A stretch of 61,598 nucleotides of DNA, filler included, from Bipalium vagum (Eukaryota): NCBI GenBank assembly GCA_037834085.1. It is 3 parts of 3 records of this genome, joined end to end, with 100 filler letters (N's around TTAATTAATTAA, not from the genome) between each part and the next. Parts side by side here need not be neighbours in the genome. Positions count along the whole stretch, not along the records: positions 18,229 to 34,555 come from JBBMKC010115934.1; 2 more parts are not named here. One strand, given 5' to 3'. Within the stretch, counting starts at the first letter, position 1, and every line of letters begins with the position of its first letter. The notes under the pieces are model-generated. The model was not told the DNA's origin. It saw only the letters and a program-made list of their open reading frames with translations, and did not search any database. Positions 1 through 61,598 of this stretch are shown piece after piece. A program made the translations under genes and the position numbers.

Positions 1-1200
1 TTAAAATCGGTTTTTCAATATTAATTATTATTTTTTTTCACTTTTATTAATTTTATATTTTAGTAATTTATTTTTCCTTTTTATTTTTTTATTTCACTAT
101 TTTATTAGTATATAAAAAATATCTTTTATATTTTCCGACACTTTGTGTACGTCACATTTGATAAGTCTAAAAGATACGTAGAGATACGTGTTGGTAAATA
201 TATGAGAATGGAGGTGGAAAGATTAATTAGTTAAGTCAATGTGGACTTATAAATAATATTCTATTTACCAAATAAATTAGCAGTCATAATTAGAAGAAAA
301 GAGACTTTTTCTACGAATTCGATAATTAATTATCATTTTGGGTAACTTAGATTTTTCATTACTTTACCTCTTTCATTATGTTACATTTGATCTCTATTGG
401 ACTTATGGCATCAATGAGAACCTTGGTTACTTGTAATAATTAGAGATTGAAAGAATAACGTAATTATCATATTCCAAATAATGAAAGTCGGGGATTTATA
501 ATGGAAAAGTTCACTGAAATAAATTCAAAGTCAAAGTAAATACTGATCTTTCAATTAATTTAATTACTGAGATAATTACTTTTTGATTAGGATCACTCTT
601 TACTTTCAATTAATATTTGTTATGAATCTCGATCAAAATAATAAATCAGTTCTTAAATGAAATATATAATTATATATAACATAGTGGAATTTAAACTTTA
701 TCGAATTTCATATATACTGTATTTACTTGGTAACAATTGTGGAATGTAAACCATCTATTAATATATTTTATTTATAATCAGTATTAATGTATATTATATT
801 TCACAAAAGTATCACATTAATACAAAACTTGCAAAACTTTATATTATTTTATAAAATTTGGATGAAATTTGATATCACTGCAAAAAATGGTTTTTGTTTA
901 AATAATTAATTTAATCTAAATAATTCAAATTTATATAATAATAATAATAATAATAAATTTAATTATAGAATTTTTAACAAAATAGAGTAATGTCTTATTA
1001 AGTTTTTTCAAAAGAAATTGTAAAGTAAATAACTTTACCTATATATATAATTTCAGTTGATAGCAAATTTCTAAATTTTAAAAATTAAATATTAAAAATA
1101 GATTAGTAAAACAATTTTAACCTTGAAAAAAGAGCTGCAAGTTTTATATATATTTTTCACACAAAATGAAAAATTTCAAACTTGAAACAGGTTATTTATC

Positions 1201-2220
1201 TACAGAGTGTTCGACATAGACTGGAAATATTTTCGCTATTGTATAAAACATCGTATTTTTTAAAAAAAGCCATCAAACGTTCATTTGTTTAACTAAACTA
1301 ATTTATCAATGATATTAATTATCGATAGATAATTTTTATCGTTTTAGACATGACTTCAGAATAAGATCAGTGCTAGAAATTGCTTACTGTTAGGAAAGCA
1401 ATCAAACAAATATTGAATCGATTTGTTATGAGAAGCCAACAAATCGATAAAAGGTTTAAGAAAGATGGTGACGAAGGTAATCTAAATACAAAAAGGAAAA
1501 TCCTCATATAACATTTTGACTTAAAAAGGACTCCAAATGTCATAGCCTATTTAAAACGGAAGATTGATGACTGACGTGGCAAAGGAAATGATTGTGATCA
1601 TGACAACAGATAATATTGTGATAAGGCCAGATATATGATACAATTTTTTATCGACGAAAAGAAAATTTCAATTCATAATCTTAAGACAGGGTTTACTTGA
1701 TAAAACAGGCTAGGGTTGTTAAAATGTTCCGATGAGAAATACTTTGTTAAAAACAGGCAATTCGATCGGTAGAAAGTTGATCTGTCAGCATGTTTGTATG
1801 TTCTAACGACATTACACTCCAAATTCCCAGCGTTTCATGGTGCTGGATATTATATCTAGTGAAGATGAAGGTATGCACCTACACGTTTTCGTAAAAGTCC
1901 TTGCAGTCAACACAGAAGGACATATCAACAAACTAAAAATGCTTGTATAACTCAGGATCGGCAAGGTAGCCGATGGCAGAAAATTTATATTCTAACAAGA
2001 TTGTGGTCCACTTCATAAAGTAAGCAAAATACAGACATTTTTTTCTGAAAATCCCTTTGCTTATACTACTTTTGATCTTTTTTCTGAATACAATGCCGTC
2101 GATCATTATCTATTTGACGCACCTAAGGCACAGGTCAACGACAAACCGCATTACACTATCAAGATTTTATATGATGATATCAAGAGGATAATGGTACATT
2201 TAGATGACAAACATAACTCT
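1201..2220 (+). mobile_element. Decayed Tc1/mariner-superfamily transposon, maT (DD37D)-like
   Basis: Left end TA|CAGAGTGTTC at ~1201. Degenerate transposase: SDEKYF (~1727), then FMVLDIISSEDEGMHLHVF...NTEGHINKLK...ADGRKFIF*QDCGPLHK, resembling the maT motif VMVLGVVSSEGDVMPPHFF...FQQDSAPAHK. Many stops and frameshifts. Confidence 0.75.
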
Positions 2221-4209
2221 TTTCAAACATACATAAAACTGTTTCTTCCGGCCTGAATTTCATTTAAAGCTTAAATCTTTTAAGTAACCCTTTTATCAAT
2301 AGTTTACGTTAGATACCATTGACATTATGTCTTGGTGAAAGTGTTTGTTCTACGTCTTTAGTTCTGCTTTCAATAATTGGTTTTAAAACGTACATTTTCA
2401 TCTAATTATGATCACAAAAATCAAAGATGTTATCAAACAGATTTTCTTCAAAAAAGCAAGTCCAGACTGAGTTCAAATGAACAGTATTACCTTTTGTATT
2501 GTAGTAAAGGTTTCAACAGATATATTTTATTTTCATTTCATGGTCACAGATACCATCAAATGCTGTGCCAACAGTAAGCACTATTGATTTATAAATAATA
2601 AATCTGAAAACGATGATCGATAACTTTTCTTTATCAGTGACATTTTAGACGAAAATAATAAAATAAATGGATCTGATTTTGTGATTAAATTTAACGATAA
2701 ATCCGAATCACAAATGTTTACAGTAAACAATTTTTGGAAAAATATGCAAATAAGTTTTGTTTGTGTAAGAAATATTTCAAAAAATTTTTATTTATGCTAT
2801 GAGAGAGGTAAAGAGATTATTATTTTTTATGTAAATGTTATATGTAACAACAAAGATGCTTTTGTTATTTAATCTTTTCTTGCTTTTTGTTCGTTAATAA
2901 TTTATTTATTTAAACACAATGATGGAATTATTTCGAAATATTAAGAAAAATAAACGGTGTTTATTTTTTTCTGTTTTATTTCACATTTTGAGATTTATTT
3001 TATTTTTATTTTCTATTCAGATTGTTAAAGATTTGTTTGAATGGTTCGTTTTCTTAATTTTTAATATCACAGTGTAATTTAATATCGCCATGTTCGTTAC
3101 AGAGAAAATCATTATTTTAACCAGGTCTTGAAATTAAAGAGATTATTATTTCATTGGGATAAAGCAAATGTTTTTCATTTTCACGTGATCATATTTATTG
3201 ATGCGTTTTAATCTGAATCCGAAAGTGTTTTATTATTTTTTTTGAGGTGCCTTGATTTAAGTTTAGAAAATTAAATATCAAAGGAAAAATTTATTATTTC
3301 TAATATTGGAAGTTGCGAAATATTTTCTTTGAAAATTGAGAAATAAAATTGCTGTTATCGTACATTATTATTTAATTTATAAATTTTATTCAGCATAAAT
3401 TCATTTGTTAAGTAAAATTTATCGAATAACGATATACGAAATAGATTATTTTGTTTTAATTATTGATTACATTTAATTAACATTGGGTTGGAGGCAAAAA
3501 CGTTACAGATTAGTGTTTATTTTATAAATTATATCTCCGTTATTTTTATAAACATTTATTTTCCTGTATTTAGAGAAAACTTTAATCTTCTCACTATTTC
3601 ATTTTTATATTCCTTTTATGTTTTGATTTCCATTATTCCCCAAGTGTAAACTTTCTAATTTTTATTTTTGTTTAATCCTGTGACGTTTTTAAAATGAAAA
3701 GAGTTAGTAAATAAACATTTAATTTTTTTTAAAAATTAATTTTAATATGGGTTTTTAAAACTTTACTTTATTACCAGTTATACATAGCTTCCATTAAACA
3801 TTGAATTAAGAACAGAGAATAAACCCTATTCATGTTCCGAAGTCCATATAAAAATAAAGGATTTTAAATGTTAATTGATAATTTTTGTCAAATATATGTT
3901 AAAGCATTATTTGAGAAAAACTCGCCCTTATTTAGTGTATAGTTTTTATTTACCCTAAACGGTGGGTTATATTTTGTTTTCCCTAATCTATTCAAAAATG
4001 ATCTACCAATAATTTCTATTGTATTTATCATGGACCCATACATAAACAAGACAATAAACGTTTATCAGATTCAAAATCAAGGACAATCACCTAAAAGTTT
4101 ACTTTCATCAGAATTTTACAGACGATAACTCAAAGAGGTATTGAAGTCTTGGTCAAGACTATCTAATAAAGACAGAAAATATACTCGTGATTTGATATAA
4201 ACATATTAA

Positions 4210-4740
4210 TTGGTGACTTGCATAAAATTACTTGATTGCTTAATAGTACTTGAGGTCAAGATCAAACCCAAGGTTGTATCCAAACCAAAATATTATCTTG
4301 AATTGATATTATCTATTTGGAAAATGTTGATTGAAGATTTATGTAAGAAAAAGATATGCTCACGGTTTATTCCTCAAACCTTGACTCCTGAACAATTGCA
4401 ACGCAGAGTTAATTGTTGCAGAAAATTCATTTTGCCTTGTGATACTGACCCAAATTTTATCAAATCAATAGTTACTGATAATGAGTCGATGTATTTTCAA
4501 TTTGATCCTGAAACCAAACGACAGAGCATGCAATGATGGGGTTCAAAGAGCTTTCCAAAACCAAAAAAGTTACGGCTACAAAAATCATAAATTAAAACCT
4601 TCCTGATCACGTTTTTTTGATTCTGATGGATTCATTCACAAAAATTTTCTACCTTCTGATAAAACAGTCAAAGAAGTGATGTCTCGGATTTTGAAAAGGT
4701 TCGCAGAATTAGACCTGAGTACAGTACTAAAGGAAGTTTA
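4210..4740 (+). mobile_element. Mariner transposase fragment (irritans-like)
   Basis: ORF 4210-4536: KKICSRFIPQTLTPEQ...IVTDNESMYFQFDPETKRQSMQ (WVPH-like and TGDE-like motifs). Continues past a stop as PKPKKLRLQKS*IKTFLITFFD. Confidence 0.85.
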
Positions 4741-7351
4741 TTATAGGCTAATCGATAATATAAATAAATAAAGGAATTGTAATAAAAAAAGAATAATACG
4801 ACATTTCTCTATTAGAATATCTTAATTTTCTACTAATTTCATTTTTTGAAAAAAATATCTTTTTAAGATATTATGATAAAACAGTTTTAGAAAAGTTTTC
4901 AAATTATTTTTCGTAATCTTTTTTTTATTCATTTTGTAATAAATTAATTAATTAAAATTGACTTCATAATTCATAATATATATATATTATTATAAATATA
5001 TGATAACAGAAAACATGCTTGACTTTTTTATTAAAAGTAGAAATATAGTTTTTTTCAGCAGGCATTTCTTTTATTTTATTGGTTTTAATTGAAAAAAATC
5101 ATTTAGTTTTTTTCATTGAATCGAATCGTCATTGTTTCTTTATAATTTGGCATTGCCACAATGGGCAATATGATAAACCTTTCCCTTTTTTCAAGCAAAA
5201 TTTCCATAGGAATTTAGTTTATTTAAATCAATTTAGTGTTACTATAGTTATAAATATTTATTTATAAAGTTGTTCTATTTAAGCCAAAATAACAATTTTT
5301 ATTGTTTCTCATAAAGTAAAAGTGATTTTTTCTCAATCTAATGACATAAAAACTTAGATAAATTGAAAAAAACAGAAAATCGTTTTGAAGAATTATTATC
5401 CTCATTCCATGGGAAATATTTAATCAAAATAAAAGTGACTTACTCAAACTTTTTGCCAAACTTTCTTTAAAAAAATCAATAAATATAATTTTCATAAAGA
5501 GCTGAATAATTTTTTGTTTTAGTGATAATTCTTTAAAAAATAATTATTATTCAGTGATTTATAATTTTTATAATTATTGTTTTAATTAATACAGTAATAT
5601 ATTTTAGATATTTTTCCAATCAACTAAAAATAAAATTATTTATATTATTTATATTTATATTAATTATTATTTTTTCTTATTGATTTTTTAAATTTAAGGT
5701 AATTTATCATGAACTATGCTTACATTTATTCAAGAATTAAAATTTAAATATATATAAATATAATATATAATATGTACAAATATCAATAACAAAAAATATA
5801 ATTTTTAAAAATATTATAAAAAAAAACATTTATGAAATTGATAAACTTTTATTGCCTCTACGATTACCACGTGAAATTAATTTATTAAAACAACAATTTA
5901 CAAATCAATAATTATTTATTTTCTTTTTTAAGATTAAATAAAAAAAACGTATTTTCAAATATTTATTTATTTTTGTTTTACTTTTCGCTGTTCAATGGAT
6001 TTATATCTGTCACAAAATATATTCTAGACGTGTTCTGTTAAATGGACACAGAAAATGTATTTTAAAAAAAAATTAATATTTCTGTCTGTAAGTAGACTGC
6101 TATAACCATTCTGGGAAAGGATTATTTCCATATTACTTTCGCATTGTTTTCGTTCCCCAGTTGATAGAAACATCACAATTGACTTGCAGAGAGTAGTTTC
6201 GACTAAAATGCTGACATAGCTCTCTAAATGTACAATTATTATTTATTTTTATAGAATAATAATTGTTACATTATTCATGGAAAGTTATTGTCGTAATATT
6301 TTTCAATCACAATGGAAAATGTGGATAGGAAAAAATTTTTCTTCCTTGAAAAATCATAGTTCTGTTTTTTTTCCTTTTAATTTTCGAGGAAGAAAATTGT
6401 GATCAATATTAAAGTACTTCATTTTTATATTGGTGTTGAAGTAATTAAAAGTCAAGTTGCGGTTTTCTCGTTTTTTTTTAATATTCTCAATATGATATAA
6501 TCAATTTTCCATGACACCCCACATATGTTTATTGTTTTGTTATTGTGTGTTACGAATTTTTGTGATTTTTTTAAAGAATATTAATGAGGGTTTTTTAATT
6601 TTCTCTTTACTTGGATAGATTTGGAGAGAGTTTATTTCTGTGGAAAATAGTTGTGATTATTTACTGTTCCAGCTGTCAGCTTTGTTTTAATTATTACTGT
6701 CATAAATTACTACTTTTTTAAAACCATAATTATTAACTTTTTAATATAATTTTACTGATTTAAAATATATATTATATATATTATTTTGTTTAAATTAATT
6801 TTATAAAATAAAAATTTTAATAATAACGATAATGCCTATTTTTTTATAAAAAATTCCTTAGAAATTATATAAATATAAAATAATGATGTATTTTGTTCAT
6901 TCTAAATTGGAACTCCTTTTCTGTCATAAAAATTTAGAAGAATTAAGTCTTTAATTAATTTAATTAAAGTTTTTATATCAAAAATAAAATGAAACGTAAC
7001 AAAATTAGGAATTTGAGAAATATGATTTTCTAATTAAGCTTTCTGCTATTAAAATAATTATATATAAAAATTTGATTTAACTGAAAATGCAGTTTTTATA
7101 CTCATTGGAGTTCAAAAAAACAATATATTTTACTGGTATATTTTCAATATCGAAAATGATCACGTTTTTGTCAAATTTCCGTGAAAGGCATTCTTCCAAA
7201 GACTACCCATTCCAGTCATGCCATATATTATATATTGATAAAATCGTAAATGTTGTGAGTTCCTCTTCGGTCATTATATTAACCAAAATCAAAAATGAAA
7301 TTTTCTTACAGACAAGACTTGATTTTACTTTTTATCAAATTTCTAAAATAA

Positions 7352-8200
7352 CACTAGTTTACAAAAAAATTTTTTTAATCATTTGAGATGATAAACTTTT
7401 TTTTCTATTTTTTCCCGCTGATTCCGAATATATAACCAGATTATTTTTAGAACAGTTCTAGAGATATTTTAGATGCATTGTATACTAAAAATTCAATATC
7501 ATACCACAGAAAAAAGATATAAGCAGTAGAAATAGTTATATTTCACAACTCAGAACTTGTTATTTCTCGGAATTACATTTATATTTTTTCGATGTATTAT
7601 CATGATATATCATCCAATAGTAATCGGCTATAATTCTTTTGTCCCAGAAACTCCAATACCGGCTTTCCATAGTCACAAATTGAAATCGTTCACCTTGTTC
7701 ATCGCTAACTGAGCCTAGATTGAGTTTGAAGAAATCTAAGTGGGAATACAAGAAATGCATTTTTAATCACATGTTACAACCCAGCTTTTGGTATGTATAA
7801 AGCAATCGGTTAATATCATTCGCAAAATTTGGTGATATATAATTACCAAGGAAATTAGAACATAGCTACTTGAATGCTTGCCAGACCTCTAGTTCTAAAG
7901 TATCCAGACTTGTATTTAATTTTTCATTCTGCATTAGTGTTCTTATTTGTGGGCCATCAAAGACACCTTCCCACAATTTAGATGTACTGATTTTTGAAAA
8001 AACGGATTCAATTAATTGAAAGCCAACATAATTTAATTTAGTCGTGCGTTTTTAAGTTCTTTATAAGACCAAGTTTAATAAGCAACGGTTTAAGCAACAT
8101 TTTATCCGAATCAATCAACGGACTATTTTTAACAATATTGCTTCCAGGCTCTTATTCCAATCTAGGGGGCCAATTCTGAATAGAGTAATGGTTTGCACTA
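7352..8200 (-). mobile_element. Chapaev3-like (CMC/Transib-related) DNA transposon, 3' remnant
   Basis: Minus-strand motifs PLLIKLGLIKN (~8065-8090), KLWEGVFDGPQIR (~7940-7980) and HFLYSHLDFFKLNLGSVSDEQGERFQ...MESRY...ADYYW (ORF 7560-7760). Terminus CACTAGTTTACAAAAA at 7352. Confidence 0.8.
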
Positions 8201-8971
8201 ATTATAATTAGAAATATTTGGATTTGTATAAAATAAAATAAGATTTTTGTGATACCGTATTTCATTATACATATAAAGGAAAATATAAATTATATCAGTC
8301 ATACCACATAATGTATTACTATAAAATATTGCTATCTTTTTATAGTCTTTTTCATTTATAATTAATTCATAAGATTAAAATATTAAATAAATAAAATAAT
8401 ATTTTAATGATTTTAGCTCACCAAAACTTCAAAAAATAATTATCTGAAAAAGATTATATGCAATAGTCTTCTTTTAAGTGATCATTGAACGTGTTCAATG
8501 ATTTTTATCAAACTACTGATGATACCCTTGGCTGAACTAAAGACAATTAAGATGATGCACATTGAAAAGCTTTATTATATCTGTAAAAAATAAATAATTT
8601 TTTTTCATTTTCTAATTTATTTCTTTCATTAGGATTTATTTTAGACCTTTTTTTTTATTACTACTTAATTCTTCACAATTTTTCAAAACGATTTTTCTAT
8701 TTCTGGAAAATTGAGCTTCATGACAATGAGTCGGTTTATCAAATGAGAAAAAGCATTGTTTTTCCTGTAGGAATGGTACAGAAAAAAGAAACTTTATTCG
8801 TTTTGTGTTTGTCAAAAATTTCTGACTAAAGCCATTATTCTGTTTGTGACTTGCATCTTTCTGTCAATACCATCCAGAATTTTGCCTGTCCTCATAAAAT
8901 GGAAATTGTTTACTTTTTGATTTTGGGAATATGTCGGCCCCATTAGAATAGTGAATGTTGATGAGATTTCG

Positions 8972-9262
8972 TCAATGCTCTTGAAGTCTTTTACACATGA
9001 TATTCAACAAAGTAAAAATTACAACAGTTGAACAAATATGAAAGGCGATTTTTATGCCATATAATGAAAAATCGAAATTTGAAAGATTGTTGAACAGAAA
9101 TTCAATCTTACATAATATGCGCTGATGATGAAAATAGTTTAATTCATTAATTAATAATTTGTTGCGAGCTCTGCGGAATGTTTTCATTATTGCCTCGAAA
9201 TTTTTTTCATAGACAATTTTCAATAATTCTACTGGAAAGTAAGATAAAGATTGAGTCGACAT
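8972..9262 (-). CDS. Possible small ORF (96 aa), unknown product
   Basis: ATG-initiated 96-aa ORF not explained by a transposon. Two CCAAT boxes ~90-120 nt upstream. N-terminus SLSYFPVELLKIV is weakly F-box-like. No homologue recognised. Confidence 0.2.
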   Translation of the reverse strand: MSTQSLSYFPVELLKIVYEKNFEAIMKTFRRARNKLLINELNYFHHQRILCKIEFLFNNLSNFDFSLYGIKIAFHICSTVVIFTLLNIMCKRLQEH

Positions 9263-9349
9263 TAATGGCAGAAATGGATATAAATTGCAATAGAAATGCC
9301 AATAAATAATTGTGAAAAAAGTGTTATTTTTATTTTTATCTTGAATATG

Positions 9350-9385
9350 ATTGGCTTATTATTTAAATTTTCATTTATTGATTGG
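9350..9385. promoter_or_regulatory. Tandem CCAAT (NF-Y-type) boxes
   Basis: gATTGGct at 9350 and gATTGGa at 9381, 31 bp apart. Confidence 0.3.
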
Positions 9386-9459
9386 AAATTATTAAAGATA
9401 TTCTAAATTGTATTATTTATCAATTTGAGAATAAAGTTTATTAATTGAAAAATAAATTA

Positions 9460-10455
9460 TGAAGTCAACAAGAAAGTAACTGTCGGTTTATTGAAGAAAC
9501 AAATGACATGAGACTTTATAAAACAATATATTTTTATTAAATTATGAATTGTCCATTGTTATCAAGCACTTGTTGCCATCTTTTGGAAACATGAAAATTG
9601 CTTTTTACAAATGATAATGAGGTCTTGACCATATGGTTGACGTAGCAATAATATACAATCAATGTTCAATAAATTTATTCAATGTGTGATTTTGCATTGT
9701 CACATGAAAAAACATTTTCTTTACGGTTTGTCAATTTTGGCCGTTTAAGTCGATTTCCATGTTAAATTTTGTCAACTGATCAACGTAAATATCAGAATTA
9801 GTCTTTTGTCTACTTGACAAAATTTCGAATTATATGACTCTAATAATTACAACAAGAGCAAAGCATAACTTTTTATGACATCTGCACTGCTCCCTCTGAC
9901 TGCGCCAGGACTATTTCCGATGAACATTATTGTAGCATATACATTTTTATTTCCCGTTATCAGTTGTTTCAAAAATGGGCTATTTTGTTCCGTTTGATAA
10001 GCAAATTACAGATTTGAAGCGTTGTCTAATGTGAATTTGCTTAAGTTTGTAGGGAACCAATAAATCAAGATTTTTCACGTATCCTACATATTTAATATGC
10101 CTCTCGGTGGTTTTTGTTATACGCTGAGCTTCCATACAATGTCCCGCGTTGTTTTTATGACAATTCTCATTAATCAGTGTTTGATTTTGCCGACACAGAT
10201 ATATATCATATGTTCTTTTTTTCTTTCCGATAATAGAAAACTAAAATATATCCTAGATGGGTGTTCCGATCTTCCATACTAAAACTAGCAAACAATAAAA
10301 GAAATAACAATTTATGAGATTAAAGTAGAGTTTGAAATTTGAATACATAGAATATAGTTTAATATTATTTAAACAATGATTAATTTATTTATTAAACAGT
10401 TACATTGAAGTTTAATGAATATGGAAAATCGACAATTACTTTCTTACCACCTCAA
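9460..10455 (-). mobile_element. Internally deleted mariner with both TIRs (cecropia-like)
   Basis: Left TA|TGAAGTCAACAAGAAAGTAACTGTCGGTTT matches the reverse complement of the right end TA|TTGAGGTGGTAAGAAAGTAATTGTCGATTT. Minus-strand remnants VFSCDNAKSH (HDNARPH-like) and PKRWQQVLDNNGQ (transposase C-terminus). Confidence 0.8.
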
Positions 10456-10689
10456 TAAAATGAAAATCATTTGTTTATATAAATAAATATAAAATGTTTT
10501 CGAATAATATTAATAGCAGAATTTTTGTCGAATTTTCTATTAATTTAATTATTATATTATGGCTGGGAATGTCTGTGGAATCAATTATTCAAACAAAAAT
10601 AAACCAAGCCAAAAATACACTCTTTTTTTTCAAAATATTGGTCTCTAAAGTCAACAAATTTTTTGCATATGTTTGCAGCATTTTTCCAT

Positions 10690-11500
10690 TATAGGGTGTA
10701 AACTTTAAATATAAATACCTCGCAGTTTTGAATAGCTGCTTTAGGTCGCAAAAAGACATTAAATACCTACTTCGTTTTTGTAGCTGGGTACGAAAAAAGC
10801 CACAAAATCGAGTAAATCAGGTGAATACGAAATGTGTCATTAATTCTAACGTTGTATGAGATGCAAAATTGATGGTTTGAGAGCTGCTTTTATTATGGTA
10901 CAGCATATTTTGTTTATTTGGAGCATTTTGTAACTTAGAAACTATTTTTGGTTTTGATTCACCTTTAAAAACAATCAGTGGATTGTTTATTTTCAGAATT
11001 TGATCATAAAATCCATGGTTCGTTGCCATTAACAATGTTGTACATTAAATTGAACCATCCCTTAAATTTATGGAGCATATTTTGGCACCAATCAACACGA
11101 TATTTGTTTCCAGAATTTGCCACATCGTGTGGGATCCAAAGAATAGAAATCTTCCATACGTTCAGATAATCATGCAAAATGGTTTCAATTGCTTTCATAC
11201 TAATACCACAAGATGCTTCAACTCCGAGATATGTAATATGTTGATTTCTTGCAAACATTTCACGCACATCATTATTATTAGTGGCTAAAACAGACGTAGA
11301 CTGACGGCCCTCACAAAATTCGTTTTCAAGACTTCTGCATCCATACTTGAAACCAGTTTTAAAAGTAGCTCTACATGTTCTTCCAAGACGGCAAATTTAA
11401 AATCAAAAAATATCAAAGAACGATAATTTTTCCGTAAAAGTTTAAATTTTATTAATCACTACGTTTTCAAATGTTTAACTATTTAAAACAATTTTTTTCA
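10690..11500 (-). mobile_element. Mariner transposase remnant
   Basis: ORF 11004-11267: ILHDYLNVWKISILWIPHD...RVDWCQNML...NIVNGNEPWI (WVPH and TGDE equivalents). Continues as VFKGESKPKIV in ORF 10817-11035. Confidence 0.85.
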
Positions 11501-11539
11501 TTTATTCAAATACTATACAATAATTCAATGTCGGATTTT

Positions 11540-11710
11540 ATAATTGTTATGGTGTCCAAAAATATGGGTATTTTTCCTTTAGTTGTTCATTCATCCGATG
11601 GAGTTGTGAGGAATATAATTTTAAGTCAATTGATTTATCATTCTGGATCAATTCGGATTGGATTACACCTTCGTAATTCCACCATACGCACAACATAAGC
11701 TTTTCTTCAA
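11540..11710 (-). mobile_element. Mariner transposase internal fragment
   Basis: KLMLCVWWNYEGVIQSELIQNDKSIDLKLYSSQLHRMNEQLKEKYP in ORF 11547-11786. Confidence 0.85.
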
Positions 11711-11799
11711 ATAGTAAAAAAAATCTTAATGTTACTATCTTTTTCATTAAATATATTAAAAAGATATATAAATTAGGTAAAAGCAAATTTTGAAAGTAA

Positions 11800-12160
11800 G
11801 AACATATTTATTGCACTTATAATAGATTTTAATAAAAAAAACTCGAAATTATGTTAATGAGAAGGATGAACCTGGTGTGCTCCTATCCATTTTGTAACTT
11901 TGGGCTTTATTTTTGTCAGAAGCAACATTGAATCACCCAGAACGGCATTGAGTGGGCGATTACACATACCTCAATAAAAATTAGTGAGAACGTACAGTAC
12001 GTTGTTTAAAGACAAATTAAGCGTTTTGAGCAAACGAAATAAATCAAAGTTTCAAAATAGTCATTTTCTTACATTCTTATAGTATTAACGCCCCCAAATG
12101 AGCTTGAATTCACTACCGACTCCCTGGATCCTTGCAGCGCCCACTTCGGAAATCATGATG
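11800..12160 (-). mobile_element. Internally deleted hAT (Buster/Charlie-type) element
   Basis: Minus strand ~11961-11854 encodes NRPLNAVLGDSMLLLTKIKPKVTKWIGAHQVHPSH*, the Buster/Charlie C-terminal QxHPSH* signature. The end near 12158 reads CATGATTTCCGAAGTGGGCG on the minus strand, like a CAGTGATTCCCAAAGTGGG-type TIR. Confidence 0.75.
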
Positions 12161-15100
12161 TACATGTTTTACGAATATGATTGCATTATTATTTAGAAAA
12201 TTTAAGAACACCAATTTATGAATAAATTTTAAAATTAATAATAGGATGAGATTTTTATAAATTCATATATTTAATTACAGACAAAAATAAATGACAAAAG
12301 AAAACTTTAGAAAACGTTAGGATATATTTTGAAAAATATTTTAAAAACAAAGGGAAATAAAATTTCAACCACTTTTAATATTCCAGAAGTCCGTAACAAA
12401 CATAACATTGGTAATAATTAATAAGATTTATTCGAATGGGCCCTGTGATTTATAACAGGTGAAAGTAGTGTCAGCAAGTGAGACATAAAACTACAGAAAT
12501 GACCACTCCAAAAAAGCCACATATTTATGAACTTAAGGCCACACTGTTTAATTTTTAAACTGTAAAATAATGTAATATTTATAATAATTTTTTGGTACAT
12601 GTATATTTACTGATATTGTACATTATATAGATTTTACTCATAACGAGGTAGATAGAAAACGTCTTATATTAAGTGTACAAACCTCTTTTTTATTTACAAT
12701 TATTTATTCATATATTTTTAATGAAAATTAATGAAAAACATGTTACTACAAATAATCTCCACCATTAATAGTAATATTTTCTCAGATTTTGGCAATTTTT
12801 GAATTCCATCACAGAAAAAATTATATAAAAACATTTTATCATTTTATGACGTTATCGTAATTCTTAAACCTAGACTCTGTTGGGATGTGTTACAACAATA
12901 GAAAGGTGTTATAATTATTCACAAATGTCTTATTAGTATTAGTTCGAGGATAATAATACATATGATGTCAGCTCTTCTTTAACATGTCTGTTGCAACATG
13001 AGACAGGGAGTTGTCATAAATATATCACTTTCCCATGACTGACAATCCTAATCGTTTGTTAACTTTTTCTTTTGGATATGAAATAAATAGGAAATACTAA
13101 AAAAGATTTAATAAAAATGAAACATCAGAGTTATTTATAAAAATGGAGCTGGAAAATTGTTACACGCCAGTTGCAGATATCCTTGATAATCTTTCTTTTG
13201 TCAAAAACTGAAAATGATGAATAAAAAAGGAATTTTTCAAAATTTAATCGAATGTTAATAAAAAGAAATATTTCAGTTTTGCTTTCTCTCACATTTTCAA
13301 TACTGCTCCTAAATAATAAATAAATAATATCGTTCGAGAAACGATCTGAAATCGTGGACTTTTAATTTCAATTGCTTGATACATTAAGCCATAAAATGAA
13401 CCTGTGCTTAATGGAATAAATCTGAACTGTTATTTATGCTTAAACCCAAATATCTTTCTTTGATCCCGGTTTTGAAAGTACTTGAAATATTTGATTCCCG
13501 ACTATGTCAATGATAAATGAAGCGGAAAATGGAAGAATGGCGAATGATGAATATTATTTCGTCCCAAGAGTTTGAACTTGAAATGTGACTCATTAAAAGG
13601 AAATATATATATAATATTTTCCCTTCATAAAAGACTTTCCAAACAATTAATGCCCAACTCTATGATATCTGAAAGGGAAATCAACGTTTATTAATAAATG
13701 TCATTGATAATGATTTACGTCAATGGCTAAGAAAGTTTCAGCAATAACTTTCCCAGCTGGAAAACAGAAACTGAGCTCATCATCTATTATTTCCGTATTT
13801 TTATTTTTATTTAATATTTTTATTATTCAATAAAATTATTATTATTAACTAATCACTTTATATTATATTTATGCACGATTTATTTTTTTGTTTTAATTAA
13901 ATTGGAAATTGATTCAATTTGAATTGTCATTCAATCAAAACGAGCGTCTGACTGGTGGTAGTTGGTTGTTTTTTTAATGGGAAAATTGAATAAAATTCAC
14001 TTAAGAATAATTCCCATTGGAAAAATGTTAAAAATGTCAAATTCTTTACAATGAAAAATTTCCCGATTTTGACTGTTATTGTCTTACAAAATGAACTTGC
14101 TATGCTCAAAAGCAAGGAAGATAAATAAAATTGATTTTACCTGTTGTTTTTATCCGTCAGGCTTTGCGAGAGAGGAGCATGTTTGATGGATAATTATTGA
14201 TATGTAATTTTATCAAAGATGTTTAGTATTAGTAATAATAATGGTGGTATACGTAAACAACAACATTTTCCTAGAGGAAATATGAAATTGTTTGTTTTAT
14301 TGTAATTTTCAGATCAATTTTATCGGTTTTTATTAAAATAAAAAAGATTCTGTTTTTCAAAAAAAAAAGAACCAATCAAAATGGTTACTTGAAAAAAAGA
14401 CCTTTGTTTCTCATTTAGGTTCCGCATGACTGCTTTGTCAGATGTACTGATAGAAAAGTTAAAAATAATAATATCATGCGTGAATATACAAGTAATGGTT
14501 TTATGTTACAGTTATTGTTTGTTGTTTTTTTTTAAAAAAAGAACTTAATAAACAGTTTTGTTTGGGACTTGACTCAATGAATTGCGATTGTTGAGATCAA
14601 AAACCGAAAATAAAAAGCTGCCGAAAACCTGATTTCTAAATGGTAGAAAACAATATTCATTGAACATTTTGATGAAGTTGGTTGTGGGGAAGTGTTAGTC
14701 ATCGGTTTTCGTTGTTCATAAACAAATTGAGGCGCGCCCATTCAATGTGAGAGCGTTACTTCCCGATGGTGGTGGCCTTGGACTATTGAGAGAGGCATTA
14801 TGACTACGGTCAACTGTGATGATGCAAGCTGCAAAAATGATGCATTCTCCCATTCTGGATGGAACACACCCGTATTCCGTGACAGACAGAGTTCCATATA
14901 TTATGCTATTTGTGACGTGTTTGTATGCTGTATCTGTAGGTCTAATGATAACGAAGTTTAATGAATGTTATCAATATCCCGGTTTCCCCCAGCCAATAAA
15001 TATGAAATCAGCTTCATCGGTTCACCATTAATATTTTCAATATACTAAAAGATTGAAAAGAAGGACTTTTCAAATAACAAAAAAAGGAGAAAAATTGCTG

Positions 15101-17446
15101 CAATTTGTCAATAGTGGTAACGGAAAATATAGCTGCATTTTTTATTGGAAATCTTCATCTTTCATCTGAACAGAGGTTTATGATTGATTAATCAAGTTTT
15201 TTTTTTAATTTCAATGATAACATCTGATGGAGAAAGAAATTTGACCAGAACGAAATGAACGGTTTTTGTCGTCAGTTCTAAACTTTTATTATTTAATTAT
15301 GTGGTCCGTGGTTTTTCTGGCATTCAAAAATTTTTGTTAATTTTTCTTCATTTAATTGAATTAATAATTAATTTTTTGTCAAGTCAATTCCAATGGTAAA
15401 AATCAATTTTTTTAAGTGTAACAACGTAATTCTCTCTACCCTTATGTTTGGAAAATTTAATACCGAAAATGAAATATGAAACGTATTTTTATAAGACAAA
15501 ATATTCGTTCTAATTGTTGAGTATATTAGATATTAAATAATTATAATTATAATAATAGCGTACTTGGGAAAATTTAGGAATGACTAAGCTTACAAGATTT
15601 TTTTTATAAAATTTTAGTATTTTTGAGAATTAAATATTATTTTAATTATCTTTGCTCAAATACATTTTTTCTGATTATTGAGATTTTTTAAAAATCAATT
15701 AATAAATAAATTGTTATATTTAAACAAAAACTTGAATATAAATTAATTAGATATTGGTGTCTGTTTTACATTTTAAAATTATAATATTAACGCAAGCTTC
15801 TGTGTCGTCATATGCAGAACTTAAAAGGCGGTCCTCGTATTAACTGAATTCTTGTAAATAACTCTTATATTTAATGTATTTGTCATTAAAGTATTCATTG
15901 CTGTTGTTATTATAAATTTCTGTTTTATATATTTCCAAAAGAAATATTGTCATTATTGTTATTAGTTACTGCTACGTTATCAACAATTTCTGAATTCATA
16001 AAATCAAGTATAATGTTTATTCGATGAAAATAAATAAATGGTTGAATCCGTGATTTATTTGTACTTAAATAAATTAATTATCTAACATTTTTATTAACGT
16101 TAATTTAATTATTTACCGTTTTTAAAGAAAACTTTAACTTTATTAAAGGTTACTTAAAGCATTATTATTACTTTAAAGATGAAATTTTAATATATTACTT
16201 TAAAATTTATTCCTTGCAATTGTTATAATAAAATGTGATACTTATATTAATAAAAAATGTTTATTTATATTATTTTGCATTTTTAAAACAATCCCTAATG
16301 TGTTCCTAAGAAAAAATTATAGGAATTTAAATTTCTTGACAAAACTAATGAAGATTCTGTACTTAATGTAATGTTTTTTCTTATTTGTAACCTGGCCTGG
16401 CTTTAAATAATTTTTTTGATACGTATATATAAACAAAATCCACTATTAAAATTAAAACAAAACTTAAAATAATAAATTATTGACAATAAATTCAATGTAT
16501 TGGGCGCCAATTTTTTGTCCATTGTTTATAATTTTGTGATGATTCTTTTTGTATTTAAACAAAGTATAATAATTCATTTTTCCAATTATTGTTTTATTCA
16601 TTGAAATTATTTTTTCAAATTGGACATTAATATTTTGTCAATTTCAATTTTTCTCAATTTGTGCCTGAAAGCAGTCCTCATTTGGTTCGGTAAAAGATGA
16701 TGTTTAGTATAAAATAATAATTTAATGGTTAGAGATTGGTCAATTACCTTTATGGCCTGAAATGAACAGTAATTTTTTTTAATTATTCTTTTATTTTATT
16801 AATCAGTTGTTACATTTTTTAGAGTAATTTTTAACACAATAAAGATTTTTGAGTATGAAAATTATTAAAATTTTATAAAATTCGATTTTTATTTTTTTTT
16901 TCTTTATTTTTCATAATGATTATAAAATGCAGTCAAACTGCTGGCAGTTGTTTTAATTGGTTAAGTGTGTACGTTATTCGAGATTTACTAAATATTTAAA
17001 CAAAACCTTTCAATTTCTTAGATCAATATCACTGATAAATTATAAGTTATAAGTTATCAGTGATAACACCAAAAGTTGATTGTTTTAAAAGAGCGATAAG
17101 AAATCCATAATTCAAAAATATAAAAGTTAATTACTTTGTTTTAATACACTTTCTAAATTATTATCTAATATAAATAATATTTACTAAAAATTAATAATTT
17201 GATACATTTTTTTCTGAAAAAGAAAGTATTAGAGTTTCACAATAAAATTAAATCCTAAATTAATGGAATTTATTTATATTATCTAATTATAAAATTCTCA
17301 TAACGATTGTTTAAACAAAAAAATTATTAATTGCATTTAATGATTATTTTATTAATTTCCCAATTTTAATATCTTATATTTAAGTAACAACCAAAAATGC
17401 ATTAATCATTATAGATATTTATTATTAATTATTATTTTTATTATTA

Positions 17447-17450
<4 letters not shown>

Positions 17451-17483
<33 letters not shown>
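17451..17483. repeat. (ATT)n microsatellite
   Basis: About 11 consecutive ATT units. Confidence 0.9.
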
Positions 17484-17493
<10 letters not shown>

Positions 17494-18128
17494 GCTAATA
17501 TTTTCATAATGTTTAATTCTTAACAAGTCTTTTATCAAACTATTTTTCATGCTATATTAAACGTTTGTGTTATTTTTATGAATTATTTCCTTTGTAATAA
17601 TTTATAATATGAAGTATATTTAAAAGTTGAGCATTTTTAAAAATTTTATTGATTAAAAAAGTATTGATTATTTGTTAATTGAAAGAAACTAAATGAATAA
17701 TCTTTCTCGTTATCGGTGTTATGGAAATTTATCCGTCTAATAAAATTTATTTTTTTTAGTTACTTTTACAATTAATATTTATTTTATTATCATGATTACA
17801 AATAAAATAAGTGAATATCATTTTTTATTTTTTTCACAGCACTTATTACAATATATAAAATTGCTCTTAGAACTTTACAAATACGGTTGAATAAAACTAT
17901 GAAATAGGTTTTAATGGTGTTGAGTACTTTTGTTCTTCAAGGATCTCAAAAAAACATTTCACAACCAATTTCATCGTAAGCTTCACGCTAGTTTTTACAG
18001 CTTCAAATGTTCATTAAAAAAGTGAATTCTTTTTTTCGAATAATTTTAATAAATGCCAAACAGACTAAGTGAATGTGTGGCCAAGAAAGGTGGCCATACT
18101 CATTACTAATTTTTATGTATAGATATGT

Positions 18129-18228
18129 NNNNNNNNNNNNNNNNNNNNNNNNNNNNNNNNNNNNNNNNNNNNTTAATTAATTAANNNNNNNNNNNNNNNN
18201 NNNNNNNNNNNNNNNNNNNNNNNNNNNN
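18129..18228. other. Assembly gap linker N44-TTAATTAATTAA-N44
   Basis: Exactly 100 nt; the central 12-mer gives stop codons in all six frames. An identical linker lies at 34556-34655. Confidence 0.97.
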
Positions 18229-18290
18229 TTATCATTTGTATATATAAATAAATTTTTTGTATAGCGTTTCTATTTCATTGGCCACAACTG
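18229..18290. mobile_element. Tc1-like terminal inverted repeat at contig edge
   Basis: ...CATTGGCCACAACTG|TA, a CAGT-type terminus with TA target site, next to the gap. Confidence 0.5.
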
Positions 18291-18590
18291 TATATATATA
18301 TATATTATTCCATATGGATATTCCTTAAGAAACTAATACAACAAATGAAAATATAAAATTTGATTGAAGGGAAAATGAAAACAAAATAAACGAATAAAAA
18401 TTGCATCGAAAATAAAAATATGTACAAAAATTAAAATAAAAATAATCGGATTTTAGGCATCGTTTTTCAATCATAAATAAAAGCACTAATCTTGGAAATT
18501 GACAATAAGATACTTAAGTAATACATCAATAATAATAATAATAATAATGTGTAAAACAACTATTTATTGTTATTTCAATATTTTTATTAC

Positions 18591-21500
18591 CTCGTCAAGA
18601 ATTTCGGATATATCCTGTTCCAATACTTGTTTTGTTGCATTCGATTCCTCGGGCAGTATTTTATTTAAAATCACTGATGTCTCACTATTGATTAAAGGTT
18701 GAGTAATTATTTTTTCCACTTCTTTATTCTGGCGACCCCATAAATAATCCCACCAACCACTCGCTTGTGGAGCCTGATTAAACGTTTCATTCTAACAGCT
18801 TAAAATAAAACCAAATTTCGGTTTAAAATCAAACCCGAGTTATTTCTCGACTTTTCCGATTGACTCTTTCCATTGCCACCTCTCGTAGATATACTAAGCT
18901 GTCAAAGTCTAATTCCGAATCTAATTGGTTTTGAAAATCCAATTCGTTAGAGCTGTCTTTGTTCAACAAATATTCTTCATAACATTGCACATATTTAACA
19001 AGATTTCTTGCTCGTTCGACCAATGCTTTACCCTTACAGTCATCTCGAATATGCTCCGATATTGCAAATTTCCACCATTCTTTGGGCCTGGGTATAAATT
19101 TTGTAAAGCAACAGTATAATTAGCAAAATTATTTGAAAAAAATTATTCAAATTAAAACGATAATTGCTAATTAAATCGAAATAAATATTTTAGACCAGTT
19201 TTAATATCCTATCCTTTTAGCATTGTGAATGAAATTTTTTGAATGAAGTATATTCCAATATTTTTCAAGTTTAAAAATCATTAATCCTAAATAACTTGAA
19301 AATTTCAATAATTAATTAGACTTCACCATTTAATTAAAAAACTATTTTATAAAATTAACTTTAATATCAAAAATTAAACCTTTTATTGCCAGTTTCCAGA
19401 CAATCAAATAAATCAATATCTTAACGTCGAGTTGAGTTATGAGAAAAAACCATTTTATCACTTCAAAAATATAACATTATTCCAATAAAAATTATTAGTT
19501 ATTAATAAGTAATTTTTGTTGTAATTTAAAAATGAAAAATAATAAAACGCTATGTTTCATTTTTATCGAGTTCATCATTTTCAATATCGAAGTCTTGTTT
19601 TAATAAACTGAAATGCAAAAATGATTATTTTTAGTTTTATATAATCAAAGTTAATAATTATATTTGATTTAAAACCAAACAATGTAATTGAAAACAAATA
19701 ATTAGGCTGAAAAGAATTTAAAAATATCTATAATAAAAATATTAAAACGAACGCCTCCATTATGGATAATTGTGGTCTATACTTCATGTGATGTTTTAAA
19801 CAATCAAACCGTTCTATTTCATCTGAAAGGCAGGTCGCAACTCTGAATTGAGCCTGGGATAAACTAACTTCAACCAATTTCATTTTTAAATGAAGAGAAA
19901 TTCTTGGCATATCGGTCATCGGGAAGGTGTTTAAATTTCTTTTCATTATGCCATTTAACGATATAGGTTTCACTATAAAATCACACTCTGTTAATTTTCC
20001 TATCTAAACAATATATGTCATATTTCTAAGACACATTAAAATGAAAATTTCTTTTACTTTTTGCTGAAGTAATACTTTAATATTTTCTGAACACACATCT
20101 TCACAACAATTTTGGCTGTGTGGCTCTAAATAAATACTGACTCCACTAAGCTCTACTTGTTTGTTTACCACGTCCATTTCTGTTTTTAACTCACTTTTGG
20201 ATTCCTGGTGAAATGTGAATTCAATTTTGCATATTTACATAAAAAATAACGTAGAAATATAAAAATTTAATTAATAATTTTGAGATAAATTCATTTCAAA
20301 TATTAATTTTTTTTAAAGATTCCCTTTTAAAGTCGATAAAATAAAATTCCCACTGTAGTCATATGAAGAAAGATTTAAGCAATTGTGTATAAATTTATGA
20401 TAATTATTAATAATGTTCAGATGATTAATTTTATTCACATTTCGAGAAATACTTTTACTTTAATCATTTGAAGACTAACAAAAAATTCACAAGAGTTTCA
20501 TTATGATGATTTTCGTATCTTTAGTAAGAAAAATGATTAATTAATTATACTACTACTAATAATTATTATTGTAATTATAATAACAATAATAATATATAAT
20601 TATTGGATCAAAAAGTTGAAAATGAAGATTTTCTAACGAAAGAGACACTTCGTTTTTTGGCATTGATTTAAATGTTTTGATTTAAAATATGAAGTAATTT
20701 TCAAATTTTAAACAACTGTTTTAAGGATTCTTAAAAATTGTAAATTTTGAACGTTCAGATCCACTGAAAATTATTTGAAGGTGCATAATTGAAAATATAA
20801 AACAGGCAGAACAAAAATCGACATTGGTAAATTAATTACACTTAAATCAACAAGTAGTGATCGCTTAAGAACGGCCGGAAAGAAATTTTATCATATGAAT
20901 TGAATAAACGAAGCACATGATAGCGAAGTCTTTGCAACGCATAATTCCTGAGATGGAAGAGCTGATTTATTTACAATCTTTAACGAGAAAAATCGTTGGT
21001 AAATCCAGAGCAACGGCAATCACAATGTTTAGTTGACTTAAAAAGGTTCTTTGTATCATGAGATGCAGAAAATTTTTTCATAACTTTTACAAAATATATA
21101 ATTGATTAAACTAAGTCGTTCTGCTTAAACAAATCCACAGTAAGTAGAGCAAAAAATTAGTCAGTTTACTGAAAGACATGTGGAAAAACAGTAAAACAAA
21201 AATGAAACTCAGCCCAACATGGTTAAATCTTCAGAAAAATATACGATCCGAATCACGCCTTCTCAAATTTGATGCTAATAAAAGGTCTGAAGAAAGGATC
21301 ACGTCGTATTTTTCTGTTATCAGTTCACAGGTTAGAAAGTGATGGCAATTATATTCAGTATAACATTTTTTAAACCCGTTTTTAATATAATTATCTTCAT
21401 TTTTTTCTTTGAAGACAATAAATATTTCAATGGTGAAATATTTATAGAATTTCTCATTTCAAATTTATCGAAATTTATATTTTTTACAGGAAAATACTTT

Positions 21501-23517
21501 ATTACCAAAATTTGATTTTAACTCTTATTTTTAAGAATTTAATATTAAAAAAATAATTTTTGATTAAATTAAAAATTGTCTTACCCATTCAAAATCCGAG
21601 CTTTTCATTGAAAATTCATCAATAATAAGACCAGTGGAAAAAATTTGTGATGGAATAGTTAAATTGTCTTCATATCTAATGTGAACATTTCTGACTTCAA
21701 TTTGTATATTGCGTAATATTCGATATCCAAGTGATGCAACATAGGATAACCACTGTCTTGATTCAGATTTTTCATTATTTAATTGATGGGCAATTTTCTG
21801 TTTCACAATGATAATTATCTTAATTAATTATTTACACCATCGTAAATACTTTACGCCATTTTGCTTCCAAAGAATTCAAGAGCAACTGTTTCATCATATC
21901 TTCGTTTTTGAATATTTTTTCTGAAATCTTCCAATTGCTATTTGGTACGGCTACAATGGAAATGTCCTCAATCATGATTGCCCAGGCTTGAGAGCGAAAT
22001 CGAGTATATGGTATACGCAGTGTAATCCGTCCAATAAGACCTAGAATTGAAATCAAAGTTAATAAAGTTAAAATCGAGATCAAAAAAATTATTAGTATTA
22101 GTTAACTAATAGTTCATGATTGAAATTTTCAAACAATTTCCTTACTTTCTCCTTAAATTGGTTCGCTTTACGTGCAATATACAAGAATGTTACCAGTTAG
22201 TATATATTGTGAGAAATAAAAAATAATTATAAAAAATCATAAGTGATAGGTTCAATAAGCAGCAGAGCTAATGTATAAAATTTATTATTTGTAAAAACCA
22301 TGAAAAAACCTTAAGAAATTTCCGACATTCTGAAAGAAAAATTATCCACATCATTGGAAAAGAAGGAAAAAATTAATATTCTCTAGTACTAACATTAGAC
22401 ATTGTCCACAGCATTATCCAAATCTTGATTAATTGAAATTGTGCTCAAAATTTGTACAAATGTTATTAAAATATGAAAAACAGAAAATGGCCTAAAATAC
22501 TTTAAAAATTATGATTGTAATAATAAAATTATTTCAAATACTATAGGAGATAAAAATCTAGTAATCGTTCAGAATCATACAATCCTCAGATGAGTGAAAC
22601 TTTCAAAAGCCAAAGTCATAAAAAATCTAAAATTGAACAAAACTCATGGGATCATCTAATCAGTGCTGAAATTTTTCAAACTAAGCGGAGATTATTTGAA
22701 ATGAAGATGAAAAACAGATTCTATTTTTTTATTTGCATATCTCAATAATCATAAACCAATGTATGTGTAAAAGTTAAAGACCATGGCAAGACAATTTTTC
22801 AAAATATTCTGTTCAAGACTTTCAGAAACTTTTCAATGATCTTGTGAATTATTTGAAATTTGTGATTAGTGAGAATGGCAATTACAGTGAAAAATTAAAC
22901 TCCCATATTTTGCTTGTTTATTTATATTGTTAAATATAAATTTATTATAGCGAATTTTTCTTTTTCAGGACTGCTACTTTATTAATGAATCGATATTATT
23001 ATGAAATGATAAAAATGAAAGACCTAAGTGAATCCCGTTATCTTATGAGAAAACCATAAATTTATTCCTTGCTTATTTTATAATTATCGTATTGAATCGA
23101 ATTTCAATATGCGATTAAAAACTCAATTCCACTTAAATTAAAACAGAAAACTGTCTAATTTTTTCAGTTTCTTTAAAGGTATTTAAATGAAAAAAAAATC
23201 GTTTCTAGAGATTTTCTAAAATATAAGATAAACTGTGTAATATATAGCCAAATATATTAGAAATATAAATGGAACAAATAAAAGGACAAACAGCCAACCT
23301 GACTTCACAAGTATAGGCCATTCCAATAAATTTTCGAGAACACTTTTTTTCAGAGCAAGATTGTCCAGTCGAATATCACCTGAAAACTCAATAAACCAAC
23401 TTTTATCAAAAAAACAGAACCTTTGAATATTCCTGTTTTCACATTTTGACTGCTAAAATTCTCGACATATTTACCGATGATTTTGTCGAGAAGATAAGTA
23501 ATTATCTGATTGATCAT
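18591..23517 (-). CDS. VPS13D: VPS13D-like bridge lipid-transfer protein, first 8 coding exons (Chorein-N region, 478 codons; 3' part absent from window)
   Basis: Hand-spliced GT-AG exons with consistent phase: 23517-23421, 23379-23299, 22040-21850, 21797-21585, 20204-20058, 20003-19753, 19087-18835, 18791-18591. Protein MINQIITYLLDKIIGKYVENFSSQNVKTGIFKGDIRLDNLALKK...GLIGRITLRIPY...AWAIMIE...LEAKW...ILRNIQIEVRNVHIRYED...KYRP...PKEWWKFA...GWWDYLWG. LEAKW, WLSYVAS and MPRI favour the D paralogue. VPS13 family is certain; the paralogue call is less so. Confidence 0.9.
20720..21350 (+). mobile_element. Highly decayed DNA transposon, possibly hAT, in VPS13D intron 4
   Basis: GC-richer, coding-like segment with weak hAT-like stretches (EAHDSEVFA, CIMRCRKFFHNFYK). 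No intact ORF. Confidence 0.3.
22190..22880 (+). mobile_element. Decayed Tc1/mariner remnant in VPS13D intron 2
   Basis: The 3' end translates to FSKYSVQDFQKLFNDL...KFVISENGNYSEKL, like a Tc1/mariner transposase C-terminus. Confidence 0.5.
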
Positions 23518-23681
23518 TTTTCCCACTTCTAGAAAATTTATTGAATTAATATTTCAACATCAATAATAACATAATATTTTTGTCTATGATTAAACAATTT
23601 TCTATGAATAAAAAAAATTTAATAAAAGAGAAATCTCCAAAATAAGTTTTATTTACACAGACACACGCATTAGTTGAGCAA

Positions 23682-23952
23682 TTATTTCTTGTTAAAATCC
23701 TGAGAATCTAAAAGCTTATTCTGATCTAAATCTTTAAGACTCAAACCAAGTTGATCCAAATCGCTGCGTAGGCATCTAGTTTAAGTAAAAAATATGAAAT
23801 ATATAACTTTATTTTCTTTACTTTAAGTAAGTTTCTAGTTTATCAGTACAAGGGTCGTTCTTGTCACCAGACAAGAATTTCGGAAAGAAATCCGAAAAAC
23901 ACGAATCATAGATTTTTTTATGCTCATTACAAGTTTTACTAAAGCTTGGCAT
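23682..23952 (-). CDS. TRIAP1: TRIAP1/Mdm35 homologue (twin CX9C mitochondrial intermembrane-space protein), 74 aa
   Basis: Exons 23952-23822 and 23775-23682 with a 46-nt GT-AG intron. Protein MPSFSKTCNEHKKIYDSCFSDFFPKFLSGDKNDPCTDKLETYLKCLRSDLDQLGLSLKDLDQNKLLDSQDFNKK*: two CX9C motifs plus the YDxCF...KFLxG...DPC family signature. Absent from the ORF track. Confidence 0.92.
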
Positions 23953-24768
23953 ATGTTTTTGAGCCGCTAAATTTGAAGGCTTTTTGTCTGCCTAAAATTA
24001 GAAGATCATTATTTCTATTATAATTATTATTATCAAAGATTATAGTCTACTAATCAAACAGCACTGTTGTGATAATCAAAATCCAAAAATACAAGACAGG
24101 AACATAGAAAAACATTTATTTCTTTACACAAAAACACAAAATACAGTCTACTTTAATTGACCTTGGCAATGATATCTAAATAAAAGTTTTTCGTTAATAT
24201 AACATTAAAAAGTTATATAAATTGATGAATGAGAATGAAAAGCCTCATTTAGAAGTTAAAAGTTTTCCTTAAGTTACAGTTCACCAATATTTAGTGATAT
24301 TAATAAATCAATAGAATTAAAAGATATTAATCTAACAGATTATTTTTTTTATAAAATTTGGTTCTCTTGAATAATTCAAACGATTATTGCTTTAAAATAA
24401 CAAAAGACCTTCCATTATTCTATCAAAGAATTACTTTGATAAAAATAACGGATTTTATTTATGAGGAGCATGTTATATGATATACTTTAGATATTAATTT
24501 AAAAATGGTTTCTACTTAGTATAGTACTTACAAACTAAAGTAGCTAATTCAACTTTCAATGTGAAAAACAAGTTTTATTTATGCATGACTGAAAATTTAT
24601 AAAAAATGTTTACTATCAGATTTTTAAAGTTTCTATTATTTCTGAGCTTACGTTTTAAACAATTGTAATAAATAAAAATATAACTGTTCAATACTACAAG
24701 AAAAGCAAAGATTTATAATAATGTTGTGAAAATTTAAATACTAATTTCATTAGGTTAAAAAAATCATA

Positions 24769-25569
24769 CTAAATATCATTCATTGTCGGCAATTTTCTGA
24801 AAGATTTTTTAAGTGATTCATTTTTTTTCCTTGATAATCTCTTTTCGTTGTTACTGACCGTGCTGCAAAAATTTTTTCTAGTAAAAGAGTGTTTTATAAA
24901 AGACTTACATTTTGTCCCATTTATCCTTTGATTCTGCAGACACTGTTGGGGTCTTAGATAACTCAATACAAGTCCTAATTGCGTGTCGAATACGATTTAG
25001 ACAATCTGCTTGGTTAAGCATCTGCATTCTTGTTTTATCTGATTCAATTATGAAATAACTATCTTTAGTTATCCGATGAAATTCCTGTTATTGATATAAA
25101 TTCTTTAATTTATAAAAATAAATACAGATTTCATAAAATTATTTTTAATGTCTTCAGGAATCCAATTGACAGACGGCACGTGGAATCTTATTTGCACTTT
25201 CGAGTTATCTGTATTTTTTATAAAAGGCAACAAATATATAAAAATGATACTTTTATTAACATGTTGTCCACCAGGCTTCCCGGATCTCATATACTTAATT
25301 TGTAAGTCATCTATAATAAGTTATAATACTAATAGTTGAGCAATTGCATACTTATGTTTATTTCTCCAAAAGCATCCTTATTTAAAAATTATTATTTAGA
25401 ATTCTATTATATATTTCACCTTTAAATTTTCTATTTGCTGTGTTTTGCTATTTTCATGATATTCCTCAACTGACTTCGAAATATCACTTTTATAAGATAA
25501 CTGTCTATTAATGATTATATTTGAATTCAAAAAGATATTTCTAAATGTTAATAATCCACAGAACTTCAT
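24769..25569 (-). CDS. MRPL58: ICT1/MRPL58 mitochondrial peptidyl-tRNA hydrolase (GGQ), 195 aa
   Basis: Exons 25569-25420, 25376-25352, 25310-25251, 25208-25126, 25084-24909, 24862-24769; all GT-AG and in frame, introns 43, 41, 42, 41, 46 nt. Contains YMRSGKPGGQHVNKNNSKVQIRFHV...WIP...SDKTRMQMLNQADCLNRIR and a basic C-terminal tail NEKRLSRKKNESLKKSFR. Confidence 0.92.
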
Positions 25570-26910
25570 TTTAAAGAATTAAACATAAAAAATATTTTAA
25601 ATTTTAAATTTTACTTAATTTTTAAAACAACTACTAATTATACATTAATTAAGTTTTATAAATGATTTTATGAAATTCATAGAATTTTGGAATAATTTTG
25701 ATTTTTGCCTTTAATAATTATATTAATTTATTCTTACCTTTATAATATTAAATATAAGTGTAATTGTCACCATTATTTTTTCACATTTAATTCCAGATTT
25801 TTTTGAATAAAAAATGTGGCATCAAAGTATTCAAGCCAAACTCTCATTCACCATACTTATCTGGTCTATATAATGCACTCGAGTTAGTGAGAGTTTCTCT
25901 TATAGTTTCATCGCTTCTTAAATTTGTTTTTCTTTAAGATTTGTGTTTATTCATTGGTTAAATTAGATTTTCACATATGAAATGTCAGTATTTAGAAATC
26001 TTATTGATTGAACTTCGATATCATTGCAGCTGTGAATTTTAATTTAAAATTTATGAATTTAATATTTCTTATGTTATACAATCTTTTTAGAATCCAGACT
26101 TATGGAGAAATTTTTTCAATAGCGGAGCAATTAATGGAAGCACAACGACCTCAATAGCAACCTCTTTCGTTAAGTTTTTTAACATACTTCAAAGTTACAA
26201 AAGTAAACCTAAAAATTAATATTACTTCATTTAAAATGTGAATATTTAAACTGATTTCTTATTTTTAAATTTTTATATTGTGCATAATTTAAATTTTTAA
26301 TTAATTGTAAATTTAATCATAATATTTATTTAATTTAATTTAAATATTTATTTTAAAATAATTTTTATTATAATGGCACAATATATTAATTTATTAAGAA
26401 TGGAAAATTTGTTTAGGTATTATTGTTTTAAAAAGCATTTAAATATATATATTTTTCGTACTATGACCGATTTTGTTGATATCACAGCTAACATGAAACA
26501 AAAACAAAAAGCTGTGACTATCAAATGAAATCCCTTTTTAAAAACTAATATAAGTCATGTAATAATTATTATATAAAAATTTATTTATATATCAATTTGA
26601 AATCTAAAATCTGAATAATCGTTAGATAATATTAGTTTTAATATATTTTTTAGTTTATATATATATATGAATTTTATTAGATAATTTTAGATCATATAGA
26701 ATTTAAAATAAAAATACTGAAATGCGAACTATTTTTATGAGTAGAAATTGAAGCATAATGCAACAAAAGTTTTTCGCATTTGGAGTTGAGTAGAGAGAAA
26801 ATGAGCATTAAAGACCACACGCAAAAATAATTTGCTTTTGATTTTCTTCAATTTTATGAATACCAAAGATCGAATAAATCCAAATTTGGTTTTAATTTTT
26901 TACGCCTTAC

Positions 26911-26981
26911 GAATACTGAATATTGAATATTAAATACTCCAATACCACAATATTAAATACCGAATATTGAACATTGAATAG
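26911..26981. repeat. Degenerate ~7-bp tandem repeat (AATAYTG-like)
   Basis: aatactg aatattg aatatta aatactc caatacca caatatta aataccg aatattg aacattg. Confidence 0.7.
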
Positions 26982-27290
26982 AGTTATACTTCATTTCCAT
27001 ACCACTATCAATTTTTTTCAAATTATCATTGATTAATAATTTTTTGAATTTCAAATTTTAATTAAATTTATGATTTATTGATTTTTTAAATTTCAACCAA
27101 ATTTAGTTTTGATTGTTTTCATTTTTCATGATTTTTATAAATTTTCAATTGTATGAATTTCATAATTTATGATTGAAACACAAAACTCATCAATCCATCA
27201 TTTTATTTTTTTAAAGATAGATGAAAATTGTTTTTGTGAAGTTTGTAATAAAATTATTTGAAAATATAATAAGAGTAAGCATTTAGATAC

Positions 27291-28239
27291 TGTTGGGTTA
27301 GCCAAGGACACATCCTTGCTAACCCTTGTAAAAGTAGAAGTATGGTAGAGACCGCAAGGGTCAGAAATAAATTAATAATAATAATAAATTAATAATAATA
27401 ATAAATTAATAATAATAATAGTTAATTAATTAATTAAAAAGTACATCCAAAAAAAATGGGCAATTAATTATTTCCAAAAAAGGATCTAATCTTGACAATG
27501 GCGAACTTAAATTGCCAAGATTAGATCAGGGTCCGCAAGGAGGGACCGATTTAGAATAATCAAGCTAAAAAGGGAATTGAGATTCCCCATTGATAAAGCT
27601 GGTCTACGATTGATTGATTGTCTGATCAGAATAGTATATAAGGAGTTGGATTGAGAAGTGAGATTGAGAACTGCTGCATTTATTTTGAGTATTATTGTTT
27701 TTTGTCAGAAGAACCATTCTTATTGTTTGCGGAAGACTATTATTAATGTCAGAAGAAGAATCGTTATTATTATTTGGAATTTGCCATTGCTTTTGAAATC
27801 GTAATTTATATTGATATATATTATGAGACAGGAGATCACGGCGGGTCCTGTGCGGTTAGGGGGTTTCTGAGCGGACCGGATTGGGCTCAGCTAACCACCC
27901 TTTGGACCTGTGTTCACCAATGGTGAGAATATATCTAAATTTTATTCATTTGTTTTTTTTTATCTTAACATTTTATTATTTGATTATTGATTATTATTAT
28001 TATTATTATTTGATTTTCAGTGTGACAATATTTGATTTTTCTCTTTGTGTAAGAACACTTGTTTTCAGACATTCATTGGTTATTTGACACTTTTCGTTTG
28101 TATTGTTATTTTACAATAAAGGGTTGTTCATAATTGTTTGATTCATTAATTTGCGTACACGTATAGGCTAAGTAAAGGGGTCAGTAATTTTGCGAGCTAA
28201 GTGTTACGACAGGGTTCATAGTGAGTTAATATCGTAACA
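27291..28239 (+). mobile_element. Solo-LTR-like element (~950 bp)
   Basis: TGTT...AACA termini and GC-richer than its flanks. TATA-like TATATAAGG at ~27636, AATAAA at ~28115, 17-bp unit (AATAAATTAATAATAAT) x3 at ~27366-27420. No clean TSD at these ends. Confidence 0.65.
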
Positions 28240-28677
28240 ATTTTGTAAAATTTTTTTAAGAATACCTGAATCCAAGTACTAGACAAAATAGTTTGACTGG
28301 GGCAAAGATTACAATAGACAATGACCCCGAAAATAAAATTCTTGTCTATTGAAGCCCCCGAAGTAATGGACTGGTCTTCTAGTAGTTCTGTTGTTATCTC
28401 ATATAAAATCTATGGTCAATAGTCAAGCGTAGCGTAGACATAAGAAAACAGACAAATCTTGAACAATGGAATAAGATTTATTTGGACATCTTAGATAATT
28501 TAGTAAACACGATGGCGTTTATTGATTCCAAAGGAGAAAGAATTAATTATTAAATATATTAATAATATATTTGTGCCTTTGAGTGTAATATTTATATCTT
28601 GTACATATTTAGTTTTTATTCATAATTCGTCAATAAAAAGTATAAATACTGAGGACAAAGACTTTTGTACTCAACTG
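28240..28677 (+). mobile_element. Tc1 (DD34E) transposon 3' remnant
   Basis: caatagacaatgaccccgaa (QDNDPK-like), VMDWSS...NLWSIVKRSV (WPSQSPDLNPIENLW-like), right end ...ACTTTTGTACTCAACTG|TA at 28677. Confidence 0.75.
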
Positions 28678-28759
28678 TATATATGGAAAATGAAGACAAA
28701 GTGAATACTTAAAAATATTCAGGTTGTTATGTAAATTGTGATATTTTGGATGTTTATTG

Positions 28760-29624
28760 ATCATGATTTTTTTGCCATTAAACTTTTTGATGGTGTCTTG
28801 TAGGAAAGTGCTGTTTCGTCACAATTAAAAATGACAGCAGCTCTGTATCCTTTCATTTTAGTCTTGAAACTTTGATAAAATTCATTGAAATCGTTTCTTT
28901 TTATATTATTTGATTCTATAGATAAAATCTTTAGTGTAATTCTATGGTTTTCTGTAAATGATTGCAACCGACCATTAGACGCACAAAATGTGTTGTTTCC
29001 CACTTCTTTCACCAAATGCAAATCTTGAGCTTTTAAAATTCGCTCATTATAAATTCCGCCACAAGCTTCAATAAACTGAATTTTTCGAACCGACTTTGAT
29101 TAATATTGTCATATTTACTTTTAATGAAATTCCTCAATCTATTAATATTAATTTGGGCCGCTTCCATAATTGTATCCTCTGACTTAAAATAATTTGCTGA
29201 TTTATCTGATATATTCATGTTGAATTGTCTTGAAAAATTTGATGCCACTTTTACAAAAGAAATGCCTTTATTCTATTCCATATAATTGATAATTTCTATT
29301 TTCTGCTGGATACTTACACTGGAATTTTTCTTTTTTGTATTACAATGGTTAGACATTTGCCTGCTGAAAATGTTTATTGTAACATATTTAATTCGCATTT
29401 AATAAAAATTAATGTATATAATTTATAATTTACCAAAATTTGATAACGTTCGCTGTAAAATAAATAACTGTCAAGTAATTTGAATTGAAATTCTCAATGA
29501 AATAATGAAATATTACATTCAAACAAATTTGAAAATCGGAAAAAGTCAGGTTTCTTGACAAAAATGATCATAAATATTTTTTACGGAAAAATAGGCAGGG
29601 TTGAAAAATAGACAGGTTTGATTG
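28760..29624 (-). mobile_element. pogo/Tigger transposon 5' remnant
   Basis: CENP-B-type HTH and DDE start: SIQQKIEII..., FCASNGRLQSF, IFNCDETALSYK (ORFs 28761-29021, 29033-29248). Terminus TA|CAATCAAACCTGTC on the minus strand at 29624. Confidence 0.85.
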
Positions 29625-30591
29625 TATTTAATTTTAATTTGATAATGATAAATTTATTCAAAAATGATATATTTTCATATACACAAACAAAAAAGTGATA
29701 ATTAATAAATTTATATCAAACTATAAAAATATTTTAAAAAGTTATCAGAGTACCTTAAAAATATTTATCTATGATATAAAGTTTATCTCGACTAATAAAT
29801 TACTTTTCAATTTTTTTTAATTTTATTATTATTATTGATATTATTATTATTATTGTTATCATAATTATTATTAATTTAGTTTTTAAAATTTATTTTATTC
29901 AACAAAATTCCGATAATTTTTCTTTCTTTTTGAGTAGATAACTTTTCCACCATTCGAAATTTTAAACCTCTTCATTAATTAATAAAAATAACCTCCAGAA
30001 ATATTATCTTTTCGGATTTTCTGAAATTGATTAAATTATAAATAATCTTCGCTTGACACTTCTTGTTATTCAAGGATTATCAGGAGTTAATAATTCAATC
30101 AATATAAGTTCACTATTTATATTTATTGGTTTATTGATTTATTTATTATAATAGAAAATTTTTAGTTAAAATAAATTGCAAAAATCGATATTTTAAATAT
30201 TTTTAGTTCCATTTTTAATTTTATATTATTGATATTATATTATTTATAAAATTACCAATTGATTTTATGAAAAAGTATTTATATAACACGTTAAAAGTTT
30301 TTTTGTCAAAAATCATTCATATTTACATATAGGTAAATACCGCATTTATTTATTAGCCTAAACTTTAATTTTTATTTATTTCTATTACAAAAATCACAAA
30401 AGCTAAGCAGATCTCAATATCGTATATTGTGATGAAAATTATAAAAAAAAGTTATTATACAATTATATATTTATTTATAAAATAAATACAGTTCTTAGTT
30501 GATTTAATATTTTCATTATTTTAGTTCTTCTTAAAAATGAAAGTTAAAGTTTTATAATAATTATAACTAGGGCAAACTTTTTTTTGACTTT

Positions 30592-30843
30592 TTATTATTT
30601 TTGCCATACTTATGATGATTGGTTTGAGAATGAATATTTGCTTTATCATATTTAATATTATTACTAAAACTTAGAATTATTACAGTTAATTTAATTTAAT
30701 AATTTTTAATTAAAAAATTAATTAATTAAAAATTATTTGCGATAGGTTTATTTAATTTTTATAAAATATCTTTGTGTTCACAGATATTTTATGCAATTCG
30801 ATGAACGATTATTAAGAGTCTGGACCTTTCCAGTTGAGAGACT
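30592..30843 (+). repeat. Diverged direct repeat, copy 1 (copy 2 at ~31450-31699)
   Basis: Aligns by eye over ~250 bp with ~31450-31699, including gccat...gatgattgg, gcgataggtttatttaa, tctttgtgttcacag and agagtctggacctttcca. Confidence 0.9.
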
Positions 30844-30849
30844 GAAAGA

Positions 30850-31301
30850 AAAAAGAAATGATAACAGAAAAGAAATACTGCCTAGAAATTGATATAAGTA
30901 GAAAAGAATGTGCCAGCATTGATCAATCGAAAATGGCCGTCCGCACATAGCAAAGCAAACCACGGATAAGCTGAAAACCCTAAATTATAAAATTCTGCCT
31001 CATTCACCGTACTCGCCCGATCTCTCTCAAACTGATTTCCATGTATTCAAACATTTACAAAATTATTTGAATGGGAAAAGATTTAAGAACGAAGAGTTGC
31101 TGAAAAGGGAATTTCCAAAGTTCATGGTCTCCAAATCAACCGGATTCTATCGTATAGGAATGGAAAATCTACCAATTGCTTGGCAAAAGTCTGTAAACGC
31201 TATTTTTTGTTATTTTAATCAAAAAATATTTTGTTACGGCCGACTTATGCTGTTTTAATATGAATGCACAGAAAACGTTCAAAACTTTCTGAACAAGCCA
31301 A
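30850..31301 (+). mobile_element. Mariner 3' fragment with right TIR
   Basis: ENGRPHIAKQT...ILPHSPYSPDLSQTDFHVFKHLQNYLNGKRF...LPIAWQK; ends AAAACTTTCTGAACAAGCCAA|TA. Confidence 0.9.
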
Positions 31302-31449
31302 TATTTTAATATCGTAATAATATTTTCAAATATTTATTTTATTATTAAATCTCAATTATTAAAACAAGTAAAATAAATAATCTTTTCATCATTACATTAG
31401 TATAATAATATTTATTAGTGTTATTAAATTAAATGAAATCATTAATAAT

Positions 31450-31699
31450 ATTATTTTCGCCATGCTTTTGATGATTGGCTGGAGTGTAAATATCTGCTTT
31501 ATAATATTTAATATTATTACTAAACCTTAGAATTTATATATTTTATTTTATTTAATAATTTCTAAATAAAAATTAATTAATTACAAATATTTTTGCGATA
31601 GGTTTATTTAACTTTTATAAAATATCTTTGTGTTCACAGATTTTTATGAAACTTGATGAACATTTATTGAGAGTCTGGACCTTTCCAATTGAAAGACCT
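31450..31699 (+). repeat. Diverged direct repeat, copy 2
   Basis: Second copy of 30592-30843. Confidence 0.9.
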
Positions 31700-31810
31700 T
31701 ATTGTGAAGTTTAGTATTATTTGTGAAAAGTATTTCTGGTCTATCTTCAGGTTTTAATTCTATTGGAAAAAATAATGGAAAAAGCCAGGTCAATATTCGA
31801 TGAAATCTGA
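31646..31810 (+). CDS. Candidate spliced 40-aa micro-ORF (or lncRNA exons)
   Basis: Exon 31640-31708 follows the acceptor tgttcacAG, then a 42-nt GT-AG intron (31709-31750) and exon 31751-31810. Product MKLDEHLLRVWTFPIERPYCEVLILLEKIMEKARSIFDEI*. CGCCAT (31458) and GATTGGCT (31473) lie upstream. Confidence 0.3.
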
Positions 31811-33139
31811 ATTGTTGTTCAAGTTTTAGATATGATAGAGTTAAATGCTCTTAAAAGGTTCCATTTATCTTGTTTCAACTCAAAATATTTTTGTTCAAAG
31901 AGGGACTCTCCCTTTCTGAGTGATAAATCTAAATGGAGTAATTATAAAATAAAACAAAATAAATATTTTTGGTTCATTATTTGTGAGGATTTGCCTTTCC
32001 GACAACAACCCCCACATTTGGCTTGGAAAGTATTTTTAATAATATTTAGCAATTTTTCTTGATTTTCAACGTAGTTTTATTAAAAATAATTTTTTCATTT
32101 TATATATTTCATTGTTTAAATCTTTGTTTATTGTGAACATAAAGTGGTATATTTTTTTTAATTTGGGGAATTTTAAATTTATTATTTTTTTTATTAAAAG
32201 TTTAAATTTTCTAAACGAACTATTTTGTTTTTTTTATTTTTAATAATTAGATAATGTTCTTAGTTTTCTATAGAAATATAAAATTCAAGTTTGTTTTAAT
32301 TGAATTTTAATTTAATTATAAACAATTTTTATTTACAAATCAATAAAATAAAAAAAATGAAATCAGTTTCCATTAATATTTATTTTTGCTAAAAACGTAA
32401 CACATAAAAAGACTGCACTAAACTTTTAATTAATAAGAGCAGTTATTATTAATAATTAATTAAAAATTAATAAATTGTTTATTTATTTTATTACTAGAAA
32501 AAATAGAAAATTAAGAGTTAAAATTACAGTACATTCTCTGGTTCCGTATTCCTAAAGAAATAATTATGAATTGGAGAACATTTATTTAACTTTGCGTTTA
32601 TCTGAAACTGACTTTCAGAATTAAAATTTACAGACTTACTTGTTTGAAGATGTCAATAGGAGGATTAATTTTTTTCCTTTTTATTAATAATTTAATGATT
32701 TTTTCTGGTCAAATCCAAAAAGGAAAAATGGATAAAGTTTTGGCTTTAAATTTTCAATTTATTTTATATAGTAATTATCTGTGGAAAGAGATATTTTAAT
32801 TGCTAAATTCAGCTCACTTTTCATTTTTTGATTTTTATTCAGAATCATTTACACTGGACATTTTTTATAACATTATCTTCTATTATTTTCTTTATTATTA
32901 TTATTATAAATATTCTTAACTTCATTAGATTTCTTTTAAATTTATTAAAAATACAGATTAAAATAATAATAATAATAATAACATTTTATTTATAAAATAA
33001 ATTTTTCGTACACAAGGCTCATAAATTAAATAAACAAGCACAAGTGCCATAGATATAATCAACCAGCATGGATTTTTGATAAATTTCATTCAGCGTAATA
33101 ATTGATTTGTTTATAAAATTAACAAAATATCCAAAAAAT

Positions 33140-34110
33140 CAAGAGATCCAATAATCAGCGCCTTTTTAAAAATAGCTGTAATAAAGAAATCTTATTCATT
33201 TGTTTAAATAGAATATTTGAATATATATTATTTATGCATTTTTCAAAGAAAACCTATTCTGATATTTTTAACGATATCTTATTTTTATCCTTTTTTAGTT
33301 TGCTGTTTATATACAAAATAAGCAACATTTGAGCGAGAGGTTTTTTCCTTTTGTTATAAAATATCTACAGCAGAAACTCACAGAGTCCTTGTCAGGGCAT
33401 ACGGGGACAATGCACTATCAAAAGCCGGTTGCAAAAGGTGGTTAGCCTTTTCGAAAGGTTGAATTTATGATGGAAGATAAAAAATACCCAGGAAAAAAGA
33501 AATTGTTGGAAAATCCGTGCCAAACTCAAACTGATCTTGCTAAGTCATTAAATGCTTCTAAATCTTCATTTAGTCGAAGTCTAAAACCCATGGAAAAAGT
33601 ATAAATAGTTGAAGATGGGTAGCACATGAGCTCTAGATGAAAGATGTAAAGTCACAAGTGAAATTCTGCTTGTTAGACAAAAAAGAAAAAGTTTCCTGCT
33701 CCGAATTATTAAGAGTGACGAAAAGTGAATTTCTTTCAAAAATCTTAAACGCAGAAAAACAATTTGCGATCCCAAACAGCCCTTCAAAGCAACCCAAAAA
33801 GAAGCATCCATTGGAAAAGGCTCTCCAAAGCATTTGGTGGCACCAAAAGGGTTGCTAATGAGTTTCTAATGCAAAGTAAAACGGTTACAGGGAAAATGTA
33901 CCGATAACAATTAATAATAATACTTCTGATCCAGACCATGGGCGAACAAAGACCAGGAGTAATTTTGGTGCATGAAAGCACCTGGTCATACGTCAACAAA
34001 CGAGTCCTGGAAACGTTAGAGTTGCTTCAATAGGAAGTGCTGCTCCATATGGCCAATTCACCAGATTGAACCTCTTTGACTCTAATCAGTTTTGGTCGAT
34101 GGCACAATCA
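33140..34110 (+). mobile_element. Decayed mariner (mauritiana/Mos1-like)
   Basis: KISTAETHRVLVRAYGDNALSKAGCKRW (cf. Mos1 KTAAESHRMLVEAFG), WVAHEL, IWWHQKG, LVHESTWSY. Same family as 56600-57620. Confidence 0.85.
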
Positions 34111-34555
34111 AATTTAGTCAGAAATAGCAATAAAAATTAAATCATTGAAAAGTTATTATTTAATATTTATTATCCAGAGACTTAATTTATTTACTCTTAT
34201 TTGTCAAATATTCTTTTTCCAAATATTTTCCTTTCTTTCATTTCATTTAATGAATCTTGTTTTTTTAATGATTAATAATATTAATAATAATTTTAGAATT
34301 ATATATTATAAATTGGAAATATAAATTTGAACTTTCTAATTATTTTTTTTACACATTAAAATTTTTATTTTAAAAATAAACATTTAAATATTTTTTTTTT
34401 CATTTAAAATTGTATTATGTAATATTGAGATAAAATAGTTAAAATAATAAATAAATAATATATTTCAAATAATGTTTAAGAATTAATATAATTTTTTAAA
34501 ATAATTAAATCAAGTGATTATACATTGCCGGAAATAAGTTATATGTCCACATAAC

Positions 34556-34655
34556 NNNNNNNNNNNNNNNNNNNNNNNNNNNNNNNNNNNNNNNNNNNNT
34601 TAATTAATTAANNNNNNNNNNNNNNNNNNNNNNNNNNNNNNNNNNNNNNNNNNNN
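34556..34655. other. Assembly gap linker N44-TTAATTAATTAA-N44
   Basis: Identical to 18129-18228. Flanked by TIR-like ends (TA|CATTGCCGGAAATAAG at ~34521; ...TAACTTTTGACTCAACCTGG|TA at ~34732). Confidence 0.97.
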
Positions 34656-35744
34656 AAAAATATAGTAATAATGAAGCAGTAAAACAATTTCAATTTATTA
34701 AAAAACGCTAATAACTTTTGACTCAACCTGGTATATATATATATATATATATAGTCACAGAGATTTAGAAAAAGAAGAAGTCGATTCGATCATACAAAGG
34801 AATAAAATTCATTTAAATTGATCAAGTCTATTACCTCCATTGACTAATTTGAACCAGAAGAAAATCATTCGATTCAAGAAACAGGATTCATTCGAACAAT
34901 TAGCCAGTCAAAGGATTTTAATTAGTCATTGGCAAAAAAGATTGACAAAATAAATATATGTTTATACAAGATATAAATACAAATTCTGAAAAAATAAATT
35001 AAAACCAGACATATAAACAGAAATAATCATACCTCAAGTTTTATATGTAGTTTTCCTCAACTGGAAGAAAAATAATAAACAATATCTTTTATGAATATTT
35101 GGGATGTCATTTGAAATATTATAAAGAACTTTTAAATGTATAATCTATTAAAGGATTATTTTTAATTTAAATTTACTCATTTAAGAAATAAATTTCGGGT
35201 AGATTGAGACCTTGAAGTCATTTAATAAAGATGCACCTTTTCAACTTGTAGACCTAATATTTTATTGAAAATTTCATATAATAAAATTCTGAATTCTATA
35301 AGTATGAAATAATTTTCAATTACTTTGATAGATTAGTTATTCCATTTTCCATCTTTATCAAAACATTAATTTTTTAAAAATATTCTTCTTTAGCACATTC
35401 GCTATCATAAAGCAAAGTTATCTTTACATGCGACAAAAACTTACTTATTACCTGATTTCTCCCCCAAGTTTTGTTCATTAACATTATTATTTTCATTAGA
35501 ACCTATTGTTGCTCCACTAAGAATAACAATGATTTCAGAAACATCTTGTATAAATACTAGAATCAACATTTAAAAAAGCATCAACATCACCCAAAATTTT
35601 TAAATGTTGTTTTATATATTATTATGTTGTAACATAATTTTTTGTGATTTTATTGTTTTATAGTCTACTTATTTAATAATAAATACATTAAATGTAAAGA
35701 TTTTCTCTGATCTATAAAAAACAGTAGTTTTTATGTGATTTTAT

Positions 35745-35893
35745 TTTATTTCAATTTGACAGCTTTGAAGTGCGGTGCAAAGTTGATCAAACACATCATT
35801 TTCAGCACCTATTGCTATCTTATTTTAATCGAGTTCAGAAAGTTGCAGAAACCGTCAAGGAAATTTACAATGTATACTGAAAACATGTTTTGG
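35745..35893 (+). mobile_element. Mariner 5' fragment
   Basis: HFQHLLLSYFNRVQKVAETVKEIYNVY, the mariner N-terminal HTH start. Related copy at ~46300-46550 (-). Confidence 0.75.
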
Positions 35894-37338
35894 TAAACAT
35901 GTAACGCTGATGGCCTATCCAGAATTTCCCATGTGGTGAGCTCTCAATGCCAAACGAAGCATGAACAAGTCAATATTGAGAAGTCAAAAACAAAATACAT
36001 CAGTGCCGTTCATAATATTACCCCTCAATTGGAAAGAATAAGAAGCGAACACAAGGCCGATAAACCGATATCTGGATTTATTCAATGACTTTTAGAAGGT
36101 AGGAGAGAATACCCTGAAGAATTGAAGAATAACAGTTTCTATCATTTGAGAGATAGCTTGGATGTTATCGAGGACGCTGCTCTGATCAAGAAGCGACGAA
36201 ATCTTATCATTATCCCAGAAAGATTTATTGATGAATTTGTGATGCAGATTCATGCCGACCTGTGTCATCTTGGTAGCAAGAAAATATTCAACTATCTGAA
36301 AGATCATTACTATTGGTCATCGATGTGGAATTCGTTAAAGGATGTTTAAAAACCAGTGATGTTTGTGCCTAAAGAAAAATTGATCAAACGCGCATTAAAG
36401 AAATCCTTCTCCTGAGAAAAAGCTCACATTTCTTGGAGCAGATCGTGGTAGATGTCCCTTTATGGAAAAAGCAGCGGCAGACTACAAATACATGGTTGTC
36501 ATTATTAACCGTTTTAGCAAACTAGTGCACGATGTCCCAACTTGATGATCAATCAATCTTCAAGGCAATAATAAACCCTTGGATCTATAGATTTGGCAAG
36601 CCGAAGAGTATTTTAACAGATCGAGGAAAGAATTTTGAGAGTTCTTGGATTCAACAAAAATGGAGAGACCTCAATATCGAGTGTGAATTCAATTCACCTT
36701 AACAGCACCAGTCCAACGGTCTAGTCGAGCGAGCAATCCGAACGATTCGAGATATGATAACCACAACTCTAAAGAGCGGTTGTCAAGAAAAAGATTGGCA
36801 CGAATTGCTTCCAAGAATTGAGTTTAGTATCAAAGCTACTCAGCAGAGCTCAACAAAGTTTTCTCCATTTGAGATTGTATTGGGCTACAAAGTCAATTCT
36901 GGCAGCCGTGACCAAACCTATTCAGATACAGAGATCATTAGTGAAGTTCGAAGAAACTTAGAAGTATTGCTAAAGAAAGAGTCGCAAAACAGAAAGAAGA
37001 ATGATTTCCAATATGAAGGTCCATACAAGATCACAAACTTCCTATCCTCACACCAAGTTGAGTTCACATCAAGGTCCAGGAGGAATCAAACTGAGGAGAA
37101 ATAAATGGCTGAAGAAATGGCATCAGTCTTAATTGAAGGAGGAGTTACGTGTTACGTAACTATGTTTTTTTTGAAAAAATACTTTTTATAACTATGAAGT
37201 TTTTTCAATGTGTAGTAAAGAAGAAATAACTATTGATTATAACTATTATTTAAAATCACGAAAAATTATGTTACAACTTAACATAATCTGTTTTTTGTTT
37301 TCATTGTTATTAATAGTAAAAAAAATAATTTTGTAACA
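35893..37338 (+). mobile_element. Gypsy/Ty3 LTR retrotransposon 3' remnant (end of RNase H, integrase, PPT, probable 3' LTR)
   Basis: NADGLSR (~35902), zinc finger IHADLCHLG...HYYW...DVCA, core ILTDRGKNFES and QSNGLVERAIRTI, TKFSPFEIVLG, YEGPYKI. PPT GAAGGAGGAG at ~37135-37144. TGTTAC (37150)...GTAACA (37338) as probable LTR ends. Confidence 0.9.
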
Positions 37339-37378
37339 TTATTGCAAACAAATTCATTCTATTAGAAAAGACATTTAT

Positions 37379-38542
37379 TTACAGAGATGAGACTCGAAAA
37401 TTTTCAGTGAAATAAACGCCACCAGGAATCTGTAAAAGAGGAGATTTGCAATTATCTGTTGTTTCTTCAGTCATCCTATTCTTAAGAGAGTTCAATGGAT
37501 TGGACTGGCTGTTAAAGAATTCAGTTCCTCTTCTAGAATTGAGATTATCAACAAAGTACTTGTGAGATGTATCAGATGGAATTTTTAGCCATGGTAAGAC
37601 CTTTTGAAATTCATGACGAAAATTTTTGTTCATCCATCCGTAGATAATCGGATTGTACATTGTTCCGCTCATTGCAATTAGATGAGTACATAAGAATATC
37701 GAATTAAAATGGCTGTGATCGGTTATGAAAATGTTCATTTTATGGAGCAGTTCGCTAGTTATCCAAAGTAAATTTAATGGTGTCCAACAAATAACGAAGA
37801 CGGTTACCATTGCAATCAACATCTGATTTGTTCGTCGCTTTCTCCTTATTTCCAATTCCTCTCTTTCTCGAGTTTTAACACCACACCCTATTCTATTAGT
37901 AAATCTAATCTTATGAACTCTGCCAACGGAGTAATAACACAATGATATAACCAAACATGGCAGTACAAACTGAAAGATAAAGTTCATCAGTGTATAGATT
38001 TCCCTTGACGCTGGACTTTGCCAGACCTCTTTACACTCTGTTTTATTTGTTACGTTATCAAATATATTCTTATTAAAAATTGAAAATGGTAAAGTGAAAA
38101 TAATGCCTAAAACCCAAATAAGACAAATTATGACAATACATATCTCCATTTTCATCCTGGGAACAAAAGGATGTACAATGACAATGTAGCGATCAATGGC
38201 AATTGCTGTGGATGTCAGAGTGGATACGTAAACCGCTAGACCCATGGTCATTGGGAACAGTTTGCAAAGAATAGCAGGAAATATCCATTCGTCAATATAA
38301 ACGGCAGTGGGAGTAAATGGAATTGCTACGAGCGTTGTCAGTATATCTGATAATGCAAGATTGGTGATAAAAATATTGGTTATTGTCTGCATGGATTTCT
38401 TTCGGGCAACCACGAAGACTACCAAATAATTCCCAATTGACGCCAGCAAAAATACAATCGCATATAGAGTGAAAAGAATAACTTTGAAGCTCGTCCATTT
38501 CCATGGAGGATCTAAGGTTGCACGGGTTGAAGTGGAATTCAT
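37379..38542 (-). CDS. Rhodopsin-class neuropeptide GPCR, NPY/NPF/PrRP-receptor-like (387 aa, intronless CDS)
   Basis: Seven hydrophobic segments with GN (TM1), NLALSD (TM2), AIAIDRY (TM3), W in TM4, LP...CY (TM5), FVICWTP (TM6), YNPIIY (TM7). MQTITNIFITNLA and RKRRTNQMLIAMV are typical of NPY/PrRP receptors. The ORF-track start at 38575 is TTG; the first ATG is 38542 (MNST, an N-glycosylation sequon). Confidence 0.93.
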   Translation of the reverse strand: MNSTSTRATLDPPWKWTSFKVILFTLYAIVFLLASIGNYLVVFVVARKKSMQTITNIFITNLALSDILTTLVAIPFTPTAVYIDEWIFPAILCKLFPMTMGLAVYVSTLTSTAIAIDRYIVIVHPFVPRMKMEICIVIICLIWVLGIIFTLPFSIFNKNIFDNVTNKTECKEVWQSPASREIYTLMNFIFQFVLPCLVISLCYYSVGRVHKIRFTNRIGCGVKTREREELEIRRKRRTNQMLIAMVTVFVICWTPLNLLWITSELLHKMNIFITDHSHFNSIFLCTHLIAMSGTMYNPIIYGWMNKNFRHEFQKVLPWLKIPSDTSHKYFVDNLNSRRGTEFFNSQSNPLNSLKNRMTEETTDNCKSPLLQIPGGVYFTENFRVSSL

Positions 38543-40117
38543 TAATGTTGAATCCTCGTCTTTTCTTGAAGACAATTAAAAAATATCACCAAAATCTCAT
38601 ATCTTATTGTTATTCATTGTTCTTCTGTATAAAAATGAATCTGTTATACTTAATTATAATTAATAAAGAGAATAAAACTCATTAGTTAATGCGTAACGTA
38701 ATTATTGAATAAAAATAAAGAATTATAATATAATAATATTTTTCTGAGAAAAATTATGACACGAATTAAAAAAAAGTACTGATACTGATTTATGGTAATA
38801 CATTAATGTATATAAAAAATTATATTATAAAGGGTATAATTTAAAGTCAGAGTTGTTTGAGTTATTAAAGAGAAAGATAATGAAAATAGAGAGAGTAATA
38901 GTTATAATAATAATATTTTCCAGGGTCGTATATTATTTTTATTAATGTCCTTCAGTCTTTCTGCCACTTTGGTTCTTTCAATCAACATTAATGGCTACAC
39001 AGTGGTATTTGAAGCAGCTGTTCTTGATTGATTAGAAGAAACATGGAAAATTGAAGGCCGAACTTTTCAGCATAAGAGAGCCAAATGGAAATAGATTGCA
39101 GATAATATCTTTACAACACCGAACATGTTTACCCACGTCATTTCTATATATTATCAAATGTACTAAAATGGAGACAAGTTAAGATCATACTACGTGAGAT
39201 TTCCTGTAAAAATATTAACTAATTTGATAATTAAATTTTTGGTTCAGCTTTAATTTGAATATAATGGATGGAGAAAATTGACCAAGTTATAAAAATATTT
39301 ATGAAGTTTTATAAAGGTCATTCAACAATAATTTCAGTTTGAAAATATTTTGTGATTTAAATATTAAACAGTATGAAAAAATATTATTTTGTTTTAAACA
39401 ATTAAATATATAAAAACTGATCAACAACGCTTTTTTAGAAAATAAATTAACATAATATAGAAGATGGATTAATAGATTTAATCAAGAATGAAAATTGTTT
39501 AAAAAACGTGAAAATTAAAAGAAAATTTAGTGACCCAGAGAAATTTGTCATTGATTTTTTTCATGAAAAATCGATGTTATAATCTTAGAGGTATATCTGT
39601 AGAAAGTAATTAGTGAAAAGATGAAAATTCTGTTTAAATTATTTTGTGACATTGAGTCCCAGAATCAATATTTAACAGATTATAAACAATGATTATCAAT
39701 TTTCATTGGACTTTGATAAAAGGGTTTTACATTAAATTTCTTCTAATATATTTTGTGGTTTTAAGAGAAAAAATTTGAAAGCAATTTTACCGTATGGAAA
39801 ACTGGTAATAAAAATGCTTTGACGTTTTGCTTGGTATTCAAACTTAACAAGTAATAATAAAATTCTAATCAAATAATACAGTGTTTATCAAAATGTTTAA
39901 TCTTCATTTCAAAATGTTTGATCCTTGTTTCAAAATGTATCAAAAGAAAATTCGCACACAATTACAACTTTTAGTATATAAATATCAACAAAAATACTAT
40001 AAGTATTATTCATTAAAAGCAATCATGAATAATTTTTTCCCTAAAAGGAACTATTTTCTTTTATTATTTTTGCCCGGAACGAGGGAATAAATTTCTGAAT
40101 AATAATAAATATTAAAA

Positions 40118-41452
40118 TGGCAAGAACTGATAGAAAAAGAGCTGCAGATTTTGTAAGCAAATATTTAACGGAAATTATTCATTGCAACAACTAATAAATA
40201 TCGATGTGTGGTTAGTTTGGGAAAAATGTCATAAAAAACTTTTATTGAAAAATCAGAGAAAACAGCACCATATCACAAGGCTTCAAAAGAAAGATTGCTG
40301 TTAGGAGGCAATGAAAATTGTGATTTAAAATTGAAGCCACTTTAATCTATACACATGAAAATCCGAGAGCATTAAAAAATCTTAATAAAGATAAATTTTG
40401 TGTTTATTGGAGAGCAAATAAAAATCCATGGATGACAGGTACAATATTGATTGGGTAAAAAAAGTCTAGTTAAAGAAAAATTTATTTTGAAAAGTACAAC
40501 ATTCGTTTCTCATTTTTAGTTCTACTTAATAATGCATCTGGATATTCAAAACTAGAAAAACTAAATTTTTTATATGATGGCATCACGTTTCAGTTTCTCT
40601 CTTCAAACACAACCTCCATCATACAACCTATAGATCAGAGTGTGATAGCAACATTTTAAAATTACTACCTAAAAAAATCATATCAATCGATTTTAAACCA
40701 AAATTTTGATGTTAAAGCATCTCAACAATTGTGGAAAAAATATTCAATCGTAAATGCAATTGATAATATAGTTGAGTCGTTGAATAATATTTCTGTAAAT
40801 TGCTTAAGAGGATCGTGGGAAAATATTTCGCCATCAATAAATATAGACACTTTAAATGAAAATGAATCCCATGTTATTATAAATCAAATGCAAGATCAAG
40901 CAAATAAAGATGGATTTATTGGTTTCGAAAGAGTTGGCATTTTAGAGATCTTAAACGATAAGGCAGAACTTACTGTTCCAGAATTACTAGACATTGTAGA
41001 ACAATCACACGCTTCTGATGCTGAAACAGGTGAAAAAAGGCTGAATAGTGCAAATAATAAAATGGAAAAAAACATGTTAGTGAAATATTAGATCTAATTC
41101 AGCGAATTGAGCATAAAATACAAGCTTCAGATCCTTCTTCGGACCGAGTTTTTAATGCAACAAATGATCTGAAGAACATAACGTATATATATAGTCAATT
41201 GTATGACCAACAAACAAAGCAAACAAAAATTGATTCATTTTTTAAAAAAATGTAAGCATGAACGGTCGTTGCTACTTTTTCGTTATTATTGATTATTTTA
41301 AGGGTTTTATCAAAATAAAATGTACTCACATTTTTCATTTTTTTTAAAGCATTAGAACCGATTTGTATTATTTTCTAATCTTTATTTGCGTAATTTTTGT
41401 TTGAGTAACATTTTTTTCGAATGTATCTCTTACGCAAATCGAAGTCCTCCTG
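40118..41452 (+). mobile_element. Tigger/pogo transposon remnant with right TIR
   Basis: KTFIEKSEKTAPYHKASKERLLLGGN, WRANKNPWMT, LLNNASGY, FLSSNTTSIIQPIDQSVIATF, ORF 40729-41091. Ends CGAAGTCCTCCTG|TA. Confidence 0.88.
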
Positions 41453-43109
41453 TAACTATAAATAAAAGCAGCGGTTAAAGTAAATTAATTGTTTTTATGT
41501 ACTTTTATCTCTCTCTGTTTCTGTTTGTAGTTAGTTATCAGATTTGTCTTTACTCACTTCAAAGTAAGAACATTATTCTTTACTTTAATTAAACGTTTTT
41601 AAGCTTGTATGAGTCTCTGTATGATTAGATTTTAAACAGATAAGGTTTTTAACTTTAACTTTTTAAAAAATATTATGAACCGTAGAATTGTAATCTTGAT
41701 TAAATTTTTTGGAGTCAGATTTATATTGTTAATGTCGATTAGAAAGGTAAACCCTCAAACCACCTGATATTATCAACTCACAAAGATAGAATTCATGTTG
41801 TTTCTGCTACTTAGTTAAAGGTGATGTCTGAATCTCAAGTAGACAAATTATTTTACATTCTGAAATAATTTTCTAATCAAGAAGAATAAATAATTATTGT
41901 AATTTAATATTTTCATTTTTATAATTTTTAAAAAAAATAACTTATTGATTTATTAAGACCTCCTAAGTCCACTAAATGATCATAAGTATACAGAACTAGA
42001 TTTTGTATTTCATAAATAAAATTATAAATAAAAATATGTAATAAATAAATAATATTATCATGCCAAAAATATTAAACAGTAATTATGATATTTTGGAGTT
42101 AAATTTTATAAACTGAACATATCGTTTTTTTGCTAGGAAGGATTAAAGATTAATTAGTATTATGCAATTAATCCAACAGTATTAGTAGTATTCAAGGTCC
42201 TATATTACGAAATTTTTTCATCTACATTAAATGTAAAATAAAATTTAAATCAATGAAAAATATCGACACATCTGGATTATTATTCATATATCTATAAAAA
42301 TAAATTTGATTATTTTGTAATTGTGCGGAGTTTGGTGAATTAAAACAAATATTTTATATTTTAAAACAAGTAATGTATTTTTAATTAACGTGAATAAATA
42401 ATTTTCCATTTTCTTTATCATAAAAACATTTTTTCTGATTAAAATATGAATGTCTATTATGAAACAAATTATTTAATTACAAATTAATTTTAAAAAAGAA
42501 AAATTACTATATTGTGTTATTAGTATTACTGTATAGATTATATTTATTAATTTATTATTGAGAAAAATTGATTCATTACTTTATTATTGGAAAGATAAAG
42601 ACGAAGAAAACAATAAATGAATTTAGTACAAAGTAATTATTGGGAATTCAGTACTAAAGATATTTCAATTTTATTAAGCAGTCAATTTTACATCCAGACA
42701 AACTGAGTTGTTTAGAATCAACAGTCTTAAATATTTATGTTTAATTTAAAATTAAAATAAGACTTCAAAGGAAGGAGATCATTGGTATATAAAATGTAGG
42801 TGATGATGTACTCCTAATAATCAAATGATCCAGTCTTCCAATACATGATTAATCTGCATCACAATATTATATATAAAGTTTAAAAAATTATTATTTTCAG
42901 TGTATTGTTAATCAAAGAGATAGAGATTATATACATCAAATAAAAGCCATTGTCAAGAAACGTATAAAAATGGTCTAAGGAAACTTTTTATTATTGTTAT
43001 CGAGTGTTATTATCTGACCATACTGGTATTGAAATGGATGAAAGTATCTTTTTGCAAATTAAAAAGAGTGGAAAGACAATAGTATCAAAATTGGATATGT
43101 TTATGAATT

Positions 43110-43800
43110 ATCGGTCATGTCATATAATGGGTCAAAATTTTTTTAATAAAAGAATATGTAAAACAGCCTATTTTTATTATAATATTTAACATAATTGTTT
43201 TTCGAAGTATTCACCGTCATAATCTATACATTTTGGATTCTGTCAAAGCAAACATTTTTTCCAATCCGAAGTCGGTGTGTCAAAAACTTATGATTTGAAT
43301 ACTTCTACAGTCTGTTCAAACATAAAAACCGTTGCCCACAATTTCTTTTGATGGTACCAAATGAGAAGTCATTTGATTCCAAATCGGATGGATGGATTAA
43401 TAATTTAACGTATTGAGTCCTCGAAAAATCGATTTTTATGGGTTGATATTGGAAGTGGCATTATCACGATTTTTTTCTCCATTCCTCCAGAACTTCAGGC
43501 AAGCAAACTGTGGTATACCAAATCAGAGTAACTGTGCAACTATCATCTAAAGGAATGATAGCACATGACCTGATTTGGAGACGAAACAGTAAAAAATTTT
43601 TTTGGGAGATGTTCCGGAATCGAACAATTTTCGTTGGTAATTTTTCTTCCTGAAACACCTAAACAATTGAATGCTGCTTTGTTTCTGGTTCATTTGAGTA
43701 TATCCATGACTCCCTGCTTACATTTATCGTCCATAGGTTTGGACCAATTAATGCATTATTGTTTTTGATCAATTATAAGGATATGCAGTATCCAAGAAGA
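43110..43800 (-). mobile_element. Mariner remnant
   Basis: ORF 43464-43658 VFQEEKLPTKIVR...TVTLIWYTTVCLPEVLEEWRK. Upstream SWIYSNEPETKQHS; a C-terminal remnant near 43200-43250. Confidence 0.8.
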
Positions 43801-44178
43801 ACATAGAACAGACATTTTATGCTTCGAGATCAAAGACGGATCTTTAAATGGACTTTGTAACAAAGTGACAATCTATGAAATCATTTCGGTCGAAATCCTG
43901 GGAATGTATTGATGATGGAGAATTGCAGGTTCCATCACCGCAAAGATGTTATTAAGTTGCTGACAGAACGAGGTATTGCTTACAGATTGCTCGCATCATC
44001 TACAATTTGCAAATACTGTATCATCATTTATTAGAACCATAATAGATCGGGACGATTGATTATTCAAGTACTAATGCATAACGATATAGATTAAAGTGAT
44101 TATTTTCGAAACATGAGACGGTTTATAGAAAAACCTTGGCGAGATAATAATTTATTTAGTGTACATTTCCATTTTTTA

Positions 44179-44273
44179 TCTGAATATTTTTCTATATATT
44201 TCTGAATATTTTTCTATTTATTTCTGAATAAGTTTCTATATATTTTGAATAATTTTCTATATATTTCTGCATA
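44179..44273. repeat. 22-bp minisatellite, ~4.3 copies
   Basis: Unit TCTGAATATTTTTCTATATATT at 44179, 44201, 44223, 44245 and partially at 44266. Confidence 0.9.
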
Positions 44274-45416
44274 ACCCTGTAAGTAATAAATGACTACAAC
44301 TAAAACCAAAGGTTTTTAACCTTTTGATTTTTAAAACATATTTTTACCACTTAAAATTCTTAATATTAATCTATAAATTTCTTATTTAAGTAAAAATATA
44401 CTACGGTTAAAGACTATTATTATTATTACTATTACTATTATTATGTTTATTAAATGTTTTATTATTACTTGTAAAATCTTATACTTTCAATTTTCTAAAA
44501 GTAATTTTATAATTTTATTCGCCAGGTTTCTAAAATATTTGTATAATATAAAATTATTTTCAGGTCTTCAGAAATTATCTTTGAACTGTCATTGTTAAGC
44601 GTTAAACTGATTTTTCGTATTTTAATATATTTTTTAATTTGGCTTCTGTAAACAATTTTTATATATATAATACATTTCCTTGTAATATCATAATAATTCA
44701 GAAAAATAAAATTTTGTAAAATTTTAATGAAAAAATTGAAAAATGAAATGATCAGTAATTTTAAGATAGCGAATTTTTTGTATATTCTAGGAAATATATA
44801 TTAAAAATATTTTGTTTTCTAAACTTTTATTTAGTGATAATAAAAGAATATTGAATTATAAATTTTTCTGCCGTGTAGATTTTCTGACGAAATTTTTCAT
44901 TATCATGAAACAAAAGTATTAATATTTAAACAAAAAAGAATTTTAGTTAATTCAAAAATTTTATGTGAAAAATTATTAAAATAAAATATAAAAATTTCAG
45001 TTTAAAATGAGTCTTGTTTTTAGCATACTAATATTAAGAAATTTTGCTAAAAATGTTAAATATGTTCCATATTTTATGAAACCTAAAATTATTGTTTACA
45101 CAAATTATTATTATTTTATTTATTTATTTTATTATTTTTTATTAATTATTATTGTTTTTGTTATTATTATTAGTAATAGTTAGTAGTAGTACTAGTACCT
45201 GGTCAGTATTAATAATAATAATGATAATTTTTATTCTTATTATAAATACTAACCAATTACTATATCAAAATAGAATATTTGTAATTAAAATATGTTTTAT
45301 TTGAATTTTTGAATATTTATGAAAAAATGAAAGCGATAAATTTATTAAATAATGTTGGTAAAATTTTATTAAATATACCTTAGGTTGTGACATAATTTTC
45401 GTAATTTTGAATAATA

Positions 45417-46020
45417 CGAGGGTGGGTTGAAAAGTTCGATGAATAAATATAAAAACAATAAAATCAAAAGATAAAGATAGAGAAATTTCTTCAGGTTTCT
45501 GAACAGAAAAAAATCTGACGAGGCCAGATCTGGCGAATAGGGAAACTAATTGAAAGTCCAACTTTTTAATTTTATCCATTGAAACTTTAAATATGTGAGC
45601 AGGCATATTATCATAGTAGAAAATATGTTTTTCTCAACAGACCTGGAGGTTTCTCACGAATATGCTGGAACAGTTTATCAAGTAAGTTTACATAATATAA
45701 CCAAGTTATCGTTTTATCTTTTTCAAGGAAATCCGTGAAAATAATACCTTTAGCATCTCAAAAACGGTAATTAGAATTATTCCTGTCGAGGAAACCGTTT
45801 TCAACTTCTTGGAAGCCGGTTCACCCTTTGCTGTCTATTGCATTGATTGAATTTTTGTTTTCGGCGTATAATAATGAAGCCTGGTTTCGTTCACAGTGAT
45901 AACTCGATTGAAGAAATCTGCATGATGCCCTATAGGCTGCAAGAACTGCTCCAATGTTGCCAAACGATGTTGTTTATGCTGTGTGGTTATTAAACGCGGT
46001 TATTAGACTCATCTTGCATC
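45417..46020 (-). mobile_element. Mariner remnant (irritans/Himar1-like) with one TIR
   Basis: TA|CGAGGGTGGGTTGAAAAGTTCG at 45417. Minus-strand TVNETRLHYYTPKTKIQSMQ*TAKGEPASKK and YSPDLASSDFFLFRNLKK. Confidence 0.85.
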
Positions 46021-46299
46021 CATCACAGATATTATAATTACTGGCTTTTTAAATGCATTAATAATAATAAATGTGGTCTGTTTTCATGTTTTTTTGCTTA
46101 ATTGCTATTTTTGTATTTATAAACAGTTGAGACATTAAAAATAACATTTTATAAAAAATATTTTTTTCAAATTCCAATGGGAACCATTAGATAAAAATTT
46201 CCAGGATGGTGGTCTGTATCTGTCATTTTGTATATAAATGTTTCTTTGAGATTTTTTATGTGCAACTTTTTCTCGTCCGTATCTACCTCATAAAAAGAG

Positions 46300-46560
46300 A
46301 ATTGAGTTTACGATCAATTGATCATCATTGACACGGAATAGCCGATATGTATGTGTAGCGTTTTTGAAAGTTTAATGTATCATTTTCCAATTTCTCGTAC
46401 CAATATTTTGCAGTAGTCTGGACCAAAAACTGTTTTAAAAATTTCTCAACTGTTTCTGCAAATTTTTGAACTTGATTAAAATAAAATAACAATAGATTCA
46501 AAAAATGATTTTTAAAATCAATATAATACTGAATTTCAAATTCATCAAATTAAAAAACGG
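46300..46560 (-). mobile_element. Mariner 5' fragment
   Basis: NHFLNLLLFYFNQVQKFAETVEK; same family as 35745-35893. Confidence 0.7.
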
Positions 46561-48330
46561 AGATGACATGTATAAGAATAATGATACTCTCTTCAATTAA
46601 ATAAAAGAGAGTAAAAGATCACGAAAAATTATTACAACCTTAATAATATTATAGTAAATAATAATATTTAATATATAATAGTTAATATAGTAAAATTGAT
46701 CTTAGTATTATTTTGTTCAATTTTTTCTTAAAATGTGGACTGTGAAATGATTGAATTCATAGACTTGTTATAATCATTGCTCGAGAATACATTTTATATA
46801 TTATTTACATAAAAGTCCTCTAAAATACGTTCTCCTTAGTTGGTATTATTAAGTTACTAGGGTTATTATAACTATTAGGAAATATGATAGTCATTTGTTT
46901 GAATGATTGTTCAAGACTACTTTAATTAGACTTTGATAAGAATAAATATTGTTGTTGTTGTTCTTATGAAACGAGAAGGCCGGATATATAAAATTCAATT
47001 TTGAATATTTTACAGCCATATGATTGGTTTTAAAAGAAAATAGCAGTTTCCATAGTGATGAAATTTTAATAATAAGAAAATGTTCCTATTTTCTTAAATA
47101 GTTAAATATGTAAATATAAAAATATTAAAAAAAATTTTAAAAAAAATTTTCACAGGTTTTTGTTAATACTCATCATAGTTTTCTAGGTTTAATGATAAAA
47201 ATAATTATATTTTAATAATTAATAATAATATATAATATAAAATTATATTTATAAGGTAGTTTGAAATTTTTTCTTTATTTCCATGAATATTTTCATTTCA
47301 TAATATATGGTATTAGAATATTCATTAAATGATAAATATATTTTAAAATTTTTTAAATAAATATTTGTTTCTTTCGATTTATAATTTCGCAAATATTTTA
47401 ATAATTATAGACATAAATTCTTAGAGATCTTTTCTTTAAATTCTTTTAAATTACTTTTTTCCGAATTAAATTTAAAATTTTTAAATTGGTTTTATATAAA
47501 TTTTACATTAATTTAAGAAAACATTAATGATCCATTGATTTCAGTTTTCTCAATTTTTTGTTAATTAATCATGTTTTTCCGATTAAAAATGAATTTTGAT
47601 TTGCGTATTCTTTCTCTTAGCAGCTTATTTCATGATATTTTAAATTGTCCTCATTTTTTAACTTTAAATAATTTGAGTTCTGAATGATTTTGTATACATT
47701 GAGCCAACATCCATAACTTACAATTTTGTAAAACAAATAGTTTGCATTAGTTTTAGAGTCAGTCCAAGAACTTTTAGAAAGTTTTTTACGATGCCATATT
47801 ATTTACACATGCTAAATTCACAAAAGCTTATTTTATACATACAATTTTTTAGAATTTTATTTCGCCTCCAACAAACTTAACAATTTATAGACACCCAAAT
47901 TTGACAAACTTCATTCCACTATAGAATAAAAAATATATATATTGGCTTAATAATAATCTGTCCAAAAAAACATAAATAAACCTCCAAAGAATAACCATCG
48001 ACTTGGAAGAAATTATTAACTCACTTGTTATAATTGATATAAAAAATTTTAATGATCTTTACTTGGATAATTTGTAATAAAAAGTTGACATGTTCAATTA
48101 TTTTGAAGAAATAAATATTTTTATTCAAAACAACCTGAGGTATCCAGTAAACTAACGTGATACTTTATTAAAATTCATCAATATTTATATTAATAATACG
48201 AAAGAAAATAGAGCAGTTTGGAACATTGTTTTTAATTTATTGCTTAAAATAAAGTTTGGTAATGTTTATCTTTAATGGAATTATTAAATTTCATGACAGT
48301 TATATAATCGAAGTTTTTGGTTTTAAATTA

Positions 48331-49471
48331 TTAGGTGTGAGAGTTAGTTTTCATCTTTTTGTGATAGATTAATTTACAATAAAATTTTAGTAATTCTCAA
48401 TGAAAATAAACCTCAAAGGTAATATTTGAGTGTATCTGTAAAAATGTAAAATTTGATTAAATTAGTTATTATTTTTGGCAATTATGCAAATTTAAATACC
48501 GAGAGTAGATCAGTATTGTATTGTTTCAATTTAAGGTAATCAGCTGAAGAAACCAATAGATTACTATTAAACACGGTAACGGTGAGCATAGGTTATGAAG
48601 AGCATGATTTCGTTTATTTAAGAGTAGTGACTATAACGTAAAACACAAAGAACGCGCAGCTCATTCAAAGAAGTTTGCAAAAGAAATCTTACAAGCACTA
48701 TTCAAGAAGATTCCTGTGAATAAAATGGCATGAACATTAAATGCAGACAGTTATATTGTTGATAAACTTTTGCATATAGTGAGAATGATACAAAGCAAAG
48801 AAAAAGTTACCACTGAAATGCAGCAAGAAGACCGTAAAACTGTTTTCAAAATTTTTCATACAATGCACATCATTTTCGCTTCGAAATATAACTGGAGATG
48901 AAAAAAGGTTTGGTTTGAGAATCCTTAGCGAAAGAACAATTAATACTGACAGTATGAACATGGATCAAAAGATATAATTATAACTTTGTATCTGGGGATT
49001 AAACGGAATTTTACATTATGATCTGCTAAAACCATCAAAAATTGTAACTATTGAATGGTACCAACTCAATTTAACTCGAGAAATAAGTTACAAGAGACCA
49101 AAATATGCACAAAGATTTGATAACATTATTTTAGCGCAAGGCCATATTTTGCAAAATAATTAAAAGAAACTTTGAAAACACTTGATTGGGAAATCCTACT
49201 CTAGTCGCCGCATTTACCAGACATTGGACCATCTGAGTTCCTCTTGTTTCTCTCCATACACTATTCTTGTACTCAGCATATGCTTAAATCATATGAAGAC
49301 ATTAGATCGATCAGTGGATTCTTACAAAAGTTCAAGATTTCTCTTACCACGGAATCATTTCATTGTATAGAAGATTGTGATAGCTTCAATGGAAATTACT
49401 TTGAGTGAAATAAATGTTTCATTACTAGTTAACTTTTTTAAACACCGATGAAAATTAATTTCCACACGTTA
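48331..49471 (+). mobile_element. Decayed mariner with both TIRs (mauritiana-like)
   Basis: Left TA|TTAGGTGTGAGAGTTAGTTTTCATC matches the reverse complement of the right end TA|TAACGTGTGGAAATTAATTTTCATC. Remnants FNLR*SAEETNRLL, IITGDEKRF, LDWEILL*SPHLPDIGPSEFLLF. Confidence 0.88.
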
Positions 49472-49851
49472 TACGATTTATTTATTTATTTGACAATTTT
49501 TAAAAAATATATTCAGGAGTGAATAAATTAGTCAAAAATCAGTAAATAATTTTCCTATTAGAATTATATGATTAAATTAATGATCATTCATATGTTTACA
49601 AAAAAACTATTAAATTCTATGAAGTTAATATATTTTTGTAATCTAACTAATAACATATATAAAGAATCTTGGAATTAATCTATTTTGTTTAAAAATAGGT
49701 AATTTAATTAAAAGCGCACAAGACTTTGTTAAATTAAAACTAAAAATAGGACACATTCTACATGTAATAGAGATTCGTAATAAAAATCAAAGATATATTT
49801 GTTTTAATTATTAATACTTTTATTATTATTATCATTATTATTTAGTTAATA

Positions 49852-50808
49852 CAGTCAACCATCGTTAATCCGAATATCAATAATCCGAAAACTTCATAGT
49901 CCGAAAAGAAATTTATTTATTTAGTCAATTTTCAAACGTTTCCAGACAAATTGGATTCATTAATCCGAAACTTCATGATCCGTAATCGGAAAGCCCTTTT
50001 TTGAATTAAAATTCTAATAATTTTTAAAAGCTTCAGATTAATGTTGTTGAAATATTAAGCTTGTTTACAATTTTAATTTATTTAAATTAAATATCCATAT
50101 GGCTGGAAAAAGAACAGAAATTAAATTTCATCAAAAGGCAAAAATTTGTACAATAAAGGAGTCAAAGAAAATGTCGCTGAGTGACTTTCTACCTTTCTTT
50201 ATCAGAAATTTTGAAAAATAAAGAGAAATGGGAAAATTGAGAAAACTCAAACACTTACTCCAAACAAACTTCGAAAAATCATTCTGTGCTTGAGAATTCA
50301 TTGATCGAATGGATGCGATAAATGGTGACTGATGAAATTATAATTACAAAAGCAAAGGATTTTTAAAAATGAAATGTTGATCACTTGCAATTTAGTAAAG
50401 GATTTTCTATAGGTTTCAAAATCGATTTAATCTGAAATTTAAAGTTCTCCATGGAGAGGCAAATTCAATAAATGATATTGATGTTTCAGCTCATAGAAAA
50501 AATGGTTGAAAAATTGATAGGAATTGACCCTGAAGTTAAACTGAATATGGATGCAACTAGACTTTTCAAATATAAAAAGTCATTGATGATGATGATGAAA
50601 TCATTGCACTGTGTCAAGAAAAATACACTGTTGAAGATGTACTTAGTGCTGAAGGTGGTCAGGTCGATGACAATTACATAAGTCCAATTATCGTTGCTAT
50701 TATATTAAAAAATGATTTTATAGATTTTAAATTCCTTCATTATCCGAATTAATTCACAATCCAAAAGGAAATCGATTTCTAATTTTTCGGATTAATAAGT
50801 GTTGACTG
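49852..50808 (+). mobile_element. Internally deleted pogo/Tigger element with both TIRs
   Basis: TA|CAGTCAACCATCGTTAATCCGAA ... TTCGGATTAATAAGTGTTGACTG|TA, with subterminal TAATCCGA repeats. Remnant MAGKRTEIKFHQKAKIC...LENSLIEW...LHGEANS...NMDATRLF. Confidence 0.9.
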
Positions 50809-53800
50809 TATTATTAAAAATTACTATTAAATATGAATAGTGATAATATTAATGTTCTAAACTTCAAAAGTTATTTTAATTTTGCAAATTAAAAAATTAT
50901 CATAAAAAGGTTGTTGATAAATTATTGAAAAAGATATTCTTTTTGAGAACTTAAAATCTGATTAAAAATGAAAGCAAAAAAAAAATAAAGATAAATTATA
51001 AAATAAATAAAATTGATGTAATTCTAATTAGTAAAAAAATCTGTCACAATATTTTAGAATTTGCAAAAAAGCTAATTAATTTAAGAAACCTACACGTCTT
51101 TCAAGAAAGAATGAATATATTTTTTTAATAATTTACTAAAAAATATTTTTGAAAACTTAATTTTACTATTTAAGACATCTTGTAATTATTACAAAACAAT
51201 TCCATGTTAATTTTAAAATATAATTAAGAATAATAAAACCAATAATAATAAATATTATTTAACTTATAATTATACTAAACTTACTTTATACTAGCAATTT
51301 TAGGTTTTCAAAGAAATGTAAAGGTAAAAAAATCATTAATTTAAAGTCAATATTTATTATATTAATCTCATTGGCTAATAATCAGCAAATATAAAGAGAA
51401 TAATGAGGATTATAATATTTTGCACAAAAATATTTTGCTAATATTAGAAATGAAATTGAGGCCTTGCTAAAAACTAATTCACTTTTATTAACTTAATTGT
51501 TTAAAATTATATAAAATAAAATTATATTGAAATTGTTTAGGTTTTTAATTTAAGGTTTATTTGATATTAATAATTTTAAAATATTTTTTTATAATTTAAA
51601 TAAATTATCTTATTTAAATAATTGTAACAGTCAAGTGCTTTTATAATAAATAATTTGATGATACAAGAGAAAAATTAGCTACAGAAAAAATATTTTTATC
51701 AGAGTTTATTTAAAGTAAATATTGAGTTGGTAAATAATTAGGTATTGTTTTTTTGTTAATTTATCAGAAGGAAGCTCTATTAATTCATCAAATTTCAAAT
51801 TTTTCACAGAAATTTAATGTTCAATTTCTTTAATTTTAAGAAGTAAAATTCCAATTGATATGTAATGGTGTCATTAATACTTTAAAAGCAGCAATATATA
51901 TTCTATTTAAATTCAAGGCTTTCGTGTTGTGTAGTTAAGATAATCATGTGATCAATACTTCTTTAAATATCTAGATTAATTTGTTGTTATTTATGAGGAG
52001 GCTAATCAAACCTAGAGAATTTTTTTTATTGCTTATTGCAATTATTTTAAAATATTTAAAAAGTATTTATGAAATTTTAATAAACTTATTTTTAAAATTT
52101 AATAAAAAAAATTTCCAGGCCTGAGAAAATTTGTTTAAATATGATTTGCTTTATCTTTTAATACATTTATTCAAAAATGACTTGTAGTTCTGATTATAAC
52201 CCGATTGATATTAACATTCATAATCACATACTAGGTAGTCGTTGAGTCGAATTGCTATTCAGATTATAATAGTCAGAATTGAAATTCATATTAATGTTCA
52301 GACTATTAAATTGAAATCAATGGATCTTTGAAAAATGGTATTTTTTATATATACGTTTTTGACTCACAAAACATATTTTTTAATTCTTACATTCTTTCTA
52401 GCAGTTTGAGACTCATATTTATCTCTGACAGTTATTATTCGAAATTCTGGATATATATAATATAAAATATTTTGAACAACTTAAGTAGAATTGTAAATAG
52501 TTGTTAAATTATGAGTTAAATCTGGAAAATCATTAATTCTATTGAATTGTTGGTGTACAAAATTTTCCTAATCAACTTTTAATCATTTTGAAATAATACT
52601 CCAATAAAACCAAATGATTTAATTGAATTTTATCCAGTACATTTTTAAGAAAATATAAAATCATTATTTATAAATTTATAAATATTAATTTATTGAAAAT
52701 TCAATAAATAATAAGAGTTTTATTAATTCAGCATTAAAAATTAAAAATCTGAACGATTTTCTTTACGATCTCCATAAAAAGGTTTTAATTACAATGGAAT
52801 ATTTTAATTACATATTTGACAACCAGTAGAAAAATTCCAATATTCAATATGATGGCATCTATAAACTTCCTTTAGTAATTAGTACTTTAGAAATGATGAT
52901 AAACATTTCTGAAGACATTCATCGTAATAATAGAATTTAATAAGTTTTCGGACATAATGAACGATTTGCACAGTAAACAGTCTCTTCGAAGGTGGTCACA
53001 AACTGTGGTATTTTCAATTCAAAATATATCTGCAATTGCGCGAGTTGATTGTTGAAAATTGAATTCGATTAAGACTTTAAAATGACTCACCAATAATCTC
53101 TGGTCGCCCTGAATGATGAATGAATGTTGAATATATGTTTCCAGAACGGAATTTATTTTAACAACTTTGAGCATATCGTTTGATAATTGAATTGTTGCCC
53201 ATTGTCTGTCAAATATTATGCTTAGCCTCTGGTGCATTTTTAATTTAAATTGATATAATAAACATATTCAAATTTTCGCAGTTACCTTTGTCTTTTATAC
53301 CGATTTGTTTTAATATTATTCAAGAAACCTAATATAAAGTTATATTTCAATAAAGGTTTGCCTATTTTAATATTATAAATCAATAATTTTAAAATTATTA
53401 ATCGAAATTCTACTATTATTGCTTTAAAGTTTGCCTAAGCAAAACTGACAATACTTTTCCCTCAACCTAATAAATTTGAAATTAAAGGTTTATACAGTAT
53501 GAGTATCGTGTACGTTGTTAATATAGAAAATTTTCCATTATTGCAATTAAAAATTTGCTAAAAATTCTTTATCATTCATGAAATATAAACTAAATCAAAT
53601 TTAATACTATAAATAAAAACTTATATAATATATAATATAATAATTGTATAATATTCACCTGTCAACATTCTTATACACGTTTTAGTTTTGTGATAGGTGT
53701 GCTTACACTCCAATTTTACATTTGTACGAATCCAGATATTCTACTAATTGAATCAATGACATTTCAACGAGCAATGACAGGTTCAGTTGCCATTAAGGAG

Positions 53801-56599
53801 AAAATTAGTTGTCTTGTTTATGAAAATACTAAGGTGCAAATAACTATAAGATGCTCCTAATCTTAATTTCGATGATTTAAGTTTTCTTTTGGTTATTCTA
53901 TCATGCTTATATTATAGAAAAATATCAATATTCCATTCTGCTTATCAAAGTTTCTTATTTATGTCAAAAGCAACTTTTGTTATGTATATTATTATATTCT
54001 ATAATTACACTGCAGAACCGAATGTGTCAAATAATGAAAATTTCAGAACATAAATCATTCTACTTTAGTTCACTAAGGTAATCAAAATTAAAATTATGGA
54101 TACGTTTGTAGATGCTATGGAAGTCGGTCAAATAAAGGTATCTTGGTTGTACTACAAATAATCATGAAGAATACAGTTTTCAACCTTTATATTAAACACA
54201 ATTGTTAAGTTTTGTTAAAAATAGATGTAAAAGAATTTGGCAACTTAATATACAAGGGTTCAAGTTTTCAAAAAGATACACCCGAGCCTAACTTTTGTAG
54301 GTTATAAATTTAATATTTAAAGTACAATGAGCTTGTTTAAGATTAACTTCAAATCGGTAAATATGAAGTTAAACAAATGAAAATGTCAAAATTTTAAACA
54401 TAGAATATTTTTAATGACATCACCAAAATAAAAATATTGAACAGACTTAAATGCTTAGTAACTGAGTCAAAGTCAAATTTGTATTAAATATAAATTACTC
54501 AAATAAACCTTTCGCAATAAATTTTTGTTTCAAGTTTAGAACCTGGCGAAAAAAAGTTTAAAAAGTCAGATCACACTTCGATAACTTCTCTGAAGGTCTT
54601 TCAGATAAAATTTTGGTTCTCTTTTTAATTTTACATGAAGAACACAGAGACGTTATCTTTTTCCATTTCAAGTGTTCTAAATGCCATCTGTATAATGTGA
54701 CTGATTCAATTTTAACTATCAGTAAAGCAATTCGCACTCTTCCTTCCACTCATAACAATTTTCGGAAATTCTATTTCTTAGAAAAATGTAAATTAAATAT
54801 ATTTATTTCCGAGCTACAAAATCGAATACTTACTTTTTACATACCCTTTATATATTAATTAGTAAATATCAATATTTAAAAACATCGTCTTTTAATGTTT
54901 CTTTATCGTTTCTTACTGATTGTTAGCAAAAATGTTTTAACTTTCGGAAAGGGAAAGAAAAGACTTTCCTTAAACAAATGGCTAAGGCATTCGAATTGAA
55001 ATATTAATCCGAGACATTAATCTATTCTTACTGATATTCAGATTAATATTGAACTCTAATTTAAGACTGATAATATACTCATTCACCAATATTGAAATAA
55101 AAGACATTTTTTGAAAAGGAAACAAATGATTAATTTCCCTCAAATAACAATCTCGAGATTTGAAAGAAACAGAATCATAGGAGATAATTTTTACATTGGT
55201 CCCTTACTGAAACATTACCACCATGTAAATTTATTTGATTTCTTGGTCTTACGCCTTACAGAAGTATTGGTTATTTTTATTGAGCGCTTTACTTCGTCAA
55301 TTTTCTAGATCTACTTCACCTTATTTTTTTAAAGAAAGATATTAGTGATCAACGAGATGTAATCATTTCCTCTTTTTTATGTAATTTGGTTTCGGAAAGT
55401 GTAGTACAAATTTTCATAATTTAACCATCGATCAGATATTTTCTTGTTGATTTTCATTATGCGTTTGTTAATGGTACACAAAAGAATCAAGGTTTTAGAA
55501 AACATTTTTCTATCTTTTAATTACGCCTCACACATTTTCCAGTTCTTTCAATTTTCAGGTTTACTTTAAATGCCGGTTAAAAATACAATTCTTTTGTAAT
55601 CCTAACCATAGTTATCCTTGAGAAAGTTTTTTTCATCTTCAACACTCTCAAATTCACAGAACCTAAGAAGCAACTATTGCTCTGTACATTCTTCAGTGAT
55701 ACAGAATACACCATTTTGTGGACTGTTCAGATTTTAATGAGTTAATTGAATGTCAAATATAAGGTAATCAAAATTTGTCAGAATATTTACTAAAAAAAAG
55801 CTTGAAAAAGCATGTACATGGTAGATAATAAAATTCCACAACTTTAGCTGCTTAAAATCAAAGGTACATAAGACAACAATAAATCTTATTTCATTACTCA
55901 AAGTAGTCGCCTTATAACAATAATATTAATCAGTATTTAATAATAATAAAGTACACACATATAATTTTATAATTAAATAAATTAAAACATATTTAAGAAG
56001 TACAGAAACATAAATTTATTCCTTTTTTGTCTAATATTAAACCTAAAAATATTAAATGAATAAAAATTTATTTTATTATTAATAGTTTTATAATTTTTAA
56101 AAATGTAATTAAATATATAATTAAAAATATTATACTGTATAATTTTAAAAGAAAACAAAATAATAAAAAAAAATTTTATGATATTTCGGCAAAGACCTTT
56201 AATCAGTTCTTTAATCAGTTAGTATTAAAAATTGATAAGTTGATCTCAATATGAATTTATTAGGAAGTCTGCTAAAAGTATGTTAAGGATTTAAAAAATA
56301 ATACTTTAAAGAAATTCTGATGTTAGGAAATTTAATGAGCTTAGGAAAAAATGTCTGTACTGCAATTATTAGAGGAATTCTGCATGGTGAGCTTTAGAAA
56401 ACCGTCAAAATAATAGAAGTCCGTTTTTAATTTTTATTCTAAAAGAATTATATTTTCACCTTAATATATGACTTAATTGTAAAATAATATAAAAATGAGG
56501 TCTAGTGGAATGTTTATAAAAAATCATTTTAAGGTCCAATTTTCAGTAATCAAAAATTTTATTTCGAGTTTATGAAAAAAAATTTTTTTTAAATCATAT

Positions 56600-57620
56600 A
56601 TTAGGTATATGCATTGAAAGTGAGCCTTTTTAAAATAACTAATAAAGAAAATTTATTAACCTGTTTAAATAAGCTATTTGAATATATGTTTATACATTTT
56701 TCAAAAATAATCTAAAAAATATTCTGATATCTTAGTTTTGTACTTTTTAGATATCAGTTTATAAACCAAATAATAAACATTTGCATGAATTGATGTTATT
56801 TCATTTTGATATGAAAAAATCTGCAACAAAAAGCCACAGAAGCTTTGTTGGAGCTTAATGGGACAATGTTCTATCAAAAGCGCTTGCAAAAGATGGTTTG
56901 TACATTTTTTAAAATGAGCGAATTTGTAGTGGAAGATAAAGAGCGCCCTGGAGAAGCGAAAATATTTGAGGATCAAGACCAGTTTGACCTCAAAAACTCA
57001 TTAAATGCATTTTAATCTTCAATTAGCAGACGTCTAAAAGCCATTGAAAAGGTATACAATGTCTGAAGATGGGTACCACATGACCTCAAGTTGAAAGACA
57101 TGGAAGGACGAAAAGTCACAAGTAAAATTTTGCTTGCTCGGCAACAAAGGAAAAGTTTCCTTCATCGAATTATTACGGGTGACGGAATTTTGATTTCTTT
57201 CAAAAACTCTAAACTCAGAAAAACGATTTCTGAATTGTCCGATTCCGGACAGGCCTCCTAAGCAACAACAAGAGGAAATCCATGGGAACAAGGTTCTCCT
57301 AAACATCTAGTGAAAAATTGTGTGATCAATCATGAGTTGATTAAACAAGATAAAAAGGTTACAGGGGAGTTGTATCGAAAGCAATTAATACTTCTGAGCC
57401 AGACATTGCGCAAAAAACCCAGAAAAGGCAGTATAAAGTAATTTTGGCTACACACCAACAAACTAGTCCAGAAAATGTTAGAGTTGCTTTGATGGGAAGT
57501 GCTAGCCTATGTGGCTTATTCACCAGACTTCGCCAATTTTGTCTACTTTCGGTTTCGGTCGATGGCACACTCACTTTCTGAAAAGCGCTTCCGATCCGTT
57601 GAGAAAGCTGAACAGCCACC
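56600..57620 (+). mobile_element. Decayed mariner (mauritiana-like), relative of 33140-34110
   Basis: Left end TA|TTAGGTATATGCATTGAAAGTGAGCCTTTTT; VEDKERPG, RWVPHDL, FLHRIITGD, VAYSPDFA. Confidence 0.88.
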
Positions 57621-57899
57621 AAAAATGCCGATTTCGTTTTAAATAAATTATTTTTTTTCGTTTTATGTTTACTTAATATTTATATTACTTATTAAATAGA
57701 TAAACAATATTTTAGCAAAGGCTAACTTTCAAAGCATAAATTTAATATTTTGTTGATCTTGAGAAAATAAATGTAAGTTGATAAAGTTGATAAACCTGTG
57801 AGATCGACAGGCTATTGCACACAAAAATGATATCATGTATCATAAATGATACATGTAATTATCCAACAAGAAATTATTTTTGAAAATAGATATTTTCAA

Positions 57900-58130
57900 G
57901 AAGTCGAATATAAATGCACCGAAAACTTCAGCTTTGTGCCCTGCTGGAGTGTGAAAACCAATTTCATCTAACATATACACCGGATCTATCGCATACTGAA
58001 TATCATTTATTTTTACCATTCTTCTCACTTGCTGCATGATAAAATCGTCCACAACAACATTACTGTCCAGAAAGCCTTCCGTGAGTTTATCAATTCCAGG
58101 AGACCGGACTTCAAAGTCATTCTACTAAAT
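57900..58130 (+). mobile_element. Mariner 3' fragment
   Basis: HLTYTPDLSHTEYHLF (YSPDLSPTDYHLF-like) and VQKAFREFINSRRPDF. Confidence 0.75.
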
Positions 58131-58696
58131 AAATCTCTTTCGCGGTTACAGAAATGTATTGTCCTGGAATATATTCGAATAAAACAATCCTTTGTCTTAT
58201 GAGATTTTTAATAATTAATTTATCGGTCAAAAAATGTAAATATTTTTTACCAAATTTCATAGAATTGAAAATTTTAAATAGGTGATATGAAATATTTTAT
58301 TTTCTACGAAACTTTTCAATTTCTTTGGACCAAAGAATCATTTCATGTTTATGTATCAGGATTCATCTTCATTTAATATGGGTACTACTACTACTACTAC
58401 TACTTCTTTTTAATTATTTTTAATTTAAATGTTCAGTTAATATTGTACATGGCATGGATGTTTTTGCGTTGGATTTATGAGAAAACAGTAGTTTTTTGCT
58501 TCTTAATATTCTTAAAACATCAATGATTTTGACTTTTCCCAATAATCAAGGGCTTTTCGAAATTACTAACAACAAGAACTAGTAGAAAAACTGAAAATTT
58601 TTCATCTGATCTTTTTCCGTTAGCATTTTACTTCCTTTTAACGTATTGCTCAGTCAGGTATGTTAATATTTTACTAGATATTATTTTTTTATCTTT

Positions 58697-59145
58697 ACCT
58701 GGTGCGTCGTATAATCGCGGACTATTTTGAATCAGTCAACCTAATCAAACAGAAAAACAGCTCTGCCTATTTGATGATATTTTTGTGTTGATTGGAATTT
58801 GATATATAATTGATTAAAATTTTTTTTATAGATTTCATATTTTCGATGAACATAAACGACGAAAGGCAAGCGTTAGTTGTTTTACTCCAAGCCCAAAAAT
58901 TTGTAAATGAGATTATGGATATATTAAAATTCTCAACAACAATCACCTATAAAATTAAATATAACCTGGCAAACTATGGCAGCGCCTTGAAGCCCAGAAA
59001 AGCACGAAAAAGGAGAGTAAGAACAAAAAAATTGATTGAAAAAGTCCAAAACAGGATAAGTTATAATCCTGTGAGGTCAATGCTCAAAATGTCCAATGAA
59101 ATGAGTATTTCAGAATCTACAATGCACCCGGTAAATGAATATTGA
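58697..59145 (+). mobile_element. maT/Tc1-like transposon 5' fragment
   Basis: TA|CCTGGTGCGTCGTATAATC left end. ORF from ATG 58846: ERQALVVLLQA...RKRRVRTKKLIEKVQNRISYNPVRSMLKMSNEMSISESTM (paired HTH DNA-binding region), truncated. Confidence 0.8.
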
Positions 59146-59389
59146 TGAAGAAACAGATAGTTCAAATCTGATGATGATACTAATCCTATACAAAAAGATG
59201 ATATTCATAAAATTTAGTACAATTTAAAAAAATTACCAGCACAGTATTACCCTGATCAATTTCAAGAAATATTTTAAAATAAGTGGTTGAAATCAAAAAG
59301 AAAATATTTGTTACTTGTTAGAATAAAAATTTTAACACTCATTTTGTGTTCTGCTTTATTAATAAATTTAGTACTTTCCCTATAAATTG

Positions 59390-59465
59390 TAAAACAGGGA
59401 CTACCTCCAAAAAAGTGACCACTTCTGGAAACAGTGATCACTTTTAAGAAGTCCCATTATATTAA
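59390..59465 (+). mobile_element. pogo/Tigger-type MITE terminus
   Basis: CAGGGACTACCTCC...AGTGACCACTT...AGTGATCACTTT...GTCCC, resembling the subterminal repeats of pogo-derived MITEs. Confidence 0.45.
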
Positions 59466-60526
59466 AAAGAAATATAAGAAGTAATTAAAGTCAATTTAAT
59501 TATAATTATTCTAAATCAATAAAAATGTAGAGATTTTGAGTGCTTAATTTTGCATTATTTTTCAAACTATTAAAATATAATTTTAAAAAATCAGTAATAT
59601 AAACACCAGAATTATCTCTTACATTTTTTGCTAAGAAAAGATCTGGAAAGTTGTCCCACTTTTTCTGAACCCATTTTCTGACAGATTCTTAAAAATGAAA
59701 GGAAGGATAAACAAATTTAGATAAAAATATATTTTTCAATTTAATGTTCTACTTGATAAATACCATATGTATAAAGTTGATTCCTCCGAACAAGATAAAA
59801 TTAGAAGTCACATAAATCAACCTTAGGAATTTTCTAAAATTAATTTCCTAACTCTGTGAGGGGTTGGGGCACATTCGACATAAAATGCTTCCTTAAAGGT
59901 TAAGTTTACCAATTAAACCAAAGTCATGAATTTTTTGAAAAATTTTCCATATTTAGGGAAATATTGATCGTAAACAGCTTTTCAAAATATTTGTAAGTCG
60001 AAGAGAATTTTTAAAAATTCTGGTTCTCTGATACATGAATGACGGCTCTTTATTAAGGATAATGTTTTATAACAAAAATTGAATTATCTGTTATGATTTT
60101 TTATAAGATTAAATATAAAGTATACATAAAATTAGATCATACATATATTAACCAATATTCAACACATTATAAGTTTCTTAAGATTATTTATATTTTAATA
60201 TTAATTATTCATATTGATTTGTGTATTATCTGTAATTAATTTGTATTACTTAATATTGATACTACTTACACATAATCAATAGTGTTGTTATTTAAAATAT
60301 ACAAATGTATAATTTTAATTTACGTATTTCAGTCTATGTAATTTTGATAAATTATTATAATTTAAAGCTTTATTTCTGGTTCATATCACTTTTCTGGACC
60401 TGCAAATTTACATTCAGGAGATTTATCTCAATAATATTTTATTAAATCTCAAGTTTGAATTGTCAAATATATTTAATTATTAAACCATTGGATTTTAAAT
60501 TCTTTATCTTTTAATTTATGTATTTA

Positions 60527-61598
60527 TCAGGTTGTTCGGAAATAAATTAGCTTTTTTTCGAATGAAAAAGAAAATTAAAAAATTTTTGACTTAAGACATT
60601 ATTAAAAATAATTTCCATTACATTTAATACATTGTTTCCAACGTGATTGAAGACTTAATATTCCTTTTTCATAGAAATCGTGTTTACGAGACACGACAAA
60701 TTCCTCAAATACCTGTATTACGGTGTCGTAACTATTGAAAACCTTTCAAGACAGGAAATAATTTAATGCTTGAAATAAATAATAATCCGTTGGAGATAAG
60801 TCCGGTGAATATGCCGGATGTGGAAAAATCTCATATCCAAGGTCATTTACCTTTTGCAGTGTTTGTTTTGCGACATATGGCCTCGCATTGTTATGCAGCA
60901 AAACTGGAATATTTCTGTTTACAATTGCTGGATGCAAAACTTTTAATTTTTGATACATACGTTCCAATTGATTGCAATATACATCTGATGTTATTGGTTC
61001 ACCGCTTTTTAGGAATTCGTAATGAATCAAACCCGCCTGACACCACCAAACTGATATCAACATCTTTTTTGGATGCAAACTTGGTTTTGGAGAACAATTT
61101 GAAACTGAACCACGATCTACCCACTCATATGGGCGTTTACGGTTATTGTAAAGGATCCATTTTTCATCACACGTAATTATTCTGCGCTAAAAATGGATCA
61201 TTTTTATTTCTTTGAATCAGTTTTGAGCAGATATCATATCTCATTTGTTTTTGATAATCAGTTAATAAATGCGGTAATCGCTTATTTAACTTTTTAACCT
61301 TGCTAATTTCCTTTAGATGTTGAGAAACAGTTGAAATAGATACTGATAATTGCTTGGATAAATTTCTTCCTGTATTCTGTAGGTTTGATTCAATAATTGT
61401 CTTCAAATCATCATTGTTAACTGAAGTTTTCCACCCACGACCCTCTGCATCACTGAGATCAAATTTTCCAAGACGGAATTTGGCAAACCACCAACGAGTA
61501 GTTGATTCTGTTACATAACCGTCTCCGAAAGCTCTGTTTATATTTCTGGTTGCATCTGCCGCAGAATTTCCAAGTTTAAATTCGTAGAGATATATTGC
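60527..61598 (-). mobile_element. Mariner (DD34D), best-preserved copy, extends beyond window end
   Basis: TIR TA|TCAGGTTGTTCGGAAATAAATTAGC at 60527. ORFs 61167-61406 and 60746-61078 carry KMLISVWW, LHNNARPY, HPAYSPDLSPTDYYLF; N-terminal HTH at 61400-61598. Frameshifts and premature stops present. Confidence 0.95.

Follow-up and report, generated by a model that had tools for sequence, protein, structure and literature searches.

A tandem TRIAP1/Mdm35-VPS13D gene pair with operon-like spacing in Bipalium vagum DNA

Closest described systems

Mitochondrial genes are enriched in animal operons. In the cholinergic locus, the first intron of ChAT harbours the VAChT gene, and the two genes share a non-coding first exon. 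Drosophila dicistronic mRNAs, as well as the bicistronic transcripts of yeast and green algae, carry two ORFs of one strand separated by a short gap. In the spliced-leader (SL) operons of nematodes and flatworms, tandem genes lie on one strand with gaps of 100-300 nt (PMC12582326, PMC8629364), and a splice acceptor close to the start codon of the downstream gene comes about 100 nt after the AAUAAA of the upstream one. Operon candidates of parasitic flatworms have intercistronic distances of ≤300 bp, with a median of 99 bp in S. mansoni (PMC12582326), and the mode of the distance lies near 100 bp in both Macrostomum and C. elegans (PMC8629364).

The window, a 61,598-nt stretch of DNA, contains in one 16-kb piece the genes for TRIAP1/Mdm35 and VPS13D, arranged in tandem on the minus strand, both intact and 164 nt apart (Table 1). 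The encoded proteins belong to the families of the TRIAP1-PRELID (Mdm35-Ups) lipid shuttle and of the bridge-like lipid transporter VPS13D, respectively. The pair resembles the SL operons in its one-strand tandem order, and in the succession of a poly(A) signal and an acceptor close to the second ATG; a small mitochondrial protein gene also occupies the upstream position in the trematode cytochrome b-c1 complex subunit 7-enolase operon (PMC12582326). Unlike those operons, TRIAP1-VPS13D is known here from DNA: a search of sequencing runs gave a single one with this sequence, made up of near-identical, unspliced genomic contigs that are probably the source of the window. In the literature searched, no paper was found that reports the gene pair or places TRIAP1/Mdm35 together with VPS13D on a bicistronic transcript or in an operon, and genomic linkage of the two was likewise absent from the other genomes examined. 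As in the cholinergic locus, genes of the same pathway share a strand, and the small one precedes the first coding exon of the large gene, whose coding region begins right behind a 5′-UTR acceptor. The cholinergic locus is conserved across animals, whereas TRIAP1-VPS13D is not, and a shared first exon was not identified. The two one-strand ORFs with a short gap also recall the bicistronic transcripts, but these consist mostly of short ORFs, whereas the second ORF here would comprise several thousand codons and dozens of introns, behind a first ORF of 74 codons.

The two genes and their upstream neighbour

The TRIAP1 gene consists of two exons, with the ATG at 23952 and a TAA at 23684-23682, and encodes a product of 74 aa. 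The protein carries the twin CX9C motif (Cys8-x9-Cys18 and Cys35-x9-Cys45), of which the fourth cysteine is supplied by exon 2 after splicing; in the unspliced frame, a stop codon (23820-23818) follows immediately after exon 1. Exon 1 alone matched Pfam UPF0203 (PF05254) with an E-value of 1.1e-9 (38.8 bits, cut-off 27). Among solved structures, the best relative was human TRIAP1 (6i3v, E 1.2e-6), and yeast Mdm35 (4xiz) was matched with E 0.009. A word search with exon 1 returned no candidate, and no PRELI-like gene was found in the piece. A fusion of TRIAP1 exon 1 to VPS13D (donor 23821, acceptor 23529) was rejected, being out of frame with a stop after 19 codons.

Table 1. Features of the TRIAP1-VPS13D locus (window coordinates)
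Feature	Position	Strand	Description
ICT1/mL62 gene, mitochondrial peptidyl-tRNA hydrolase / mitoribosomal protein	24769..25568	-	five exons, GGQ motif; sequence reading
Candidate 3′ splice acceptor TTTTAG	23992..23997	-	39 nt before TRIAP1 ATG
TRIAP1/Mdm35 exon 1	23822..23952	-	43 codons + 2 nt; Cys8-x9-Cys18 and Cys35; donor GTAAAG
TRIAP1 intron	23776..23821	-	46 nt, GTAAAG...CTAG, 15% GC
TRIAP1 exon 2	23682..23775	-	1 nt + 30 codons + TAA
Spacer, TRIAP1 stop to VPS13D ATG	23518..23681	-	164 nt, 21% GC
GTAAAT	23651..23656	-	candidate cis donor of the sequence-only reading; overlaps AATAAA
AATAAA	23648..23653	-	28 nt past TRIAP1 stop; likely TRIAP1 poly(A) signal (putative use)
T8 run	23610..23617	-	between poly(A) signal and acceptor
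3′ splice acceptor TTTTCTAG	23529..23536	-	AG at 23530-23529; 11 nt before VPS13D ATG
VPS13D exon 1	23421..23517	-	chorein N-terminus, residues 1-32 + 1 nt; ATG 23517-23515
VPS13D exon 2	23299..23379	-	after 41-nt intron 23420-23380, GTTCTG...TTTTCAG; tblastn
VPS13D exon 3	21838..22040	-	after 1258-nt intron 23298-22041; Pfam and tblastn
VPS13D exon 4	21585..21797	-	71 aa; Pfam VPS13_N positions 125-199, E 1.5e-18
Further VPS13D exons	18847..20180	-	about residues 198-415 of reference proteins (tblastn); weak Pfam VPS13_N/VPS13_M matches

The VPS13D gene runs off the piece at 18229, and about the first 415 residues lie inside it. Pfam matches were scored exon by exon, with each exon alone below the whole-protein cut-off; exon 1 corresponds to VPS13_N positions 1-31 (E 1.7e-4), and exon 3 to positions 59-122 (E 7e-9). 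In tblastn searches with VPS13D-type proteins, the alignment over exon 1 begins at their residue 1. Exon 3 may end at 21850 or 21838, both donors being in frame. Weak GTT-type donors (GTTCTG, GTTGGC) are used by the introns of this gene. Summed over exons, tblastn bit scores were higher for VPS13D-type proteins (Patella 264, Ptychodera 221, Tubulanus 215, Littorina 196, Nymphon 188) than for others (Branchiostoma VPS13A-like 124, fungal Vps13 98-122), and 8 of the 11 best library matches of exon 4 were of the D type. The exon-by-exon comparison thus bears out the VPS13D assignment of the sequence-only reading, as the UPF0203 match and human TRIAP1 as best solved relative bear out its TRIAP1 assignment. 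The best matches come from slow-evolving spiralians and from a hemichordate and do not point to flatworms in particular, and none of the 410 matches to exon 4 in a search of protein representatives exceeded about 55% identity.

A third gene of the same strand, ICT1/mL62, lies 816 nt upstream of TRIAP1. Its GGQ-containing ORF gave a weak match to Pfam RF-1, and the ten best solved-structure matches of exon 4 were all ICT1/mL62 (E 0.007-0.3). An acceptor near the ATG is missing from ICT1, the first gene in the row, and present in TRIAP1 and VPS13D, the second and third; ICT1/mL62 could head a unit of three genes, ahead of TRIAP1 and VPS13D. The motif before TRIAP1 is weak evidence, because 16% of minus-strand ATGs have YYYYAG in the 45 nt that precede them.

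Spacer, acceptor and gene order

The coordinates, spacer length and motif positions given by the sequence-only reading were checked on the minus strand, and all agree to the base. Its description of the spacing as operon-like also stands, the two genes lying on the same strand at a distance within the range published for operon candidates (PMC12582326, PMC8629364). The DNA around the gene pair is AT-rich (GC 25%), and chance levels of the spacer motifs were measured on the minus strand of the same piece. Per 164 nt, AATAAA is expected 0.83 times and was seen twice (the second copy at 23542-23537), and GTAAR is expected 0.42 times and was seen once; these counts place the poly(A) signal and the GTAAAT donor at chance level. 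Runs of T are likewise at chance level in DNA of 25% GC, windows of T6 or longer being expected 0.52 times. TATAWA is absent from the spacer, which is weak evidence at 0.77 expected. Two out-of-frame upstream ATGs (23572 and 23560) open an 8-codon uORF. The distinctive observation is the gene pair with its spacing, not the poly(A) or donor motifs. The genome is not compact, as seen in the 1258-nt VPS13D intron, the next spacer of 816 nt and transposon debris amounting to several kb; a gap as short as 164 nt is thus not just typical of its surroundings. Such close same-strand pairs are expected by chance among many windows.

The acceptor TTTTCTAG is modestly unusual against background. TTTYYAG is expected 0.14 times per 164 nt and was seen once, and it occurs within 45 nt upstream of only 3% of minus-strand ATGs (8% for the looser Y4N?YAG). 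In the closest relative (L001/L002), the VPS13D acceptor is TTTTCAG, again 11 nt before the ATG; the limpet Patella has TTTTTCAG, 24 nt before the ATG, and the nemertean Tubulanus CTTTTAG, 1 nt before it. An acceptor near the VPS13D start was thus found at 3 of 5 loci, compared with a 9% background (P = 0.007). Because orthologues have an acceptor at the same place, the AG at 23529 is probably real, and probably represents the ancestral acceptor of a 5′-UTR intron in VPS13D. We know of no report of SL trans-splicing in the phyla of the limpet and the nemertean, where the acceptor presumably serves an ordinary 5′-UTR intron. The trans-splice acceptor proposed from the sequence therefore holds as an acceptor, shared with orthologues, and not as specific evidence for SL trans-splicing. 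Cis-splicing from a non-coding upstream exon would account for it just as well, and candidate donors for such splicing exist at 23656 and further upstream.

Conservation of the adjacency, a check named in the sequence-only reading, was absent: TRIAP1 lies upstream of VPS13D at none of the seven other animal VPS13D loci examined, of which those of Littorina and Ptychodera are known from gene tables, without DNA. Co-regulation under selection, as had been proposed, is weakened by this absence, and the arrangement is lineage-specific as judged from these loci. A metagenome scan recovered 80 VPS13 loci, all distant, and none with a TRIAP1-like ORF (tblastn, E ≤ 1). The Macrostomum (L003) and Echinostoma (L004) loci, considered as flatworm tests of the adjacency, have N-termini of the VPS13A/C type and were left out; the latter is additionally unsuitable, with just 126 nt of upstream sequence.

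Co-transcription and its alternatives

Four readings of the locus were weighed. An operon resolved by SL trans-splicing ranks highest, though it is favored only tentatively; a separate VPS13D promoter, with or without a mini-exon, comes next, followed by TRIAP1 nested within VPS13D and, last, by a cis-spliced bicistronic mRNA. In the operon, RNA polymerase II would start upstream of TRIAP1, possibly back at ICT1/mL62, and read through into VPS13D. The TRIAP1 mRNA would be freed by cleavage and polyadenylation after the AAUAAA at 23653-23648, and in a host having SL RNAs a spliced leader joined some 100 nt beyond, to the AG at 23530-23529, would give VPS13D a capped 5′ end. This trans-splicing would also remove the two upstream AUGs of the spacer, and the two proteins would be translated separately. 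On spacing taken by itself, the pair is a plausible operon candidate. Counted for the operon are the gap length, within the published range; the distance of about 120 nt from the AATAAA to a strong acceptor 11 nt ahead of the VPS13D ATG; the probable reality of this acceptor; a spacer that has no TATA-like motif and whose two ATGs would be removed by splicing; the roominess of the genome; and the acceptors near the ATGs of the second and third genes in the row, missing from the first. Cleavage 15-25 nt past the AATAAA would leave about 95-105 nt to the acceptor. A GC content of 25%, introns of 40-52 nt and a long-branch bilaterian protein fit SL-using lineages such as flatworms, rotifers and nematodes. 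An Rfam scan of the 16-kb piece gave no match to an SL RNA family, and a tRNA scan nothing relevant. Arguing against the operon are this negative SL RNA scan, the acceptor shared with limpet and nemertean, the chance-level motifs and the missing adjacency at seven loci.

The two genes may instead be independent units, a reading that is possible but ranks behind the operon. VPS13D would then be driven by a core promoter of its own, located in the spacer or the 3′ end of TRIAP1, and the closeness would be incidental; its 5′ end could be unspliced, could derive from a tiny non-coding exon joined to 23529, or, in an organism with SL RNAs, could be a short outron replaced by an SL. Core promoters are known to fit into about 100 nt, tandem genes less than 200 nt apart with their own promoters are common in animals, and the adjacency is not conserved. 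Since VPS13D introns use GTT-type donors, a mini-exon could terminate at comparable GTT sites of the spacer, 29-65 nt ahead of the acceptor. However, promoter and leader would have to fit into no more than about 100 nt behind the TRIAP1 3′ UTR and poly(A) site, an unspliced leader starting before 23572 would be burdened by the two upstream ATGs, and the genome is roomy elsewhere; the missing TATA-like motif adds little. An unlikely arrangement is that TRIAP1 lies on the same strand inside a 5′-UTR intron of VPS13D, with the VPS13D first exon and promoter upstream of TRIAP1. The first exon might be shared through the acceptor at 23993-23992, and TRIAP1 polyadenylation would compete with splicing to 23529. 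The recurrence of a 5′-UTR acceptor directly before the ATG of VPS13D genes agrees with such nesting, as do the candidate acceptor of TRIAP1 itself and good donors in the 816-nt upstream region, such as GTAAGT near 24531. Same-strand nested genes with a functional intronic poly(A) signal are nevertheless uncommon, because the host transcript gets truncated; the upstream exon is not identifiable from sequence alone, and the TTTTAG before TRIAP1 is near chance.

Least probable by far is the second variant of the sequence-only reading, in which an intron of 128 nt, with the GTAAAT at 23656 as donor and the AG at 23529 as acceptor, would be removed and a bicistronic TRIAP1-VPS13D mRNA would yield both proteins. 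Donor and acceptor motifs are there, and 128 nt is a plausible intron length, but the donor falls within chance expectation, VPS13D would start 36 nt past a 74-codon ORF, and the TRIAP1 stop would be followed by many exon junctions. Ribosomes reinitiate inefficiently when a long ORF is followed by a short gap, and exon junctions downstream of a stop mark an mRNA for nonsense-mediated decay. Flatworm acceptors that resolve polycistrons very rarely take part in cis-splicing (PMC12582326). A broader proposal, that ICT1/mL62, TRIAP1 and VPS13D form one selected mitochondrial-biogenesis transcription unit in a poorly sampled animal lineage, in which competition between polyadenylation at the TRIAP1 site and splicing to the ancestral 5′-UTR acceptor of VPS13D would set the ratio of the intermembrane-space lipid shuttle to the ER-mitochondria lipid bridge, is regarded as highly doubtful.

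If TRIAP1 and VPS13D are indeed co-transcribed as an SL-resolved operon, the operon would belong to an animal lineage without a close relative in public protein collections, and it would pair proteins acting on successive legs of mitochondrial phospholipid delivery, beside a mitoribosomal gene. To the mitochondrial genes already known to be enriched in animal operons it would add a functionally coherent case, and it would show how the acceptor of an ancestral 5′-UTR intron can be recruited to resolve an operon.

The three-gene row and its surroundings

The piece at 18229-34555 was found to be eukaryotic DNA with a GC content of ~25%, whose minus strand carries three consecutive genes, ICT1/mL62 (mitochondrial peptidyl-tRNA hydrolase/mitoribosomal protein), TRIAP1 and VPS13D. 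All three are mitochondria-related and stand in tandem, with a same-strand gap of 816 nt between ICT1/mL62 and TRIAP1. The sequence-only reading had described an operon-like TRIAP1 (Mdm35)-VPS13D junction; each of its coordinates was confirmed on the sequence, and both gene names held up against Pfam, solved structures and tblastn.

Features of the gene row and the TRIAP1-VPS13D spacer
Feature	Position	Strand	Description
ICT1/mL62 gene	24769-25568 (ATG 25568 to stop 24771-24769)	-	five exons, GGQ motif
TRIAP1 exon 1	ATG 23952 to 23822	-	
TRIAP1 intron	between 23822 and 23775	-	46 nt, GTAAAG...CTAG
TRIAP1 exon 2	23775 to TAA 23684-23682	-	
Spacer uORF	23546-23572 (ATG 23572, in-frame second ATG 23560, TAA 23548-23546)	-	8 codons
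VPS13D start	ATG 23517	-	164 nt past TRIAP1 stop; exons align with Pfam VPS13_N, starting at profile position 1

TRIAP1 exon 1 by itself exceeded the cut-off of Pfam UPF0203, the TRIAP1/Mdm35 family (38.8 bits vs 27, E 1.1e-9), and among solved structures human TRIAP1 (E 1.2e-6) was its nearest relative, ahead of yeast Mdm35. Splicing yields a 74-residue protein with a perfect twin CX9C motif; the gene model is supported because the fourth cysteine arises only when the 46-nt intron is removed. For ICT1/mL62, the Pfam RF-1 match was weak, and the solved structures most similar to exon 4 were all ICT1/mL62 (E from 0.007).

The VPS13D gene runs past the edge of the piece. A search of exon 4 (71 residues) against 1.84 billion representative proteins gave 410 matches, none above ~55% identity; the top named matches, from Tubulanus, Ptychodera and Littorina, were annotated as VPS13D-like, with an Anopheles UBA-domain protein and a Nymphon VPS13D further down. 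When reference proteins were compared with the piece by tblastn, exon by exon with exons taken singly, the summed bits were 188-264 for VPS13D-type proteins, 124 for an amphioxus VPS13A-like protein and 98-122 for fungal Vps13, and 8 of the 11 top library matches were of the D type. As judged from the exons inside the piece, the UBA domain region lying beyond its edge, the gene at 23517 is of the VPS13D type. The donors of its first two introns, 23380-23420 and 22041-23298 on the minus strand, have T at +3 (GTTCTG, GTTGGC). The donor consensus in this genome seems loose, and donor prediction within the spacer is therefore unreliable.

The remainder of the piece is not compact, and its upper half looks like decayed transposons with no clear host gene. 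A direct repeat of ~250 nt (30593-30842 and 31449-31697 on the plus strand, 84-86% identity, 856 nt apart) adjoins a mariner-like ORF (31067-31258), and a second, weak mariner Transposase_1 match lies at 33637-33855. The ORFs at 27881-28087 (+) and 33784-33999 (-) share a peptide motif (LCSPMV, then R/W, then I), a hint that both derive from a single decayed repeat; a repeat search at 40 nt left the two unpaired.

VPS13D loci in other animals

The closest VPS13D relative, with 43% identity across 210 residues, was found in two Logan contigs from different samples (L001 557-1675 and L002 317-1325), with limpet, hemichordate and nemertean proteins next. Its first intron lies at the same codon as in Bipalium, introns 2-4 are lacking, and its genome is intron-poorer, with a GC content of 43-47%. 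No flatworm VPS13D was found among the exon 4 matches with retrievable names. The matches from Macrostomum lignano (P0073, locus L003) and Echinostoma caproni (P0041, locus L004) have N-termini nearest to VPS13A-like rather than VPS13D-like proteins, and one of them is named 'UBA domain-containing' in UniRef; both being of the VPS13A/C type, they were dropped as tests of adjacency.

Conservation of the gene pair, a check proposed with the sequence-only reading, was not observed: TRIAP1 was not upstream of VPS13D in any locus compared. No TRIAP1-like gene or ORF was detected upstream in Patella, Tubulanus or Helobdella (10 kb each), in the animal contig L088 (2.9 kb), or in L001 and L002 (556 and 316 nt). 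The Littorina and Ptychodera gene tables likewise placed no TRIAP1 there, and no TRIAP1-like ORF was present at 80 distant metagenome loci. The proposed co-regulation of two consecutive lipid-transfer steps is thus without comparative support. In Ptychodera flava, the upstream neighbour, head-to-head and 560 nt off, carries succinate dehydrogenase iron-sulfur subunit domains (Fer2_3, Fer4); it is also mitochondrial, but different from TRIAP1.

The acceptor before the ATG does recur. TTTTCAG stands 11 nt before the VPS13D ATG in L001/L002, a distance equal to that in Bipalium, TTTTTCAG stands 24 nt before it in Patella, and CTTTTAG 1 nt before it in Tubulanus, while Helobdella and L088 have none, so that three of the five loci compared carry an acceptor, against a background of 9% (P = 0.007). 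Given this recurrence, an ancestral intron in the VPS13D 5′ UTR probably ends at AG 23530-23529. This AG is therefore likely used as a splice site, and it is not specific evidence for trans-splicing. The 5′ exon of the mRNA would then have two possible sources, a spliced leader (SL) joined in trans, or a non-coding exon located in the spacer/TRIAP1 3′ end or upstream of TRIAP1.

Readings of the TRIAP1-VPS13D junction

Most spacer motifs are unremarkable: the strand composition predicts 0.83 AATAAA, 0.42 GTAAR donors and 0.52 T-runs per 164 nt. A TTTYYAG acceptor is rarer (0.14 expected); such a motif lies in the 45 nt preceding just 3% of ATGs. The ICT1/mL62 ATG has no acceptor in this interval, unlike those of TRIAP1 and VPS13D. 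Both upstream ATGs, 23572 and 23560, are out of frame with VPS13D, and splicing at 23529 would take out the uORF.

Parasitic flatworm operons have been called at ≤300 bp, and intercistronic gaps in S. mansoni have a median of 99 bp (PMC12582326); the mode is near 100 bp in Macrostomum and C. elegans (PMC8629364). These published distances make the TRIAP1-VPS13D pair a candidate operon. Use of the AATAAA at 23653 as the poly(A) signal would put the poly(A) site ~100 nt from the acceptor. Low GC, introns of 40-52 nt and a long branch fit trans-splicing lineages. An SL-resolved operon was ranked first, tentatively and at somewhat short of even probability; predicted from sequence, the operon reading is reasonable. 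No match to an SL RNA family was found in the piece 18229-34555. A single public sequencing run was found to contain this DNA; it is made up of near-identical contigs that run unbroken through introns and spacers, and it is probably where the assembly came from.

An independent promoter or mini-exon inside the spacer, ranked second, is somewhat less probable; no TATA-like motif occurs in the 164 nt (0.77 expected). Ranked third, a cholinergic-type locus with nested genes or a shared exon appears unlikely. The bicistronic mRNA of the sequence-only reading, cis-spliced from 23656 to 23529, was placed last as highly improbable: with 36 nt between the 74-codon ORF and the very long one after it, translation of the latter would be inefficient and nonsense-mediated decay a risk, and cis-splicing at polycistron-resolving acceptors is very rare in flatworms (PMC12582326).

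The tandem arrangement of TRIAP1 and VPS13D is real and precisely described. Operons with such a layout are well known from several animal phyla, and animal operons have been described as enriched for mitochondrial genes. The pair would therefore be, at best, another case of an established operon type.
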